Positions 1 through 64,000 of a DNA stretch of 64,000 nucleotides are shown here, piece by piece (position 1 is the stretch's first letter; each line of letters starts with the position of its first letter). The DNA comes from Geobacteraceae bacterium. GTDB lineage: Bacteria > Desulfobacterota > Desulfuromonadia > Geobacterales > Geobacteraceae. A program made the translations under genes and the position numbers. The notes under the pieces were generated by a model. It was not told the DNA's origin. It did no database searches and was given only the letters and a program-made list of their open reading frames with translations. Location: contig JAQUHN010000002.1 in NCBI GenBank assembly GCA_028683555.1, positions 1,233-65,232 of the forward strand, in the 5' to 3' direction.

Positions 1-430
1 GAACAGTGACGGTACCGCCTTTCGTGACCGGGACGGCTATGGCGCCGAGCGGGGTTCCAAGATTGAGGTTGGCATGTAATTGATAGGGGATTTCTTTCAA
101 CCCCGGGTTGTGTTTGATTATTTCGAGAATATCGGCGTAAGAAACCCTGACCGGAATAAGCATGTCTGTCGATGTTTTGCCGTAAAAGGACAGGCTGTCC
201 TTCGATTCTCCCCGTGCCAGGGGGAGCGTCATCAGCCGTACTTCATAGGAGTAGCCTTGCAAAGGCAGGTCGAAGGTGTTGGGATTTGTTACGTCCAGCA
301 GAAAGTTGAGAGATATTCCGTCTCCGTTGAGGCCGGCAAATCTGACATCCTTGAGTGCCACCGTCGGTTTTTGTACTGCCATGCTACATGCCGTCAGGAA
401 GAGCAGCGATAGAAATAACAGTTTTTTCAT
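1..430 (-). CDS. LEA type-2 / WHy-domain lipoprotein (C-terminal part runs off the window)
   Basis: Manual minus-strand translation from ATG 430-428: MKKLLFLSLLFLTACSMAVQKPTVALKDVRFAGLNGDGISLNFLLDVTNPNTFDLPLQGYSYEV... Lipobox LTAC. Frame is open to position 1. Absent from the ORF track because it is truncated. Confidence 0.7.
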   Translation of the reverse strand, partial: MKKLLFLSLLFLTACSMAVQKPTVALKDVRFAGLNGDGISLNFLLDVTNPNTFDLPLQGYSYEVRLMTLPLARGESKDSLSFYGKTSTDMLIPVRVSYADILEIIKHNPGLKEIPYQLHANLNLGTPLGAIAVPVTKGGTVTV

Positions 431-575
431 GGGTCTGTCTCCGAATTTTATTAAATTTGAACTGTTTTCCGTTCTTTGCCCGGTGACCGGTCGGCAGATC
501 GGGCAATAAAAAAGCAGATCCCTTGCGGGATCTGCACAGTGCATTGTTTGCTAGACTTTCCCCGGGTCCAGGTTG

Positions 576-1223
576 TTAAGAAGGGCGCAGGAAAAGGTTT
601 GAGGCGTTTTCAGCCATCATCGGCGGATACTTCATCATTTCCCGTAGGATTTCCTGTCTGTAGCGTATCCGTTTCTTTTCATAGGCATCAGCCTGGGGAC
701 CTACTCCGCAATAGAGTTTCTTTGCTTTTTTGAGGTTTCCCCGGGCCATCTTTATCTTGGTGAGAAGCTCGCGAACCGCGGCGTCAGCACACTTGTCATC
801 GATAACCATGTCCTCGGGATTGTAGCCGTGGCTTCTTGCCCGGCTTGGCATTAATTGCCAGACACCCATGGCCCCCCGGTTTGATACTGCTTTTGCGGAG
901 AGTCTGTAGGTGCCGGTTTCCGCCAAGGCGATTTCAGCGATGTCCATGGGCATCAAGGGTGTGTCGAGTGTTTTCTGGTAACAAAGCACGCCCAGCCTGC
1001 GGGCTCTCTGCGGGGTTGTTCTCTTGGCGAATGTCGCAATAATTGCTGGAAGCTGCCTTCTTCGCTCTTCCAGGTTTGCCCCTTTTTCAAATACTCGACG
1101 GATTTCCTTGTCCAGATCGGAATGCGCCAGCATGACGGATGACTGGGGTTGGCGAATCTGTGACTGGTCACATGACATGGTGGATAGTGCAACCGCTGCG
1201 AACAAAATAATGTTTTTCTTCAT
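576..1223 (-). CDS. lytic transglycosylase (SLT-domain) lipoprotein
   Basis: ORF 576..1427. The internal ATG at 1223 gives the lipoprotein signal MKKNIILFAAVALSTMSC. SLT-like pattern AEIALAETGTY...GAMGVWQLMPSRARSHGY. Confidence 0.8.
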   Translation of the reverse strand: MKKNIILFAAVALSTMSCDQSQIRQPQSSVMLAHSDLDKEIRRVFEKGANLEERRRQLPAIIATFAKRTTPQRARRLGVLCYQKTLDTPLMPMDIAEIALAETGTYRLSAKAVSNRGAMGVWQLMPSRARSHGYNPEDMVIDDKCADAAVRELLTKIKMARGNLKKAKKLYCGVGPQADAYEKKRIRYRQEILREMMKYPPMMAENASNLFLRPS

Positions 1224-1729
1224 AATTGGGTGGGTTTTCGGTTTTTTCAGGTTGTTGCCGGACCAACGAAAGCTACTTTTCGTTGTGGAATGTTTCCCTG
1301 TTTTCCGGCGTGAATCTCCTTTCGATTTTTTCCGCGTTGGTGGCGGCCTGTTTGAGTGGTGCTGGTCGTTGGGTAAAAGTATCCTGTCCAGGGTTTTGCC
1401 CTTGCGAGTTCTCAGATGGATCGGCAATGGTTGTTGGACTGTGGGGTGTGTACGAAGGGGCGAAAAAAGATGCCGGTGTCCAGAGAGCCGCTGGTCTGTC
1501 AGGCAGGATCATGTCTCTGCCGGGGGATTCAGTGGACTCCGAATGGTGATGTCTCACCATCTATGCCGCCGGTGCCATGGAGAAAAACTCGCGATGGGTT
1601 ATTTTGAAAGTATTCCACAATAAACCATGTGCCGTGACAATGTCAAGTGCGGAGCACGCCTGATTTGCCGGGCATGGCGTAACATGCTGAAATGGCGGGT
1701 CAAAAAAAGTCAAAAATGAGAGGGCTCGC

Positions 1730-2809
1730 TCAGTGATGCATTGTAAGGGTCAGCCATATTGCTGACAGGGCAAAGATGAAATTTGCTGCCCAGGCTGAAA
1801 CCAGGGGCGGCAGGATCCCCGTTTCCCCGAAAGAAATGAGGATGGCATTGATGATGAAATAGGCGAAGCCGATGCCGATACTGAGGCCGATGCCCAGTGC
1901 AATACCGCTGGAACGTCCCCCGCGCAGGGAGAACGGGATGCCGACAAATGCCATGATCAGGCAGGCAAAAGGCATGGAAATCTTGGCAAACATCTGTGCC
2001 TGGTACCGCGTCGCATCATAGCCTGCTTCGCGCAATTTTTCCGTATAACGCTTCAGTTTGAAAAAACCCATGTCATCGGCATATTTGTCCCATACCTTCA
2101 AATCATTGATTTTAAGGTTTAAAGAGATCGGCAGGGTGTCGATTTTCCTGGTTTCGGCAATCTTGCCGTTGGTGATGACTCTTTCCACGACATTATTCAA
2201 TGTCCAGTATTGCCCGTTCCAGATTCCTTCCTCCGCCTCCAGCCTCTTGGCTGGTTGCATCTGATCGGTTGTCTGCCAGAGCGTTACCCCTTTCAGGGTC
2301 CGTGTCGTTGGAATAAAGAGTCGGGCCTGCAGGATATAGTTTTCATCCCGGTACCAGATATTGTTGAGGCGGAAAAAGGTGCTCGGATTTTTTCCTTGAA
2401 TCAACACTTCCTCAACATATTTCAATTTCTGGGAGGTGTTCGGAATAATGGTTTCGTTGGAAAAAAAAGTGAACAGACTCAGGCTCAAAGCGATGACAAG
2501 CAGCGGTTTCGCAATCCGTTTCAGGCTGATACCACAGCTTTGCATTGCGATAATTTCGCTCGAGCGTGACAGGATGCCCAGCGTCAGCAGGGTTGACATG
2601 AGAACGGCCAGCGGCATGACCTGGTTGACGATTGCCGGTATTTTGCACAAAAAGTAAAGCAGGATGAACTGTGGTTTGCCGTGCGCTTGGGAAAAGCGGC
2701 TGATCTTTTCCAGAAAATCGATAACCAGGTAAATTGCGACGAAGGAACCCACGGTCAGCCCGAGAAGTTTCAGGTACGTGGCGGTGATATAGCGGCTGAG
2801 TACGGTCAT
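1730..2809 (-). CDS. lptG: LPS export ABC permease LptG (YjgP/YjgQ family)
   Basis: ORF 1730..2953. Likely start at 2809 (MTVLSRYITATYLKLLGL...), forming an ATGA overlap with the stop of the upstream paralog at 2806-2808. Multi-TM YjgP/YjgQ-like sequence. Confidence 0.8.
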   Translation of the reverse strand: MTVLSRYITATYLKLLGLTVGSFVAIYLVIDFLEKISRFSQAHGKPQFILLYFLCKIPAIVNQVMPLAVLMSTLLTLGILSRSSEIIAMQSCGISLKRIAKPLLVIALSLSLFTFFSNETIIPNTSQKLKYVEEVLIQGKNPSTFFRLNNIWYRDENYILQARLFIPTTRTLKGVTLWQTTDQMQPAKRLEAEEGIWNGQYWTLNNVVERVITNGKIAETRKIDTLPISLNLKINDLKVWDKYADDMGFFKLKRYTEKLREAGYDATRYQAQMFAKISMPFACLIMAFVGIPFSLRGGRSSGIALGIGLSIGIGFAYFIINAILISFGETGILPPLVSAWAANFIFALSAIWLTLTMHH

Positions 2810-3993
2810 CTGGTTTTCCTCCAGGCGCTGAACCTGGCGTGTGCCCATGCCACGAGACGCGTCGGCAGGTCGAATATTTTCATTCTCTGTTCCGATGCGG
2901 TGGTTTTGAAAAAGTAGACGCCCAGGGTAATAAACAGGAGGTTGGGCAGCCACATGGCAAGTACCGGGGGAACGATGGCTTTCTGGCCCAGGGTTTTTCC
3001 GACTGAAAGCGCGATATAATAAAGCAGCAGGACTGCAAGGCAGAGCGAAAAACCGGAAGATTTTCCGGAACGCCTGTTTTGCAGGCCGAGGGGGACCCCG
3101 ACGAGAGCAAAGACAAAGCAGGCAAACGGGAAAGCCAGGCGGCGATGGAACTCCAGGTGGAGGTTGCGTATGATGCTGGGATCGAACCCGGTAAGTTTCA
3201 TTGCGTATCGCAGTTCCTTGAACGTCATGTCAAGTTCGTTCGCGGTTGGTACTATTTTATACGTCTGGTTGAAGTTGACGCTCAGGTCGTAGCTGTCGAA
3301 TTCCATCAGCTGATAATCGGACTTTCCCCGTAAGCGGTGAACACCGCCATCAATAAGACGGAGGCGAAGGGTTTTTCTGTCCGGGTCGGTCATGATCATG
3401 CCGCTGCGGGCAAAGATGGTTGAGGGCTCCTCCGCATCTCTTTCATCGTAAATAAGGACCCCGGAAATGTGATGGTTCGCTTCATCGTAACGGGAGACAT
3501 ACAGTACCAGACCGGGGAAATCATCGTTGAAAACCCGGTCCTTGAGGCTTATGTTCACCCTCACGTTGATAACGTCGTAGAGCAGGGTTTTGAATGCGGT
3601 ATTGCCCCATGGCAGCGCGTATACGGTGATGATTGTTGTGGCGGTATAGGCAAGAAAGGCAAAAACAATTACCGGTGGAAGGATACCGTAGAGGCTTATC
3701 CCGCCGGATTTCAGGGCGGTAATTTCGTTATCTGCGGATAATCTTCCGAACGCGAGCAGCAGCGCCAGCAGGAATGACATGGGAATCGTAATGAACGAGA
3801 AGGAGGGCAGCATATAGAGCAGCAGCCGGACCACGTCGGCAACCGGTACGCCTTTCGCGATTACCATGTCGGCAAGGTTCATGAACCGCCCCATGAGCAA
3901 TACGAATGTGAAAACGGCGAAACCGAGGAAAAAAGGAATGGTGATTTCTTTGAAAATATAGAGGTGCAGAGTTTTCTTCATGGCAGCGGGCAT
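2806..3993 (-). CDS. lptF: LPS export ABC permease LptF (YjgP/YjgQ family)
   Basis: 395-aa ORF, MKKTLHLYIFKEITIPFFLGF..., paralogous to the next gene. Alternative start ATG at 3981. Confidence 0.8.
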   Translation of the reverse strand: MPAAMKKTLHLYIFKEITIPFFLGFAVFTFVLLMGRFMNLADMVIAKGVPVADVVRLLLYMLPSFSFITIPMSFLLALLLAFGRLSADNEITALKSGGISLYGILPPVIVFAFLAYTATTIITVYALPWGNTAFKTLLYDVINVRVNISLKDRVFNDDFPGLVLYVSRYDEANHHISGVLIYDERDAEEPSTIFARSGMIMTDPDRKTLRLRLIDGGVHRLRGKSDYQLMEFDSYDLSVNFNQTYKIVPTANELDMTFKELRYAMKLTGFDPSIIRNLHLEFHRRLAFPFACFVFALVGVPLGLQNRRSGKSSGFSLCLAVLLLYYIALSVGKTLGQKAIVPPVLAMWLPNLLFITLGVYFFKTTASEQRMKIFDLPTRLVAWAHARFSAWRKTR

Positions 3994-4240
3994 GATACAT
4001 GAGCATAGCTAAAATAGCAACCGTTGCGGGTGTTTCCATGTGCTGCCGGCTCTGTAACCCATTCCTCGCCGAGGTGGTTGCCAAGGGATGATATGAAAAA
4101 TTGCCTTGCCAAATTATGCTGATATATGGTATACAGATTCGCTATTTAACCACACACGCGTCCCTATGCTTCGGGGGTGTCCGCATGGTGCGGATTCCGG
4201 AGATGTCAGGGGTGCGGAGGGCAAACCAAAGGAGAGAATC

Positions 4241-5038
4241 ATGTCGAACATTACCATGAAAGAGTTGTTGGAGGCCGGTGTCCATTTCGGTCATCAGACC
4301 AGACGTTGGAACCCGAAGATGAAACCGTATATCTTCGGCGCGAGAAATGGCATTTATATCATCGACCTGCAGAAAACGGTACGTCTTTTCAAGAACGCTT
4401 ATAATTTTGTCAGGGAAACCGCGCAAGCCGGCGAGAGCATCCTCTTTGTCGGCACCAAGAAGCAGGCCCAGGATTCCGTTGCCGAAGAGGCCCAACGCTG
4501 CAATATGTTTTACGTGAATCAGCGCTGGCTCGGAGGCATGTTGACCAACTTTGCCACCGTTCGCCAGAGTATCGATCGACTGAAGCGGCTTGACGCAATG
4601 TTTGCCGACGGCTCCATTGAGAGCTATACCAAAAAAGAAATCCTCACTCTGGAAAAGCAGCGTCAAAAGCTTGAAAAATCACTTGGCGGAATCAAGGGCA
4701 TGAATAAGCTTCCGGGCGCCATCTTCGTCGTTGATCCGAAAAATGAGGCAATAGCTGTTTGCGAAGCGAAAAAACTGGGTATTCCGGTTGTTTCCGTTGT
4801 CGATACCAACTGTGATCCTGACCCCATTGACTATATCATTCCGGGAAATGACGATGCGATCCGTGCCATTCGTCTTCTTGCCAGCAAAATGGCAAGTGCC
4901 GTCATCGAGGGCGCGCAAGCCAGGGCGATCGAACTGCAGACTGACGCCGAGGGCGATGTTCAGGTCGAGGAAGCCGCTGCCGAACCGCAGGTTGAAGCAG
5001 TTCCCGCAGAGGCTGCGCCTGTCGAGGCTGGCGAATAA
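4241..5038 (+). CDS. rpsB: 30S ribosomal protein S2
   Basis: [27 protein letters not shown]... AAGGAGAG Shine-Dalgarno before ATG 4241. The upstream part of the ORF (from 4106) is not S2-like. Confidence 0.95.
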
Positions 5039-5168
5039 ATCGGCTGCTGCATTCCATCCGGTCCTGACGTCCGTGTCGCGGATGAGATGCCGATCCGGAT
5101 CAGATTATATTTTTACAACGTAAACACGGCAGGGAGTTTTTTTCCGTGCCGGTGGAGGGAGGATACAC

Positions 5169-5819
5169 GTGTCTATTACAGCTGCACAGGTAAGCGAATT
5201 GAGGAAAGCGACCGGCGCCGGTCTTATGGATTGCAAGAAGGCTCTGGCAGAGACCGGGGGCGATCATGAGAAGGCAATCGATTTTTTGCGCAAGAAGGGC
5301 CTTGCCGCCGCTTCCAAGAAAGCCGGGCGTATTGCCTCGGAAGGTACCGTTGGTTCCTACATTCATGCCGGCGGCAAGATTGGCGTGCTGGTAGAAGTGA
5401 ACTGCGAAACCGATTTCGTTGCCAAGAACGATGCTTTCCAGGGTTTTGTCAAAGACATTGCTATGCATATCGCGGCAGCAGCTCCCCAGTTTGTGAGCCG
5501 TGAAGAGGTTTCGCCCGAGCTCCTTGAAAGAGAAAAGGAAATATACCGGGCGAAGGCCAAGGAAACCGGAAAGCCTGATAATATCATTGAAAAAATCGTC
5601 GAAGGCCAGGTTTCGAAGTTTTATGGTGAAATCTGCCTGCTGGAGCAGGTTTTCGTGAAGGATACCGATAAGACGATTCAGACCTACCTGAACGAAACCA
5701 TTGCTTCCATCGGCGAAAATATGTCCATTCGACGTTTCGCCCGGTTTGTTCTCGGCGAAGGCCTTGCAAAAAAAGACACCGATTTCGCCGCTGAAGTTGC
5801 CGCCGTAGCCGGTTCGTAA
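5169..5819 (+). CDS. tsf: translation elongation factor Ts
   Basis: GTG start. [43 protein letters not shown]... is the typical EF-Ts UBA-like N-terminus. Confidence 0.95.
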
Positions 5820-5836
5820 GGTATTTTTGAGGACTG

Positions 5837-5880
5837 GGCCGAAATCCTGAAAGGTACTCTTTCCGGGTTTCGGCCTTTTC
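5837..5880 (+). terminator. putative intrinsic terminator after tsf
   Basis: ggccgaaatcc...gggtttcggcc imperfect inverted repeat followed by ttttcgttt. Confidence 0.5.
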
Positions 5881-5962
5881 GTTTGACACGATTGTGTCTT
5901 TAGCTGTTCGATGTCCGTTGCCGGGGAGTTCGTCCTCCACGGGAGAGTGAGAAAAGAGAAAC

Positions 5963-6682
5963 ATGAACAGATCGCGGTACAAAAGAGTACTGTTGAAGTT
6001 GTCCGGCGAGGCCTTGGCTGGCGAGCAGAAATATGGTATAGATCCGAAGACCATTACCGATATTGCCGCAGAGATCAAGGATGTAGTTGCCTGTGGAGCA
6101 GAAATGGCTCTTGTTATCGGTGGCGGCAATATCTTCCGCGGACTCGCGGCCTCATCCAAAGGAATGGACAGGGCCAGTGCCGACTATATGGGGATGCTTG
6201 CCACCATGATCAACTCCCTGGCAATGCAGGATGCTTTGGAAAAAATTGGCGTGGACACGCGAGTCCAGTCTGCTATCGAGATGCGCGAAGTTGCCGAGCC
6301 GTACATTCGTCGCCGTGCAATCAGGCATCTGGAAAAGGGCCGGGTCATCATACTCGGCGCCGGTACCGGGAACCCCTACTTCACTACTGATACCGCGGCA
6401 AGTTTGCGGGCCATGGAGATTGGCGCCGAGGTGATTCTGAAGGGGACCAAGGTAGATGGTGTCTACTCAGCTGATCCCATGAAAGACCCCAATGCCTCAA
6501 AGTTTTCACGGTTGAGCTACATCGATGTTTTGAAGAAGGGGCTGCAGGTAATGGACGCTACCGCCACGTCCCTCTGCATGGATAACGGCTTGCCGATCAT
6601 CATCTTTGATGTTACCACTGTGGGCAACATTAAAAAGGTTGTTCTCGGTGAAGAAATAGGTACTATCGTAAAAGGAGAGTGA
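5963..6682 (+). CDS. pyrH: UMP kinase
   Basis: [22 protein letters not shown]...[10 protein letters not shown]... is the classic PyrH pattern. Confidence 0.95.
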
Positions 6683-6683
6683 T

Positions 6684-7241
6684 ATGACCAAGGATGTCCT
6701 TGCTTCCATGAAAAGTCACATGGAGAAGACCCTCGATGCCCTCCGCAAGGAGTATCAGAAGGTCCGGACTGGCCGCGCCAGTACGGCTCTGCTGGAAGAT
6801 ATCAAAGTCAATTATTACGATACCCCGACGCCCATCAATCAGGTTGCAGCTGTAGCTGTTCCGGAGCCCAGGGTCATAACCATTCAACCCTGGGAGGCCA
6901 AGCTGATACCCCAGATAGAGAAAGCAATTCTCAATGCGAATATCGGCCTCACTCCGACAAACGACGGCAAGCTGATTCGTCTGGCTGTGCCGGCTTTAAC
7001 CGAGGAACGGCGCAAAGAGATTGTCAAACAGCTGAAGAAGATGGCTGAAGACTCAAAGATCGCGTTGCGGAATATTCGACGCGATGCCATCGACTCTCTG
7101 AAAAAGCTGGAAAAAGATAAAAATATTTCCGAAGATGACTTGAAGCGTTCAGAGAAGGATGTCCAGGACGTAACGAATTCTTATGTGGCCAAGGTTGACG
7201 ATGTTGTGGCCGCCAAAGAAAAAGAGGTCATGGAAGTCTGA
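6684..7241 (+). CDS. frr: ribosome recycling factor
   Basis: [43 protein letters not shown]... Starts 1 nt after pyrH. Confidence 0.95.
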
Positions 7242-7331
7242 GTTTTGTCCTTGTGCTGCAACAATGCGACACCACTCTTCCTGCAGGATTTCGCGGGCGT
7301 TTTACTTGTACTTTTACAGTTTCATCCCAAT

Positions 7332-7359
7332 AACCCCTTTTCCAAAGGGGGTTTTTTTT
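7332..7359 (+). terminator. intrinsic terminator after frr
   Basis: aaccccttt-tcc-aaaggggg hairpin followed by a T8 run. It ends 10 nt before the uppS ATG. Confidence 0.6.
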
Positions 7360-7369
7360 AGGACCAGGT

Positions 7370-8110
7370 ATGCACAAACTCGATCCGGAAAAGTTGCCCA
7401 AACACCTCGCGATTATCATGGATGGTAATGGTCGCTGGGCTCAGGAACGGATGCTGAAGAGAATAGTCGGTCATCGAAAAGGGGTTGAGACGGTCAGGAC
7501 CATTGTCGAGGAAAGTTCGCTGCTCGGAATCAAGTTCCTTACGCTCTTTGCCTTTTCATCGGAAAACTGGCTTCGCCCGAAAACTGAGGTGCGGTCACTC
7601 ATGGCGTTGCTGAAAGCGTATCTGGCCAAGGAAACCAGTCGCTTGATGACCAATAACATCAGGTTTGCCGTTATTGGTGATCGCTCCGACCTTCCTGAAG
7701 ACGTTGACCGAGCAGTCGCCGACGCCATTGAGAAAACCTCACGGAATACCGGTATGGTCCTCACCCTGGCACTTTCCTACGGGTCGCGACAGGAAATTAC
7801 CAATGCGGTATCGCGTCTGGCTGATGACCTGCTGTCCGGACAGCTTTCCCGCGAAGAGATTTCCGAGGAACGCATCTCCTCGTATCTCTACACCAGCGAC
7901 ATTCCCGAGCCTGATTTCTTGATCCGAACCAGTGGCGAGATGCGTATCAGCAATTTTCTGCTTTGGCAAATTGCCTACACCGAGCTGTATTTTACCGAGG
8001 TCAACTGGCCGGATTTCAACAAGCAGGAATTTTACCGTGCCCTTGCCAATTACCAGGCAAGAGAACGTCGCTATGGCCAGATCAGCGATCAGGTTCGAAA
8101 GAGGAGGTAA
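7370..8110 (+). CDS. uppS: undecaprenyl-diphosphate synthase (isoprenyl transferase)
   Basis: PKHLAIIMDGNGRWA...FAFSSENWLRP...IRTSGEMRISNFLLWQIAYTELYF. Confidence 0.9.
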   Translation: MHKLDPEKLPKHLAIIMDGNGRWAQERMLKRIVGHRKGVETVRTIVEESSLLGIKFLTLFAFSSENWLRPKTEVRSLMALLKAYLAKETSRLMTNNIRFAVIGDRSDLPEDVDRAVADAIEKTSRNTGMVLTLALSYGSRQEITNAVSRLADDLLSGQLSREEISEERISSYLYTSDIPEPDFLIRTSGEMRISNFLLWQIAYTELYFTEVNWPDFNKQEFYRALANYQARERRYGQISDQVRKRR

Positions 8111-8112
8111 GT

Positions 8113-8898
8113 ATCAAACGCCTTGTTACGGGCTTGGTAGCCCTTCCCATTCTTATTGCATTTATTCTGAAATCAGGCTTTTTTCCTTTTTTCTGCCTGA
8201 TTTTCGCGCTGACGGCGGTGGGGCTCCTCGAGTTCTATCGGATGGCGATTCCTGAGCGAAAAAACGAGGGCTTGTTTGCCGCTCTTGCCGGTTCAATGCT
8301 GCTGCCGGTGCTGGTGTTCGATTTTCTGCCGTTTTCTCTCGGTCTCACCCTGCTGGTTCTCCTGTTTACCCTTCTTTCCCTGGTCAAGATAAAGGACATA
8401 AAACAGTCTGCCGCTGAAACCGGTCTGATTTTCCTCGGGTTTCTTTATCTGCCCCTGCTCATGAGCTATTTGGTCCTGCTGCGAAACATGACGCATGGAG
8501 TGGAGTGGATATTTCTCCTGCTGATTATTGTCATGTCAGGAGACACCGGGGCGTTTTATGTGGGGAGTTCTCTCGGCAAGAGAAAGCTGTATCCAATCGT
8601 CAGCCCGAACAAGAGCGTAGAGGGAATGATCGGCGGACTTGCCGGCAGTATTGTCGGCGCACTTCTTGCCTGTGCTACATTTTTTCCGGAACTTACACCT
8701 GCAAAAGCTGTCGTGGCAGCGATTCTCGTCGGGTTGGTCGGGCAGTTGGGAGACCTGTTTGAATCCTTGCTGAAGCGGAGCTTTGCTGTGAAGGATTCCG
8801 GCAACCTGTTTCCCGGGCACGGTGGTATGCTGGACCGTCTTGACAGTGTTCTTTTTGCGGCGCCGACATTATACCTGTTTGCACGATACCTGTTCTGA
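8113..8898 (+). CDS. cdsA: phosphatidate cytidylyltransferase (CDP-diglyceride synthase); start codon uncertain
   Basis: Multi-TM protein ending in the CdsA signature SLLKRSFAVKDSGNLFPGHGGMLDRLDS. The ORF-track ATG 7963 would overlap uppS by 148 nt. CdsA-like sequence begins around IKRLVTGLVALPIL. Only ATC 8113 (5 nt after GAGGAGG) or TTG 8134 are available as starts. Confidence 0.8.
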   Translation: MKRLVTGLVALPILIAFILKSGFFPFFCLIFALTAVGLLEFYRMAIPERKNEGLFAALAGSMLLPVLVFDFLPFSLGLTLLVLLFTLLSLVKIKDIKQSAAETGLIFLGFLYLPLLMSYLVLLRNMTHGVEWIFLLLIIVMSGDTGAFYVGSSLGKRKLYPIVSPNKSVEGMIGGLAGSIVGALLACATFFPELTPAKAVVAAILVGLVGQLGDLFESLLKRSFAVKDSGNLFPGHGGMLDRLDSVLFAAPTLYLFARYLF

Positions 8899-9163
8899 AT
8901 GTTTCCCGACTGCTTTGCCTGCTGTAATTTGCAGCGGAGCTGGAAAAGTGAAACCCCGCATTCCCCTGTTATCAATGGTTCCCGGTAGGCAACAATGGGC
9001 GGGAACTGTTTGTTGTTCAATTTTCTCTTTCGAAAACTTTTCAGGCTGCGCCGTTTCACGGCGCGTTTCCGGTGACTTCCTGTTTTGCTGGCAATAGACG
9101 AAGGTTTCCTTTATCCTTACCAGGTTGCCGATCACCTGCCTGTAGAAAAAACTGTCGAGGATT

Positions 9164-10318
9164 ATGATGAAAAAGCTTTCCGTACTCGGTTCAACCGGGT
9201 CTATCGGTGTCAGTACCCTGGAAATTGTTGCCGCCCATCGCGACAAATTTGAAATTGTTGCCCTTACCGGCGGCAATAATCTGCAGCTTCTGAAAAAACA
9301 GATTGAAGAGTTTTCCCCCCAGGTTGCAGCGGTAATTTCTGAACAGTCGGCACGCGAACTGCGAAGCATGCTGCCGGGGGTGAAGACAGAAATTCTCCAT
9401 GGGGTGCCGGGAATGATAGCCGCGGCCACCGCCGCAGACGCAACCATGGTGGTTGCCGCCATTGTAGGCGCCGCAGGGCTTGTGCCAACTGTTGCGGCAA
9501 TCAAGGCCGGCAAGGATATTGCGCTTGCCAACAAGGAAACCCTCGTCACCGCCGGTCACCTGATCATGGACATGGTCAAAGAGCAGGGGGTTCGGCTGTT
9601 CCCGGTTGACAGCGAACACAGTGCAATCTTTCAGTCTCTCGAGGGGCACCGGAGTGATGATGTAAGCCGGATCATTCTTACCGCATCCGGTGGGCCGTTC
9701 TTCCAGTATCCGCTTGATAAGCTGCGCGAGGTTTCCATTGCTGATGCGTTGAATCATCCCAACTGGAGCATGGGGCGAAAAATCACGATAGATTCCGCAA
9801 CCATGATGAACAAGGGGCTTGAAGTCATTGAAGCCAAATGGCTGTTCGACCTGCCGGTGGAAAAAATATCGGTTGTCATCCATCCCCAGAGCATCATCCA
9901 TTCGTTGGTGGAATATGTCGACGGTTGTGTTATTGCCCAGTTGGGGATTCCCGACATGAAAGCTCCGATTGCCTATGCCCTTACCTATCCGGAGCGGGTA
10001 GAGACCGGAGTTCGCGGGCTCGATCTGACAGCTATCGCATCACTGAACTTTTTCCAACCCGATTTAGAGCGTTTTCCGGCTTTGCAGTTGGCGTTCCGTG
10101 CTGCCGGAGAGGGTGAAAGCATGCCGGCGGTGATGAACGCCGCGAATGAAGTGGCAGTCGATGCTTTCCTGTCCGGAAAAATTAAATTTACCGATATCGC
10201 GATGCTTATCGAGAAGACGATGGATGCCCATAACGCCCATACCCTCAATTCCATTGATGAGGTTCTGAGTGCCGACCTGTGGGGCAGAAAGAAAACAAGA
10301 GAGCTGATTGGTCAGTAG
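9164..10318 (+). CDS. dxr: 1-deoxy-D-xylulose-5-phosphate reductoisomerase
   Basis: [20 protein letters not shown]...LANKETLV...DSEHSAIFQ...NHPNWSMG. Confidence 0.95.
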
Positions 10319-10327
10319 GGAGAATGC

Positions 10328-11398
10328 ATGATCATAAGTATACTATCCGCAATTGTTGTCCTCGGCATACTGATATTTGTCCATGAACTGGGCCATTTTC
10401 TCTTTGCAAAATTTTTCGGCGTAGGGGTTGAGACGTTTTCCCTGGGTTTCGGTCCGAAGATCCTTGCCAAACAGATTGGAGAAACCGAATATCGTATTTC
10501 GGCTTTTCCGCTTGGCGGTTACGTGAAGATGATTGGTGAAAGCCTCGATGATGAACTGCCCGAGGAAGATGTCGAGCGTTCTTTTATGGCAAAAGCTCCA
10601 GTGAAGCGGATGGTCATCGTGGCTGCCGGGCCTTGCTTCAATCTCATCTTCGCCTACCTGGTGTTCATTATCGTCTGCATGATCGGCGTTCCCACTGCTA
10701 CTACGCAGATCGGCGAGGTGATGGCCGATATGCCGGCGGCACGGGCCGGGCTCCGGACAGGGGACCGGGTTACGGCCATCGACGGCAAGCCGGTAAGTCG
10801 CTGGAATGATCTGGCGCTGCTGATTTCCGAAAGTGGCGGCAAGCCGGTTGAACTCATCGTGCAACGGGACGGTAAAACCTTCCCGTTGAAGGTTACCCCC
10901 GAGATGCGCACCGCAAAGAACCTGCTCGGCGAGACCGTCACTTCCCCGGCGATCGGCGTAATGGTTTCAAAGGAGTTCGTTACCGAGCGGGTAGGGCCGC
11001 TGGATGCTGTGGTCAAGGGAACAGAACATACCTGGAACGTTACCAAAATGACGGTCATTGCCGTGGCCAAACTTTTTAGCGGCTCCATTTCGGTAGACAA
11101 TATCGGCGGACCCATCATGATAGCCAAAACGGCTGGTGAGCAGGCTGAAACGGGTTTGGTCTACTTTCTGTCGTTCATGGCTCTGCTCAGCATCAATCTG
11201 GGACTGCTCAATCTACTTCCCGTCCCGATTCTGGATGGCGGCCACCTGGTTTTCTATGCCTGGGAGATGATAGTGGGCAAACCGGTGCACCTGAAGGCCC
11301 GTGAAATTGCCCAGCAGATCGGCCTGGTGTTGCTGGTCGGGTTGATGGTGCTGGCCTTTTACAATGATATCGCCAGATACCTGGTCGGGCAGGGTTGA
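10328..11398 (+). CDS. rseP: RIP site-2 zinc metalloprotease RseP
   Basis: HELGHFLFAKFFGV zinc motif, central PDZ-like segment, C-terminal NLLPVPILDGGH. Confidence 0.9.
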   Translation: MIISILSAIVVLGILIFVHELGHFLFAKFFGVGVETFSLGFGPKILAKQIGETEYRISAFPLGGYVKMIGESLDDELPEEDVERSFMAKAPVKRMVIVAAGPCFNLIFAYLVFIIVCMIGVPTATTQIGEVMADMPAARAGLRTGDRVTAIDGKPVSRWNDLALLISESGGKPVELIVQRDGKTFPLKVTPEMRTAKNLLGETVTSPAIGVMVSKEFVTERVGPLDAVVKGTEHTWNVTKMTVIAVAKLFSGSISVDNIGGPIMIAKTAGEQAETGLVYFLSFMALLSINLGLLNLLPVPILDGGHLVFYAWEMIVGKPVHLKAREIAQQIGLVLLVGLMVLAFYNDIARYLVGQG

Positions 11399-11399
11399 T

Positions 11400-12095
11400 G
11401 TGAAACTGCTTATTATTGATACGTCTACGACTACCAACAGCGTGGCTCTTACGGTTGACGGACGTCTCGTTGCCGAGTATCTTGTCAACCCGGACAGACC
11501 CCATTCTTCCAGCCTGATGAGCGGTCTTGACCAGGTCATGACGAGTGCCGCGGTATCCGTCCACTCATTGGATGCCATTGGCGTCACGCTGGGTCCCGGG
11601 TCTTTTACCGGTCTGCGGGTCGGCATTGCCTCCGCCAAGGGGTTGGCACTTGCGATCGGGAAACCGGTTGTCGCCTTTTCCTCTCTCGCCATGCTTGCCA
11701 TGAATCTGCCCCACGCGGCATATCCGGTTTGTCCCATGTTTGACGCAAAAAAGAACGAAGTTTATGCCGCGCTGTATCGCTGTCGCGATTTGCCGGAAAC
11801 GCTACTGAGTGATTGCGTTATGCCGCCGGCTGAGTTCCTGTCGCACATTCGGCAGCCTACCCTGTTTGTCGGCAGTGGCGCTTTGCGGTACTGCGACATG
11901 ATTGTGGAAACACTGGGAGATCTGGCCATTTTCGCGCCATCGGTTTGCCACCAGCCTCGTGCCTCGGCAGGAGCACTTTTGGCAGCCGATCTGTTTGCCC
12001 GTGGGGAATTTGTCCCGGCCGGTGCGCTTGTCCCATCCTATCTCAGGGCTTCCGAGGCGGAGTTGGCGCGCATGAAAAAGGAATTGAAGGTATAA
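11400..12095 (+). CDS. tsaB: tRNA t6A biosynthesis protein TsaB (YeaZ)
   Basis: GTG 11400 gives VKLLIIDTSTTTNSVAL...GPGSFTGLRVGIASAKGLA. It starts 2 nt after the rseP stop. Confidence 0.85.
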   Translation: MKLLIIDTSTTTNSVALTVDGRLVAEYLVNPDRPHSSSLMSGLDQVMTSAAVSVHSLDAIGVTLGPGSFTGLRVGIASAKGLALAIGKPVVAFSSLAMLAMNLPHAAYPVCPMFDAKKNEVYAALYRCRDLPETLLSDCVMPPAEFLSHIRQPTLFVGSGALRYCDMIVETLGDLAIFAPSVCHQPRASAGALLAADLFARGEFVPAGALVPSYLRASEAELARMKKELKV

Positions 12096-12190
12096 TGGCC
12101 TGGTATCTCCATATTGACAGTGATGGACGAATGTATTAAGGTTCTTCTTTAAACATTTGTATAGGAATTGACTAAAGAGGTTACACAATT

Positions 12191-13852
12191 ATGCGCAGTG
12201 ACATGATAACCCAAGGACTTGAGCGGACACCGCACCGCGCCCTTCTGAAAGGTACCGGCGTTCCGCAGAGTGAGATGGATAAACCCTTTATCGGTGTTGC
12301 AACCAGTTTTACCGACCTGATCCCGGGTCACGTTGGCATGCGGGATCTTGAACGCTTTATTGAAAAAGGGGTACATACCGGGGGTGGCTATTCTTTTTTC
12401 TTTGGCATACCCGGTGTATGTGACGGTATTGCCATGGGGCATAAGGGGATGCACTACTCGCTTCCGACCCGTGAGCTGATTGCCGATATGGTCGAATCGA
12501 TCGCAGAGGCACATCGTCTTGACGGCCTCGTACTGCTTACCAATTGTGACAAAATTACCCCGGGAATGCTAATGGGTGCTGCCCGGCTCAATATTCCTTC
12601 CATCGTAGTCACCGCCGGTCCGATGTTGTCTGGCAGAGGTTCTGATGGTCGTCGCTACTCTTTTGTTACTGATACCTTTGAAGCGATGGCTCGCTATAAG
12701 GCCGGAGTAATAGATGGCAAGGAACTTCAGGTCTGTGAGGAAAATGCCTGCCCCGGTATCGGATCCTGTCAGGGGCTTTTTACTGCCAATACCATGGCTA
12801 TCCTGACGGAAACCCTCGGCATGAGTCTGCCCCGTTGCGGTACCGCCCTTGCCGTTTCAGCCCTTAAACGCAGAATTGCCTTTGCCTCTGGGGAGAAAAT
12901 AGTCGAGTTGGTTAAAAATCAGGTGACACCCCGTCAGATATTGACCCGAGAGGCTTTTGAGAATGCTATCCGCGTCGATCTGGCCCTTGGCGGGTCTTCC
13001 AATACGGTCCTGCACCTGCTTGCCATCGCCCGCGAGGCCGGCGTCGATCTTCCCCTCGAAACTTTCGATATCCTGGCACGACAGACGCCGCAGCTTGCTT
13101 CCATGAATCCAGCCGGCGAGCATTTCATGGAGGATCTGGACGTTGCGGGGGGAGTGCTCGGCGTGTTGAAGCAGCTTGGTGACCGCATCAAAGACAGCAA
13201 GACGGTGATGGGCCTTGGCACGCTCGAACTTGTATCCAGCATTGACCGGGTGGACGAGTCGGTGATTCGGCCGGTGGACAAGCCGGTGAAGAAAGAGGGC
13301 GGAATTGCCGTCCTGTTCGGCAATCTTGCTCCGAAGGGTGCTGTCGTCAAGCAGTCGGGCGTGTCGGATGTCATGATGCATTTTACCGGAAAGGCTCGCT
13401 GCTTCAATTCCGAGGAAGAAGCCATGGCGGCCCTAATGGACGGCAAGATTGTTTCCGGGGATATTATGGTGATTCGCTATGAAGGCCCGAAAGGGGGCCC
13501 CGGAATGCGCGAGATGCTTGCTCCTACGGCGGCAATCATGGGCCTTGGTCTTGGTGATTCGGTTGCACTCATAACCGACGGACGTTTTTCCGGAGGGACG
13601 CGTGGTCCCTGTATCGGTCACATTTCACCGGAAGCGGCAGAAGGCGGCCCCATTGCCCTGGTGGAAGAGGGTGATCAAATCCTGCTCGATATTCCCAATC
13701 GCACGCTGCAATTGCTTGTTGATGATGAAACACTCAAACAACGGCAGGCAGCCTGGCAGCGGCCGGAACCGAAAATCAAGACCGGTTGGTTGTCTCGCTA
13801 TGCCAAGGTGGTCACGTCTGCCTATACTGGTGCGATTACTACCGGGGACTAG
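12191..13852 (+). CDS. ilvD: dihydroxy-acid dehydratase
   Basis: [23 protein letters not shown]...[10 protein letters not shown]...TDGRFSGGT. Confidence 0.95.
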
Positions 13853-13994
13853 TAAATTGTCGGAGTGCGGCCGGTTGCTGCAAAATGCCTCCGGCCTGAC
13901 CCGCATCGTTTTTCGCCAGTCTGCCAGGTGAAAGTTATTTTTCAACGACGGAAAGATTTTTCTTTCGTCCATCTCCTACGGGGAGGTTTATTGT

Positions 13995-15695
13995 ATGAAG
14001 CTCGCAGGCGCGAGAATATTGCTGGAATGCCTCAAGCTGGAAGGAGTTGACACGGTCTTCGGCTATCCCGGAGGCACTGTCATCAATATTTACGATGAGC
14101 TCTACTCTTTTCCGGAAATTCGGCATATTCTGCCACGTCACGAGCAGGCGGCGGTTCATGCGGCGGACGGCTTTGCCCGGGCGAGCGGTAAGGTCGGTGT
14201 CGCCATCGCCACATCCGGACCTGGAGCCACCAATACCGTTACCGGTATAGCCACCGCCTACATGGATTCCATTCCGCTCGTTGTCATAACCGGCCAGGTC
14301 CCTACCGCTCTTATCGGCAATGATGCCTTTCAGGAAGTGGATATCATCGGTATTACCCGGCCGTGTACGAAACACAATTTCCTTGTCAAAAATGTCAAGG
14401 AACTGGCCGGAATTGTTAAAAAAGCTTTCTACATCGCCCGTACCGGTCGTCCCGGCCCGGTTCTTATCGATTTGCCGAAGGACGTCCAGGTTGCCGTAGC
14501 CGAGTTCAAATATCCTGAAAAAGTTGACATCCGCAGCTATCGACCGACCGTCGAGGGACACTCGCGACAAATCGAGAAGGCTGCCGCCATGTTGCTGGCC
14601 GCGAAAAAACCGGTCATCTATGTCGGCGGAGGGGTCATCCTCGGTAATGCGGCCGAGGAATTGCGCCAATTGGCCGAAACCCTTCATGCTCCGGTTACCA
14701 CGACACTCATGGGCCTCGGCTCTTTTCCCGAGGATAGCCCGCTTTCTCTCGGTCTGCTCGGCATGCACGGCACCTACTACGCGAATATGGCGGTTACCAA
14801 CTGCGATCTGCTCGTGGCCGTCGGTGCCCGCTTTGATGACCGGGTTACCGGTAAAATCCCTGCGTTTGCACCCCATGCCAAGATTATTCACCTGGATGTG
14901 GATCCGACCTCCATCAGGAAGAATGTCCGCGTCGACCTCCCCATCGTCGGCGCTGTCCAGGACGTTCTGGCGAAGCTGCTGAAGATTCTCGAGGCGCATC
15001 GCGACGGAGTCGAGGCTTTCACGTCCGGGGTGCAGCCCTGGCTTGATGAAATAGACGCTTGGAAAGAAAAGCATCCCTTGTTCTACAAGGAGTCAACGCA
15101 GGTCATCAAGCCCCAGGCGGTGATACGAAAACTGCGGGAACTCTGCGAACCGGATGCCATCATTGCTACCGATGTTGGACAACATCAGATGTGGACTGCG
15201 CAGTTTTTTACCTTTACCAAACCACGCACCCTTCTCACTTCGGGCGGGCTTGGCACAATGGGTTATGGTCTTCCCGCTGCCATGGGAGCGCAGGCGGCGT
15301 TTCCGGAGCGTCAGGTTATCGCGATATGCGGTGATGGCGGTTTCCAGATGAACCTGCAGGAACTGGCAACATTGGTGCAGAGCCAGTTGCCGGTGAAGAT
15401 CTGCATTATGAACAATAATTACCTCGGCATGGTGCGGCAATGGCAAGAGCTGTTCTTCGACAAACGTTATTCGCAGACGGTTCTCGACCTTCCCATCGAT
15501 TTCGTGAAATTGGCTGAGGCGTTTGGCGCAACAGGATTCACCGTCAAAAAACCGAGTGAAGTGGAGGAGACAATCCGGCAAGGGTTGGCTACTCCCGGAC
15601 CGGTAATCATGGAGTTTAAAATTGCTCGTGAGGAGAAGGTGCTGCCCATGGTTCCCGCGGGCGCTTCCCTCAACGAAATGGTCCTTGCTTCGTGA
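13995..15695 (+). CDS. ilvB: acetolactate synthase, large subunit
   Basis: GARILLECLKLEGVDTVFGYPGG...GTMGYGLPAAMGA...GDGGFQMN (ThDP-enzyme motifs). Confidence 0.95.
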   Translation: MKLAGARILLECLKLEGVDTVFGYPGGTVINIYDELYSFPEIRHILPRHEQAAVHAADGFARASGKVGVAIATSGPGATNTVTGIATAYMDSIPLVVITGQVPTALIGNDAFQEVDIIGITRPCTKHNFLVKNVKELAGIVKKAFYIARTGRPGPVLIDLPKDVQVAVAEFKYPEKVDIRSYRPTVEGHSRQIEKAAAMLLAAKKPVIYVGGGVILGNAAEELRQLAETLHAPVTTTLMGLGSFPEDSPLSLGLLGMHGTYYANMAVTNCDLLVAVGARFDDRVTGKIPAFAPHAKIIHLDVDPTSIRKNVRVDLPIVGAVQDVLAKLLKILEAHRDGVEAFTSGVQPWLDEIDAWKEKHPLFYKESTQVIKPQAVIRKLRELCEPDAIIATDVGQHQMWTAQFFTFTKPRTLLTSGGLGTMGYGLPAAMGAQAAFPERQVIAICGDGGFQMNLQELATLVQSQLPVKICIMNNNYLGMVRQWQELFFDKRYSQTVLDLPIDFVKLAEAFGATGFTVKKPSEVEETIRQGLATPGPVIMEFKIAREEKVLPMVPAGASLNEMVLAS

Positions 15696-15755
15696 TCTGC
15701 CGAAGAAGCTACCTTTCAAGCACTATATACACGTGAGCAGCGAGGAGATTTCCCC

Positions 15756-16247
15756 ATGAGACATACAATAACGGTATTGGTGGAAAATGAATTCGGGGTC
15801 CTGTCGCGGGTCGCGGGACTTTTCTCCGGCCGGGGGTTCAATATCGACTCTCTTTCGGTGGCTCCCACCAACGAAGAGTCCATATCCCGCATGACCATAG
15901 TGACCCGCGGGGACGAGCAGATACTTGAGCAGATCACGAAACACCTTAACAAACTGATCGATGTCATCAAGGTGATCGATTTCACGGATGGCAGTGCAAT
16001 TGAGAGGGAAATAGCACTTATCAAGGTCACGGCCGAAGATGCTGATCGGGCCGAAGTTCTGCGAATTGTCGATATTTTTCGGGCAAACGTCATTGATGTT
16101 ACACCGAAAAGCTATACTATTGAGGCAACAGGATCACCGTCGAAAATAGATGCGATACTGGAATTACTGCGACCGCTCGGTCTCAAGGAGTTGGTGAGAA
16201 CGGGTCCGGTTGCCATTGGTCGCGGTCCTAAAGGATGGAAGAACTAA
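15756..16247 (+). CDS. ilvN: acetolactate synthase, small (regulatory) subunit
   Basis: MRHTITVLVENEFGVLSRVAGLFSGRGFNIDSLSVAPT (ACT domain). Confidence 0.9.
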   Translation: MRHTITVLVENEFGVLSRVAGLFSGRGFNIDSLSVAPTNEESISRMTIVTRGDEQILEQITKHLNKLIDVIKVIDFTDGSAIEREIALIKVTAEDADRAEVLRIVDIFRANVIDVTPKSYTIEATGSPSKIDAILELLRPLGLKELVRTGPVAIGRGPKGWKN

Positions 16248-16264
16248 CTGCTCTTATCGGGTGA

Positions 16265-17338
<1,074 letters not shown>

Positions 17339-17359
17339 AGTTGACGCGAAGTGAACAGA

Positions 17360-17414
17360 GGCCGGATTAGGGGTCATGGCACCACAGCCATGTGCCGTAA
17401 TTCGGCCTTTGTTT
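17360..17414 (+). terminator. putative terminator after ilvC
   Basis: Outer arms ggccggatta / taattcggcc (one G-U pair) with inner ggcac/gtgcc pairing, followed by tttgttt. Confidence 0.55.
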
Positions 17415-17447
17415 ATCAGCCGTCGTCCTAGTTGAGGTTAGTAGAGA

Positions 17448-18089
17448 ATGCGAAATCAAAATACGCCGATAGCCGTTGAAGGATACCCTTTTGTACTTGG
17501 TGCTGCTTTTGTAACGTTGGTTCTGGCGCTCCTTTCATGGAAAATTCCGGCACTGTTGGCGCTTGGCATAACCTCCTTTGTTGCCTATTTTTTTCGGAAT
17601 CCGCAGCGTATTCCCCCTGAAGGTGAAAACCTCATCCTGGCACCTGCGGATGGCGTTGTTATTTATCTCGGCAATGCCCCCGAGAGTCATCTTGGCGAGG
17701 AGATGCTGAAGATCAGCATCTTCATGTCGGTCTTCAATGTGCATATCAATCGTGTTCCACTCTCGGGTCGAGTTTTGGATACCTTCTATACTCGGGGGAA
17801 ATTCCTCGATGTACGTGACCAGAAGGCAACCTTTGAAAACGAGCAGGGCGGCATGATTCTGGAGGCGGCAAGCGGTGCGAAAATTGTCGTCGTCCAGGTG
17901 GCTGGTCTGATTGCACGGCGCATTGTATCATACCCCGAAAAGGGGGATTCCCTCCGCCGCGGTGATCGCTACGGTTTGATCCGTTTCGGTTCCCGCCTCG
18001 ACGTATATGTGCCGAAAGACATCGATCTTCGAGTGGCAATCGGCGACAAGACCGTGGCGGGAGAAACGGTTCTCGGGTGTTTGCCATGA
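17448..18089 (+). CDS. psd: phosphatidylserine decarboxylase (short, archaetidylserine-type)
   Basis: 213 aa with N-terminal TM segments, then ...FMSVFNVHINRVP...GLIRFGSRLDVYVP (GS self-cleavage region). Confidence 0.9.
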   Translation: MRNQNTPIAVEGYPFVLGAAFVTLVLALLSWKIPALLALGITSFVAYFFRNPQRIPPEGENLILAPADGVVIYLGNAPESHLGEEMLKISIFMSVFNVHINRVPLSGRVLDTFYTRGKFLDVRDQKATFENEQGGMILEAASGAKIVVVQVAGLIARRIVSYPEKGDSLRRGDRYGLIRFGSRLDVYVPKDIDLRVAIGDKTVAGETVLGCLP

Positions 18090-18853
18090 ATGGTGAAAAA
18101 ATCGATATGGCCGAAGGTATGCGGAAAGGGATTTACATCCTGCCTAACCTTTTTACGACAGGAAGCCTGTTTGCCGGCTTTTACGGAATTATTGCGACTA
18201 CGAACGGGAAATACGACGTTGCGGCTCTGTGGATACTGGTATCGTCCATTTTCGACGGTCTGGACGGCAAGGTGGCGAGGCTGACCGGAACCTCCTCCAA
18301 GTTCGGCGTTGAATACGACTCGCTGGCTGACCTGGTTGCTTTTGGCGTGGCCCCCGGCATACTGATGTATTGCTGGGCGCTGAAGCCCTTCGGCCGGCTC
18401 GGCTGGTTGGCGGCATTCCTGTTTGTGGTCTGCGGCGCCCTTCGCCTGGCACGCTTCAATGTCCAGGTCAATACCGTCGAAAGCAAGCGTTTTGTCGGCC
18501 TGCCGATCCCGGCTGCCGCCAGCATGGTTTCGGCAATGGTACTGTTGTTTTATCACTTCGGCTGGCCCGGATCATTCAAGAAGCTGGCAATCCTTATTCT
18601 GATTTATCTGCTGGCATTTCTCATGGTATCGAACTTTCGCTACTACTCATTCAAGGACCCGAGTGTTATCAAGCGTCAACCCTTTGCCTTTCTGGTGCTT
18701 GCCATTCTGCTGCTGATTGTTATTGCCGCCGAACCGGTGCTGATGCTCTTTGTCATTTTTATCTGCTATATCTTTTCCGGGCCCCTTGCATTTATTATGA
18801 CCTACCCTCGCCGGAGAAGGCTGGAAAAAGCCCTGCATAAGGGAGACAAATAG
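18086..18853 (+). CDS. pssA: CDP-diacylglycerol-serine O-phosphatidyltransferase
   Basis: ATG 18086 overlaps the psd stop (ATGA). CDP-alcohol transferase motif DGLDGKVARLTGTSSKFGVEYDSLADLV. Confidence 0.9.
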   Translation: MNGEKIDMAEGMRKGIYILPNLFTTGSLFAGFYGIIATTNGKYDVAALWILVSSIFDGLDGKVARLTGTSSKFGVEYDSLADLVAFGVAPGILMYCWALKPFGRLGWLAAFLFVVCGALRLARFNVQVNTVESKRFVGLPIPAAASMVSAMVLLFYHFGWPGSFKKLAILILIYLLAFLMVSNFRYYSFKDPSVIKRQPFAFLVLAILLLIVIAAEPVLMLFVIFICYIFSGPLAFIMTYPRRRRLEKALHKGDK

Positions 18854-18861
18854 AAAAAGCG

Positions 18862-18890
18862 CTGAATGCCCTTGACAGTTGAGGGACGAT
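18862..18890 (+). promoter_or_regulatory. sigma70-type promoter for the leuA leader
   Basis: TTGACA (18862-18867), 17-nt spacer, TATTAT (18885-18890). Confidence 0.6.
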
Positions 18891-18896
18891 TTCATA

Positions 18897-19149
18897 TTAT
18901 CTTTACAACAATTACTAAAAGCTGTGAAGAGGAGTAGTAGTTCCCGCACTTTTCTCCAGAGAGCCGGTGGGTGGTGCAAACCGGTGTGAAGGGGGGACGA
19001 ACTCGCCTTGGAGCTGTTTCGGTGAATTTTATCTAGCCGAAGCCGTACCCCGCGTCAAGGGAGCAATGAGGTCCGCAGCAGCGGATAAATAAGGGTGGTA
19101 TCGCGGAGCACAAAGCCTTCGCCCCTTTGATGGGGTGAAGGCTTTTTTA
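18897..19149 (+). promoter_or_regulatory. T-box leader (Leu specifier) controlling leuA
   Basis: Stem I elements: gtgaaga K-turn-like, AGTAGTAG, AGAGAG bulge, GGTGGTGCAAA distal loop. GAA-CTC-G specifier context (CTC at 19002-19004). T-box sequence aaTAAGGGTGGTAtCGCGGA at 19089-19108. The competing terminator lies directly downstream. Confidence 0.8.
19112..19149 (+). terminator. T-box terminator hairpin
   Basis: aaagccttcgcccc / ggggtgaaggcttt, 14 bp including one G-U pair, 6-nt loop, followed by a T run. Confidence 0.75.
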
Positions 19150-19179
19150 CATTATTCGTTGAGTAAAATGGAGGCTTTT

Positions 19180-20718
19180 ATGGCAAAGGCAAAAACCATC
19201 AGGATTTTTGACACGACTTTGAGGGATGGCGAGCAGTCACCGGGCGCAAGCATGAATATCGATGAAAAACTGCGGATAGCAAAACAACTGCAGAAACTCA
19301 ATGTGGATGTTATCGAGGCTGGTTTTCCCATTGCCTCGGAAGGCGATTTCGAAGCAGTGAAGAAAGTAGCACAAACCATCAAGGGCCCCCAGATCGCCGG
19401 ACTTTGCCGGGCCAATTTCAAGGATATCGACCGTGGCTGGGAGGCTCTCCAGTACGCGGGTGAGAAGGGACGCATCCATACCTTCATTGCCACTTCCGAT
19501 ATCCATATGAAATACAAGCTCAAGATGAAACCGGCCCAGGTTCTTGAGGCGGCAGTCAAGGCGGTAAAACATGCCCGCGCTTATACTCCGAACGTGGAAT
19601 TTTCCTGCGAGGATGCGGTTCGAACCGATCTGAAGTTCATGGCGGAGGTGGTTGCAGCGGTCATCGATGCCGGAGCATGCGTAGTCAATATCCCCGATAC
19701 GGTCGGCTATACGATCCCTTTTGAATACTACAACATCATCAGGTATCTGAAGGAGAATGTGGCCAATATCGAACAGGCAATTATTTCCGTCCACTGTCAC
19801 AATGACCTGGGTCTCGCGGTAGCCAATTCAATCGCCGCTATCCAGGCCGGGGCGGAGCAGGTCGAGTGCACCGTGAACGGCATCGGTGAGCGGGCCGGTA
19901 ATTGTTCCCTCGAGGAACTGGTCATGATTCTGCGAACCCGGCATGATATCCTCCCGTTCAAGACCAATGTCGTTACCGAACAATTGACCCCTGCAAGCCG
20001 GTTGCTGACGACCGTTACCGGCATTGCCGTACAGCCGAACAAGGCCATTGTCGGGGCCAATGCTTTCGCCCATGAGGCAGGAATTCACCAGCACGGCGTT
20101 CTCATGGAAAAATCCACCTATGAAATCATGACGCCGGAGTCCGTCGGCTTGAAAGACAATGCCTTGGTCCTCGGCAAGCATTCCGGCCGACATGCCTTCA
20201 AGAAGCGCCTGGAGGAGCTTGGCTACGATCTGGAAGACGAGATGCTCAACAAGGCTTTCGAGCGTTTCAAAGGCTTGGCTGACCTGAAAAAGGAAATCTA
20301 CGATGAGGATCTTGACGCTATCGTGGCGGACGAGGTCATGCGGGCACCGGAAAAATACAAGCTCAGCCATATTACCGTGACCTGTGGTTCCTTTGCCGTG
20401 GCAACCGCAACCGTCCAGATGGAAATCGACGACATCTCGGTGAGAACCGCGGAACTGGGAGATGGGCCGGTGGATGCAACCCTCAAGGCCATCAAGAAAC
20501 TGACCAAAACCAAGGCCAAGCTTCTCCAGTATACGGTTGGTTCCATTACCGGCGGTACCGATGCCCAGGGAGAGGTTACTGTTCGCCTTGCCGAAGGTGA
20601 TCGCACGGTGATCGGCCGGGGCGCTTCCACCGATATTATCGAGGCCTCCGCAAAGGCATACATCAATGCTTTGAATCGCCTGAGTGTCAAGAGGGCGAAG
20701 GTTCAGGAAGGTTTATAG
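19180..20718 (+). CDS. leuA: 2-isopropylmalate synthase
   Basis: MAKAKTIRIFDTTLRDGEQSPGASM...HCHNDLGLAVANS... GGAGG before ATG 19180. The ORF-track GTG 19135 lies inside the terminator stem. Confidence 0.95.
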   Translation: MAKAKTIRIFDTTLRDGEQSPGASMNIDEKLRIAKQLQKLNVDVIEAGFPIASEGDFEAVKKVAQTIKGPQIAGLCRANFKDIDRGWEALQYAGEKGRIHTFIATSDIHMKYKLKMKPAQVLEAAVKAVKHARAYTPNVEFSCEDAVRTDLKFMAEVVAAVIDAGACVVNIPDTVGYTIPFEYYNIIRYLKENVANIEQAIISVHCHNDLGLAVANSIAAIQAGAEQVECTVNGIGERAGNCSLEELVMILRTRHDILPFKTNVVTEQLTPASRLLTTVTGIAVQPNKAIVGANAFAHEAGIHQHGVLMEKSTYEIMTPESVGLKDNALVLGKHSGRHAFKKRLEELGYDLEDEMLNKAFERFKGLADLKKEIYDEDLDAIVADEVMRAPEKYKLSHITVTCGSFAVATATVQMEIDDISVRTAELGDGPVDATLKAIKKLTKTKAKLLQYTVGSITGGTDAQGEVTVRLAEGDRTVIGRGASTDIIEASAKAYINALNRLSVKRAKVQEGL

Positions 20719-20761
20719 TCGGCAAACGTTGGTGTCGTTGCCTGATTGGCGGCCTGAAACT

Positions 20762-20820
20762 AAAAAACCGGAATATTTCCCTTGCCGTGAACACGGTGGC
20801 GGAAATATTCCGGTTTTTTT
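20762..20820. terminator. bidirectional intrinsic terminator between leuA and the thiF-like gene
   Basis: A6, then ccggaatatttcc (20768-20780), 20-nt loop, ggaaatattccgg (20801-20813), then T7. Confidence 0.75.
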
Positions 20821-20837
20821 GATGGGTAAAAATATGT

Positions 20838-21656
20838 TCAGTACTGAATCTCGATAATCTCCATATCGAGGAGGTTTATGTGGAGTTTGCGCTTGGCCAG
20901 AGTAGATCCCTGTCCGATAATTATTTTGCAGACTTCTGCAACCTGCAGGCTTGCAATGACTGCCGGGGTGAAAGATGGGTTACCCAACCCTTTTTCTACT
21001 CCCTTGCCGTTGGTTGCGCGACTATAAATTTTTTGCAGGGTGTCTTCGCCGGGAAACTGGGTTGAGACCTGGCCGTACCAACCACCTATTGCGCCGTGCA
21101 CAAGGGGAATCTTGGCTTCCGAGCAGATGTCGGAAAGTTCCAGTCGCACCGTGATGCTGTCCAGGGCATCGACAACAATGTCCACGTTCTGCAGGATATC
21201 CACGCCATTGAGCGTGCTGAATGCACATTTAAGAGGGGTGAGGGTTACCGCGGGATTAATCTCCGTCACGCGTTTTTGAGCTGCCTCCACCTTCGGTTTG
21301 CCGAGCATTTCGGGGGACGAATAGAGTTGGCGGTTGAGATTATGTTCTTCGAAGACGTCGGGGTCAACTGCAGTTATGTGACCGATGCCGAGTCGTGTCA
21401 ACTCTTCGACAATATAGCCGCCGAGGCCGCCGCAACCGATCACGGCAACATGGGTCTTGAAAATCCGCAGCTGGTCGCTGACCGAAATGGTGTTGCGGTT
21501 CCGTTGATAACGGGATGGCAGGAAGCCTAATTCCAGGGCAATCTTTTCCACTTGGCCAATGGTTAACCCGAAGAAGGTTGAGGCGAAAACCTGCTGTTTC
21601 CATGGCAGGAGATCCCCTTCCGCCTGCTTGCGCAAAAAAGAACGAACCTCTTCCAT
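20838..21656 (-). CDS. ThiF/MoeB/HesA-family E1-like adenylyltransferase
   Basis: Rossmann motif VAVIGCGGLGGYIVEELTRLGIGHITAVDPDVFEEHNLNRQ. No CxxC zinc motifs. About 60-aa N-terminal extension. Confidence 0.8.
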   Translation of the reverse strand: MEEVRSFLRKQAEGDLLPWKQQVFASTFFGLTIGQVEKIALELGFLPSRYQRNRNTISVSDQLRIFKTHVAVIGCGGLGGYIVEELTRLGIGHITAVDPDVFEEHNLNRQLYSSPEMLGKPKVEAAQKRVTEINPAVTLTPLKCAFSTLNGVDILQNVDIVVDALDSITVRLELSDICSEAKIPLVHGAIGGWYGQVSTQFPGEDTLQKIYSRATNGKGVEKGLGNPSFTPAVIASLQVAEVCKIIIGQGSTLAKRKLHINLLDMEIIEIQY

Positions 21657-21658
21657 GG

Positions 21659-21883
21659 CTAGCCTCCTCCGACGAGGGGGAAAATCGATAAAATGTCGTC
21701 TTCCTGAAGCTGCTGGTCTTCTTCCACGTGGCGGTGGTTGATCAGCGTTGCGCCGATCTCTTCGCTGGGTAGATTCAGTTCGGTGAGAATGTCTCCCACT
21801 GTGATGCCGGGGTTGTAGTCCCGCGTCTCCTCTCCGAAACGTCCGGTTCGGAAAGTGGCGAACAATTTAATCGTTACCTTCAT
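21659..21883 (-). CDS. ThiS/MoaD-family ubiquitin-like sulfur-carrier protein
   Basis: 74 aa from ATG 21883 (GGAGAG Shine-Dalgarno): MKVTIKLFATFRTG...DDILSIFPLVGGG. C-terminal Gly-Gly-Gly. Its stop lies 2 nt before the E1-like gene. Confidence 0.7.
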   Translation of the reverse strand: MKVTIKLFATFRTGRFGEETRDYNPGITVGDILTELNLPSEEIGATLINHRHVEEDQQLQEDDILSIFPLVGGG

Positions 21884-21954
21884 GGTGATCTCTCCTTTTC
21901 GAAAGAAAGCATGCGAACTCATTTTGTACCATAGAGACAAAAAACACGCTATAT

Positions 21955-24900
21955 CTAAATTTTATCAATAGGCAGCGAATTTTTTTCCGAGCTCAGTCTG
22001 GCAGGGTTTTGTGAGTCCGTCATGGCGAGCAATAGAGCTGTTTGGTAGCCTGACTTTTCCGCAGCATCGGAGTATTTCTCGACGGCCTTGCTGATGCGGA
22101 TGCTTTCTTTTACTATCTCAGCAGAAGCAGGTCCCTCTTCCAGGTAGCGGCCGATGGCAGTCAGGAAAAGGGCCTGCATCAGTTCCTCGAACCTTTCCTT
22201 ATTGAACCACTCTATGTTTTCGCTCTGGTGAACAAGCAGGAACGCCCGAATATCGTTATCGGAAAATAGTCGTTTCATCAATTCACCGCCATGCTCTTCC
22301 TCGGCCGGCTTGCCGAAGAAGGATTTCTGGCGGAGCAGGATTTTCAGCAGCAGCTCCTCGCCACCGCCGGCATGGTCTGGCCGGAGATCACGTCGCATGT
22401 CCGCCATCTGCCGGAAGCAGGCGACGATGGTTCTTGTCAGGGCGAATTCGGTCAAGACTCTTTCCGGGGTGCTGCGGAAGTCTGCTGCCAGGCTGTCGGT
22501 AAGGTGACGAAGAACCAACGCAAGCAGGTAAAGAGTCCCGTTATTGTGTTCCGTATCCGGGACAAGCGCACCGAGTATTGCTTGTCGGGCTTGCTGCAAA
22601 CCCTTGTTGCGGCTTTTTGTTATGAATATCCCGGCAAGACAGGTCAAATTCCGCACAATAGTCTCGATCAGAGAGGGGATGTTCAGGTGCAGTCCGCTTT
22701 CCCTCTGGAGTGCGACAAGAAATTCGGTGATCTTTTCCTGCAGCGATTGACTTGCTGCTGTGCGGTCCGGTGCGGGAACGGCCGGATCAAGCAAGCCGGG
22801 AATCAAGTTCGGCAACAGGGAAAAAAGTTCGGTAAGGGCTACCCGTGTCCCGGAGTACCGGATTTGGCGGAACTCTTCGTCCAGATTTATCGCCGGTTTG
22901 CCTGCCAGCTCCCGACAGAGTCTCCCCCATGTTCCGTAGTCGTCGTCGCGGATTTCCCGGAAATCAAGAAAGGCATGGCATGCGAAGGCGTCCAACTTCA
23001 AGAACAGCCCCTGTTCTGCCAGTTCCTTGCCGTGATGCAGGAATTCCAGGCCATTGGCCGAGTCGCGGAAGCGATAGTAGTACCTGCCGTCCGGATTGAT
23101 GCCGAGAGCCTCGCCGAGCGTTGTCCGCACGTGTCGGGTTTCACCCGATGCATCTTTTACGGCACGGGAACTGGAGGTGCGGATCCAACCAGCGCTGGAG
23201 GCGAAACGGTTGTGAAACACGATCAGCGCGCGTTCGTTGCCACGACAATTGGAATAGGCGAAGACATTTTCATCTACGGCATTACCGGCAAGGAAGTCGT
23301 AGAGAATGAAATTCTCTGCGCCACTGAAGAGATGGCGTTTTTTCATCAGCGGAAAAATCACCTGTTCGTGCTTTTCCACCAGGTGGCGGTCGACTTCCTC
23401 GGTCCAATAGGCTCTGTGGTATTCCATGCCGTATTTTTCGGTGAATCCTTCGATCTGGCCATGGCCGAACATGGGCAGGCCGGGCATGGTCACCATCAGC
23501 ACTGCGGCACCGAAATATTTTCCCTCTTTACCGAACTGCTCGACAGCGGTCCGTTCGTCGGGGTTATTCATGAAGTTGACGAATCGCTGGAGGATCTCCG
23601 GATTGAATTCCAGGACATTCTTTATGGTCTGACGGTACTTGGCGTTTTCTTCCATCTTCAACATATTCATGAAAGCGCTGTTGTAAACCCGGTGCATGCC
23701 GAGTGTGCGGACAAAATAGCCCTCCATCAGCCAGAAGGCCTCGGCAAGGAGTAGCGTGTCCGGAACTTCGGCGGCAACCCTGTCCACCACTTCGCGCCAG
23801 AATTCCACCGGGAAGAGCTCCTCGAAGCGGGCCCGGGACAGGGCGTGCTCGGCGCGGGACGGAATCCCGCCGCCTAGTCCGGTCTGGGGGTACCAAAGGC
23901 GCTGGAAGTGCTTCTTTGCCAGGGTCATGGCCGCGTCGAAACGGATAATGGGGAAGCTCCGGGCCACATGGAGAATGGTTTGGATAACCGCCTCGCGAAC
24001 CTCCGGCAGGAGATAGTTGAGCTGGGCCGTGTCGTTCCACGGCGTGCTGGTGCCGTCATTACCATGGTAGATGTAGCGGACCCGGCCGGTCCGGTGTTCG
24101 ACATGCTGAAAAACAACCGCCGCATCGGTTCTCGACCAGTAGCCGTCCTCGATGCGCAGACTGATGTCTTCTGTGGCAGAGAGATCCGGACCTTCGAAGC
24201 GATAGCCGGGGTACGGGGGATAGTCAACCTGGACGAACCAGTCGGGATGCTCCCGGGTCCAGCGTGAATCGATGCCGGTATGGTTGGGGACCATGTCGCT
24301 CGCCAGCCGTATCCCCCGCAGGGATGCACGTTGGCGCAGGTTTTCCAGGGCCGGTGCCCCGCCCAGGTCTGCGGCGATTACATAATCGTAGAGTGAGTAG
24401 GCCGAAGCGATTGCCTCCGGGTTGCCGCAGTATTGTTTGATTGCCCGGGAAGCGGGAGAGCGTTCCCATAGCCCGATCAGCCAGAGACCGGTGAATCCCC
24501 ATGCGGCAAGAGTATCCAGTTCCTCATCGGGAATTTCGTCCAGGCGGTTGATCGGTCTGCCGTATTTCCTGCTTAGTTGGTCCATCCAGACATAGACCAT
24601 CTTGGCGATCAGGACAACGTTCGGCATCCACTCCCTGTCCGGGGAGAATCTTTCCGGTTCAGGGTAGTCTTCCGCCGGGGAGGTGTCGGGTGTTTCCGGG
24701 TCGTACATGAATTTTAGAACAGGGGCAGGGCCCGGTCCGTCGCCACGCTGACGTTGTTCCTCGTTGACAGAATCGAAAGCGGAAGATATTTCGGTGAGGA
24801 GTTCCGGCGGGAGCAGCACCGCCCAGTTTTCCCTGATGAACTCCAGTTGGCCGGCAAGTGAGGTGGGGCACGCCTTGCGGGGCGCACGAAGCAATTCCAG

Positions 24901-25530
24901 GATCGGCAGGTCAAAGGGGGCGCAGGGAGGAGCTTTGCCGAGTTCCCGGTCGAGGATTGCGGTCACCTCTTCATAGGGGGCCTCGGTTACCAGTTGCCGG
25001 TCGTCGAACAAGGCGCGAAAATCGTCGAGCGCCGGGTTTTCCATGGCGAGCTTCAGCAGCAGCGTTTCCCTGACAATGCGACGCCTGCGGGAGTGGCGCC
25101 GGTTGTCTCCCGCCAGATACTTTTTTGCAGTGACGGCGTGCTTGCCTGGCAGGGTGTTGGGTGGATACAGTTCGATAAACCGTTCAATGACAAGGGCCAG
25201 TGGGCCGGTGGTAAAGGCGAGGTTTCCGGCGGCAAGTACCTTTTCCTCGATAAGGGGCTGCTGGCTGTCGAGGTAGGTGTCGAGCAGCGATCGGAAAATC
25301 TTGTTCATGAGAGCGAAAAGTCTCAGTGTGCCCGCTTTTATCGGAGGCGCTTCGCTGGCACTGAAGCGGTTCAGTCGATCCGCAAGTTGTCGATAGAACA
25401 GGATAACAGGGTGGCCCGGGCTGGTGGCGAGATCTTCCGCCACGCGGGAGAGTCCCAGCTTTTGCCATATCGCGGCCTTAATCTGGATTTCGTAGGAAAA
25501 GTAGTTGTTTTGCAAAGAATTGGTTTTCAT
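21955..25530 (-). CDS. large GH13 (alpha-amylase family) glycosyl hydrolase/transferase with long N- and C-terminal extensions
   Basis: 1191 aa. GH13 conserved regions are recognisable: LASDMVPNHTG (I), IIRFDAAMTLAKKH (II, nucleophile Asp), LLLAEAFW (III, acid/base Glu), FVNFMNNPDE (IV). Confidence 0.8.
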   Translation of the reverse strand: MKTNSLQNNYFSYEIQIKAAIWQKLGLSRVAEDLATSPGHPVILFYRQLADRLNRFSASEAPPIKAGTLRLFALMNKIFRSLLDTYLDSQQPLIEEKVLAAGNLAFTTGPLALVIERFIELYPPNTLPGKHAVTAKKYLAGDNRRHSRRRRIVRETLLLKLAMENPALDDFRALFDDRQLVTEAPYEEVTAILDRELGKAPPCAPFDLPILELLRAPRKACPTSLAGQLEFIRENWAVLLPPELLTEISSAFDSVNEEQRQRGDGPGPAPVLKFMYDPETPDTSPAEDYPEPERFSPDREWMPNVVLIAKMVYVWMDQLSRKYGRPINRLDEIPDEELDTLAAWGFTGLWLIGLWERSPASRAIKQYCGNPEAIASAYSLYDYVIAADLGGAPALENLRQRASLRGIRLASDMVPNHTGIDSRWTREHPDWFVQVDYPPYPGYRFEGPDLSATEDISLRIEDGYWSRTDAAVVFQHVEHRTGRVRYIYHGNDGTSTPWNDTAQLNYLLPEVREAVIQTILHVARSFPIIRFDAAMTLAKKHFQRLWYPQTGLGGGIPSRAEHALSRARFEELFPVEFWREVVDRVAAEVPDTLLLAEAFWLMEGYFVRTLGMHRVYNSAFMNMLKMEENAKYRQTIKNVLEFNPEILQRFVNFMNNPDERTAVEQFGKEGKYFGAAVLMVTMPGLPMFGHGQIEGFTEKYGMEYHRAYWTEEVDRHLVEKHEQVIFPLMKKRHLFSGAENFILYDFLAGNAVDENVFAYSNCRGNERALIVFHNRFASSAGWIRTSSSRAVKDASGETRHVRTTLGEALGINPDGRYYYRFRDSANGLEFLHHGKELAEQGLFLKLDAFACHAFLDFREIRDDDYGTWGRLCRELAGKPAINLDEEFRQIRYSGTRVALTELFSLLPNLIPGLLDPAVPAPDRTAASQSLQEKITEFLVALQRESGLHLNIPSLIETIVRNLTCLAGIFITKSRNKGLQQARQAILGALVPDTEHNNGTLYLLALVLRHLTDSLAADFRSTPERVLTEFALTRTIVACFRQMADMRRDLRPDHAGGGEELLLKILLRQKSFFGKPAEEEHGGELMKRLFSDNDIRAFLLVHQSENIEWFNKERFEELMQALFLTAIGRYLEEGPASAEIVKESIRISKAVEKYSDAAEKSGYQTALLLAMTDSQNPARLSSEKNSLPIDKI

Positions 25531-25823
25531 TTATGTCTCGATATATCCAGAAACGGCAGGGGCAAAAGTCCAAAGATAACAGCTATGGACTGTTTGCTTG
25601 CCGCTCTTGGAGAAGTGCGAGTTGGCCGGCAGAATAAGACCGCAATGATGGCCTCGACAGTCGAATCCGGGTCTTGTTGCAGGCTGGCGAAAGTCCGTGG
25701 GAAAAAATACTGTATAGGCAGATTACTCCAAGTGAGGTGCGGAGTCAATCGACAGAGGGATGCTTGTGCCTACCAGAAAACAGTTACTAGGATTAATAGC
25801 TTGACTTGACCGCTACGGTTTAT

Positions 25824-25842
25824 TATCATGATAATCATTTTC
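25824..25842. promoter_or_regulatory. Fur box upstream of fur
   Basis: TATCATGATAATCATTTTC matches 16/19 positions of GATAATGATAATCATTATC. It overlaps the TTGAC(T/C) -35 and -10 candidates at 25801-25834. Confidence 0.65.
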
Positions 25843-25852
25843 AATTGGAGAC

Positions 25853-26290
25853 GTGATCGTGAAGCGTGCCAAGAAGAAACAATTCCATGATTTTATTGCC
25901 GCCAGGGGGCTCAAGTCCACCCGTCAACGGGATATGGTACTAGACTGTTTTCTTTCCTCTGATAGTCACTTGAGCACTGAAGAGCTCTATATGAAGGTAC
26001 GGGCCAAAAACTCTTCAATCGGTTATGCCACCGTGTACCGAACCCTGAAACTGTTCGCGGAATCGGGTATCGCCCGGGAGATACATTTCGGCGACGGTCA
26101 GACCCGCTATGAGCATGTTGCGGAAGGCGAGCATCATGATCATCTTGTTTGCACCCGCTGCGGTTCGGTGCAGGAATTCGAGAACGAGGCGATTGAAAAA
26201 TTGCAGCAGGAAGTTGCCGACCAATTCGGCTTCCTGGTGGAGACCCACAAGATGGAACTCTACGGCATCTGTTCAAAGTGCCGTAAATAG
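25853..26290 (+). CDS. fur: Fur-family ferric uptake regulator
   Basis: LKSTRQRDMVLDCFL...HLSTEELY...ATVYRTLKLFAESGI...HHDHLVCTRCGSV...CSKC. GTG start at 25853 or 25859. Confidence 0.9.
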   Translation: MIVKRAKKKQFHDFIAARGLKSTRQRDMVLDCFLSSDSHLSTEELYMKVRAKNSSIGYATVYRTLKLFAESGIAREIHFGDGQTRYEHVAEGEHHDHLVCTRCGSVQEFENEAIEKLQQEVADQFGFLVETHKMELYGICSKCRK

Positions 26291-26366
26291 CGTCCTTTCG
26301 GAAGGCCCCCCGGTTCGTGCGTTAGCTGAAACTTATTGTCATCAAAGATTTCTGTGAGAGAATGTC

Positions 26367-28358
26367 ATGTTGAATTTCAGAAAGAGACCTTCCTGCATTC
26401 CTGCCCCCGACGGGTCCTGCAACTGTTGTAAAAAAGTTGCCTTGGTCGGTAATCCGAATGTCGGCAAGAGTGTTCTCTTTAACGCGCTTACCGGCGCATA
26501 TGTGACTGTTTCCAATTACCCCGGCACCTCTGTCGAAGTGGCAAGAGGAACCGTGCTTGTTAATGGCATCCAGTGTGAAGTCATCGACACTCCGGGCATG
26601 TATTCGATTCTTCCCATCACCGAAGAGGAGCGGGTTGCCCGGGAAATTCTGCTTCATGAGTCTCCTGATGTGGTGATCCACGTCCTGGATGCGCGCAACC
26701 TGGAGCGCATGCTTGCCATGACACTGCAGCTTATCGAGGCGGGATTGCCGGTAATCCTGGTGGTTAACATCATGGATGAGGCCGAAAGAATGGGTCTTAC
26801 CCTCGATCTTCCCCTGCTGCAGGAAAAGCTCGGCGTGCCGGTTATCGGTGCCTCGGCCGCGAAGAAGAAGGGCCTGCCTGAACTGCGGGAGGCGATTATC
26901 AGCTATGATCACAAGCGCCACGCGGTGTTCGGCTACAGTAAGCGCCTGGAAGCAGACATCTTTGAGATCATGGCACTCCTTTCCGGCAGCTACACGCTTT
27001 CCAAGAAAGCCCTTGCCCTTCTCCTTCTCCAGCGAGACGACGAAGTAGTCGCCCTGGTGCGGGAAAAAGAGGGGGATGGCTACCCTTCCATTGAAGAGAA
27101 GGTGCGCGAGAAAATGTTCGCCCGGCGCGATTCCTTTCACCTTGAGCTTTCCATGGAACGCAAGACGGTGGTCAAGGGCCTTATCGACAAGGTGTTTCAT
27201 GCGCCGGAACAGAGAAAGCCTGTTTTTGGCGAGCGCCTTTCCCGCTGGGCGGTACAGCCGCTGACGGGTATTCCCCTGCTGCTGATTGCCCTTTACTATG
27301 GCCTCTATAAGTTTGTCGGTGTGTTCGGTGCCGGGACCCTGGTGGATTTTCTCGAGGGAACGCTGTTCGAGGGGTACTTCAGCCCCTGGATTACCGGGCT
27401 GGTTACCAGCATAATTCCGTGGGAGATCATCCGTGAGCTCTTTATCGGGGAGTATGGGATCATCACCCTTGGTCTCCGCTACGCGGTCGGAATCATTCTG
27501 CCCATCGTTACGACCTTTTTCCTGTTTTTCTCCGTTCTGGAAGATAGCGGCTATTTCCCGCGCCTGGCGCTGCTCGTTGACCGATTGTTCAAGAAGATCG
27601 GCCTCACCGGCCGGGCGGTCATCCCGATGGTGCTCGGCTTCGGTTGCGACACCATGGCCACCATGGTTACCCGGACCCTGGAAACGGTCCGGGAGCGTAT
27701 CATCGCCACTGTCCTGCTGGCCCTTGCCATACCCTGTTCCGCCCAGCTTGGTGTTATTCTTGCCTTGCTTTCGAAGTTTCCGGGGGCGCTTGCCGTCTGG
27801 AGCGTCTGCATGGTTCTCATCTTTCTGCTGGTAGGGCTGCTGGCGTCGCGGGTCGTGCCGGGCGAATCTCCCATGTTCTACATGGAGTTGCCACCCATGC
27901 GCCTGCCGCAACTGTCCAACGTGCTTACCAAGACCTATTCCCGCATGCAGTGGTATTTGCTGGAGATTCTGCCGTTGTTCATTCTGGCATCGTTCCTGCT
28001 CTGGCTCGGTAAAATAACCAATTTCTTCCAGACTCTCATTGGCTGGATGAAGCCGGTCATGGCCCTTATCGGTCTGCCGCAGGAGACAGCGATCGCCTTT
28101 ATTTTCGGATTCTTCCGCCGCGATTATGGCGCTGCCGGGCTCTACGACTTGCAGACCCAGGGTATCCTCGATGCCCGACAGTTGACGGTGGCAGCTGTTA
28201 CCCTGACCCTGTTTGTGCCGTGTATTGCCCAGTTTCTGGTCATGCAGCGAGAACGGGGAACCAAGGTATCCGTCGCCATTGCCCTGTTTGTAAGTATCCT
28301 GGCTTTCTCCTGTGGCTATGTCCTGAACGAATTCCTGCTCATTACCGGGATTCTCTGA
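26367..28358 (+). CDS. feoB: ferrous iron transporter FeoB
   Basis: G-domain VALVGNPNVGKSVLFNALTG...DTPG, followed by the polytopic gate-motif membrane domain. Confidence 0.95.
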   Translation: MLNFRKRPSCIPAPDGSCNCCKKVALVGNPNVGKSVLFNALTGAYVTVSNYPGTSVEVARGTVLVNGIQCEVIDTPGMYSILPITEEERVAREILLHESPDVVIHVLDARNLERMLAMTLQLIEAGLPVILVVNIMDEAERMGLTLDLPLLQEKLGVPVIGASAAKKKGLPELREAIISYDHKRHAVFGYSKRLEADIFEIMALLSGSYTLSKKALALLLLQRDDEVVALVREKEGDGYPSIEEKVREKMFARRDSFHLELSMERKTVVKGLIDKVFHAPEQRKPVFGERLSRWAVQPLTGIPLLLIALYYGLYKFVGVFGAGTLVDFLEGTLFEGYFSPWITGLVTSIIPWEIIRELFIGEYGIITLGLRYAVGIILPIVTTFFLFFSVLEDSGYFPRLALLVDRLFKKIGLTGRAVIPMVLGFGCDTMATMVTRTLETVRERIIATVLLALAIPCSAQLGVILALLSKFPGALAVWSVCMVLIFLLVGLLASRVVPGESPMFYMELPPMRLPQLSNVLTKTYSRMQWYLLEILPLFILASFLLWLGKITNFFQTLIGWMKPVMALIGLPQETAIAFIFGFFRRDYGAAGLYDLQTQGILDARQLTVAAVTLTLFVPCIAQFLVMQRERGTKVSVAIALFVSILAFSCGYVLNEFLLITGIL

Positions 28359-28537
28359 TGAAGTGCGGATTTTGCGGATACGAGTTCCGTGAAGAAGACG
28401 CAAATAGCGGGTGCCGCAGCTGTCCGATGACCTCGGCCTGCAACAAACTTAAGTGCCCTCGCTGCAACTATGAAAACCCTCCGGAGCCTTCACTGGTAAG
28501 GAGACTTAGAAAACTGTTCAAGAAGTCGGGGAGCTGA
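28358..28537 (+). CDS. small Cys-rich zinc-ribbon protein, translationally coupled to feoB
   Basis: ATG 28358 overlaps the feoB TGA (TGATG). MKCGFCGYEFREEDANSGCRSCPMTSACNKLKCPRCNYENPPEP... has three CxxC pairs. Confidence 0.55.
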   Translation: MKCGFCGYEFREEDANSGCRSCPMTSACNKLKCPRCNYENPPEPSLVRRLRKLFKKSGS

Positions 28538-28538
28538 C

Positions 28539-29183
28539 ATGAAACTGTCCGAAAAAGCAGAAGAGATCCTGGAGAAACTCTGGATAGAGGTTGAAGAAGA
28601 GGGCAATGTCTTTACCGACATGGAGCAGGTCCCTCTTACCATTGAAGATCCCGTCTATCAGGAACTGATCGATCTTGCCCTGGTCGAGGTGAAGGATGGC
28701 CGGGTCTACCTCCGGCCGGAAGGAAAAGATGAAGGACGAAAGATTGTCCGCCGCTTCCGGCTCGCTGAGCGGCTCATGATGGATGTCTTTAATATCCGCG
28801 GTGAAGCAGCCAAGGAAAAGGCCTGCCAGTTCGAGCACCTGCTGAACGAGGGGGTGGACACCAAGGTCTGTACCCTGCTCAACCATCCTTCCACCAGTCC
28901 ACACGGCAAGGCAATCCCGCCCGGCGAGTGTTGCCTGGAGGCGCAGCGCAGCGGCAATCTGGGAGTGGTTCCGCTTACCGAACTGAAACCCAATGAGGAA
29001 GGGGAGATTGCCTACATCCAGACCGAGGACAATAAGAAGATGCAGAAGCTGATGGCCATGGGGGTTCTCCCCGGCAACAGAATCCGGCTAATCCAGTCGT
29101 TCCCTTCCTACATATTCAGTGTCGGTTTTTCCGAATTTGCCATCGATACCAACATGGCGCGCGAGATATTTGTCCGAAGGTAG
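28539..29183 (+). CDS. DtxR/MntR-family metalloregulator fused to a C-terminal FeoA (SH3-like) domain
   Basis: RRFRLAERLMMDVFN...CQFEHLL...LLNHPSTSPHGKAIP (DtxR dimerisation/metal region), then VPLTELKPNEEGEIAYI...MGVLPGNRIRLIQ (FeoA-like). Confidence 0.85.
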   Translation: MKLSEKAEEILEKLWIEVEEEGNVFTDMEQVPLTIEDPVYQELIDLALVEVKDGRVYLRPEGKDEGRKIVRRFRLAERLMMDVFNIRGEAAKEKACQFEHLLNEGVDTKVCTLLNHPSTSPHGKAIPPGECCLEAQRSGNLGVVPLTELKPNEEGEIAYIQTEDNKKMQKLMAMGVLPGNRIRLIQSFPSYIFSVGFSEFAIDTNMAREIFVRR

Positions 29184-29227
29184 GACAGTTCATCATATCC
29201 TTCTCTTCGGAGAGGCAAAGAATACAA

Positions 29228-29261
29228 GGCTGAAACCTCGCGTGAGGTTTCAGCCTTTTTT
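29228..29261 (+). terminator. intrinsic terminator of the feo operon
   Basis: ggctgaaacctc-gcgt-gaggtttcagcc (12-bp stem) followed by T6. Confidence 0.85.
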
Positions 29262-29654
29262 GTCGCGCGTGGCATGCTACTCGTCACCGTATTCCGGGAT
29301 TTGCCAGAGCTACATGCCCGAAAGTCTGTTAACCCTGTCTTCCTCCATTTTGCGTCATAATTTTACATCCAAATGGAACACAAATATGAAATGATGAACT
29401 GTTGCCAGGGTGTAATGGTCGTGTATACTTTGCACAACTGAACCAGTTTGCTGCAATTTCGCCCTTTTTTACAACCGAAGTGTGTGATGGTGGGTACATG
29501 TGCCGGAGCTGGCCAGGTATCGCCCAGCAAGGCGAAATACGATTGCCGGACAGGAGTAGAGTGTACTGTTTTACTGGGCGGAGCAGCAAAGCTCAGGGAT
29601 GTTGGGCACACGGTCGGTCACGATATTTTCCGTAGTCATGCAAAGGATTATGCT

Positions 29655-31559
29655 ATGAGTGATGCCGGCAATGAACAGACACATAGCCAAAAACTGCTGG
29701 AGCTCGAGACCATTATCAACCAGAGTCCCGCGGTTGCCTTCCGCTGGAATGCCGATGAAAGATGGTCGGTCCAGTTTGTGTCGGACAATATCCGGCAGTT
29801 CGGGTTCCGTGCCGAGGAATTTCTCTCGAACGGATTGTGTTTTGCCGATATTGTCCATCCTGATGACCTGCAGCAGGTTCGTGAAGAGGTTGCCAGATTT
29901 TCCCGGGAGGGTGTTGACGAATTTTCCCATGAGTACCGGATCGTTGACGGTCAGGGCAGGGTGCGATGGCTGGACGATCGAACCGTTATTCTGCGGGACA
30001 AGGATGCGAAACCTCTGGCGTACCAGGGCTTGTTGCTTGATGTGACCGACCGGAAGAATGCAGAGCACAACCTTCTCCGGCAGAAGGAAATGCTGCAGAA
30101 AATTCTCGACACAATCCCGGCGATGATAGTCTATTTCGATCCCCAGCAGCGGGTTGCTTACGGAAATCTGGCGTGGGAACAGAGTACCGGCTGGAAGCTG
30201 GAGGATTTGCAGGAACGGGACCTGCTGGAAGAGTTGTATCCTGATGCTGAATACCGGCGTCAGGTCAGGGAGTTTATCGTACGGGCGGAAGGTGTCTGGC
30301 AGAACTTTCGTACCAGGGTGCGGGATGGCCGGATGCTTGAAACCCGCTGGGCGAACGTGAAGCTTTCGGACGGAACAAATATCGGTATCGGGCAGGACAT
30401 TACCGATCAAGTAAAGCTTGAGGAACAAGCCCGGCTGACCCAGAAACTGGAGACTGTCGGTCGGCTTGCGGGCGGAATTGCCCATGATTTCAATAATATT
30501 CTCACGGCGATCATCGGTTTCTGCACCTTGTCGAAGATGAAGACCGACGCGAACGACCCCGTGCACCATTACCAGGACAGTATTCTTAAAGCTGCGGAGA
30601 AAGCCGCCGGTTTGACACAATCGCTGCTTGCCTTCAGCCGGAAACAGATGATTTTCGTCCGCCGGATCGACCTGGTGGAGTGCGTAAACCAGATAATGGA
30701 AAAAATTGCCCCTGACCTGGGCAACAAAATCCAGCTGCAAATCCGGCACGAGATTCCGGATCTGCAGGTAGTAGCCGATTGCCACTGCCTGGAGCAGATC
30801 CTGGTGAGTCTCAGCATGAACTCGCTGGACGCCATGCCGGATGGCGGGCGTCTTGTCATCGCCACAACCCTTGCCGAGATTGGCCCCGATTTTATTGAGG
30901 CAAACGGGTTCGGTAAGGTTGGGCGCTATGCGTGCCTGACGGTTACCGATGCCGGGGTAGGCATGGCTCCGGAGGTCCAGAAAAATATCTTTGTACCTTT
31001 TTTCACGACCAAGGAAGTGGGCCAGGGAACGGGGCTCGGCCTTCCCAGTGTCTATGGAACCGTGAAGCAGCTTGGTGGCTATATAACCGTTCACTCGGCT
31101 CTGGGGTCAGGCAGCACGTTTACCATTTATCTGCCCTGTGCAAAGCTTGAGGCCTTGCCGGAGGTGGCTGAACGACCTGCCGGCAAACACTCCGAGCATC
31201 CTGTCATTTTGCTGGCAGATGATGATACCCTGGTCAGAGCGGTCAGCCGGGAAATTCTCGAAAAATCAGGTTTTTCGGTTGTCGAGGCGGTTGATGGCGC
31301 CGATGCGGTGAGGAAATTCCGGGATATGAAAAATGCCCCGGATCTGCTGCTGTTTGATATTGTCATGCCGAGGATGAACGGCATGGAGGCGTTTCAAAAA
31401 ATCCACGAGGAAAGACCGGAAATCCCGGTCCTCTTCCTGAGTGGCTACCAGGAAAAAATTGACCTGGCCGGGGATTTGCCGGAGGGTGCTGTCGAGATTA
31501 TCGGAAAACCTGTCTCTCCAGAAGAGCTGGTGCGGAAAATAAAGGCGATACTGAAGTAG
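29655..31559 (+). CDS. PAS/PAC hybrid sensor histidine kinase with C-terminal receiver
   Basis: Start ATG 29655 (AAAGGA Shine-Dalgarno). Two PAS segments. H-box [13 protein letters not shown]. HATPase DAGVGM...[19 protein letters not shown]...[13 protein letters not shown]. Confidence 0.9.
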
Positions 31560-31686
31560 GTTCGGAAAAAGCAACGGTTGCCTTGAAAGAGGATTCGTCG
31601 GACGTGTGGTAACATTCTTGCCGCGGAGTGAATTTTATTCCGTCAGGGAAGAGCTGTGGCGGGGGCGGAGTGGTGCTCCGCCATAC

Positions 31687-32415
31687 TCAATGCTCCCGGA
31701 CAGCAGACGGCATTTCTGCGTTTCCTGAGACGGACTGCTCAATAAACAGCCGCAGCTTTTCTTCGTTGTCCTGTCCGATATCGTTGAACCTGATACCTAC
31801 CCCGGGAAGTGAGTGGGGTGCAGCAGGGTCCAGAATGTAGATGACCTCTCCGGTCAGTTCAACGGGTCCAAGCGAAGGCGGCAGGTTGAAGGAAATTTTT
31901 ACCTGCGACCCTTTCTGGAACGCCTGGTGATCGGATTGCACCAGCATTCCTCCTTCACCGAGGGTTTTGGTCCTGGCTTCGATCTGCTGATCTTTTGACC
32001 GGATGATGGCATCAACCCCAATATCAAGGCGGAGCATCTGCCGTTTGACGACAAAGGGCAGGTTGCGCTGCAGCATCAGGTGGATGTCCCTGACGGTCAA
32101 CGGCTTGGTCAGGTAATCAACACACCCGTTCTGTTTTGCCTGTGCGATGCTTGCCGCGTTTCCGTCCGTGGTAACGATCACCACAGGTATGGTTGCCGAG
32201 CGAGGGTCGCGGTGCAGTTTTTCGCAGACCTCAACTCCCTTGCAGTGCGGCACATTGAGCTCCGCGAGCACCAGGTTCGGTTGTACTTCGGCAATGACCG
32301 CAAGTCCGGATTCCATGTCTCCGGCTCGATGCACTTCGTATCCCATCCTCACCAGAACGCGACTGACAAATTTTGCAAAGGTTTCCGATGGGTCGATCAT
32401 GACGATTTTTTTCAT
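31687..32415 (-). CDS. response-regulator receiver fused to a PilZ-like domain
   Basis: Start ATG 32415: MKKIVMIDPSETFAKFV...LVLAELNVPHCKG...YLTKP (REC), then RQMLRLDIGVDAII...GEGGMLVQSD...GVGIRFNDI (PilZ-like). Confidence 0.85.
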   Translation of the reverse strand: MKKIVMIDPSETFAKFVSRVLVRMGYEVHRAGDMESGLAVIAEVQPNLVLAELNVPHCKGVEVCEKLHRDPRSATIPVVIVTTDGNAASIAQAKQNGCVDYLTKPLTVRDIHLMLQRNLPFVVKRQMLRLDIGVDAIIRSKDQQIEARTKTLGEGGMLVQSDHQAFQKGSQVKISFNLPPSLGPVELTGEVIYILDPAAPHSLPGVGIRFNDIGQDNEEKLRLFIEQSVSGNAEMPSAVREH

Positions 32416-32751
32416 GTATTCTGTACCCTCTGCGAAGTGAGTTTTTTCATTACAGTCGGTAAAAAAAAGCCCTTTCCTTGATTTTGCCCACAAAAAACCG
32501 CTTTCGTGAGCGTCCTGCCAACGGAAGCGGTTCCTTTCCGATTCATGGTACTCCAGCGGCACGCAGTACTGCATAATAACAATCATTTTACGAACTTCCG
32601 GGAAAGTTTACGTAGCTTCCATCCGGAAACCCGGATGGAAGCTACGTAGTATTCCTATTACTACAAAGTACCGTTATGTCAACATTTCCATGGTTTGTTT
32701 TTGCGTCTGACAGGAAACAGGCTCTGCGCTGAAATTCACCGGCAGCGGCTC

Positions 32752-35439
32752 TTATTGCTTTCGTGCCATATGCTGCAGGATTTCCTTGAGCTTCTGCAGT
32801 TCTTTGCCGTATCCAGCCCAATTTCCCTGGCGTTGCAGCTCTATTGCCCGTTCATAGGTTTTCATTGCCTCAGCGGCCAGTTCCGGCTGGGTGTAGGTCG
32901 GGACGGGACCGGTTTTTTCGGCTGTTTCCGGAGTTGGCAGAGTACCGCCGAAAAGCTTCTGCAGGGCCAGTTCCAGGGTCTCTTCCATGACAACTTCATC
33001 CCGGTAGGCGACGATTACCCGCTGGAGTTCGGGGAGACCGATCTTGTCGGTTGCCGCAAGATACAGCGGCTGCACATACAGCAGCGATTTTTCTATCGGA
33101 ATAACCAGCATGCTGCCGCGGATAACTTCGGAGCCCCGCTGTCCCCAGAGGGTCAGTTGCTGCGAGATGACCGAGTCCTGGTTGATGCGCGCGTCTATCT
33201 GTTTCGGCCCATAGATGAGCCGATCGCGGGGGAAGGTATAGGCCAGCAGTTTGCCATAGTTCGAGCCGTCGCAGCGGGCGGTCAGCCAGGCTGCCAGGTT
33301 GTCCCTTTTCGCCGGGGTAAAGGGCAGCAGGAGGATGTATTCCTCCTTTTTTTCACCCGGCAGCTTCATGATGGTGTAGTAGGGTTCCATGGGATTATCG
33401 CCGAGCGCCGGTATTTCCCAGAGGTTTTCCTTGTTGTAAAACACCTTCGGGTCGGTCATATGGTAGGCGGCAAATATGGATGCCTGGATCCGCATGAACT
33501 GATGGGGATAGCGGATATGGGCGCGCAGATCTTCCGGCATGGCTGCCATCGGCTTGAACAGTTTCGGGAAGATCCTTGCATAGACTTTCACCAGTGGGTC
33601 CTGCGGGTCGCTGATGTAATAGTCGATGGTGCCGTCGTAGGCATCTATCACTACCTTGACCGAGTTCCTCATGTAATTGATCTCTTTCGAGACCGGTTTC
33701 GAGTAAGGGAGACTGTTCGAGGCCGTGTAGGCGTCGATTATCCACGCCAGCCGACCTTCTTTGGTCACCACCATGTACGGATCCGAGTCAAGCAGCAGGA
33801 ACGGGGTCACGGTCTTTACCCGCTCGGTAATGTTCCGGTAGTAGAGGATGCGGCTTTCCTTGCCGATGTCCGATGAAAGAAGGATCTTTTCGGTCCTGAA
33901 GCGGGCGGCGAAGAGTGCTTTTTTTACCAGCGAGTCGAGGGGGACTCCGCCCTTCCCTTCATAGGTGGTGTTGATGTTGCCGGTGGCGGTGGGATAGCTG
34001 AACTCCGGGACCCTGGTTTTGACGATGACGTAATCGTTGGACAGTTCACCGTAGTAGATCTCCGGCTTGGTTAGCGTGATATCGGCCAGGCTGACTGCCG
34101 GGATGTCCTTGATGAAGAATTCCGGCAAACCTTCTTTACTGATCCGGCTTACCGGGCCGAAAGTGATACCGTTGCCGTGGGTAAAAATCAGTCGTTCGTT
34201 TATCCAGTTCCTGCTGGGAAGATCGTTGTACGAGAGTTCGCGGGGCGAAAGCATGACCTGGGTATACTGGCCGTTGACCAGGTAGCGGTCGTTGTCCACG
34301 TCATGGAACTTGTAGTAGGTCCTGATCTGCTGCAACTGGCTGTAGGTCCTGAGCAGCGGGGCGTGATCCCAGAGCCTGATGTTCTTGATTGTCAGGTCGT
34401 TGTTGGCAATGTCCGTGGCGTTCAGTTTGTCGTCTACGTCAAAGGGAATAGTTTCTATCTTGTCCAGATCATAACCGAAACGGGTAAATTTGATGCCGTG
34501 CTCGATATAGGGCATCTCCAGGGCCAGTTCAGTGGGAGCAACCTTGAATTTCTGCAACAAGCCGGGATATACCTTGATTCCTATGCCGTAAATGGCAAAC
34601 AGTATGACAGGTGCCAGCAGTGCCTGGCGCCAGCGGGCTTTCCAGACAGCCGCTGCGAAGAAAATAGCCGTCATCGGAGTAATTACGGCGAGAAGGCGGA
34701 ACACCCGCAGCCGGGCGGTTACGTCGGTATACCCGGCGCCATAGACCGCTCCTGTTTCGGAAAAGAGCAGCCGGAAGCAGTCCAGGTAGAAACCGGCGGC
34801 CATGGTAAGCAGAAATAACCCCGCCAGCAAGGCCAGATGCTTTCTGACCTGGCCGTCAACGTGCGCACCGCTCGGCGTCAGGGAGATGCCGCCTTTCACG
34901 TAGTAGGCAACGCCGACCAGCACGGTGGCGACGAGCACCGTTACCCGGGAAAATGCCGCGAGGATTTCCAGGAGTGGCAGGCTGAAGAAATAGAAGCCGA
35001 TGTCTTTGCCTAGAATGGGATCCGCGGTGCCGACCGGCAGCATGTTCCGGAACAGCAGGAGCTTTTCCCACTGCAGGGCACCCCATTGGCCGGCAAAAAG
35101 GGCCAGGACAAAGGCAAACACCAGGGCCAGGGGCTTTACAAACCGCTCAGCCTCGTCGGTTTTCAGTTGATAGATGGTTCCTTCCATGATGGTTACGGCG
35201 GCACGGGGGAATTTCGAGCGGAGCGCCGGGATCAGGTTGAGCAGCAGAAATGCCAGCAGCAGACTGCCGAACAGCAGGCCGCTGCCGATTTTTACCAGCA
35301 GTGTTGTCGTCAGTACCGATGTGTAGCCGGTTTCGACAAAGAAATTCCAGTCCGTGTAAAGGTTCAGGAGTGAAACCAGGAAGGGAAGGATCAGAAAGAG
35401 TGCGGCGAGTGAGATGAGCACGGTTTTTCTTCCGGGCAT
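32752..35439 (-). CDS. UPF0182-family large membrane protein
   Basis: About 895 aa. ATG 35439 is preceded by TAAGGAGG. About 7 N-terminal TM helices, then a large soluble region typical of UPF0182 (family assignment from memory). Confidence 0.75.
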   Translation of the reverse strand: MPGRKTVLISLAALFLILPFLVSLLNLYTDWNFFVETGYTSVLTTTLLVKIGSGLLFGSLLLAFLLLNLIPALRSKFPRAAVTIMEGTIYQLKTDEAERFVKPLALVFAFVLALFAGQWGALQWEKLLLFRNMLPVGTADPILGKDIGFYFFSLPLLEILAAFSRVTVLVATVLVGVAYYVKGGISLTPSGAHVDGQVRKHLALLAGLFLLTMAAGFYLDCFRLLFSETGAVYGAGYTDVTARLRVFRLLAVITPMTAIFFAAAVWKARWRQALLAPVILFAIYGIGIKVYPGLLQKFKVAPTELALEMPYIEHGIKFTRFGYDLDKIETIPFDVDDKLNATDIANNDLTIKNIRLWDHAPLLRTYSQLQQIRTYYKFHDVDNDRYLVNGQYTQVMLSPRELSYNDLPSRNWINERLIFTHGNGITFGPVSRISKEGLPEFFIKDIPAVSLADITLTKPEIYYGELSNDYVIVKTRVPEFSYPTATGNINTTYEGKGGVPLDSLVKKALFAARFRTEKILLSSDIGKESRILYYRNITERVKTVTPFLLLDSDPYMVVTKEGRLAWIIDAYTASNSLPYSKPVSKEINYMRNSVKVVIDAYDGTIDYYISDPQDPLVKVYARIFPKLFKPMAAMPEDLRAHIRYPHQFMRIQASIFAAYHMTDPKVFYNKENLWEIPALGDNPMEPYYTIMKLPGEKKEEYILLLPFTPAKRDNLAAWLTARCDGSNYGKLLAYTFPRDRLIYGPKQIDARINQDSVISQQLTLWGQRGSEVIRGSMLVIPIEKSLLYVQPLYLAATDKIGLPELQRVIVAYRDEVVMEETLELALQKLFGGTLPTPETAEKTGPVPTYTQPELAAEAMKTYERAIELQRQGNWAGYGKELQKLKEILQHMARKQ

Positions 35440-35765
35440 GAGTGCCTCCTTAGGCATCTTTGCGACGTAGGGAATAGCTGGCGTTGAATTTTCGATGTGT
35501 TGTGTTTACCACACATACACCGGATAGCTCTTGGTTGTCAAATTTACCGGAGCAAAGTATGACAGTTGGCCCCATTCGGTTAAAAATTTTCTTGCGAATC
35601 TCCAGCGCAAAGCATGATTGTTTCCGTATCGTCTCGCCACGGGATTTGATTGGTGGAGAGCAGGTGTCGGCATAAAGAACCTTGTTTTCGCCGGGGTTGA
35701 CACCAGAAAAATCATTATTATCTTGAAGTCAGGAAGTTTGAAATAACCAGAAGGAGGCGGATATC

Positions 35766-36215
35766 ATGGCATATTGGGATATGTTCAGGGAGTTGGACAG
35801 CCTGCGGCGCGAGATTGATGATGCTTTTCGGGGCGTCGGCATGCGAAGGGTTCTGACACCCCATTTTCTGACCGGTGGCGGGACGCGGCGTTTTCCACTC
35901 GTCAATATCAGCGAGGATGGAACGGATATTTATCTGGAGGCGTTGCTTCCCGGGGTTGATCCGTCCCGTGTGGAGGTTTCCGTGCTGCGTAATACCCTGA
36001 CCCTTGCGGGCGAACGCAACCCGGCTGACACGGACAAGAACGCAGTTTGGCATCGCAATGAGCGGGGTGTCGGAAAATTCAGCAGAACCATCGAGTTGCC
36101 GGCAGAGATAGACAGCGGTAAGGTCTCGGCTCAGTGCAGTGACGGTGTGCTCAGAATAACCCTGCCGAAAGTGGAAGCGGCAAAGCCGAAGAAAATTACG
36201 GTCGGAGTTTCCTGA
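35766..36215 (+). CDS. Hsp20/alpha-crystallin small heat-shock protein
   Basis: PLVNISEDGTDIYLEALLPGVDP...FSRTIELPAEIDSGKVSAQCSDGVLRITLPK. Confidence 0.9.
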   Translation: MAYWDMFRELDSLRREIDDAFRGVGMRRVLTPHFLTGGGTRRFPLVNISEDGTDIYLEALLPGVDPSRVEVSVLRNTLTLAGERNPADTDKNAVWHRNERGVGKFSRTIELPAEIDSGKVSAQCSDGVLRITLPKVEAAKPKKITVGVS

Positions 36216-36270
36216 CCGGGAAAGATATCAACCTTTCGTGGAACAAGATTTTTAAAGGAGGCTTGAAGCC

Positions 36271-36669
36271 ATGTCGGATAAAAGCATAACCAATACCACC
36301 GAACAAAATGCGCCGGAAACCCGGGAGGAAACCCGTTCCAACGAGCGCTACCTGCGTCCTGCCGTGGATATCATAGAAAAGGAAGATTGCCTGATAATCA
36401 TTGCCGATCTTCCCGGCGTCGGGAAGGAGAACCTGGAGATCGGTATCGACAAGGGTATCCTGACGATCCAGGGGCAGGTGAAGCCGGCAGTACAGGGTAA
36501 CGAAGTGTACCGGGAATTCCAGTTGATGAGCTATTACCGTCAGTTTCAGTTGCCGGAAGCGATCGACCAGGAAAAGGTCAGGGCAGAGTTCATCAACGGT
36601 GTATTGACCTTACGGCTGTGCAAGGCTGAGGCGGCAAAACCGAGAAGGATCGAAGTCCAGGTGGCATAA
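36271..36669 (+). CDS. Hsp20/alpha-crystallin small heat-shock protein (second copy)
   Basis: PAVDIIEKEDCLIIIADLPGV...FQLPEAIDQEKVRAEFINGVLTLRLCK. Confidence 0.9.
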   Translation: MSDKSITNTTEQNAPETREETRSNERYLRPAVDIIEKEDCLIIIADLPGVGKENLEIGIDKGILTIQGQVKPAVQGNEVYREFQLMSYYRQFQLPEAIDQEKVRAEFINGVLTLRLCKAEAAKPRRIEVQVA

Positions 36670-36769
36670 CATTGCCGGCGCCTGGCGGATGAAGTACAAT
36701 TGAGCATAGTACATTCTGGGAACAGGGGCGCAAGATTCGGCCCCTTCCCGTGGGGAGTTACCAGATATC

Positions 36770-37711
36770 ATGGCGGTTACCTTTCAGGATTACTATCAGA
36801 TCCTCGGCGTGGAACGTACGGCGACCCAGGAGGATATCCAGCGCGCCTATCGCAAGCTGGCGCGTAAGTATCATCCGGATATCAACAAGGACCCGGCTGC
36901 CGAGGAGAAGTTCAAGCAGATCAACGAGGCCTACGAGGTGCTCAAGGACCCGGAGTCCCGGCAGAAGTACGATTCCATCGGAACCGGCTTCAAAGGCGGC
37001 GAAGAATTTTCGGTCCCGCCGGGATGGGAGAATGTCCGGTTTTACCATGAAGGTGATGAGGGGGCCGATTACAGTGACTTCTTCCGGTCTATTTTCGGCG
37101 ACCTCGGCGGATTCTCCAGCGGAGGGATGCCGGGCGGCGGCCAGCGGCGGGGTAGGGGGCGCGATTACGACAGCCATATCGAGATCTCGCTGGAGGATGC
37201 CTGCAACGGCGTCAGCAAGGTTATCGACCTCGAGACGGTGGTTCCGGGTGCGGATGGTCGGCCGGTGAGGAGCCGCCAGAGCTTGGACGTGAAAATTCCC
37301 CAGGGCGTTACCGAAGGTTCGAGAATACGGTTGCGCGGCCAGGGCGGCAAGGGCGTCGGCGGAGGCGAGGACGGAGACCTGTACCTGAAAGTACACCTGA
37401 AAAAAGATCCGCGCTTCCAAGTAGAGCACCATGATCTGCTGAGCATCCTAGACGTTGCTCCCTGGGAGGCGGCCCTCGGCGCAAAGGTTACCGTCCCTAC
37501 GGTTGGTGGCGCGGTGAACATGACTCTGCCGCCGGGAACCCAGGCGGGTCAAGTGTTCCGTCTCCGGGGGAAGGGAATTCCCCGGAGAACCGGGGATCCG
37601 GGCGACTTGCTGATAACGGTCCGGGTAGTTGTTCCGCCACACCCGACGGAACGGGAAAAGCAGTTGTTCGAGGAGTTGGCGAAGGAATCACGTTTTCGGC
37701 CGCGGGGGTGA
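36770..37711 (+). CDS. cbpA: DnaJ-class co-chaperone lacking the zinc finger (CbpA-like)
   Basis: J-domain [35 protein letters not shown]. No CxxCxGxG repeats. DnaJ C-terminal beta domains present. Confidence 0.85.
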
Positions 37712-37717
37712 AAAAGG

Positions 37718-38059
37718 ATGGGGAAAATGGTGAAACAGCGGATTATGGTTCGATCACGATATGAGCTGACGGTTGAGGATGGCGGTCCTTTGGGCACGAT
37801 GGTGACGGTTTCCCTGGCGGAACTGGCCGGGCGGTGCGGCTGTCGGGTTGACGTGCTGAGACGCCTGGTGAGTTTCGGCCTGGTTGACCCGGTGCCGGGG
37901 TATGCCGATCCTCCCCGCTTTCCCGATAACGCGGTTTCCCGGGTTGCCCGTGCGCTGCGGCTGAAGCAGGACCTTGGGCTGAACCTGAATGCTTTGGCGC
38001 TGGTGATGGAACTTCTTGACCGGATTGAGGAGCTGGAGGACCAACTGCGGAGCAGGTGA
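37718..38059 (+). CDS. cbpM: CbpM-like chaperone modulator (MerR-type HTH)
   Basis: VSLAELAGRCGCRVDVLRRLVSFGLVDP...RVARALRLKQDLGLNLNALALVMELLDRIEELE. Sits immediately after cbpA. Confidence 0.75.
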   Translation: MGKMVKQRIMVRSRYELTVEDGGPLGTMVTVSLAELAGRCGCRVDVLRRLVSFGLVDPVPGYADPPRFPDNAVSRVARALRLKQDLGLNLNALALVMELLDRIEELEDQLRSR

Positions 38060-38129
38060 GTTGCCACGTTGCTTGAGGACGTCGGCTCCATTGCATGGAG
38101 GGCATGGCTCGATACTGGCCACGCCCCGC

Positions 38130-38166
38130 AAAAAAGGCCTTGCGAATACGTCGCAAGGCCTTTTTT
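38130..38166. terminator. bidirectional terminator between the convergent cbpM and GAPDH-like genes
   Basis: A6, ggccttgcga-atacg-tcgcaaggcc, T6. Confidence 0.8.
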
Positions 38167-38189
38167 ACTGTCCCGTTGCGGGATGATCG

Positions 38190-39440
38190 TCAGCTCATGT
38201 TTTTGACCAGATAGCTGGTCAACTGGCCGAGGCAGTTTACATAGCTGCCGTATTCATTGTCGTACCAGCCGAACAGCTTCGCATGGGTTACCGGTATTTG
38301 AACTTCTGCGTCAGTCGACACGCCGAGGCTCTGGAGAGTTTCCTGCGGCAGGTTGATGAAACCGGTCCGGGTGTGGGTTTCGTGTCCCTCGATGACCACC
38401 GCGGCTGGCATGCCGATCAAGTCGGATGATACATTCTGGCGCTTGCTGTAAACGAGCAGATCTTTTTGCGATCCCTCGCCTGCTTTGCGGTAAATTTCGT
38501 TCAGCAGGTCATGGGTGATGACCGGCTCGCCCGCCTCGTCCAGCGGAGTGTGGAAGGTCAGGTTGAGAATGATCAGCGACACGGTGTTGGTGGGGATGCG
38601 GACTGAATCCGCCATGAACCCGACCCGCTTGATCTCCGGCATGACCTTTTCAAGGGCCTTGGCGGAACCGGTGGTGGACAGGATGATGTTGTTCATGACC
38701 GAGCGGTTTTTGCGCAGGTCGGAGACCCCGGTCTTCGGTACCCCGTCAAGGACGCTCTGGGTGTTGGTCGCTGCATGGATGGTGGACATGGACGCAGTCA
38801 GGATATTGGATGTTTCTTTGTTGTCCAGCAGCGGTTTGATCATGTGGGCCAGTCCGGTGGTGGTGCAGGAGGCGGCGGAAATGATATGGTGCCGGCTGGG
38901 GTCGAAGTCGGTGTGGTTGATCCCCTGCACCAACAGAATGCTGTCGTCGGGCAGCGATTTGGTTTTGTCCTTGATTTTGAAGGGGGCTGATGCCAGGACT
39001 TTTTCCGCGCCAGCTTCCAAATGGCCGCGGAGACTGCCCGATTTATGGTCGGCAGGCAGGGTTGGGTCAAGGAACTGGCCGGTGGTTTCCACCACGAAAC
39101 GAACCCCTTCTTTTCTCCAGGCGATGTCTTTCGGGTTTCTTGCTTCGCGAAGAATCTTTACCGTAATTCCATCAACATCGAGTATTGCCTGGTCGGCATC
39201 AACAACGCTGATTTCGCATTTGCGGGAATGACCATAGAGAAATCTGCTCAGGCTGCCATAGGTGGAATCGGTTTCGATTACCTGGACAATGTCGTCAAGG
39301 CTCTTGCCTACTTCCCTTCCCGTGTTTACGATGATCGTGTCGAAGTCTCTGGTGAGAAGGTGATTCCACAGGGTCAGCTTCCCGATGCGTCCCAGCCCGT
39401 TGATGCCCAACGGTTGTGATGACTTGTCGCCTGCACTCAT
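38190..39440 (-). CDS. glyceraldehyde-3-phosphate dehydrogenase-family oxidoreductase (long, 416 aa)
   Basis: GINGLGRIGKLTLW Rossmann motif. Catalytic SAASCTTTGLAHMIKPL. STIHAATNTQS...NIILSTTGSAKALEKVMPE. Confidence 0.8.
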   Translation of the reverse strand: MSAGDKSSQPLGINGLGRIGKLTLWNHLLTRDFDTIIVNTGREVGKSLDDIVQVIETDSTYGSLSRFLYGHSRKCEISVVDADQAILDVDGITVKILREARNPKDIAWRKEGVRFVVETTGQFLDPTLPADHKSGSLRGHLEAGAEKVLASAPFKIKDKTKSLPDDSILLVQGINHTDFDPSRHHIISAASCTTTGLAHMIKPLLDNKETSNILTASMSTIHAATNTQSVLDGVPKTGVSDLRKNRSVMNNIILSTTGSAKALEKVMPEIKRVGFMADSVRIPTNTVSLIILNLTFHTPLDEAGEPVITHDLLNEIYRKAGEGSQKDLLVYSKRQNVSSDLIGMPAAVVIEGHETHTRTGFINLPQETLQSLGVSTDAEVQIPVTHAKLFGWYDNEYGSYVNCLGQLTSYLVKNMS

Positions 39441-39493
39441 TGTTACCCTCCTTATGATATGTCTGTCCGGATTCGGTTTGTTGCCGAAATCCG

Positions 39494-42400
39494 TTAGTAG
39501 CTTTCCGTGTATTCTACCGGATAATTTCCTTGATAGATATTGCCCAGCCTGCCATCAATGGCGATTTTGTCGCCCAGACGCAGTTCCACGCCATTGATGA
39601 GACATTTTTTCTCCGTTTCGATCACTTGCAGTACCTTGCAGTTGACGATGCAGATTTTGCCGAGACGGGCAGCGGTTACCGCCGCGTGCGAGGTGGCGCC
39701 GCCCCGTGCCGTCAGCAGCCCGTCGCAATCGAAAATCATGTCGATATCGTCGGGAACGGTGTCCGGCCGCACCAGGATTTTCTTGGCATCGGGAAATTTT
39801 ACCGTGGCTTCCCGCAGATCTTCCCGATCAAATACAATCATACCGTTCATGGCCCCGCCGCCGATGCCGATGCCGGAGCCGAGGAACTGCATGGACTTCT
39901 GTTCCGCAGCAAAAACGCAGAGTTTTTCCGGCTGACTGGTGGTGTAGTCCCTGGTCTGGAGGAAGAACAGGTCCTCCTTGCGCGGCGACTCGAAGGTAAA
40001 CTCGATTTCCTGGTGGTTGAAACCGTATGAGTCCACCAGCAGTTTTGCGCGGTAGAAGAGCTCCTGGTACACCTCGGGGAAGTCCTTTTCCAGCGATATC
40101 TTCAGGTTGCCCGGGGTGTTTTTGCGCTGCTTTTCCGAAATAGGCAGAGTGTGAACCAGGCCGGCTACCACGTCTTCTCCCTGGCTGAAGAGGGTGAAGT
40201 CGCCATAGAGGTGGACGCCCGGCTTTTCCTCCAGCGGATCGCGGGTAAAGACCACGCCGGTGCCGGAGTCGGAGCCGAGATTGCCGAGGACCATTTCCTG
40301 CACCATGACGGCGGTGCCCCATTCTTCAGCGATCTGCAGGTGACGGCGGTAGGTCTTGGCCCGGTCCGTGTACCACGAATCCATGGTCGAGAGAATGGCC
40401 TGGATAATTTGTCGGAACGGATCCTGTTCCACGTGTACCCGGTGTTCCTTGAGCAGGTCCCGGTAGGCGAGGGCTATCTCCCGTATCTGGCTTTCGGTGA
40501 ACTGCACCTTGCGCGCTACCTGATAAAGGTGCTTGAAGTGGGACATTTTTCGGTCGAACTCGTCGCGCGGGATACCGTGGGCCATTCCCCAACCTTGGAG
40601 AAAACGCCGGTAGCAGTCCCATGCAGTCCAGCCCATATTCTGTTTGCGGCTCAGTCCTTCGGCAACCTTGTCGTTCATGCCGACGTTGAGATAGGTGTCC
40701 ATGGCGCCCGGCATGGAAATGGCGGTTCCGGAGCGGACCGAAAAAAGCAGCGGGTTCTCCGGGTTTCCCAGCCCTTTGCCGGTGATCTCTTCCAGTTCGG
40801 TGATCTTTTGCCGGACCAGCTCCTCGATTTCTGCGGTCAGTTCCGGGTTCTGCAGAATTGCCCGACGGTGCCGGAAGAGTTCGGTGGTCAGAACAAAACC
40901 GGGCGGGATGGGGAATTCTTTGGCATAGAGCCGTTTCAGAAAATATGCCTTGGCGCCGAGAAAAATCTGGTTGTCCATCTCCGGGGTGCTTCGGTAGATG
41001 GGACTGATGATCAGGTCGGGGTCGAAACTCATGATGTTGTGCAGAACCTCGGGGGTCAGGCTTCCCACCATGGTCCGCAAGGTATTGAGCACATCGGAGA
41101 TGAAGTTGTCCAGTTGTTGCACGAGAAAGGCGGACGAAAGCACTTCCCGGTAGAACTTTTCCGAAATCCGGTGAACTTCCTGCTGATCCTGCGGCCCGGT
41201 TATGCGTGCATGGCCGGATTGCTGGAGGGCTACCACCTTGAGCGGCATGTCGAAATTGCGGAGAAAATACTCGTAGATGATCTCACGGATGTTCTGGGCC
41301 ATGAACTGGAACAGATTGACAAACTGATCGAGGCTGAAGCTTGCTGAGGTGAGGCTGTACTGGAACATCTTCAGGTTCGCGTCGAATCCCTGATTGGTGA
41401 TGCCGTCCAGCATCAGCCCATGGCGGAACAGCTCGATTATCCTCGCGATCCGGCGTAGCGACTTGGCGGTGATGTAGTTCATGTTGATCTGGCTGATGAG
41501 TTTCGTCATCAGCGCCACCGCCAGTCTTTCCAGTCGGAAGGTGAGGCCCATGGCCTCGAATTTAGCCTCGTGGTATTTGCCATACATGGAGGGGATGCCC
41601 GCGGCAATATGCCGCTTGTGGTAGATATCCTCGCATGCTTCCGATTTGTCGGGATTCAGGATTATCTCGCGCAGCCGATCCATGAAATAGTATACCCGCC
41701 GGAGCGCGGCTTCGGTGTTGTTCTCCTCGAGATGCTTGCCGAACTCTTCAATTTCTTCGTCGGGGAACAGGTGCAGCTGGTTCATTACCGGAATAATGTT
41801 GTGGTAATCCAGGGTGTATTTTGTTTTCAGCAGCCGGTGGAGCTCGACCAGTCCCTTGAAGCGGACCTGGTCGCGTTTCGGATGTCCTTTCAGGTGCTTC
41901 GACAGGTTCAGGTCTTCCCTGTCGAGGAGTTCTTCCGGCGCTATAGAGTAGTTCTCGCACAGGGACGAGACAATTTTATGGACCGGGTCGAACCATTCAC
42001 CGGAGTTTTGCAGCGTAGTAAACACATCTCGGGGAACCAGGTCTTCCAGTGCCGCTACCTCGCCATCGTACCAGAAGCGGATGATTCTTCTGGTCAGTTC
42101 GATATGGGTGTTGTTGCTCTCGGTGTGCACCTGCTTGCGGAGAAAATGAATCAGCCGGTCCTGGCGGAATGAAATTTCGTCTATTTTCGTGGTGATATCG
42201 CGCAACTCGCCTTCGGCGCCGATCTCGTTATAGTAAACCGGGAAGATGCGGGCCAGTTGCTTTATCATCTTGAAGGTGAGGGCAATATCCGAGTTCAGCA
42301 GTTTGGTAATGTCGCGCTGGAACAGATCGGTATCGGAAATGAAGATCCCCCGGACGCGGAGGTTCACGATCAGGGCGGAGAGCAGCTTGAGCATTTTCTG

Positions 42401-43597
42401 CGGGTTGCATTCGATCAGCTCCATCCAGACCCTGATGCTCTTGATGTGGTTTTTGTCGATACAGACCTGCCAGTCCTGGTTGATGCCGAAGACGTTCCCC
42501 GGTACGAAGCCGAAAGAGATGAGCCGGTCGATGAAACTGTTGATGATGGCTGGGTTTCCCAGTTCGATGACTTCTTTGCCGAGGGTCAGGACACAGTCCA
42601 GAAGCGTCCCCATGTGATCGCCCTTCTGGGATTCGAAGAGATGAAAAATCCTTTCGAGGAAGGTTTTCAGCTCTTTTTCGGTGCAGGCGCTCTTTACAAT
42701 GCGAAGCATCCGGTTGAGATCCCAGAGCAAATGGTCTTTCAGATGGGCCATGCCGGGCAGGCTCAGCAGGTAGAACAGGTAGTAGATGCGGTCGAGAGCG
42801 GGCTCCTCTTCGTCCATACAGCTGCGGAAGCGGTTGGCGATGCCGGAGAAATCGGCTACCTGCTGGAGTTCCGCCCAGGTTGCCGCTTTGGCTAGCTGTC
42901 TTCGCAGTTCGGCGAAGAAGGGTTTTCCGATATGGGTGATGCGCGGCGTCATGTCGGAGCGGAACAGGGATTTCTTGTTGGACAGCCAGGATTCGATGGA
43001 ACTGCTCTTTTCCCAGAAGTCGATGTTTTCCTTCAGGGCCAGGCGAAGCATGCCGAGCGCGGTATCGGCATAACGGGGATCATCGGCCAAATGCTTCATC
43101 CGCTCCTTCATGAATCCGGAAGAGCGCACCATGACATAGCGGTTTATGGCAAAGGTGTCGTGGAGCAGGGCTACGACTTCTTCCGTGAGCTGGTGGGGCG
43201 CTTTTTTCTGCCGGTGCAGCAGGTCGGCGAATTCCAGCAGCGTCTGAAATGCTCTTTCCTGTTGTTGGTCCGGGAGCGGGAGCCGTAACAGAGACCCGAA
43301 AATCTCCAGGAGCATTGTCAACGGTTTTTCGTTTTCCGGCAGCGATAGATAAAACCAGAGGTCGTCCAGAGCCATTTTGCGTAACAGATCAACCACCAGT
43401 TCCGGATTGGAGTAGGGGTGGTGATATTCCGTTATCAGTTCTTCCGCCCGCTTATGGATCCCGAAGTGGCTGCGGGACAGGGAAAGAAACCATTGATGCT
43501 CGGGCGGAATTTCAATTTTTCGCCGGGTGACGGCCAGGTTCACTTCAAGCGCTTTGGATACGAATTTTTTCATCTTAGTGTCCGACATAGTCATCAA
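39494..43597 (-). CDS. 1367-aa protein: novel ~875-aa N-terminal region + PPDK-type ATP-grasp + phospho-His swivel domain, with no PEP/pyruvate barrel
   Basis: The C-terminal ~490 aa align by eye to the N-terminal two thirds of pyruvate phosphate dikinase: FPIPPGFVLTTE, LLFSVRSGTAISMPGAMDTYLNVGMND, GTAVMVQEMVLGN, SGTGVVFTRDP, SQGEDVVAG, FFLQTRD, LVRPDTVPDDI, LTARGGATSHAAVTAARLG (His codon at 39686-39688). The protein ends about 60 aa after the His domain. Confidence 0.8.
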   Translation of the reverse strand: MMTMSDTKMKKFVSKALEVNLAVTRRKIEIPPEHQWFLSLSRSHFGIHKRAEELITEYHHPYSNPELVVDLLRKMALDDLWFYLSLPENEKPLTMLLEIFGSLLRLPLPDQQQERAFQTLLEFADLLHRQKKAPHQLTEEVVALLHDTFAINRYVMVRSSGFMKERMKHLADDPRYADTALGMLRLALKENIDFWEKSSSIESWLSNKKSLFRSDMTPRITHIGKPFFAELRRQLAKAATWAELQQVADFSGIANRFRSCMDEEEPALDRIYYLFYLLSLPGMAHLKDHLLWDLNRMLRIVKSACTEKELKTFLERIFHLFESQKGDHMGTLLDCVLTLGKEVIELGNPAIINSFIDRLISFGFVPGNVFGINQDWQVCIDKNHIKSIRVWMELIECNPQKMLKLLSALIVNLRVRGIFISDTDLFQRDITKLLNSDIALTFKMIKQLARIFPVYYNEIGAEGELRDITTKIDEISFRQDRLIHFLRKQVHTESNNTHIELTRRIIRFWYDGEVAALEDLVPRDVFTTLQNSGEWFDPVHKIVSSLCENYSIAPEELLDREDLNLSKHLKGHPKRDQVRFKGLVELHRLLKTKYTLDYHNIIPVMNQLHLFPDEEIEEFGKHLEENNTEAALRRVYYFMDRLREIILNPDKSEACEDIYHKRHIAAGIPSMYGKYHEAKFEAMGLTFRLERLAVALMTKLISQINMNYITAKSLRRIARIIELFRHGLMLDGITNQGFDANLKMFQYSLTSASFSLDQFVNLFQFMAQNIREIIYEYFLRNFDMPLKVVALQQSGHARITGPQDQQEVHRISEKFYREVLSSAFLVQQLDNFISDVLNTLRTMVGSLTPEVLHNIMSFDPDLIISPIYRSTPEMDNQIFLGAKAYFLKRLYAKEFPIPPGFVLTTELFRHRRAILQNPELTAEIEELVRQKITELEEITGKGLGNPENPLLFSVRSGTAISMPGAMDTYLNVGMNDKVAEGLSRKQNMGWTAWDCYRRFLQGWGMAHGIPRDEFDRKMSHFKHLYQVARKVQFTESQIREIALAYRDLLKEHRVHVEQDPFRQIIQAILSTMDSWYTDRAKTYRRHLQIAEEWGTAVMVQEMVLGNLGSDSGTGVVFTRDPLEEKPGVHLYGDFTLFSQGEDVVAGLVHTLPISEKQRKNTPGNLKISLEKDFPEVYQELFYRAKLLVDSYGFNHQEIEFTFESPRKEDLFFLQTRDYTTSQPEKLCVFAAEQKSMQFLGSGIGIGGGAMNGMIVFDREDLREATVKFPDAKKILVRPDTVPDDIDMIFDCDGLLTARGGATSHAAVTAARLGKICIVNCKVLQVIETEKKCLINGVELRLGDKIAIDGRLGNIYQGNYPVEYTESY

Positions 43598-44021
43598 ACG
43601 TTAGTGCCCGCGGGAACCGTGACGCCGAAGTCGCCGAAGCTGGGCGGTACGTACTTGTTTTTTTGGTAGAATGTTTCTGGGAGTTTTGCGGCAGAAGGGT
43701 TTTGCGGCATGATTTTTATACACTTCCGCTTGCCTCGGCAACATCGTCGGACATGGAAGTGTTCCCGCAAAAATGTACCATATCCCGGGTGGTAAGAAAA
43801 CAGAATAATTGTGCGGCTTGGCAAACTGACCGGAGGAATTCGATGCCAGTTGCCAGCAAGAAAACGTTTTCATCCTCTGGCTGGAGACTTGTTGGGCCGT
43901 TGCTTTCGGCGGTTCGCGGTGGCTGTGGCACGTATTTGCGCTACACGTTCTTGACGGGAAAGCACTTGAAGACTACTATGTATCTACTGCTACCGCTGGT
44001 GTCTACGACAGGAATAGAGAT

Positions 44022-44774
44022 ATGGTTTCAGGTGAGAAAAGAGGATTTGTTGCCCTTGCCGGGTTGATTATCGTTGCGGTGCTGTGTCTGGCTGCACAGG
44101 CATCAGCGTCGAGGGAAAATGAGGTGCGGGAGTCTCTCTACGAGGTTTTCAGTCATGGCATGAAAATTGGCCAAGTGAAAACTGTCTGCGGACCGGTGGT
44201 GCGCGACAGTAAAAAGACCTTTCACTTCGAATCATCCACCAGTATTGATGTTCATTTTCTCTTTTATTCCTATCGACTGGAAAAGAAAGAGGAGGCGATG
44301 ATAGGTGGTGAGGGGGCGTACAGCTATCGGCGGAGCATGCAGGAAAACGGTAAGTTAATTCATGTTTCGGGAAAAATGGAAACCGGTGCATTCCGGTTCG
44401 TTATTGATGAGGATGGCGCTACCCGCACCCTGATCATCCCTCGCGAAAAATACGACTATACTACGCTGGATTGTCCAGAATTGACGATGGGGCCGGATGA
44501 GAAGGAAAAGATCCTGCGGATTCTCGACCTGGAAAACCTGGTAATCGTCAGCAGAAAGTATCACTGGGTAAAGGACGAGGATCTGGACCTGGCCGGGCGC
44601 AAAATCCATTGCAAGGTAATCGATTTCCAGGATCTGAACAGGAAGGGGCGCCGCTGGGTTGAAGGCGATGAGCTTGGGGTCCTGGTCTTGCGTCAGGATG
44701 GCAGTGGCAAGGGAGTGTCCTATTCGTCCCGGCTTGCTTCGCAGGTGGTGAAGTGGGAGCAGGGGCGGCGATAA
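44022..44774 (+). CDS. hypothetical exported protein
   Basis: Signal peptide FVALAGLIIVAVLCLAAQASA. No family recognised. Confidence 0.6.
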   Translation: MVSGEKRGFVALAGLIIVAVLCLAAQASASRENEVRESLYEVFSHGMKIGQVKTVCGPVVRDSKKTFHFESSTSIDVHFLFYSYRLEKKEEAMIGGEGAYSYRRSMQENGKLIHVSGKMETGAFRFVIDEDGATRTLIIPREKYDYTTLDCPELTMGPDEKEKILRILDLENLVIVSRKYHWVKDEDLDLAGRKIHCKVIDFQDLNRKGRRWVEGDELGVLVLRQDGSGKGVSYSSRLASQVVKWEQGRR

Positions 44775-44822
44775 CCGGTGGCCGGCACCAGTCTTTGTTT
44801 GAGTAAATAAATTGGAGAGCAT

Positions 44823-45317
44823 ATGGGGAAGCAGTATCCGGCATTAAGTGAAAAGGATCGGCAGTTTATTGCGCAACAGAAGGTTTTCTTTCTTGCCAGT
44901 GCCTCTGGAGAAGAGGTGAATCTTGCGCCCAAGGGGGAAAACTGTCTCCTTTTTATCGATCCTGAAAACCTGCTGCTGCTCGACTACCCTGGAAGCAGCA
45001 ATCGTACGGGTCGCGACCTTGCTGCCGGTGGTTCCCTGACCATCATGTTCTGTTCCTTTGACGACGATTCTCGGGTCCTCAGGATTTTCTGCCGCGGCGA
45101 GGTTATCGGAAAAGAAAGTCCGGACTTTGCCTCCGTTGTAAAGCGCTTCCCTGGCGGTGATCCGGCCATTGTTCGCCAGGTCTTCAGGCTTTCTGTTCAG
45201 GCAGTCGAAAACAGCTGCGGACTCAGTGTCCCTATCATGCGTTTCGAAAAGCAGCGTGAGGGGGGCGTCCGACACTGGGCGGAAAAGAAGGCTGAGAAGG
45301 CCGGCGGCAACCGGTAG
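44823..45317 (+). CDS. pyridoxamine 5'-phosphate oxidase-family (FMN-binding split barrel) protein
   Basis: LSEKDRQFIAQQKVFFLASASGEEVNLAPKG...LDYPGSSNRTGRDL... Confidence 0.7.
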   Translation: MGKQYPALSEKDRQFIAQQKVFFLASASGEEVNLAPKGENCLLFIDPENLLLLDYPGSSNRTGRDLAAGGSLTIMFCSFDDDSRVLRIFCRGEVIGKESPDFASVVKRFPGGDPAIVRQVFRLSVQAVENSCGLSVPIMRFEKQREGGVRHWAEKKAEKAGGNR

Positions 45318-45970
45318 CGGAGCGGGTGGTCCTTCCGCCGGCAGCCTCTGCCTGGCCGGAAAAAACAGGCCGGCTTTTTATCGATATCTCGCCGCTGCTC
45401 GTTTTTCCTGATAAAAATCTTTCTGAAAACCCATTCCTTTTGCCATCTTTCTTCTTTTGCTTGCCGGTTGGCCAGATCCTCTTTGCTTGAGCGTTGTCCG
45501 CAAAAGGTTTTTGCACTGTATTTCCTGCCGATCTTTCCTTCTGCTTTGCCAATACGGATATTCCATAATCCATTTCAAACCTTTCGCTTGCCTTTCTCAT
45601 GTCGGGGCATTCCGAAACTTTTCATTCCCCTGTCTTGCTCTACGTCTTCTCGCTCAAGTGCTCGCCATGTGTTTGTCGGTTCGGCGTAATCCGGTTTCTG
45701 TTAGAAAACATAAGTTTATTGGTAGGTAAACAGTTTTTTTGTAATAATAAATATGTTGACATGAAATATGCTTTATATGTATAAAATTAAAACTTATACT
45801 ACTTTAAATGTGCTGCAAATAATTAGAATTGGTGCTTGTGTCAGTGCGGAAGTTCCTTTGCAGATATTTCATTTGATGGGAAAGCGGCGGTTGTTCTGGC
45901 AATAATCCGTCAAAGTTATTCCTTTTCCCCGGCTCTTGTCTGTGTGAAAAATTACTTAGGAGGTGTTCGG

Positions 45971-46162
45971 ATGGCGGGAAAGATCAGGCAGATGATAGAT
46001 TCCGTAATTAACCAAAGAGCGAAAGACAATCCCATGCTCGAACGTGTCATCAAAACGAAGTTGATTCTCAAGGGTATTAATCCGAACAAATATACTCTTC
46101 AGTCCGATGATGATCCCGTTGTGCTCGGCAAGCTTGAAAAGATGATTGCAGAACTCAAATAG
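45971..46162 (+). CDS. 63-aa hypothetical protein upstream of the FIST gene
   Basis: TAGGAGG Shine-Dalgarno, then ATG 45971: MAGKIRQMIDSVINQRAKDNPMLERVIKTKLILKGINPNKYTLQSDDDPVVLGKLEKMIAELK. 33 nt before the next gene. Confidence 0.5.
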   Translation: MAGKIRQMIDSVINQRAKDNPMLERVIKTKLILKGINPNKYTLQSDDDPVVLGKLEKMIAELK

Positions 46163-46195
46163 ACCTGGAAAATACCTATCGGTAGGAGGCTGATA

Positions 46196-47302
46196 ATGAA
46201 CATAAAAACTGCTTTTTCCGTACAAGAAACCGCTGAACGGAGCGTCAATGATATTGCCCGACAATTCGAGATGTTCGATACTGAAATGGTTCTGTTCTTC
46301 TCCTCGACGAAATATGCGCCGGAAAGTATCAGTAGCCTGATGCAAAATGCCTTCCCCATGGCTCAGGTATTTGGTTGTACTACGGCAGGAGAAATCGCTT
46401 CCGGGAAAATGTTGGAGAACTCGATTGTGGCCATGGCCTTCAACGGCCAGGCGATCAAGGATGCAAAGATCGAGGTTATTGAAAATCTTCATGACGAAAA
46501 TGCCGTCAGGGCAGCACTTGAATCTTTCGGGTCCTACTTTAACGAGCCTGTGGCGGATATGGATCCGGCAACCTATGTGGGGATCATTCTTGTCGATGGC
46601 TTGAGCGGTGCCGAGGAAGGTCTGATGGAAACCATTGGCGACCTGACCAATGTTACCTTTATCGGCGGTTCGGCAGGTGATGATCTGAAGTTTGCCTCTA
46701 CAAAGGTTTATGCGCAGGGCAAAAGCTATTCCAATGCGGCGGTTTTGGCAATGCTGAAACCGGGCGTAGAGTTCAGCTTTATCAAGACGCAGAGTTTCCG
46801 TGACCTGGGAAAAAGCCTGGAAGTGACGAAGGCGATTGAAGCGCAGCGTGAGGTTGTCGAATTCAACGGCAAGCCGGCTGCGGTTGCCTATGCCGAAGCT
46901 GTCGGGACCAGCGTCGAAGAAGCTGCCAAGCATTTCATGCATAACCCTGTTGGCCTGTTTATCGAGGACGAGCCGTATGTTCGCAGCCCGCAGCAGATCA
47001 AGGGTGACAGCATGTTGTTTTACTGCAGCGTGATGGAGGGAATGGAGCTGTCCCTGCTGGAAGGCACCGACATGATCGGCGATACCCGGCAGGCACTCGA
47101 GCTGGCGAAATCGGAGCTCGGCAGCATATCCGGCCTGGTTGCCTTCAACTGTATCCTCAGGACGCTGGAACTGCGCCAGAATAATCTCGAGCAGGCGTAC
47201 GGCGAACTGTTTGCGAATATTCCTACTGTCGGTTTCAGTTCCTATGGTGAAGAGTACATCGGTCATATCAATCAGACCGCTACTATGCTGGTATTCAAAT
47301 AG
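46196..47302 (+). CDS. FIST N/C-domain sensor protein (NosP-like)
   Basis: MVLFFSSTKY...VFGCTTAGEI...FIGGSAGDDLKF...GFSSYGEEYIGHINQTATMLVF are characteristic FIST_N/FIST_C landmarks. AGGAGG Shine-Dalgarno. Confidence 0.8.
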   Translation: MNIKTAFSVQETAERSVNDIARQFEMFDTEMVLFFSSTKYAPESISSLMQNAFPMAQVFGCTTAGEIASGKMLENSIVAMAFNGQAIKDAKIEVIENLHDENAVRAALESFGSYFNEPVADMDPATYVGIILVDGLSGAEEGLMETIGDLTNVTFIGGSAGDDLKFASTKVYAQGKSYSNAAVLAMLKPGVEFSFIKTQSFRDLGKSLEVTKAIEAQREVVEFNGKPAAVAYAEAVGTSVEEAAKHFMHNPVGLFIEDEPYVRSPQQIKGDSMLFYCSVMEGMELSLLEGTDMIGDTRQALELAKSELGSISGLVAFNCILRTLELRQNNLEQAYGELFANIPTVGFSSYGEEYIGHINQTATMLVFK

Positions 47303-47316
47303 GACCTCCCCGGAAA

Positions 47317-47347
47317 CCCGGAAAAATGGTGTTCCGGGCTGGTTTTT
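47317..47347 (+). terminator. possible terminator after the FIST gene
   Basis: cccggaa-aaatggtg-ttccggg followed by ctggttttt. Confidence 0.4.
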
Positions 47348-47744
47348 GGCTTTCATGGCGTCTTATTCGGTGCCGCGATGCCGGAAAGTGCTTGAGGGGA
47401 AAACGCCTGAAACCGGAACCTTGTCGGATCAATGTAAAGGATGGTGGCCGGTTGCACAGGGTTTCGGGGCACTCGCCGTCCAACCCCTTGTCGATGTTTT
47501 CGGATGAATAGCAGAGTACTTGTTGCCCGGAATCAGATCTTTGCTTCATGGCAGCGTCAATCGACAGGTTCTCATGTCAGGTTTGCTCATGGATGCCTGC
47601 GTCAGTTTGCTGATTTCTTGCCGGGAGAAAACAGCTCGCTTTTGACTTGTAAACCGCAAACTGTTTTGGCGGATGATGTGCGGTTATCGAGATGAGTGCC
47701 TTGGCGCAAGGGTTTTTTCGTTAGTTCCACACGAGGGTACTGCA

Positions 47745-48518
47745 ATGCCTGTTCACTATGAAGAAAGTATCGACTTGATGAACAAGGACGGTGGGCTGAA
47801 AGGAAATCTATCGCTCACCAATATTACCGACTTGCTGCAGTTCCTTTCCTCCAGTGCAAAAAGCGGTGTGATCCGTTTGCAAAGCCATCCCGGCGGCGAG
47901 GAAGGGAAGATTCACTTTGTGGGCGGGGAACTGGTCTCGGTGGTGTCCAAAAACCTGTCTGGGCTGGAGGGGCTTGCCGATTTGTTGTCCTGGGATCAGG
48001 GTACCTTTCATTTTCTTCCCGGGGTGGCTGCCCAAAAGACAAACATCGGACTATCGGTACAACATGCAATTATGGAAGCGGTCGTGCTTTTGGATAAACA
48101 GGCCAGTACTACGGTGAATGAGACTTTGAGATCAGATGAAAGGAGCTTTGATATGCAAGAGGCCGAAAGAAGTTCCACCGAGGTAATGAACGATTTGCTG
48201 GAAATTCCCGGTATTGATGCGGTCGTGGTCGTCGGACGAGACGGTTTCGTCATCGAATCCGCCGGGAGCAGTGCACGGGTGAATATTGACGAACTGGGAG
48301 CATCCCTGGCCCATTCAATCAACGGTATTGAGGAAATGGGCAGCGAACTGAATGTCAACCGGTTTCAGGACATGTTCATTGAGTACGGAAGGGCGGTTAT
48401 CATGTGCCGGCCGGTTGGCGACGCAGTTGCGGCTATCATTACTCCGGATGCCTCCAAGCTCGGGATTATCAGGCACAAGACCAGAAAGCTCTTTGAAGAG
48501 CTCGGCCACTCATTCTAG
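47745..48518 (+). CDS. DUF4388 (PATAN)-like domain fused to a Roadblock/LC7/MglB-like domain
   Basis: LKGNLSLTNITDLLQFLSSSAKSGVIRLQ...GKIHFVGGELVSV...GLADLLSWDQGTFHF, then LLEIPGIDAVVVVGRDGFVIESAGS...AAIITPDASKLGIIRHK. Confidence 0.75.
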   Translation: MPVHYEESIDLMNKDGGLKGNLSLTNITDLLQFLSSSAKSGVIRLQSHPGGEEGKIHFVGGELVSVVSKNLSGLEGLADLLSWDQGTFHFLPGVAAQKTNIGLSVQHAIMEAVVLLDKQASTTVNETLRSDERSFDMQEAERSSTEVMNDLLEIPGIDAVVVVGRDGFVIESAGSSARVNIDELGASLAHSINGIEEMGSELNVNRFQDMFIEYGRAVIMCRPVGDAVAAIITPDASKLGIIRHKTRKLFEELGHSF

Positions 48519-48530
48519 GGGGAGTGTTCA

Positions 48531-49046
48531 ATGGCGTTGAGATTAGAATACAGTCACGATGATGAAACACATCGTAATTTTCTGAACGGTCAACCAGTTG
48601 TCATGCATTCGCACCATTATCTTGCACTGATAACAAAGCTAGTGGAAGACTTGGCTGATATGAGCGCGCCCGAGATTCTCCGCGATGCCGTGGAAGATAC
48701 CATGCGGGCGGTTTTCGATGATTATATCGCGAAAAACGGTCTTACTTCAGCCCAGGACAGATGCAACGTTGGCAGGGAATATTTTTCCGTATTCGGCCTC
48801 GGTAAAATGGTGATTACCGGGGATGAGAATGGCGGCGAGATTCGGTTGCTCCGCTCCCATGTTGATGAGGGTTGGGTTAAGAAATGGGGCGTACATAATA
48901 AACCGATTAACCACTTTACCTGCGGCTATGTTGCGGCCATGTTCGGAGCGGCATTCAACAAGCCTGCACGGAGTTACGTGGTTACCGAGGTTGCCAGCAT
49001 TGCGGCGGGAGATTCGGAAGGAAAGTTTATTGTCAAGACATCCTGA
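48531..49046 (+). CDS. V4R (4-vinyl reductase)-like small-molecule-binding protein
   Basis: GGGGAG Shine-Dalgarno. C-terminal HFTCGYVAAMFGAAFNKPARSYVVTEVASIAAGDSEGKFIV follows the V4R pattern C.F..G...G....V.V.E..C.A.GD..C.F.V, with the distal Cys residues replaced. Confidence 0.65.
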   Translation: MALRLEYSHDDETHRNFLNGQPVVMHSHHYLALITKLVEDLADMSAPEILRDAVEDTMRAVFDDYIAKNGLTSAQDRCNVGREYFSVFGLGKMVITGDENGGEIRLLRSHVDEGWVKKWGVHNKPINHFTCGYVAAMFGAAFNKPARSYVVTEVASIAAGDSEGKFIVKTS

Positions 49047-49064
49047 TAGAGGAGGAGTTTTTTC

Positions 49065-49646
49065 ATGACCGTAATGCGTGATACCGTTGTGAAGTCACTT
49101 GCCAGGGTTACCGTCCAGGCTGATGAAAACGGTTTGATACCTGAATACGAGGTGCTGGTTAACCTGCTTCCCGTTGCACTGCTGAATACCTTCATGGAGA
49201 GAATCATGGCGGCTGCTCCTCCTGAAAGGAAGGCCGAGGTGGAAGCGGGGCTGGTCCGGGCGGCGTATGAATGCGGCTATCATACCGGCTGCGGCATTAT
49301 TACCTCGGATATTTTCAATGAAGTGGTTCTGCCGATGGTTACCGAAGGAGAAAAGGACATCCTGCGTGGCGCATATGCCGCTTTTACCGCATGGGGGTGG
49401 GCTAAATCGGGAATCGTACAGCTGAAAGAAGCGGAAAAGATGGTTATTCGTGCCTTTGATTACTATGAGGCGGACAGTGGCGGTGACGGCCTGCGCGGTT
49501 TCATGCTCCGCGGATTGAGTCAGGCTTTCTTCGACCTTGCCTATGCGGATCCGTATCCGGACGGCATGGATACCTTTGTGTGCCATCAGACAAAGGGTAT
49601 TGAAGCGGGCGATCCCTACGGCGAATTTATCGTGGTGAAGAAGTAA
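49065..49646 (+). CDS. V4R-like small-molecule-binding protein (paralog)
   Basis: GAGGAGG Shine-Dalgarno. C-terminal GFMLRGLSQAFFDLAY...MDTFVCHQTKGIEAGDPYGEFIVV. Confidence 0.6.
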   Translation: MTVMRDTVVKSLARVTVQADENGLIPEYEVLVNLLPVALLNTFMERIMAAAPPERKAEVEAGLVRAAYECGYHTGCGIITSDIFNEVVLPMVTEGEKDILRGAYAAFTAWGWAKSGIVQLKEAEKMVIRAFDYYEADSGGDGLRGFMLRGLSQAFFDLAYADPYPDGMDTFVCHQTKGIEAGDPYGEFIVVKK

Positions 49647-49704
49647 CGAAAGCCACGGTACGAATCATTTTCAGGCAGCTGAGTCGATATCTACGGAGTT
49701 TTTA

Positions 49705-50616
49705 GTGGTCGATCATGTCGTTGGACTTATAGACGGGCATTCCTTTGAGGTTGCCTTGCGAAATGCCGTTGAGGTCAGGTGGAGCGGCATTCTGAACGCT
49801 ATGCAGGGTCCGCAGCAGGTTGGCGTGGTCGTCTTGCAGGATGGTCACATTGCCTGGGCGGTCAGCAACAACCAGACCGAAAATTTTGCTTCCTTTCTGG
49901 AGCGCATCGGTATGGTGCCCAAGGATAAGCTCAATGAAGTCGTGCACAAGTATCGTTCACTGGGAAAGTCGAAAAAACTTGGGACCCTGCTGGAAGAGAC
50001 CGGCCTGATTTCTCATGCTACGTTACGTGACTGTCTTAAGGCCCATGTCAGCGCGGCGCTTTCATCCATGATGGGTGATACTGGAATCATCCTCCAGGCA
50101 AAGGGCGGCGAGATGATTGTGGATTCGAGCCTGATATTTCTTCTGGGAGAAGTGTATCCTGCTTCTCCCGAAGAGAATTCCGCGGAAATTCCGCTAGGTG
50201 TCGTGGATGGATTGGACATGGTAGTGCAAAAAGAGGAGGCATCGCCGGCGGAACCTGATTTCCTGCTGGACCTCGCGGCACTTCCCGGCTACCTCTACTC
50301 ACTGGTTGCAAGCAGCGACGGCAATGCGATTGCTTCCCATGTTGCAGATGGTGAGGCTGTCGAGATACGGCAGGTGCTCCCGGTGCTTCTTGAATGGCTC
50401 GAGGCATCATCCCTCGGTTCTGTCGATATGGGAATGGGGATGGTTTTGTTCGAATTCATTCAGAGTGAGAAGGGTTCTTTATTTATTCATATGGTCGGCA
50501 CGGAGAGCCGTCACTTCCTTGCCGTTGCCTGTGATGAGAAGGCAAAACTTGGAGTTGTCAGGCATAAGATGTCGGAAATAATACCTGAAGTCCGGAAACT
50601 GACGGAAATGCAGTAA
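49705..50616 (+). CDS. DUF4388 (PATAN, with helical insertion)-like domain fused to a Roadblock-like domain
   Basis: GTG start. WSGILNAMQGPQQVGVVVLQDGHIAWA...FLERIGMVPKDKLNEVV...LGTLLEETGLISHATLRDCL..., then LPGYLYSLVASSDGNAIASHV...HFLAVACDEKAKLGVVRHK. Confidence 0.7.
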   Translation: MVDHVVGLIDGHSFEVALRNAVEVRWSGILNAMQGPQQVGVVVLQDGHIAWAVSNNQTENFASFLERIGMVPKDKLNEVVHKYRSLGKSKKLGTLLEETGLISHATLRDCLKAHVSAALSSMMGDTGIILQAKGGEMIVDSSLIFLLGEVYPASPEENSAEIPLGVVDGLDMVVQKEEASPAEPDFLLDLAALPGYLYSLVASSDGNAIASHVADGEAVEIRQVLPVLLEWLEASSLGSVDMGMGMVLFEFIQSEKGSLFIHMVGTESRHFLAVACDEKAKLGVVRHKMSEIIPEVRKLTEMQ

Positions 50617-50635
50617 CACGGATTGGGGAGACGAA

Positions 50636-51451
50636 ATGGCTAATATTGTTTCCATTGTTAGTTCCAAAGGAGGTACCGGAAAGACCACGGTTGCCCTCAA
50701 CCTTGCCGTCGCACTGGCCGAAGCCGGCGATCGCACCCTGTTGATTGATGCGGATCCGCTTGGCGCAATCGGTTTTTCGCTTGGTCAAGGTGATACCGAG
50801 TGGACAGGCCTTGCGGAGTACCTGATGAAGAGGGCTGAGCTCGATGAAACGCTCATCCAGACGAAGCTTCCTTTCTTGTCGATTTTGCCGCGGGGACGTC
50901 TGGATCCTTTGGATGTGGGGATTTACGAGGAAATGCTTAATGCCACGGCGGCACTGGCCGACATCATCGCCGCGGTGGAAGATGATTTCCGCTACGTCAT
51001 CATTGATACTCCTTCCGGTTTGGGGCTTGTAACCAGAGCTGCCCTTGCCGTTAGCACTTTTGCCCTCATTCCCTTGCAGGCGGAACCACTTGCCTTGCGG
51101 GCAATTTCGCAGACCCTGAGGGTTCTGCAGCATATCAAGGAAAATGAGAATAGCGATCTGCATCTGCTCGGCATTCTTGCCACCATGGTGCAGTTGAATA
51201 AAGACGTATCGTTCAATATCATGAATACCGTCTGGGCGTCTTTGGACGGGGTGCTTGAAACATACGTCCCCCGGGCAGATGTCTTCCATGTTGCAAGTGA
51301 GAAGGGGTTGCCCGTATCGTTCTTGCCGGGTAAATATCCTCCTGAAGCAATCAGGTTCGAGTTGCTGGCTACGGAGATTAAAGACATCATTCAAGGTATG
51401 GGTGGTGTGACAGGAGAGCTTGATGAAAGACCGCAGCGTGAACTCATATGA
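50636..51451 (+). CDS. ParA/MinD-family P-loop ATPase (orphan; no ParB nearby)
   Basis: Deviant Walker A IVSIVSSKGGTGKTTVALNLA, LLIDADP, YVIIDTPSG. Confidence 0.85.
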   Translation: MANIVSIVSSKGGTGKTTVALNLAVALAEAGDRTLLIDADPLGAIGFSLGQGDTEWTGLAEYLMKRAELDETLIQTKLPFLSILPRGRLDPLDVGIYEEMLNATAALADIIAAVEDDFRYVIIDTPSGLGLVTRAALAVSTFALIPLQAEPLALRAISQTLRVLQHIKENENSDLHLLGILATMVQLNKDVSFNIMNTVWASLDGVLETYVPRADVFHVASEKGLPVSFLPGKYPPEAIRFELLATEIKDIIQGMGGVTGELDERPQRELI

Positions 51452-52019
51452 TCTGACTGAAGCGCAAAAGATCCTCACTTCCCTTGCTCCATCGACGGGA
51501 ACGGCGTCCCAGGAAAAATCGGTTTCTGCATCAACACCAGGATATCTACGCCTGTCGAAAGAATTTCTGCCGCAGAAAGTTTCGCGCGCAGCAGTGCCGT
51601 CCCTCGAAGATTCCATGGATACCGCTGCTGAGAAAGAAAATCTTCAACCGCAGAAATTCACCAGTTGGGAAAGCTGCATTGCCTGGTGTATGAGCATACT
51701 GCGCGCTGATGCTGCTTTTGTGGTTGACTCGCAAGGTTTTATCATTGCCAGTCGGGGCCGGGTTCCCAGCCACGGTTTCGAAGGTACCGGTGCGGAACTG
51801 GTCTGTTCCGTGGAGCAGTTGGAAAGAGTTGAGCCTGATGCCGGCAAGCTACTTTGGGTGGATCTGGATTATGATAAACGCAGGGTTGCCGCTTTTGTAA
51901 CACCATCGGAAAATGCCGATTTCTTTGTGCTTGGGTTTATTGCGCCCGATCCAGCGTACCATTCACTGAAACAGATTGTTACCCGCCAGATTATCGAGAA
52001 CCTGCCTCATCTTGACTAG
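51423..52019 (+). CDS. hypothetical protein with a Roadblock-like C-terminal half
   Basis: Overlaps the ParA-like gene by 29 nt. N-terminal ~90 aa are S/T/P/E-rich. Then CMSILRADAAFVVDSQGFIIASRG...RVAAFVTPSENADFFVLGFIAPD. Confidence 0.55.
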   Translation: MKDRSVNSYDLTEAQKILTSLAPSTGTASQEKSVSASTPGYLRLSKEFLPQKVSRAAVPSLEDSMDTAAEKENLQPQKFTSWESCIAWCMSILRADAAFVVDSQGFIIASRGRVPSHGFEGTGAELVCSVEQLERVEPDAGKLLWVDLDYDKRRVAAFVTPSENADFFVLGFIAPDPAYHSLKQIVTRQIIENLPHLD

Positions 52020-52166
52020 CAGGTTGTGAGTAATATCTGCGGAGAGTCGTTTAGTGTCGATGCTGTGCGACGCATTCGGCATTACGCACGTTGTTTTTCG
52101 GCAGAGTATTGCAAGGCACCTGCATCCAACTGACAAGCTCTGTAATCGTACCGCCAGACAGACAAG

Positions 52167-52215
52167 ACTCCAGAGCTCTTTTCCCTCAAGGGGGAAAGAG
52201 CTCTGGAGTTTTTTC
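52167..52215 (+). terminator. strong intrinsic terminator about 150 nt downstream of the cassette
   Basis: actccagagctcttttccc-tcaa-gggggaaagagctctggagt (~19-bp stem) followed by T6. Confidence 0.8.
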
Positions 52216-52524
52216 TTGTGCTCTTTGTGTGGTATCCTGATTTTAGCATTTCTTTTGAGGAGTATCGCTTCCAGGCAATAGCAGGTATACTTTTCAGAAC
52301 CTGGCAAGAGTTGTTCTGAAAGTCCGCATCATGCCTGGCGGTAAACATTTTTACCCTGTCAGGTGTCTTTCACTGTTGGTTTTGCCGTGTTTTCTTGGTA
52401 AAGGACCTCTCAGGACGCCTTGTCAGGAGATTCGAACCAGGGTGATTTGTACAGCAAACGGACCATAGCGGAAACATGTGTCAGCATTTTTTAATTCAAT
52501 GTTCTTTTACGGACGAGGGATACA

Positions 52525-53481
52525 ATGACGCAACAAATCAGCGAGTTGCTTTCTGCTGCAATGAATATCCCTGGAAAGTTCTCCGGCAAGCTGATGAGCT
52601 CACTTGCCGTGATACTACTTCTGATGCTTCTTCGCACGCTTGTCCTCAAGGCCGTTTGGCGCAGGACTGAAGCATTTCAAATTCGCTACCGCTGGCGCAA
52701 GTTTTCGAACTATGTGGCTTTCTTTCTGGCACTGCTCTTTCTTGGCAGGGTTTGGTTCGAAGAATTTCAATCGGTGGCAACCTTTTTGGGCCTGTTGTCG
52801 GCAGGTCTGGCAATAGCGCTGAGAGATCCCTTGGTGAATCTGGCCGGATGGATCTTCATCCTCTGGCGGAGGCCGTTCAGTGTCGGAGACCGGATTCAGA
52901 TCGGCACTCATGCCGGAGATGTCATCGATACCAGGATTTTCCAGTTTACCCTCATGGAAATAGGTGGCTGGGTTGACGCGGATCAAAGTACCGGAAGGAT
53001 TGTCCATGTTCCCAACAGCAAAGTCTTTACGGAACCCCAGATCAACTATACGGAAGGTTGGTTTGACTACATCTGGAATGAGATCCCGGTTCTCGTAACG
53101 TTCGAGAGCAACTGGAAAAAAGCCAAGGAAATTCTCGCGGAAATCGTGGAGAGGCATGCCGGTCATCTCGTTACACCTGCTCAGTTCAAAATGAAGGAGT
53201 CTTCCCGCCAGTTCATGATATTTTCTCCCAACCTTGCTCCATCGGTGTTCACTGCGGTGCTTGACAGCGGGGTTCTGTTGACGATGCGATATCTGTGTGA
53301 CCCGCGCCGGCGTCGCGACAGCACCGGCGAGATCTGGGAAGAGGTTCTTGATCGTTTTGCCGAGTGCGACGCTATTGATTTCGCTTACCCGACCCGCCGT
53401 TTTTTCGATAATGTGCGGGAAGGGAAGCACACCGTGAGTGGTGCAACAGTTGCAGGCCATACAGAAAAACCTCATATGTGA
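52525..53481 (+). CDS. MscS-family mechanosensitive channel
   Basis: TM helices, then LVNLAGWIFILWRRPFSVGDRIQIGTHAGDVIDTRIFQFTLMEIG. Confidence 0.85.
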   Translation: MTQQISELLSAAMNIPGKFSGKLMSSLAVILLLMLLRTLVLKAVWRRTEAFQIRYRWRKFSNYVAFFLALLFLGRVWFEEFQSVATFLGLLSAGLAIALRDPLVNLAGWIFILWRRPFSVGDRIQIGTHAGDVIDTRIFQFTLMEIGGWVDADQSTGRIVHVPNSKVFTEPQINYTEGWFDYIWNEIPVLVTFESNWKKAKEILAEIVERHAGHLVTPAQFKMKESSRQFMIFSPNLAPSVFTAVLDSGVLLTMRYLCDPRRRRDSTGEIWEEVLDRFAECDAIDFAYPTRRFFDNVREGKHTVSGATVAGHTEKPHM

Positions 53482-54377
53482 CCCTCTGGGAGAATGTTTT
53501 TCGCCTGACTCGCGGTGAAGATTATCATTGCAACGGGATGGTTATGCAGCAAAAGATGAAAGACGACAATTCCGGACACGAAGGATGGCGTGCTCGTGCG
53601 CATGAAATCATTTTCGAAGCCGATACACCGGCGGGAAAAGCATTTGATGTCGCGTTGATCCTCTGCATTCTGCTGAGCGTCGCTGCTGTCATGCTGGAAA
53701 GCATCGCATCGGTGCGAATGCACTATGGCGCAGCGCTGAGTGTTGCAGAGTGGGTATTTACCCTTCTTTTTACTGTGGAATATGTCTTGCGGCTTCTCAG
53801 TGTCGGAAAACCGCTCAAGTATGCCGGAAGTTTTTTTGGTATTGTTGACCTGTTGGCGATCATTCCTACCTATGTAAGCCTGTTGATACCCGGTTCCCAC
53901 TACTTCCTGGTGATCCGGTTGCTGAGAATTTTGCGGATTTTCCGACTTTTCAAGCTGGTGCAATACCTGAACGAGGCACGCATGATTACCCAGGCATTGC
54001 GGGCGAGTTCGCGCAAGATCGCTGTTTTTCTCTTTACCGTGCTGACCCTGATCGTCATTTTCGGTTCTCTCATCTATATGGTCGAAGGTGAGGAAAACGG
54101 TTTTATCAGCATTCCCCGCAGTATCTACTGGACGATTGTTACCCTGACTACGGTCGGCTATGGCGATATTTCACCAAAAACCGGGCTTGGACAATTTCTG
54201 GCTTCCATTGTCATGATCCTCGGCTATGGCATCATTGCCGTTCCCACCGGAATTGTCACCGTCGAAATGGCCCATGGTTTCAAAAAGGAGGTTACCACCC
54301 AATCCTGTCCGGTTTGCGGAGCAGAGGGCCATGATGCCGATGCCGTACATTGCAAGTTCTGCGGTGGGAAATTATGA
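53478..54377 (+). CDS. voltage-sensor-type K+ channel with a C-terminal zinc ribbon
   Basis: S4-like LVIRLLRILRIFRLFKLV. Selectivity filter TLTTVGYGD. Tail CPVCGAEGHDADAVHCKFCGG. GTG 53478 overlaps the MscS stop (GTGA); an internal ATG start is also possible. Confidence 0.85.
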   Translation: MTLWENVFRLTRGEDYHCNGMVMQQKMKDDNSGHEGWRARAHEIIFEADTPAGKAFDVALILCILLSVAAVMLESIASVRMHYGAALSVAEWVFTLLFTVEYVLRLLSVGKPLKYAGSFFGIVDLLAIIPTYVSLLIPGSHYFLVIRLLRILRIFRLFKLVQYLNEARMITQALRASSRKIAVFLFTVLTLIVIFGSLIYMVEGEENGFISIPRSIYWTIVTLTTVGYGDISPKTGLGQFLASIVMILGYGIIAVPTGIVTVEMAHGFKKEVTTQSCPVCGAEGHDADAVHCKFCGGKL

Positions 54378-54601
54378 CAGAGGCAGGTGGTTCGATCGTC
54401 TCGTGGATCAGGGCGTTTTACCGTGTCATGCGTAACATGCCGTCATACTGAAAAGCCCGGTAGCCGCAGTTGTCGAGTTTTGGCAGGAGTCTTGACAGAA
54501 CTGTCACTTCGGAGTAAGGAAGTACTGCGATGTTCATTCTGGAAATACCCGGGAGAGCTTCTTCCCGTTCCGGGACACACACCATAAAGGAGTAGTTGAG
54601 C

Positions 54602-54853
54602 ATGAGTGACAAGAAGGTGCGGGTAAACAAGCTTATATTGGAGGTGGTGGAGAGGCAGTTAGCCTCCGGCTCTCCCGTTCAGACGCAGGCAACCCTTGAC
54701 CGCTTGGTTGGACAGGGCTTCAGCGAGGAGGATGCCAAGCACCTCATCGGTTCTGTTGTTGTTGTTGAAATGCGCTCCGTTGTTTCGGAAGGAAGGCCTT
54801 TCCAGGAGGAGCGCTATGTTTCCCTGTTACAGAATCTTCCCCAGTTACCGTAA
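54602..54853 (+). CDS. hypothetical small protein
   Basis: AAGGAG Shine-Dalgarno upstream. MSDKKVRVNKLILEVVERQLASGSPVQTQATLDRLVGQGFSEEDAKHLIG... No family recognised. TTG 54596 is an alternative start. Confidence 0.4.
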   Translation: MSDKKVRVNKLILEVVERQLASGSPVQTQATLDRLVGQGFSEEDAKHLIGSVVVVEMRSVVSEGRPFQEERYVSLLQNLPQLP

Positions 54854-54874
54854 CGAAAGTCGTTTGCCGGTGTG

Positions 54875-55381
54875 TCAGAAGACGTGACCGATGCCGATAC
54901 CGAAATGAAAGACCGGATAGGGAAAACCCGGATACGATGAGTCCTGATCCGGCTTCAACAACCGTATCTCCTTAACGGAAATGACAGGGTAGCGATAGGC
55001 GATTCCGTCGAGCGGCAACGTTTTCTCACCGTCTATCCGTCCAACCAGGGAGACGCAAAGCCCGGGCAAGAAAACCATCGGGTCGAGAAATTTATCACTT
55101 AGAGCCAGAAACCTGCCTGCCGACATGGTGGCATTCACCGGTCTTCCCCGGGAGTCCAATTGGTACTGGACAATTTCCAGTTCCCCTCCATCGTTGTTGT
55201 TGCGCACTGCTGCAATGACCCCTCCAAGCAGCACAAATTTCCCCATATATTTTCCCGGTTGTTCCTTGAGCATCGTGAATGGTATCGCCGGATCGACAAG
55301 AGCTAATGATTCCTTGCTGATAACATGTGCGCATCCGCCCAGTAAGGAGATTGCTAGCAGCAGGATAATAATACCGCGCAT
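54875..55381 (-). CDS. Slp-family outer-membrane lipoprotein
   Basis: ATG 55381 after GGAGG. MRGIIILLLAISLLGGCAHV lipobox. GKFVLLGGVIAAVRNN...GRFLA resembles Slp. Confidence 0.7.
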   Translation of the reverse strand: MRGIIILLLAISLLGGCAHVISKESLALVDPAIPFTMLKEQPGKYMGKFVLLGGVIAAVRNNNDGGELEIVQYQLDSRGRPVNATMSAGRFLALSDKFLDPMVFLPGLCVSLVGRIDGEKTLPLDGIAYRYPVISVKEIRLLKPDQDSSYPGFPYPVFHFGIGIGHVF

Positions 55382-55765
55382 TATGGCACCTCCGGAAAAT
55401 ACTGAAATCAGGCACGATCTATAATGCCGAGTTTTGTTCGACGGGATTTGCGGAATTTCTTTGTATGTTTGCACGGACTGAAGAAAAGTCAAGCGAGGCG
55501 AGGGTGGTCCGCTGAAAGCTGAGAGACTTCTTTGCTGTGGGGAAGGAGTTGCCCCGTGGCGGCAGAACCACGGGGCGGAAAAGGAATGGAAAGATTATCT
55601 ATACGCTATATAGTACATTATACTGCGAAAGGCAAGTAAAAAGTTTTTGGTCGGTGCCATCACCCGTTTTGCACGTGATCGGCAATGTGGCTTAGGGGCA
55701 GTAGCAGTGAGGGCAGTGACCTGGCTTAGTCATGAACTTTCCGGTCGCGAGGATGGTGGTGACCG

Positions 55766-56062
55766 CTATTTGTCTTCCGTGTTTGAGTCCTTATCGTCGG
55801 AGTCATCCGGCTCGCTGTCGTGTATCCCGGTGGATTTCTTTATTCTGGTGCCGAAAGAATTAACAGATTCCTTCAGGTTTTCTGCTGATTTTTTGAACTT
55901 TTTCTCCGTTTCCGAAACGGCATCTTTCAATTTGGAGTCTACTTCATCCACGGTATTGTCGATTTCCTTGCCGAGGCGTTCGGCCGGGCCTTCTTTTTTC
56001 TGACAGCCAAGGGGCGAAAGACAGAGCAGTACACTTAGAACCAGGATTACCGATTTGATCAT
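55766..56062 (-). CDS. small lipoprotein, charged and helical
   Basis: ATG 56062. MIKSVILVLSVLLCLSPLGCQKKEGPAERLGKEIDNTVDEVDSKLKDAV... with an acidic tail. Confidence 0.55.
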   Translation of the reverse strand: MIKSVILVLSVLLCLSPLGCQKKEGPAERLGKEIDNTVDEVDSKLKDAVSETEKKFKKSAENLKESVNSFGTRIKKSTGIHDSEPDDSDDKDSNTEDK

Positions 56063-56229
56063 GAAAACTCCTTTCGTTATTTGCCTGCTGCAGCACATCG
56101 CCATGCTCACAGGTTGATGATAACTTTCCAGGTGCAACCTGGTTAAACTCATTTGTTATGCCAAAATACCCCAGGCATTTTCGGGGTATGGCTTTAAAGG
56201 TTGGACGGTACAAACTTTCCGCTGGTAAC

Positions 56230-58329
56230 TCAGGTTCTTTCCCTGCGCAGCAGCCTGGATGAGTTCGCCAGTATCCCGATGTCGGGCAGGGACTGGAGTG
56301 CGGCCGCCAAGGGTAGGGGAAGGAGGCCTGCGGCAGCGAGTAAAATACCAACAGTATTATATATCCCGGTAAAAACCAGGTTCAGTTTTACGACACCAAG
56401 GGTTCGTTCTGCCTGGCGAAAGAGCCCGGGAACGAGCAGCCAGTCTTCTTTCAGCAACGCGATATGAGCGGCATCGATTGCCACATCGCTGCCGGCTGCT
56501 CCCATGGCAATTCCCGTGTCGGCCTGGGCCAGGGCCGGAGCATCGTTCACGCCGTCGCCGATCATGGTAACCGTGTGTCCTCGGGATTGGTAGTCCCGAA
56601 CGATAGCGATCTTGTCCTCGGGCAGGAGATTTGCCCGATAGGCAATTGTCAAGTGCCCGGCAACAGCTGCGGCAGCAGCTTCGTTATCTCCGGTCAACAG
56701 TTCGATTCGCTTTGTTTTTCCTCTGCGGAGCTGGGCGATTGCTTCCGGTACTTCGGGGCGGAGCGTGTCGGTGGCAGCCAGGATGCCGCAGGGGTGCCCT
56801 TCCCGGAGGATGCAGAGCACGGTCTTGCCTTGTTGCTCAAAGGCGCGGATGGTTTCCGCGGGAAACAGACCGGGGAACATGCGGGGGGCGCCGATCTCAA
56901 TCATGGCACCGGAAATTGTTGCTCGGATTCCCCTTCCGGGCAGGGCTTCGAAGGACGCGGGAACCTGCAGCGGGTATTGCCGCGCATGTGCCGCTTCGCG
57001 CACCGCTTCACCGAGCGGGTGTTCCGAATACCTTTCGGCAGAGGCTGCTAAGGTCAGAAGTTCTGCTACGGACAGGTTGTCCAGCGGAACGATATCGGTG
57101 ATGGAGGGGCGGCCTAACGTAAGGGTTCCGGTCTTGTCGATGAGGAGAATATCGGTCCGGGCAAGGGTTTCAAGATATTTCCCCCCTTTGATGAGGATTC
57201 CGTTTCGGGCTGCCGCACCAATGGATGCGATCATTGCCATCGGCGTGGCAAGGGCGATCGAGCATGAACAGACCACTACGAGGACGGCGGCTGCGGCAAG
57301 CGGATCACGGCTGTATAGATAGGTGCCGGCGGCAACGAGAACGATGACCGGCAGCAGGCGCGCTGAGAATCGATCGGCGAACTGCTGCATGGATCCCTTG
57401 CGGGCTTCGGCCTCTTCCACCAGGCGGACCACCCGGCCGAAGACGGTTGTTTCTCCCGTGTGCGTGGCCCTGATGCGGCAACTGCCGAGGGTCGCAAGGG
57501 TGGCTGCGTAGACTCGGGCGCCGGGTCCGGCTTCCACCGGTAGTGACTCGCCGGTGATGGTCGCCTGATTGATGGTTGCCAGGCCGGAGATTACCTCACC
57601 GTCGACCGGTATGCTCTCTCCAGGGCGGACCACGACAGTTTCACCGATCTCCACCTGTGACGCAGGTACCTCAAGCTCTTTGCCGTTCCGTTCCACACGG
57701 GCCATGGCAGGCACCATTGCTGAAAGACCGCTGACTGCACGGCGGGCGTGCTCGGCCGTGAACTTTTCCACCATGTCCCCTACCCTCATGAAAAATACCA
57801 CGATCATTGCCGCTGACCATTCGCTAACGGCAATCGCCGCGAGCATGCCGACGGTCATAAGGGTGTGGGAGATTATCCGGCCATGACGTGCAGCCCGGAG
57901 CACATTCTGCAGGACCGGCCAACCGACGAACAGAATGATCGTCAGCCAAATATACCAGGGCAGGCCGTGAGTAAGTCTGGAGAAAAGTCCCAGCCATTCG
58001 CCGACCAGCACGACGGTGAGAACAATGCCGCAAACAAAGCCGAACAGGGTAACAAGTCGGCGGCTCATCGAGCGGAGATGCTGCAGTCCTGACTCATTGT
58101 GTGTCGTTTTGCCGGAAACGGCATGGCCGGATGCTTCAACGGCCTTGCGAATGGCATCGGCTGTAATCAGGGATGAATCAAAGCGGACGTTTATTCTGCC
58201 TGCCGCGGTCAGAACCTCGACTGACCCTATTCCGGCAAGTTTCTGGATCGAGTTGTGGAGGGAACGGGCGCATTGCGCACAGTCAATGCCCTGCACCGGG
58301 ATGGTTATTGTTCTGGTTTTTGTGCTCAT
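56230..58329 (-). CDS. heavy-metal P1B-type ATPase with an atypical CSC transmembrane motif
   Basis: N-terminal HMA ITIPVQGIDCAQCARSL. DKTGTLT. GDGVNDAPAL. The TM6 position reads VVVCSCSIALATP instead of CPC. ATG 58329 overlaps the CDF stop (ATGA). Confidence 0.9.
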   Translation of the reverse strand: MSTKTRTITIPVQGIDCAQCARSLHNSIQKLAGIGSVEVLTAAGRINVRFDSSLITADAIRKAVEASGHAVSGKTTHNESGLQHLRSMSRRLVTLFGFVCGIVLTVVLVGEWLGLFSRLTHGLPWYIWLTIILFVGWPVLQNVLRAARHGRIISHTLMTVGMLAAIAVSEWSAAMIVVFFMRVGDMVEKFTAEHARRAVSGLSAMVPAMARVERNGKELEVPASQVEIGETVVVRPGESIPVDGEVISGLATINQATITGESLPVEAGPGARVYAATLATLGSCRIRATHTGETTVFGRVVRLVEEAEARKGSMQQFADRFSARLLPVIVLVAAGTYLYSRDPLAAAAVLVVVCSCSIALATPMAMIASIGAAARNGILIKGGKYLETLARTDILLIDKTGTLTLGRPSITDIVPLDNLSVAELLTLAASAERYSEHPLGEAVREAAHARQYPLQVPASFEALPGRGIRATISGAMIEIGAPRMFPGLFPAETIRAFEQQGKTVLCILREGHPCGILAATDTLRPEVPEAIAQLRRGKTKRIELLTGDNEAAAAAVAGHLTIAYRANLLPEDKIAIVRDYQSRGHTVTMIGDGVNDAPALAQADTGIAMGAAGSDVAIDAAHIALLKEDWLLVPGLFRQAERTLGVVKLNLVFTGIYNTVGILLAAAGLLPLPLAAALQSLPDIGILANSSRLLRRERT

Positions 58330-59267
58330 CGGGTCCTTTTGGCATCTTCGTTGTCGCGTGAACAGGATAGACACGGTTCCAGGGCTTTGCTGCAGGGGTC
58401 CACATGGATGATGACCTGGGTGTTCGGCAGTGCCTGCCTAATCTCCTGTTCGATGGTGTCGCTCACCTTATGCGCTTCTTCGATTGACCACTTTCTGGGT
58501 ACCACGAGGTGCATATCAATGAACCTGATGGAGCCCGATTTTCTGCTTCTTAGTCGATGAAAATTGATGCAACTCCCCTCATGGCCGGAGAGTACCTCGC
58601 GTATTTTAGCTTCATCTTCCGCCGGTAGTCTCACATCGAAGATGTCGCCCATGGCTTTGATGGTCAGTTGAATGGAAGACTTGATAATCAGCAGGGCAAC
58701 GGCGATTGCTGCGACGGAGTCGAGAATCGTTATTTTTGTGACGGCAATCAGGCCCAAACCGACCAGTACCCCGAGCGAGGTGTAGACATCGGCCCGCAGG
58801 TGCCAGGCATCGGCCTCCAAGGCAACCGAACTGGTTTTTCTGGCAACCGAAAAGAGATAGCGCGCAACGAACCAGTTGACCAGTGCCGATACCGCCATTA
58901 CCGCTGTTCCCAGCCCCAGGTGCTCGATTTCCGAACCCTGTATGAGACGGCTTACCGCTTCATAGATGATGTAAACGGCGGCAGCCAGGATCAGAAGCGC
59001 TTCCACGACTCCGGAGACATTTTCCCATTTGCCGTGTCCGTACGGGTGACGTTCATCGGCGGGCATTCCGGATTTACCTACCGCATAGTAGGCGATGATT
59101 GAGGCAAGCAGGTCAAGACCGCTGTGGATTGCTTCAGAGAGGACCGCGACCGAGCCCATCAGGATGCCGACAACAAGTTTTATGCTGACCAGCAGGGAAT
59201 TGGATAGGACAGAAATCCTGGCAGCCCTGATCTTTTCCCTTTGATCGTTCTCTTCAATTGCTTTCAT
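58326..59267 (-). CDS. cation diffusion facilitator (CDF) transporter
   Basis: SNSLLVSIKLVVGILMGSVAVLSEAIHSGLDLLAS...HPYGHGKWE...LRADVYTSLGVL. Confidence 0.9.
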   Translation of the reverse strand: MKAIEENDQREKIRAARISVLSNSLLVSIKLVVGILMGSVAVLSEAIHSGLDLLASIIAYYAVGKSGMPADERHPYGHGKWENVSGVVEALLILAAAVYIIYEAVSRLIQGSEIEHLGLGTAVMAVSALVNWFVARYLFSVARKTSSVALEADAWHLRADVYTSLGVLVGLGLIAVTKITILDSVAAIAVALLIIKSSIQLTIKAMGDIFDVRLPAEDEAKIREVLSGHEGSCINFHRLRSRKSGSIRFIDMHLVVPRKWSIEEAHKVSDTIEQEIRQALPNTQVIIHVDPCSKALEPCLSCSRDNEDAKRTR

Positions 59268-59586
59268 TGGGTGATAAGTTTCCTTGCAGAGGAAGGTTTT
59301 CTCTTCTCTAGTGCTCGTGGTTCCGGAAAATTTCGGTGCTAACGGTACAGAATATCAGAACCTGCCCCCTTCGGACAATGCAAAATGCATGTGAGGGCAT
59401 GACGGATACCGAAAAGCTATTTAGCGATTTTTATCCATGGAAAATAGTTAGAAAATTATTAATAAATAATTCATTTTACTGCTGTCATACTGATTGACTG
59501 GCGAGTAGTGTTTTTGGTACCTTGAAACGGTGTAATCAGGCACTGTGATGCAATCTTTTACCTAACAATCCGGAAGGTACATTTTC

Positions 59587-59961
59587 ATGGCAAAAAAATT
59601 TCTGTTGGTCGATGACTCTCCCATTTCCCGCAAGATGCTGAAAAGCTGTATTCCCGTCGAAGGCGTGGCGGAATTCCTCGAGGCGGGAGATGGTCTGAAA
59701 GGGTTGAACGTCTTCAAGGAAGCATCGCCGGACATTACTTTTCTCGACCTCACCATGCCGGTGATGGACGGTGTACAGGCTTTGGAAGAGATGAAAAAGC
59801 ATGATCCGGATGCCGTGATTATCGTTGCAACAGCGGACATTCAGGCAAAATCTATTGAAAAGGTTATGGCTTTGGGTGCATTCCATGTGCTGAAGAAACC
59901 TCCTACGAAAGACAGTGTCAGGGAGATACTCCAGAAAGTGGATGAATACCGGAGAAGGTAA
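59587..59961 (+). CDS. CheY-like single-domain response regulator
   Basis: KKFLLVDDSPISRKML...ITFLDLTMPVMDG...VLKKP. Confidence 0.85.
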   Translation: MAKKFLLVDDSPISRKMLKSCIPVEGVAEFLEAGDGLKGLNVFKEASPDITFLDLTMPVMDGVQALEEMKKHDPDAVIIVATADIQAKSIEKVMALGAFHVLKKPPTKDSVREILQKVDEYRRR

Positions 59962-59962
59962 C

Positions 59963-60604
59963 ATGGAACAACAAGTCTGTCATGTCACGGAAGATGAAAA
60001 GGATATTCTTCAGGAGATAATGAATATCGCCTTTGGCAAGGCGGCTGCAGATCTTGCCGAAGTGATCAATATCTTTGTGGTATTGAACGTGCCGCGGATC
60101 CAGGTTTTAAAGGGAGCCGAGCTTTCCGGATATCTTCGTGAAGAAATCAGCGATTTCAGTGATCTCAGCATCATTGAGCAGAACTTCAGGGGCAAATTCC
60201 GGGGTAGTGCTTTTCTGGTTTTTCCCTCCGGAGCCGGGAAAGAGCTGGTTGCCATGCTTGATGCGGATCATGAAGAGACTTTTGAGTCGGGAACAATCGA
60301 TCTGCTGGAAAAGGAAAGCCTCATGGAAGTGGGGAATATTCTCATAGGGGCGTGTGTCGGCAAGATGTCGGAACTTCTCGGCGATGTGGTGACCTATTCT
60401 CCGCCGAAAGTGGTGGTTGAAAATCATCCTAACGAAATCATTCCCAACAATCTCTTTAACCCGGAATATACCGCAATTGTAATGAAGACGCTTTTCCAAT
60501 TCGATGACAGGAATATCAGCGGGTTTCTGTTTCTTGTGACAACCCATGACTCTGTAGCGTGGCTGCAGCAGTCCCTTGCCCGGTTCCTCGAGCAATATGA
60601 GTGA
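59963..60604 (+). CDS. CheC-family CheY-P phosphatase
   Basis: Two CheC active-site repeats: DILQEIMN-x22-P (exact D-x3-E-x2-N-x22-P) and ESLMEVGN-x22-P. Starts 1 nt after the cheY-like stop. Confidence 0.8.
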   Translation: MEQQVCHVTEDEKDILQEIMNIAFGKAAADLAEVINIFVVLNVPRIQVLKGAELSGYLREEISDFSDLSIIEQNFRGKFRGSAFLVFPSGAGKELVAMLDADHEETFESGTIDLLEKESLMEVGNILIGACVGKMSELLGDVVTYSPPKVVVENHPNEIIPNNLFNPEYTAIVMKTLFQFDDRNISGFLFLVTTHDSVAWLQQSLARFLEQYE

Positions 60605-61502
60605 GCTTTCGCAACTATTCGATACGGTCAATATCGGCCTGGTTATCCTCGACAGGGACCTGAAAGTAAAGTACTGGAACCGTTGGATGGAATATCACAG
60701 CGGTATTGCCGCGGAACGTATCATTGGCGCCTCCCTGTTTGCGCACTTTCCCAGCCTGAATACAAGAAAATTTCTTCGCAACTGTAAATCTGTCCTCACT
60801 TTTGGCAATTTTTCCTTCTTCTCCCAGAAACTTCATCACTATCTTTTTCCTTTCAGATCTGACAGTTCTTTCGAGTCGCGCTTCGAGTTTATGCAACAGA
60901 GTTGTGCTTTGGGTCCTTTGCGGGACGAGTCGAACACCATTACCGCGCTCTACCTGACAGTTCAGGATGTGACAGAGCTTGCCTCCTATGAGCATCGGTT
61001 GCTGGAAATGAATATGCGTGATGGACTTACCGGCGTTTATAACAGGAGATTCCTGGAAAAGCGCTTGGCGGAGGAATTCGACAGGCATGTCCGGTATGCA
61101 AGGAATTTCAGTGTCATCATGTTCGATATCGACTTTTTCAAGAAGGTAAATGACACCCATGGTCACCAGTGCGGAGATTTTATTCTGAAGGGTGTGTCCG
61201 GAAAGATCGCCGCAATGATCAGAAAAACCGATTTTCTGGCGCGCTACGGCGGTGAAGAATTCTGTTGTTTGCTGCCGGAAACGGATATCGCTGCCGCGAC
61301 AGTTCTTGCGGAGCGCTTCCGGCAAACCATTGCCGGGATGGTGCACTGCTATCAGAAGACCGAAATTATTGTAACGATCAGTTTGGGCGTTTCCGGACTG
61401 AGCGGCCAGTTCCCCTCTTCCGACGTTCTCCTCAAAAGGGCTGATGATGCCCTCTATGCAGCAAAGGGTTCCGGAAGGAACCGCGTTGTTGCCTTATCTT
61501 GA
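60597..61502 (+). CDS. PAS-GGDEF diguanylate cyclase
   Basis: 8-nt overlap with the cheC-like gene. PAS-like LFDTVNIGLVILDRDLKVKYWNRWMEYHSG. GGDEF domain with intact RYGGEEF. Confidence 0.85.
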   Translation: MSELSQLFDTVNIGLVILDRDLKVKYWNRWMEYHSGIAAERIIGASLFAHFPSLNTRKFLRNCKSVLTFGNFSFFSQKLHHYLFPFRSDSSFESRFEFMQQSCALGPLRDESNTITALYLTVQDVTELASYEHRLLEMNMRDGLTGVYNRRFLEKRLAEEFDRHVRYARNFSVIMFDIDFFKKVNDTHGHQCGDFILKGVSGKIAAMIRKTDFLARYGGEEFCCLLPETDIAAATVLAERFRQTIAGMVHCYQKTEIIVTISLGVSGLSGQFPSSDVLLKRADDALYAAKGSGRNRVVALS

Positions 61503-61529
61503 ACCAGTTCCTTCCGGCTGTGCTTTTTT
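61471..61529 (+). terminator. putative terminator of the cheY-cheC-GGDEF operon
   Basis: ccggaaggaac (61471-61481) / gttccttccgg (61507-61517), 11-bp stem spanning the stop codon, then ctgtgcTTTTTT. Confidence 0.55.
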
Positions 61530-61620
61530 GCTGACTAAATAATAATCAGTTGCCCGTTTCTTCGGCGTATACGGAGTGGTAAAACAATAAAAAACCTATG
61601 AAATAAGGCAGTTGTCACTT

Positions 61621-61636
61621 TGGCACAGCGAATGCA
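61621..61636 (+). promoter_or_regulatory. sigma54 (-24/-12) promoter upstream of nifH
   Basis: TGGCAC-agcga-aTGCA versus consensus TGGCAC-N5-TTGCA. Correct GG/GC spacing. 173 nt upstream of the nifH ATG. Confidence 0.7.
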
Positions 61637-61714
61637 TTCAATAAATCAAAATCGTTGATCAGAATTTTAAAACAGAAAATATGAATACGTTGCAGTATTC
61701 GAGAGAAGTCAGGC

Positions 61715-61752
61715 AAAGGCGCCGCCATTAACAAGAATGGGGTGCCTTTTTT
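61715..61752 (+). terminator. terminator-like hairpin inside the nifH leader
   Basis: aaaggcgcc / ggtgccttt (9 bp, one G-U pair, 17-nt loop) followed by a T run. It lies between the sigma54 promoter and the nifH Shine-Dalgarno. Confidence 0.5.
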
Positions 61753-61769
61753 GTTGCCCCGAAAATTAA

Positions 61770-62678
<909 letters not shown>

Positions 62679-62693
62679 GCCATTCAAAAACAT

Positions 62694-62738
62694 GGGCGCG
62701 GGTCTTGAAAAGTACGACAATAAGTCCGCGCCCTTTTT
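62694..62738 (+). other. stem-loop plus T-run in the nifH-nifD spacer
   Basis: gggcgcgg (62694-62701) / ccgcgccc (62726-62733) followed by TTTTT. Confidence 0.5.
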
Positions 62739-62833
62739 ATACCCTTTTTTCCAATAAATAAGCGGTGCAAGGCGCAAGGTGAGAGATGTCTTCTGATTCT
62801 GCGGCCTTGGCCCTTACGCAAAAGGAGTTATCA

Positions 62834-64000
62834 ATGTCAAGTACTGCGAAAAAAATAGAGGGAATCACGAAAGAGTCGACCCAGGAGATGATCGATAAGG
62901 CCCTGGAAGCATATCCAGAAAAGGGCAAGAAAAAGAGGGCGCCGCATCTGGCTCCCAACGAACCGAACAGCGGTTCCGCCTGCGTCAAGTCCAACCGTAA
63001 GACGGTGCCCGGTGTCATGAGTGCCCGCGGCTGCGCCTATGCCGGCGCCAAGGGGGTGGTCTGGGGCCCCATTCGTGACATGGTGCACGTATCCCACGGT
63101 CCGGTCGGTTGTGGCTGGTATTCATGGGGAACCAGGCGCAACATGATGACCGGTATCTGTGGTGTCAGCAACTTTGCCATGCAATTTACCTCCGACTTTC
63201 AGGAAAAAGACATCGTTTATGGCGGCGATAAGAAACTGAAACAGCTGTTGGGTGAGGTGACGGAACTGTTTCCGCTGGCCAAAGGAATTTCGGTCCTTTC
63301 CGAATGCCCGGTGGGTCTCATTGGCGACGATATCAATTCGGTGGCAAGAAAGTCGGCCGAGGAGCTGGATCTTCCCATCATTCCCTGCAACTGTGAAGGT
63401 TTTCGCGGTGTTTCCCAATCGCTGGGGCATCACATATCCAACGATACCATTCGTGACCACATCATTGGCACCCGCGAATTTGCCGAACCGGAGACACCGT
63501 ATGACATCGCTCTGATCGGGGAATACAACATCGGCGGTGATGCCTGGTCGGTCAAGCCGATGCTGGAGGAAATCGGTCTCAACGTCAAGGCGGTCTGGAC
63601 CGGCGACGGCCAACTGGAGCACATCGCAGCTACCCACAAAGTCAAGCTGAACCTGATCCACTGCTACCGCTCCATGAACTATATGTGCAAGGTCATGGAA
63701 GAAAAATATGGCATCCCCTGGTTGGAGATCAATTTTTTCGGTCCCACCAAAATCAAGCAGAGTCTGCGCAAAATTGCCGCCCTGTTCGACGATACCATCA
63801 AGGAGAACGTGGAAAAGGTCATCGCCAAGTACGATCCGATGATGCAGGCCGTAATCGACGAGTACCGCCCCCGTCTGGAAGGAAAGAAGGTCATGCTGTA
63901 CGTCGGTGGGCTTCGTCCCCGCCACACGGTGAATGCCTATGAGGAACTCGGTATGGCAGTGGTCGGCTCAGGCTACGAATTTGCTCACGGTGACGACTAT
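62834..64000 (+). CDS. nifD: nitrogenase MoFe protein alpha chain (5' part, continues beyond the window)
   Basis: Manual translation from ATG 62834 (AAAGGAG Shine-Dalgarno): [103 protein letters not shown]... Frame is open to position 64000. Not in the ORF track because it is truncated. Confidence 0.93.

Follow-up and report, generated by a model that had tools for sequence, protein, structure and literature searches.

A conserved operon of Geobacter-type bacteria joins a predicted V4R-fold protein pair and Roadblock-type proteins to a ParA-type ATPase and has no small GTPase in its vicinity

Two ligand-sensor-like proteins, three Roadblock-type adaptors and a ParA-type ATPase are encoded together in a locus that has no small GTPase close by, an arrangement that hints at a cellular switch of a type not yet studied. 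In the analysed window (64,000 nucleotides of a Geobacteraceae bacterium), ORF analysis placed six genes, all in one direction, at 47745-52019, with gaps of 12, 18, 58 and 19 nt and a 29-nt g5/g6 overlap, exactly matching what an earlier, sequence-only reading had described. An SD-like purine run stands 5' of all six starts, the weakest being that of g4 (ACGGAG). For g6, the mechanical ORF starts at TTG 51420 and public gene callers use ATG 51423. That reading had however omitted the FIST gene at 46196-47302, which is immediately 5' of g1 in 41/41 Desulfuromonadales-type loci and brings the unit to seven genes. The features of the region are the following:

46196-47302, forward strand: g0, 368 aa, FIST and FIST_C domains, NosP-like; co-conserved upstream member of the unit
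47317-47338, forward strand: weak hairpin with a T-rich tail 3' of the FIST gene, from a consensus scan (7-bp stem, 5 GC pairs)
47745-48518, forward strand: g1, PATAN (DUF4388, residues 19-119) and Roadblock/LC7 (residues 146-232) domains
48531-49046, forward strand: g2, 171 aa, predicted V4R/XylR-N fold
49065-49646, forward strand: g3, 193 aa, second predicted V4R-fold protein
49705-50616, forward strand: g4, GTG start, PATAN domain with a helical insert and Roadblock-like C-terminus; optional member
49975-50046, forward strand: MshEN/GspE_N-like motif in g4, 24 residues, KLGTLLEETGLISHATLRDCLKAH, inside the helical insert
50636-51451, forward strand: g5, 271 aa, Soj/ParA-type ATPase with deviant Walker A
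51423-52019, forward strand: g6, N-terminal peptide, variable low-complexity linker and Roadblock-like domain
52166-52211, forward strand: intrinsic-terminator-like hairpin 3' of the operon (20-bp stem and T run)

The strong terminator-like hairpin at 52166-52211 is predicted to close the operon. At the other end, g0 matched Pfam FIST (E 6.2e-43) and FIST_C (E 5e-22) and aligned over its full length with the NCBIfam NosP model at 277.7 bits, which is under the equivalog cut-off of 450. The gap between FIST and g1 is 442 nt in the source genome and 48 nt in Geotalea uraniireducens. Since the hairpin at 47317-47338 is a possible partial terminator, FIST may be transcribed apart from g1 in the source genome.

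The operon is real and conserved in Geobacter-type bacteria. Our neighbourhood survey covered 79 species loci, 41 of them Desulfuromonadales-type and 38 outside this group, and the gene order FIST-g1-g2-g3-(g4)-g5-g6 was kept in the 41 Desulfuromonadales-type species, indicating that the arrangement is more than chance. The genes are thus co-conserved in relatives, as the proposal of a six-gene cassette implied, except that g4 is missing in 8 of the 35 Desulfuromonadales-type loci having both g3 and g5, and it is missing in Geotalea uraniireducens: g4 is a dispensable, optional member. No published description of the operon was found in the literature searched.

Profile searches and fold comparison upheld all six domain assignments made from the sequence. 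In g1, read as a PATAN-Roadblock fusion, Pfam found both domains (DUF4388/PATAN, E 1.1e-20; Robl_LC7, E 8.4e-10), and sequence matches in the PDB included an Asgard Roadblock protein (7yh1, E 5.5e-10), MglB (E 4e-4) and CvnB5 (E 0.03). The same architecture claimed for g4 was recovered at the family level: g4 itself reached 21.4 bits against DUF4388, short of the Pfam cut-off of 25, but 14 of 17 family members matched this domain (best E 5.6e-9), and the g4 C-terminus matched the g1 Roadblock profile (92% probability, E 7e-7). A relaxed regular expression for the motif in the g4 insert hit 20 of the 31 g4 orthologues, no hit falling in any of the ~4,240 remaining ORFs from these loci, and NCBIfam comparisons of g4 gave c-di-GMP_motif (E 0.063) and NfrB (E 0.069). 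This MshEN/GspE_N-like motif is, speculatively, a candidate c-di-GMP site.

Neither g2 nor g3 matched any Pfam family. The AlphaFold2 model of g2 (pLDDT 93.6) nevertheless retrieved with Foldseek the sensor domains of PoxR, MopR and DmpR (TM 0.77-0.80, E 7e-9), as well as Bet3/TRAPP and the MJ1460 V4R protein. The g3 model (pLDDT 73.5, with 35 N-terminal residues of low confidence) returned the same match list (MopR/PoxR, TM ~0.58, E 2.6e-5) together with TRAPPC3, BcsD and H-NOX; the Bet3/TRAPPC3 matches of the two proteins had E values of 1e-5 to 1e-3. Aligning both profiles with hhalign gave 85% probability (E 5.9e-6) across the V4R core. As judged from these models, g2 and g3 are distant paralogues that share the V4R/XylR-N fold. 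The V4R assignment therefore stood as a fold, but the "motifs" on which it had been based are sub-threshold in sequence, just 7 of 30 g2 relatives touching Pfam V4R (best E 3.4e-4). Homology between V4R and Bet3 is established (PMC2253512), and proteins of the V4R fold, which is similar to that of H-NOX, bind small hydrophobic ligands (PMC10933270; PMC2253512). NCBI and JGI name g2 "4-vinyl reductase" or "predicted hydrocarbon binding protein".

g2 has a His cluster that is invariant across phyla (H26, H28, H29, H110, D112 and E113), and g3 has the invariant motifs ECGYHTG, AWGWA and C173-x-QTKGIE. No other cassette protein is as conserved as g3 (80-93% identity within the order), whose family comprises at least 1764 clusters, all with the source-given name "hypothetical protein" and none with a Pfam domain. 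Such strict conservation would fit an enzyme or cofactor carrier equally well as a sensor. The g2 and g3 genes are adjacent in 79/79 loci, a median of 18 nt apart, and the pair, which spans many mostly anaerobic phyla, is considerably older than the cassette and far more broadly distributed. Outside Desulfuromonadales, it adjoins genes for a cysteine-desulfurase-like enzyme (TIGR01977, 336 bits) and for a ~95-aa protein with one invariant Cys (Cys14). In a minority of these loci, genes for chemoreceptors, receiver-domain proteins or PATAN proteins lie within ~7 kb; the signalling genes found near the pair in other phyla encode MCP, REC-PATAN, REC-sigma54 activator, Ser/Thr kinase (STK), HDOD and GGDEF proteins. 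No ParA was found in 35 of the 38 loci outside Desulfuromonadales. The idea that both V4R modules are parts wired to the ATPase consequently had to be revised: they form an independent pair that mostly occurs there without ParA.

A functional link is supported for g5 and g6. That g5 is a ParA/MinD ATPase with a deviant Walker A (SSKGGTGKTT) was borne out by Pfam AAA_31 (E 2e-32) and CbiA matches and by PDB matches to ParA (8ray, E 5.6e-30) and Soj; no NCBIfam equivalog cut-off was reached. Its C-terminal tail, GGxTGxxDERPQRELI, is conserved. Pfam found no match in g6, but its proposed Roadblock-like core is supported by a profile match of its C-terminus to the g1 Roadblock domain (hhalign, 94%, E 1.5e-7) and by 5 of 48 family members that match Robl_LC7. 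g6 has a conserved N-terminal peptide, MKDxxxNSYDLxxAQxIL, and its family is small (232 representative clusters). The g5 and g6 genes overlap in all 34 scorable loci, by 29 nt in 28 and by 32 nt in 6, and again by 29 nt in two distant metagenomic loci (L088 and L090), the second of which encodes a REC-PATAN protein where g4 would otherwise lie. Three of three distant g6 members looked up were directly 3' of a ParA-like or partial upstream gene, and g5-g6 is also found beside g1-g2-g3 in Myxococcota and Acidobacteriota (L047, L053 and L054). A single ParA-g6 fusion protein (P0509), 35% identical to g5, is encoded on one 4-kb metagenomic contig; its Walker A is degenerate and it could be the product of a frameshift in the overlap. 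Conserved overlap and fusion together support a link between a ParA-type ATPase and a Roadblock-like protein, so the wiring proposed between Roadblock modules and the ATPase is supported for g6, while we can only suppose that all three modules act on g5.

As had been noted, the cassette does not encode a GTPase, kinase or ParB; such genes are also absent from the surrounding 10 kb, and no MglA-type GTPase was found in the 64-kb window. Relatives do not always carry one either: an MglA-type gene lies within 10 kb in only 1/79 species loci (L049), where MglA-like and TPR-Roadblock genes directly adjoin g1-g2-g3. This locus is in line with a first alternative, in which g1, g4 and g6 would be orphan MglB-like GAP/GEF proteins or scaffolds for a distal MglA/SofG-type GTPase and the ParA-type ATPase would be a parallel component, not their client. 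The resemblance of the g1 Roadblock domain to MglB and CvnB also fits, PATAN genes are known to neighbour mglA/mglB (Makarova 2006, as cited in PMC4316618), and 328 orphan MglB homologues are on record, none of which had been characterised. With no MglA within 10 kb in 78/79 loci, however, and with g6 consistently overlapping g5, once fused to a g5-like protein and belonging to a small family whose distant members follow ParA-like or partial genes, we consider this possible but unlikely.

A second alternative is that g5 is a ParA-like positioning ATPase and that g6 links it to a cargo, by analogy with McdA/McdB, PpfA/TlpT or PomXYZ. The V4R pair and the PATAN-Roadblock proteins would then be the cargo complex placed in the cell, an assembly that is an enzyme or handles a cofactor and is not a sensor. 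The nearest relatives of g5 are ParA/Soj proteins, g6 has the peptide, linker and dimerisation-domain layout typical of ParA partner proteins, and g3 shows enzyme-like conservation and co-occurs with a PLP-dependent cysteine-desulfurase-like enzyme. Yet most g2-g3 loci have no ParA, so that the pair needs no positioning, and its neighbours in other phyla are signalling proteins and not the enzymes of one pathway. What we take to be the DNA-binding position R189 of Soj moreover has no conserved basic residue in g5, a weak comparison with the Soj sequence made by eye. We regard this alternative as quite unlikely. The G+C content is unremarkable. That unrelated genes came together by chance, or that they form a mobile or defence island, is contradicted by the synteny across 41 species and by parts of the order recurring across phyla, and with no integrase or transposase nearby and no PADLOC match except a trivial P-loop one, it is extremely improbable.

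To the remaining reading, a conserved signal-transduction operon that would work without a dedicated small GTPase and lead from sensor to adaptor to ATPase switch, we give about an even chance, its arrows being inferred from domain content and synteny. g2 and g3 would form a heterodimeric V4R-fold module, comparable to dimeric PoxR/MopR sensor domains or Bet3 heterodimers, that holds a small ligand or cofactor. The His cluster of g2, the two invariant Cys of g3 and the desulfurase and Cys-protein partners in other phyla are suggestive of a centre containing a metal, Fe-S or persulfide; such a centre would be appropriate for anaerobes that sense redox state, NO or sulfur. The FIST/NosP-like protein, which would take the place of the desulfurase module in Desulfuromonadales, may provide a second input. 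Roadblock domains dimerise, and the sensor state would be relayed by two PATAN-Roadblock adaptors, g1 and, in loci that have it, g4; c-di-GMP may additionally bind to the helical insert of g4. Together with g6, the putative dedicated partner of g5, these adaptors would control ATP-dependent dimerisation or hydrolysis by g5. A prediction that Roadblock/LC7 proteins regulate NTPases in general has been published (Koonin and Aravind 2000, as cited in PMC4316618). Cyanobacterial PATAN domains bind PilB (PilB1; 10.1101/2021.06.11.447907), and for this reason the best candidate output would be control over where a polar machine, for example the type IV pilus motor, is placed or how active it is.

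Among known systems, the MglA/MglB front-rear polarity module of Myxococcus xanthus (with RomR/RomX and MglC), along with PATAN-mglB neighbourhoods, is similar in that Roadblock dimers regulate, or in the cassette would regulate, a P-loop NTPase switch, that PATAN proteins are encoded alongside and that it occurs in deltaproteobacterial lineages. Similarity to MglB can also be detected in the Roadblock domain of g1. In contrast, the sole NTPase of the cassette is a SIMIBI-class ParA-type ATPase and not a Ras-like GTPase, RomR/RomX are absent, and the cassette additionally encodes a FIST protein and two proteins of predicted V4R fold. What the cassette has in common with ParABS, MinCDE, PomXYZ, McdAB and PpfA/TlpT is that g5 has a deviant Walker A and resembles ParA/Soj overall, and that a small, apparently translationally coupled partner gene encodes a conserved peptide at the N-terminus followed by a linker and a dimerisation domain. 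It differs from them in having no ParB/parS, MinC/E or PomX/Y, no MinD-type amphipathic C-terminus evident in g5, and a partner of Roadblock-like fold, of which we found no description for a ParA/MinD ATPase in the literature searched. Known ParA/MinD-activating peptides have an invariant Arg or Lys, and none of this kind was seen in the N-terminal peptide of g6, a point against the sensor-adaptor-ATPase reading.

The phenol sensors PoxR, MopR and DmpR (XylR_N + V4R), whose domains are dimeric small-ligand sensors, are the best structural matches of g2 and g3. These sensor domains are N-terminal parts of sigma-54 activators, whereas g2 and g3 stand alone and always occur as a two-paralogue pair. 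They have other invariant residues (the His cluster; ECGYHTG) and, as judged by eye against the V4R motif, do not keep the Cys-rich (Cys4) structural Zn site of PoxR-type V4R domains. Eukaryotic and Asgard TRAPP and Ragulator-type platforms (Bet3/TRAPPC3 + longin/Roadblock) likewise have paralogous Bet3/V4R-fold and Roadblock-type subunits beside a P-loop NTPase, but the cassette, known here from genes and models, has no Rab/Rag GTPase or longin proteins, and the g2/g3 fold is nearer to bacterial sensors than to Bet3. As with stand-alone H-NOX/NosP gas and redox sensors, NosP-like FIST and H-NOX-like-fold proteins adjoin signalling outputs, including a chemoreceptor gene near g2-g3 in other phyla; here, however, the FIST protein scores under the NosP cut-off, neither g2 nor g3 showed an identifiable heme-binding motif, and the outputs are PATAN, Roadblock and ParA proteins in place of kinases or cyclases. 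Finally, although it lacks the histidine kinase, DUF742 protein and MglA-like GTPase of the actinobacterial conservon (CvnA-D), the cassette resembles it in that a Roadblock protein and an NTPase share a conserved signalling operon of several genes.

The cassette is a real and conserved operon, and we consider that it is best read as a sensor-adaptor-ATPase operon, a reading that we give an even chance of being right. An ORF scan recovered the six reading frames proposed by the sequence-only reading, with intergenic gaps of 12, 18, 58 and 19 nt and a 29-nt overlap between g5 and g6, and a Shine-Dalgarno-like purine run lies upstream of all six starts, that of g4 being the weakest. The features are listed here by window position.

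47317-47338, weak hairpin downstream of the FIST gene
47745-48518, + strand, g1, PATAN-Roadblock protein (ORF scan)
48531-49046, + strand, g2, first member of the predicted V4R-fold pair (ORF scan)
49065-49646, + strand, g3, second member of the predicted V4R-fold pair (ORF scan)
49705-50616, + strand, g4, probable PATAN and Roadblock-like protein, GTG start (ORF scan)
50636-51451, + strand, g5, ParA-type ATPase (ORF scan)
51423-52019, + strand, g6, Roadblock-like candidate partner of g5 (ORF scan)
52166-52211, terminator with a 20-bp stem and a T run, 147 nt 3' of g6

The 442-nt gap between the upstream FIST gene and g1 was searched for a riboswitch or leader and gave no Rfam match even at E<=1. 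A sigma-54 promoter candidate (TGGCGG-N5-GTGC, 78 nt 5' of g1) was dropped for want of conservation across 40 related loci. A 352-aa ORF on the minus strand (50558-51616), antisense to g5 and absent from public gene calls, is most likely a shadow ORF. Proteins identical to those of the cassette were found on contigs of 136-180 kb in metagenomes of hydrocarbon-degrading cultures. Elsewhere in the window, the sole Rfam family is a T-box leader (18915-19129, + strand; 125 bits, gathering score 93). From 59588-60605 onward, about 7.5 kb downstream of the cassette, come genes for a receiver protein, a CheC/CheX-like phosphatase and a PAS-GGDEF protein (coordinates converted from locus L001; no link of these genes to the cassette was established), and a heavy-metal P-type ATPase gene and a cation-efflux gene lie in between.

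One genome per species (GTDB) was scanned with the g2 family, which gave 167 species; 79 loci were taken, and their ORFs were examined by tblastn and profile searches and sorted into classes A, B and C. Class A consists of 41 Desulfuromonadales-type loci (Geobacteraceae, Pelobacter and Desulfuromonas) with the order FIST-g1-g2-g3-(g4)-g5-g6. The FIST gene is found in all 41 and g5-g6 in every locus that extends far enough, while g4 is missing from 8 of the 35 that hold both g3 and g5. The six genes are thus co-conserved, and it is the boundaries of the unit that have to be redrawn, since FIST must be added and g4 is optional. The cultured Geotalea uraniireducens Rf4 carries FIST-g1-g2-g3-g5-g6 on the complementary strand of CP000698.1, at about 3,925,354-3,930,226, with 48 nt from the end of FIST to g1. 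That G. sulfurreducens is missing from our list of loci does not indicate absence, since G. uraniireducens is likewise unlisted, yet has the cassette. Against the model for NosP, an NO-sensing protein, the window FIST protein scored 277.7 bits over its full length, under the equivalog cut-off of 450 (NF041558). A typical Desulfuromonadales-type set, FIST-g1-g2-g3-g5-g6, with a g3 that is 82% identical was also seen on an 805-kb contig titled 'Pedobacter sp.' (JBFWJC010000002.1, locus L039), a MAG that is probably mislabelled, Pelobacter being perhaps intended.

The proposed adaptors are g1 and g4. The sequence-only reading had described g1 as a PATAN-Roadblock fusion, and both Pfam models agree: its N-terminal part matches PATAN/DUF4388 (PF14332) over profile positions 1-121 of 122 (74.3 bits, cut-off 25, E 1.1e-20) and its C-terminus matches Roadblock/LC7 (PF03259; 38.7 bits, cut-off 23, E 8.4e-10). 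Structures that this Roadblock part matches by sequence include an Asgard Roadblock protein (7yh1, E 5.5e-10) and MglB (E 4e-4). The similar call made for g4 is probable by way of its family: the window protein itself scores 21.4 bits against DUF4388, under the cut-off of 25, and 14 of 17 relatives match at E<=0.01 (best E 5.6e-9; 36.5 bits for the orthologue in L054, a locus outside the Desulfuromonadales). The helical insertion described for g4 also fits, because 92 of its residues span only 58 DUF4388 profile positions. The window g4 C-terminus has no Pfam match and Robl_LC7 is touched by 1 of 17 relatives; aligned with the g1 Roadblock profile by hhalign, the C-terminal third matches at 92% (E 7e-7).

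The g4 insert bears KLGTLLEETGLISHATLRDCLKAH (window 49975-50046, g4 residues 91-114), which by eye resembles the 24-residue c-di-GMP-binding motif of MshEN, from which it differs by R to K, by Q to H and at one hydrophobic position. A relaxed MshEN-like regular expression picked out 20 of 31 g4 orthologues and, among about 4,260 ORFs, nothing else, and NCBIfam gave E 0.06 at best for this MshEN/GspE_N-like motif. It may be a candidate c-di-GMP binding site, a lead rather than a finding. In Desulfuromonas and Pelobacter loci (L046, L056), the cassette is bordered by GGDEF/EAL genes.

Roadblock proteins of the MglB type are partners of a GTPase, and in a rival reading the Roadblock proteins of the cassette could serve an MglA-type GTPase encoded at a distance. 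The statement that the cassette encodes no small GTPase stands for the locus, as tblastn with Myxococcus xanthus MglA found no MglA-family GTPase in the 64-kb window, and homologous cassettes do not always carry an adjacent MglA: a match was found in 1 of 79 loci, with 52% identity, beside a TPR-Roadblock gene in L049 (Anaerolineae). This match shows that the probe works. We regard service to a distal GTPase as fairly unlikely. In L049 (5394-9851), the TPR-Roadblock protein and two receiver proteins are encoded immediately 5' of g1-g2-g3, a cysteine-desulfurase-like gene and the gene of a ~95-aa protein, and this locus may be a bridge between GTPase-based and ATPase-based versions.

In the sensor-adaptor-ATPase reading, the switch would be g5. 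It has the deviant Walker A motif SSKGGTGKTT (residues 9-18) on which its assignment as a ParA/MinD ATPase had been based, together with LLIDADP and VIIDTPSG, and it matches Pfam AAA_31 at E 2e-32; across 35 orthologues, conservation of the Walker A, A' and B motifs is at least 95%. Its closest structures are ParA/Soj, and it falls under every NCBIfam equivalog cut-off for ParA, MinD, BcsQ or others (ParA_partition, 83 bits, cut-off 180; minD_bact, 70.7 bits, cut-off 212.9). In this genome and in G. uraniireducens alike, the 10 kb to each side showed no ParB-type Pfam domain, and neither minC nor minE was found nearby, which argues against a ParABS or a MinCDE system. The g5 C-terminal tail, GGVTGELDERPQRELI, is charged and non-amphipathic, unlike the MinD membrane helix, and orthologues share a tail of the form GGxTGxxDERPQRELI.

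For g6, which had been read as a low-complexity N-terminus followed by a Roadblock-like core, the window protein has no Pfam match, and among 48 relatives there are 5 that touch Robl_LC7; hhalign makes the core probable, aligning the C-terminal 115 residues with the g1 Roadblock profile (94%, E 1.5e-7). The N-terminal peptide M[KN]DxxxNSYDLxxAQxIL is shared by orthologues, and the low-complexity linker after it varies. This peptide and the g5 tail are candidate contact elements; the peptide has no invariant basic residue, unlike known ParA/MinD activators. With 232 representative clusters in a set of 1.84 billion proteins, the family is small, and in some members the domain is present twice in tandem, in keeping with a dimerising fold.

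The genes g5 and g6 overlap by 29 nt in 28 loci and by 32 nt in 6, and the 29-nt overlap recurs in the metagenomic loci L088 and L090, where g6 is only 24-31% identical; in L090, the g4 position is held by a REC-PATAN protein. A 418-aa metagenomic protein (P0509; JGI sample 3300042731, 4-kb contig) joins a g5-like ATPase (35% identity, E 8e-52) to a complete g6 and would be a genuine Rosetta-stone fusion or else the product of a frameshift within the gene overlap. Since its Walker A is degenerate, with the lysines lost (SSIGGSGRTT), and since it is a single case on a 4-kb contig, it lends weak support to the g5-g6 link. An ATPase paired with its own partner could also position an enzyme-like cargo containing the V4R proteins; we judge this unlikely.

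The sensor part of the proposed operon would include g2 and g3. Neither has a sequence match in Pfam, NCBIfam or the PDB, including Pfam V4R (PF02830) at E<=0.1, a model matched by just 7 of 30 g2 relatives, all sub-threshold (best E 3.4e-4). Single-sequence and profile searches of g2, g3 and the ~95-aa protein against solved structures gave nothing meaningful, and only fold comparison worked. The AlphaFold2 model of g2 (pLDDT 93.6) matched the phenol-sensor domains of PoxR, MopR and DmpR in Foldseek (TM 0.77-0.80, E 7e-9), as well as Bet3/TRAPPC3 and the V4R protein MJ1460. The g3 model (pLDDT 73.5, unreliable over the first 35 residues) matched the same families at TM about 0.58, plus BcsD and H-NOX, and the g2 and g3 profiles match each other across the V4R core (85% probability, E 5.9e-6). 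These models predict that g2 and g3 share a V4R/XylR_N sensor fold, which the Pfam sequence model does not detect; the earlier V4R call is therefore kept for the fold and given up for the sequence motifs quoted in its favour.

Compared with the V4R motif, the Cys/Glu zinc site of PoxR and Thor-TRAPPC3 is not kept: g2 retains C131 and E153, with Ser and Glu at the other two positions, and g3 lacks the CxG. The g2 Cys residues vary between phyla. A His cluster in g2 and two Cys in g3 are invariant, so that the pair could bear a cofactor. The two genes are adjacent in 79 of 79 loci (median gap 18 nt). The g3 family forms at least 1764 clusters at 90% identity, all named 'hypothetical protein' by their sources and none with a Pfam domain. 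If our reading holds, a widespread pair so far labelled just 'hypothetical' or '4-vinyl reductase' by its sources becomes defined.

Outside the Desulfuromonadales, the pair has other neighbours. Class B comprises about a dozen loci (Myxococcota, Acidobacteriota, Anaerolineae and others) in which g2-g3 come after either g1 or a protein of about 120 aa with a Roadblock domain only (Robl_LC7, E 6e-8), followed by a cysteine-desulfurase-family class-V aminotransferase (TIGR01977, 336 bits; SclA-like, with HK and HCAP motifs) and then the ~95-aa protein. Receiver (REC) proteins, sigma-54 activators and Ser/Thr kinases are among the neighbours. Three loci (L047, L053 and L054) run on to g5 and two of them also to g6, L047 ending at its contig end; the fullest set, in L054, is g1-g2-g3-desulfurase-95aa-g4-g5-g6. 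Class C comprises about 26 loci that hold only the core of desulfurase, ~95-aa protein, g2 and g3 (Planctomycetota, Verrucomicrobiota, Spirochaetota, Peptococcaceae, Syntrophomonadaceae, Armatimonadota, Riflebacteria, Gemmatimonadota, Oligoflexia and others), with examples at 8324-11137 in L059 and 8780-12517 in L066 among L057-L085, from mostly anaerobic phyla. A methyl-accepting chemotaxis protein is encoded within 7 kb in about a quarter of class C loci, and HDOD proteins occur too. In L066, a chemoreceptor gene abuts g2, and its product, read by eye, apparently has no membrane segments.

A single cysteine (E-[DN]-C-[FL]-D-G-S) is invariant in the ~95-aa protein, which also bears an FPRPFFR motif and, like g3, is matched by no Pfam or NCBIfam model; from its motifs and position, we infer that it may be a dedicated sulfur acceptor of the adjoining desulfurase. 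Neither the desulfurase gene nor the ~95-aa gene was found within the window. FIST and the desulfurase pair are mutually exclusive in the sampled loci (0/31 versus 30/31, Fisher p 1e-16), a real pattern whose p-value overstates independence since the FIST class is a single clade. Given the many anaerobic phyla and the tie to a cysteine-desulfurase-like enzyme, g2-g3 would, if our reading holds, point to a cofactor-based sensor of a new kind. In ten distant loci (L061, L064, L067, L068, L070, L072, L074, L077, L079 and L082), the region from the ~95-aa gene to g2 is overlapped by a conserved ORF-like stretch of about 70-160 codons (median about 113), which may represent either a small gene or a leader that has been conserved, and which the window lacks.

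The sensor-adaptor-ATPase operon would then be organised around a heterodimeric, possibly cofactor-bearing V4R-fold module of g2 and g3, joined to differing outputs in different phyla. In Desulfuromonadales, this module and the FIST sensor would be wired through the PATAN-Roadblock adaptors to the ParA-type ATPase and its Roadblock-like partner. The six domain assignments of the sequence-only reading survive here, the PATAN call of g4 and the Roadblock calls of g4 and g6 as probable ones; its unit boundaries and its hierarchy do not, the V4R pair being the likely ancient core. Since the pilus motor PilB1 is a binding partner of PATAN domains in Synechocystis (10.1101/2021.06.11.447907) and archaeal type IV pilus loci are accompanied by both Roadblock and MinD-like genes, a pilus or polarity output is the leading guess. 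The presence of the cassette in cultured G. uraniireducens Rf4 makes such predictions directly testable there. If type IV pili were involved, this would matter for motility in Geobacteraceae, and possibly also for their surface attachment and extracellular electron transfer.

Should the sensor-adaptor-ATPase reading hold, the idea of Roadblock as an 'NTPase regulator' would widen from small GTPases and dynein to ParA/MinD ATPases, for which we found no paper describing a Roadblock-fold partner, and a concrete, testable partner would be at hand for part of the roughly 330 'orphan MglB' proteins that are uncharacterised. A bolder and distinctly improbable proposal is a bacterial counterpart of the eukaryotic and Asgard TRAPP-Ragulator design, in which a Bet3/V4R heterodimer and several Roadblock dimers would together set the nucleotide state of a switch that is a SIMIBI-class ParA-type ATPase in place of a Ras-like GTPase, and a metal, Fe-S or persulfide centre in the V4R pair would give a redox or NO response. 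If it were true, V4R-plus-Roadblock would be an ancient regulatory platform independent of NTPase type. Chance adjacency or a mobile or defence island is hardly credible, being contradicted by the synteny and by PADLOC, which yielded just a trivial P-loop match for g5, so that an anti-phage role was dropped.

The literature searched gave no published description of the cassette or of the desulfurase-95aa-V4R-V4R core. Compared with known systems, the sensor-adaptor-ATPase operon has its nearest functional analogue in the MglA/MglB polarity module and in PATAN-mglB neighbourhoods (noted by Makarova et al. 2006, as cited in PMC4316618), whose defining GTPase it lacks; Wuichet and Søgaard-Andersen 2014 (PMC4316618) listed 328 uncharacterised orphan MglB homologues. 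It resembles ParA/MinD systems with dedicated partners in having an ATPase and a partner, and differs from them in having no ParB, MinE or PomXY and in that its putative partner, g6, is Roadblock-like in predicted fold. Finally, its two Bet3/V4R paralogues and Roadblock-type subunits beside a P-loop NTPase echo TRAPP and Ragulator (PMC10933270, PMC2253512), a likeness that the predicted models place at the level of folds only.
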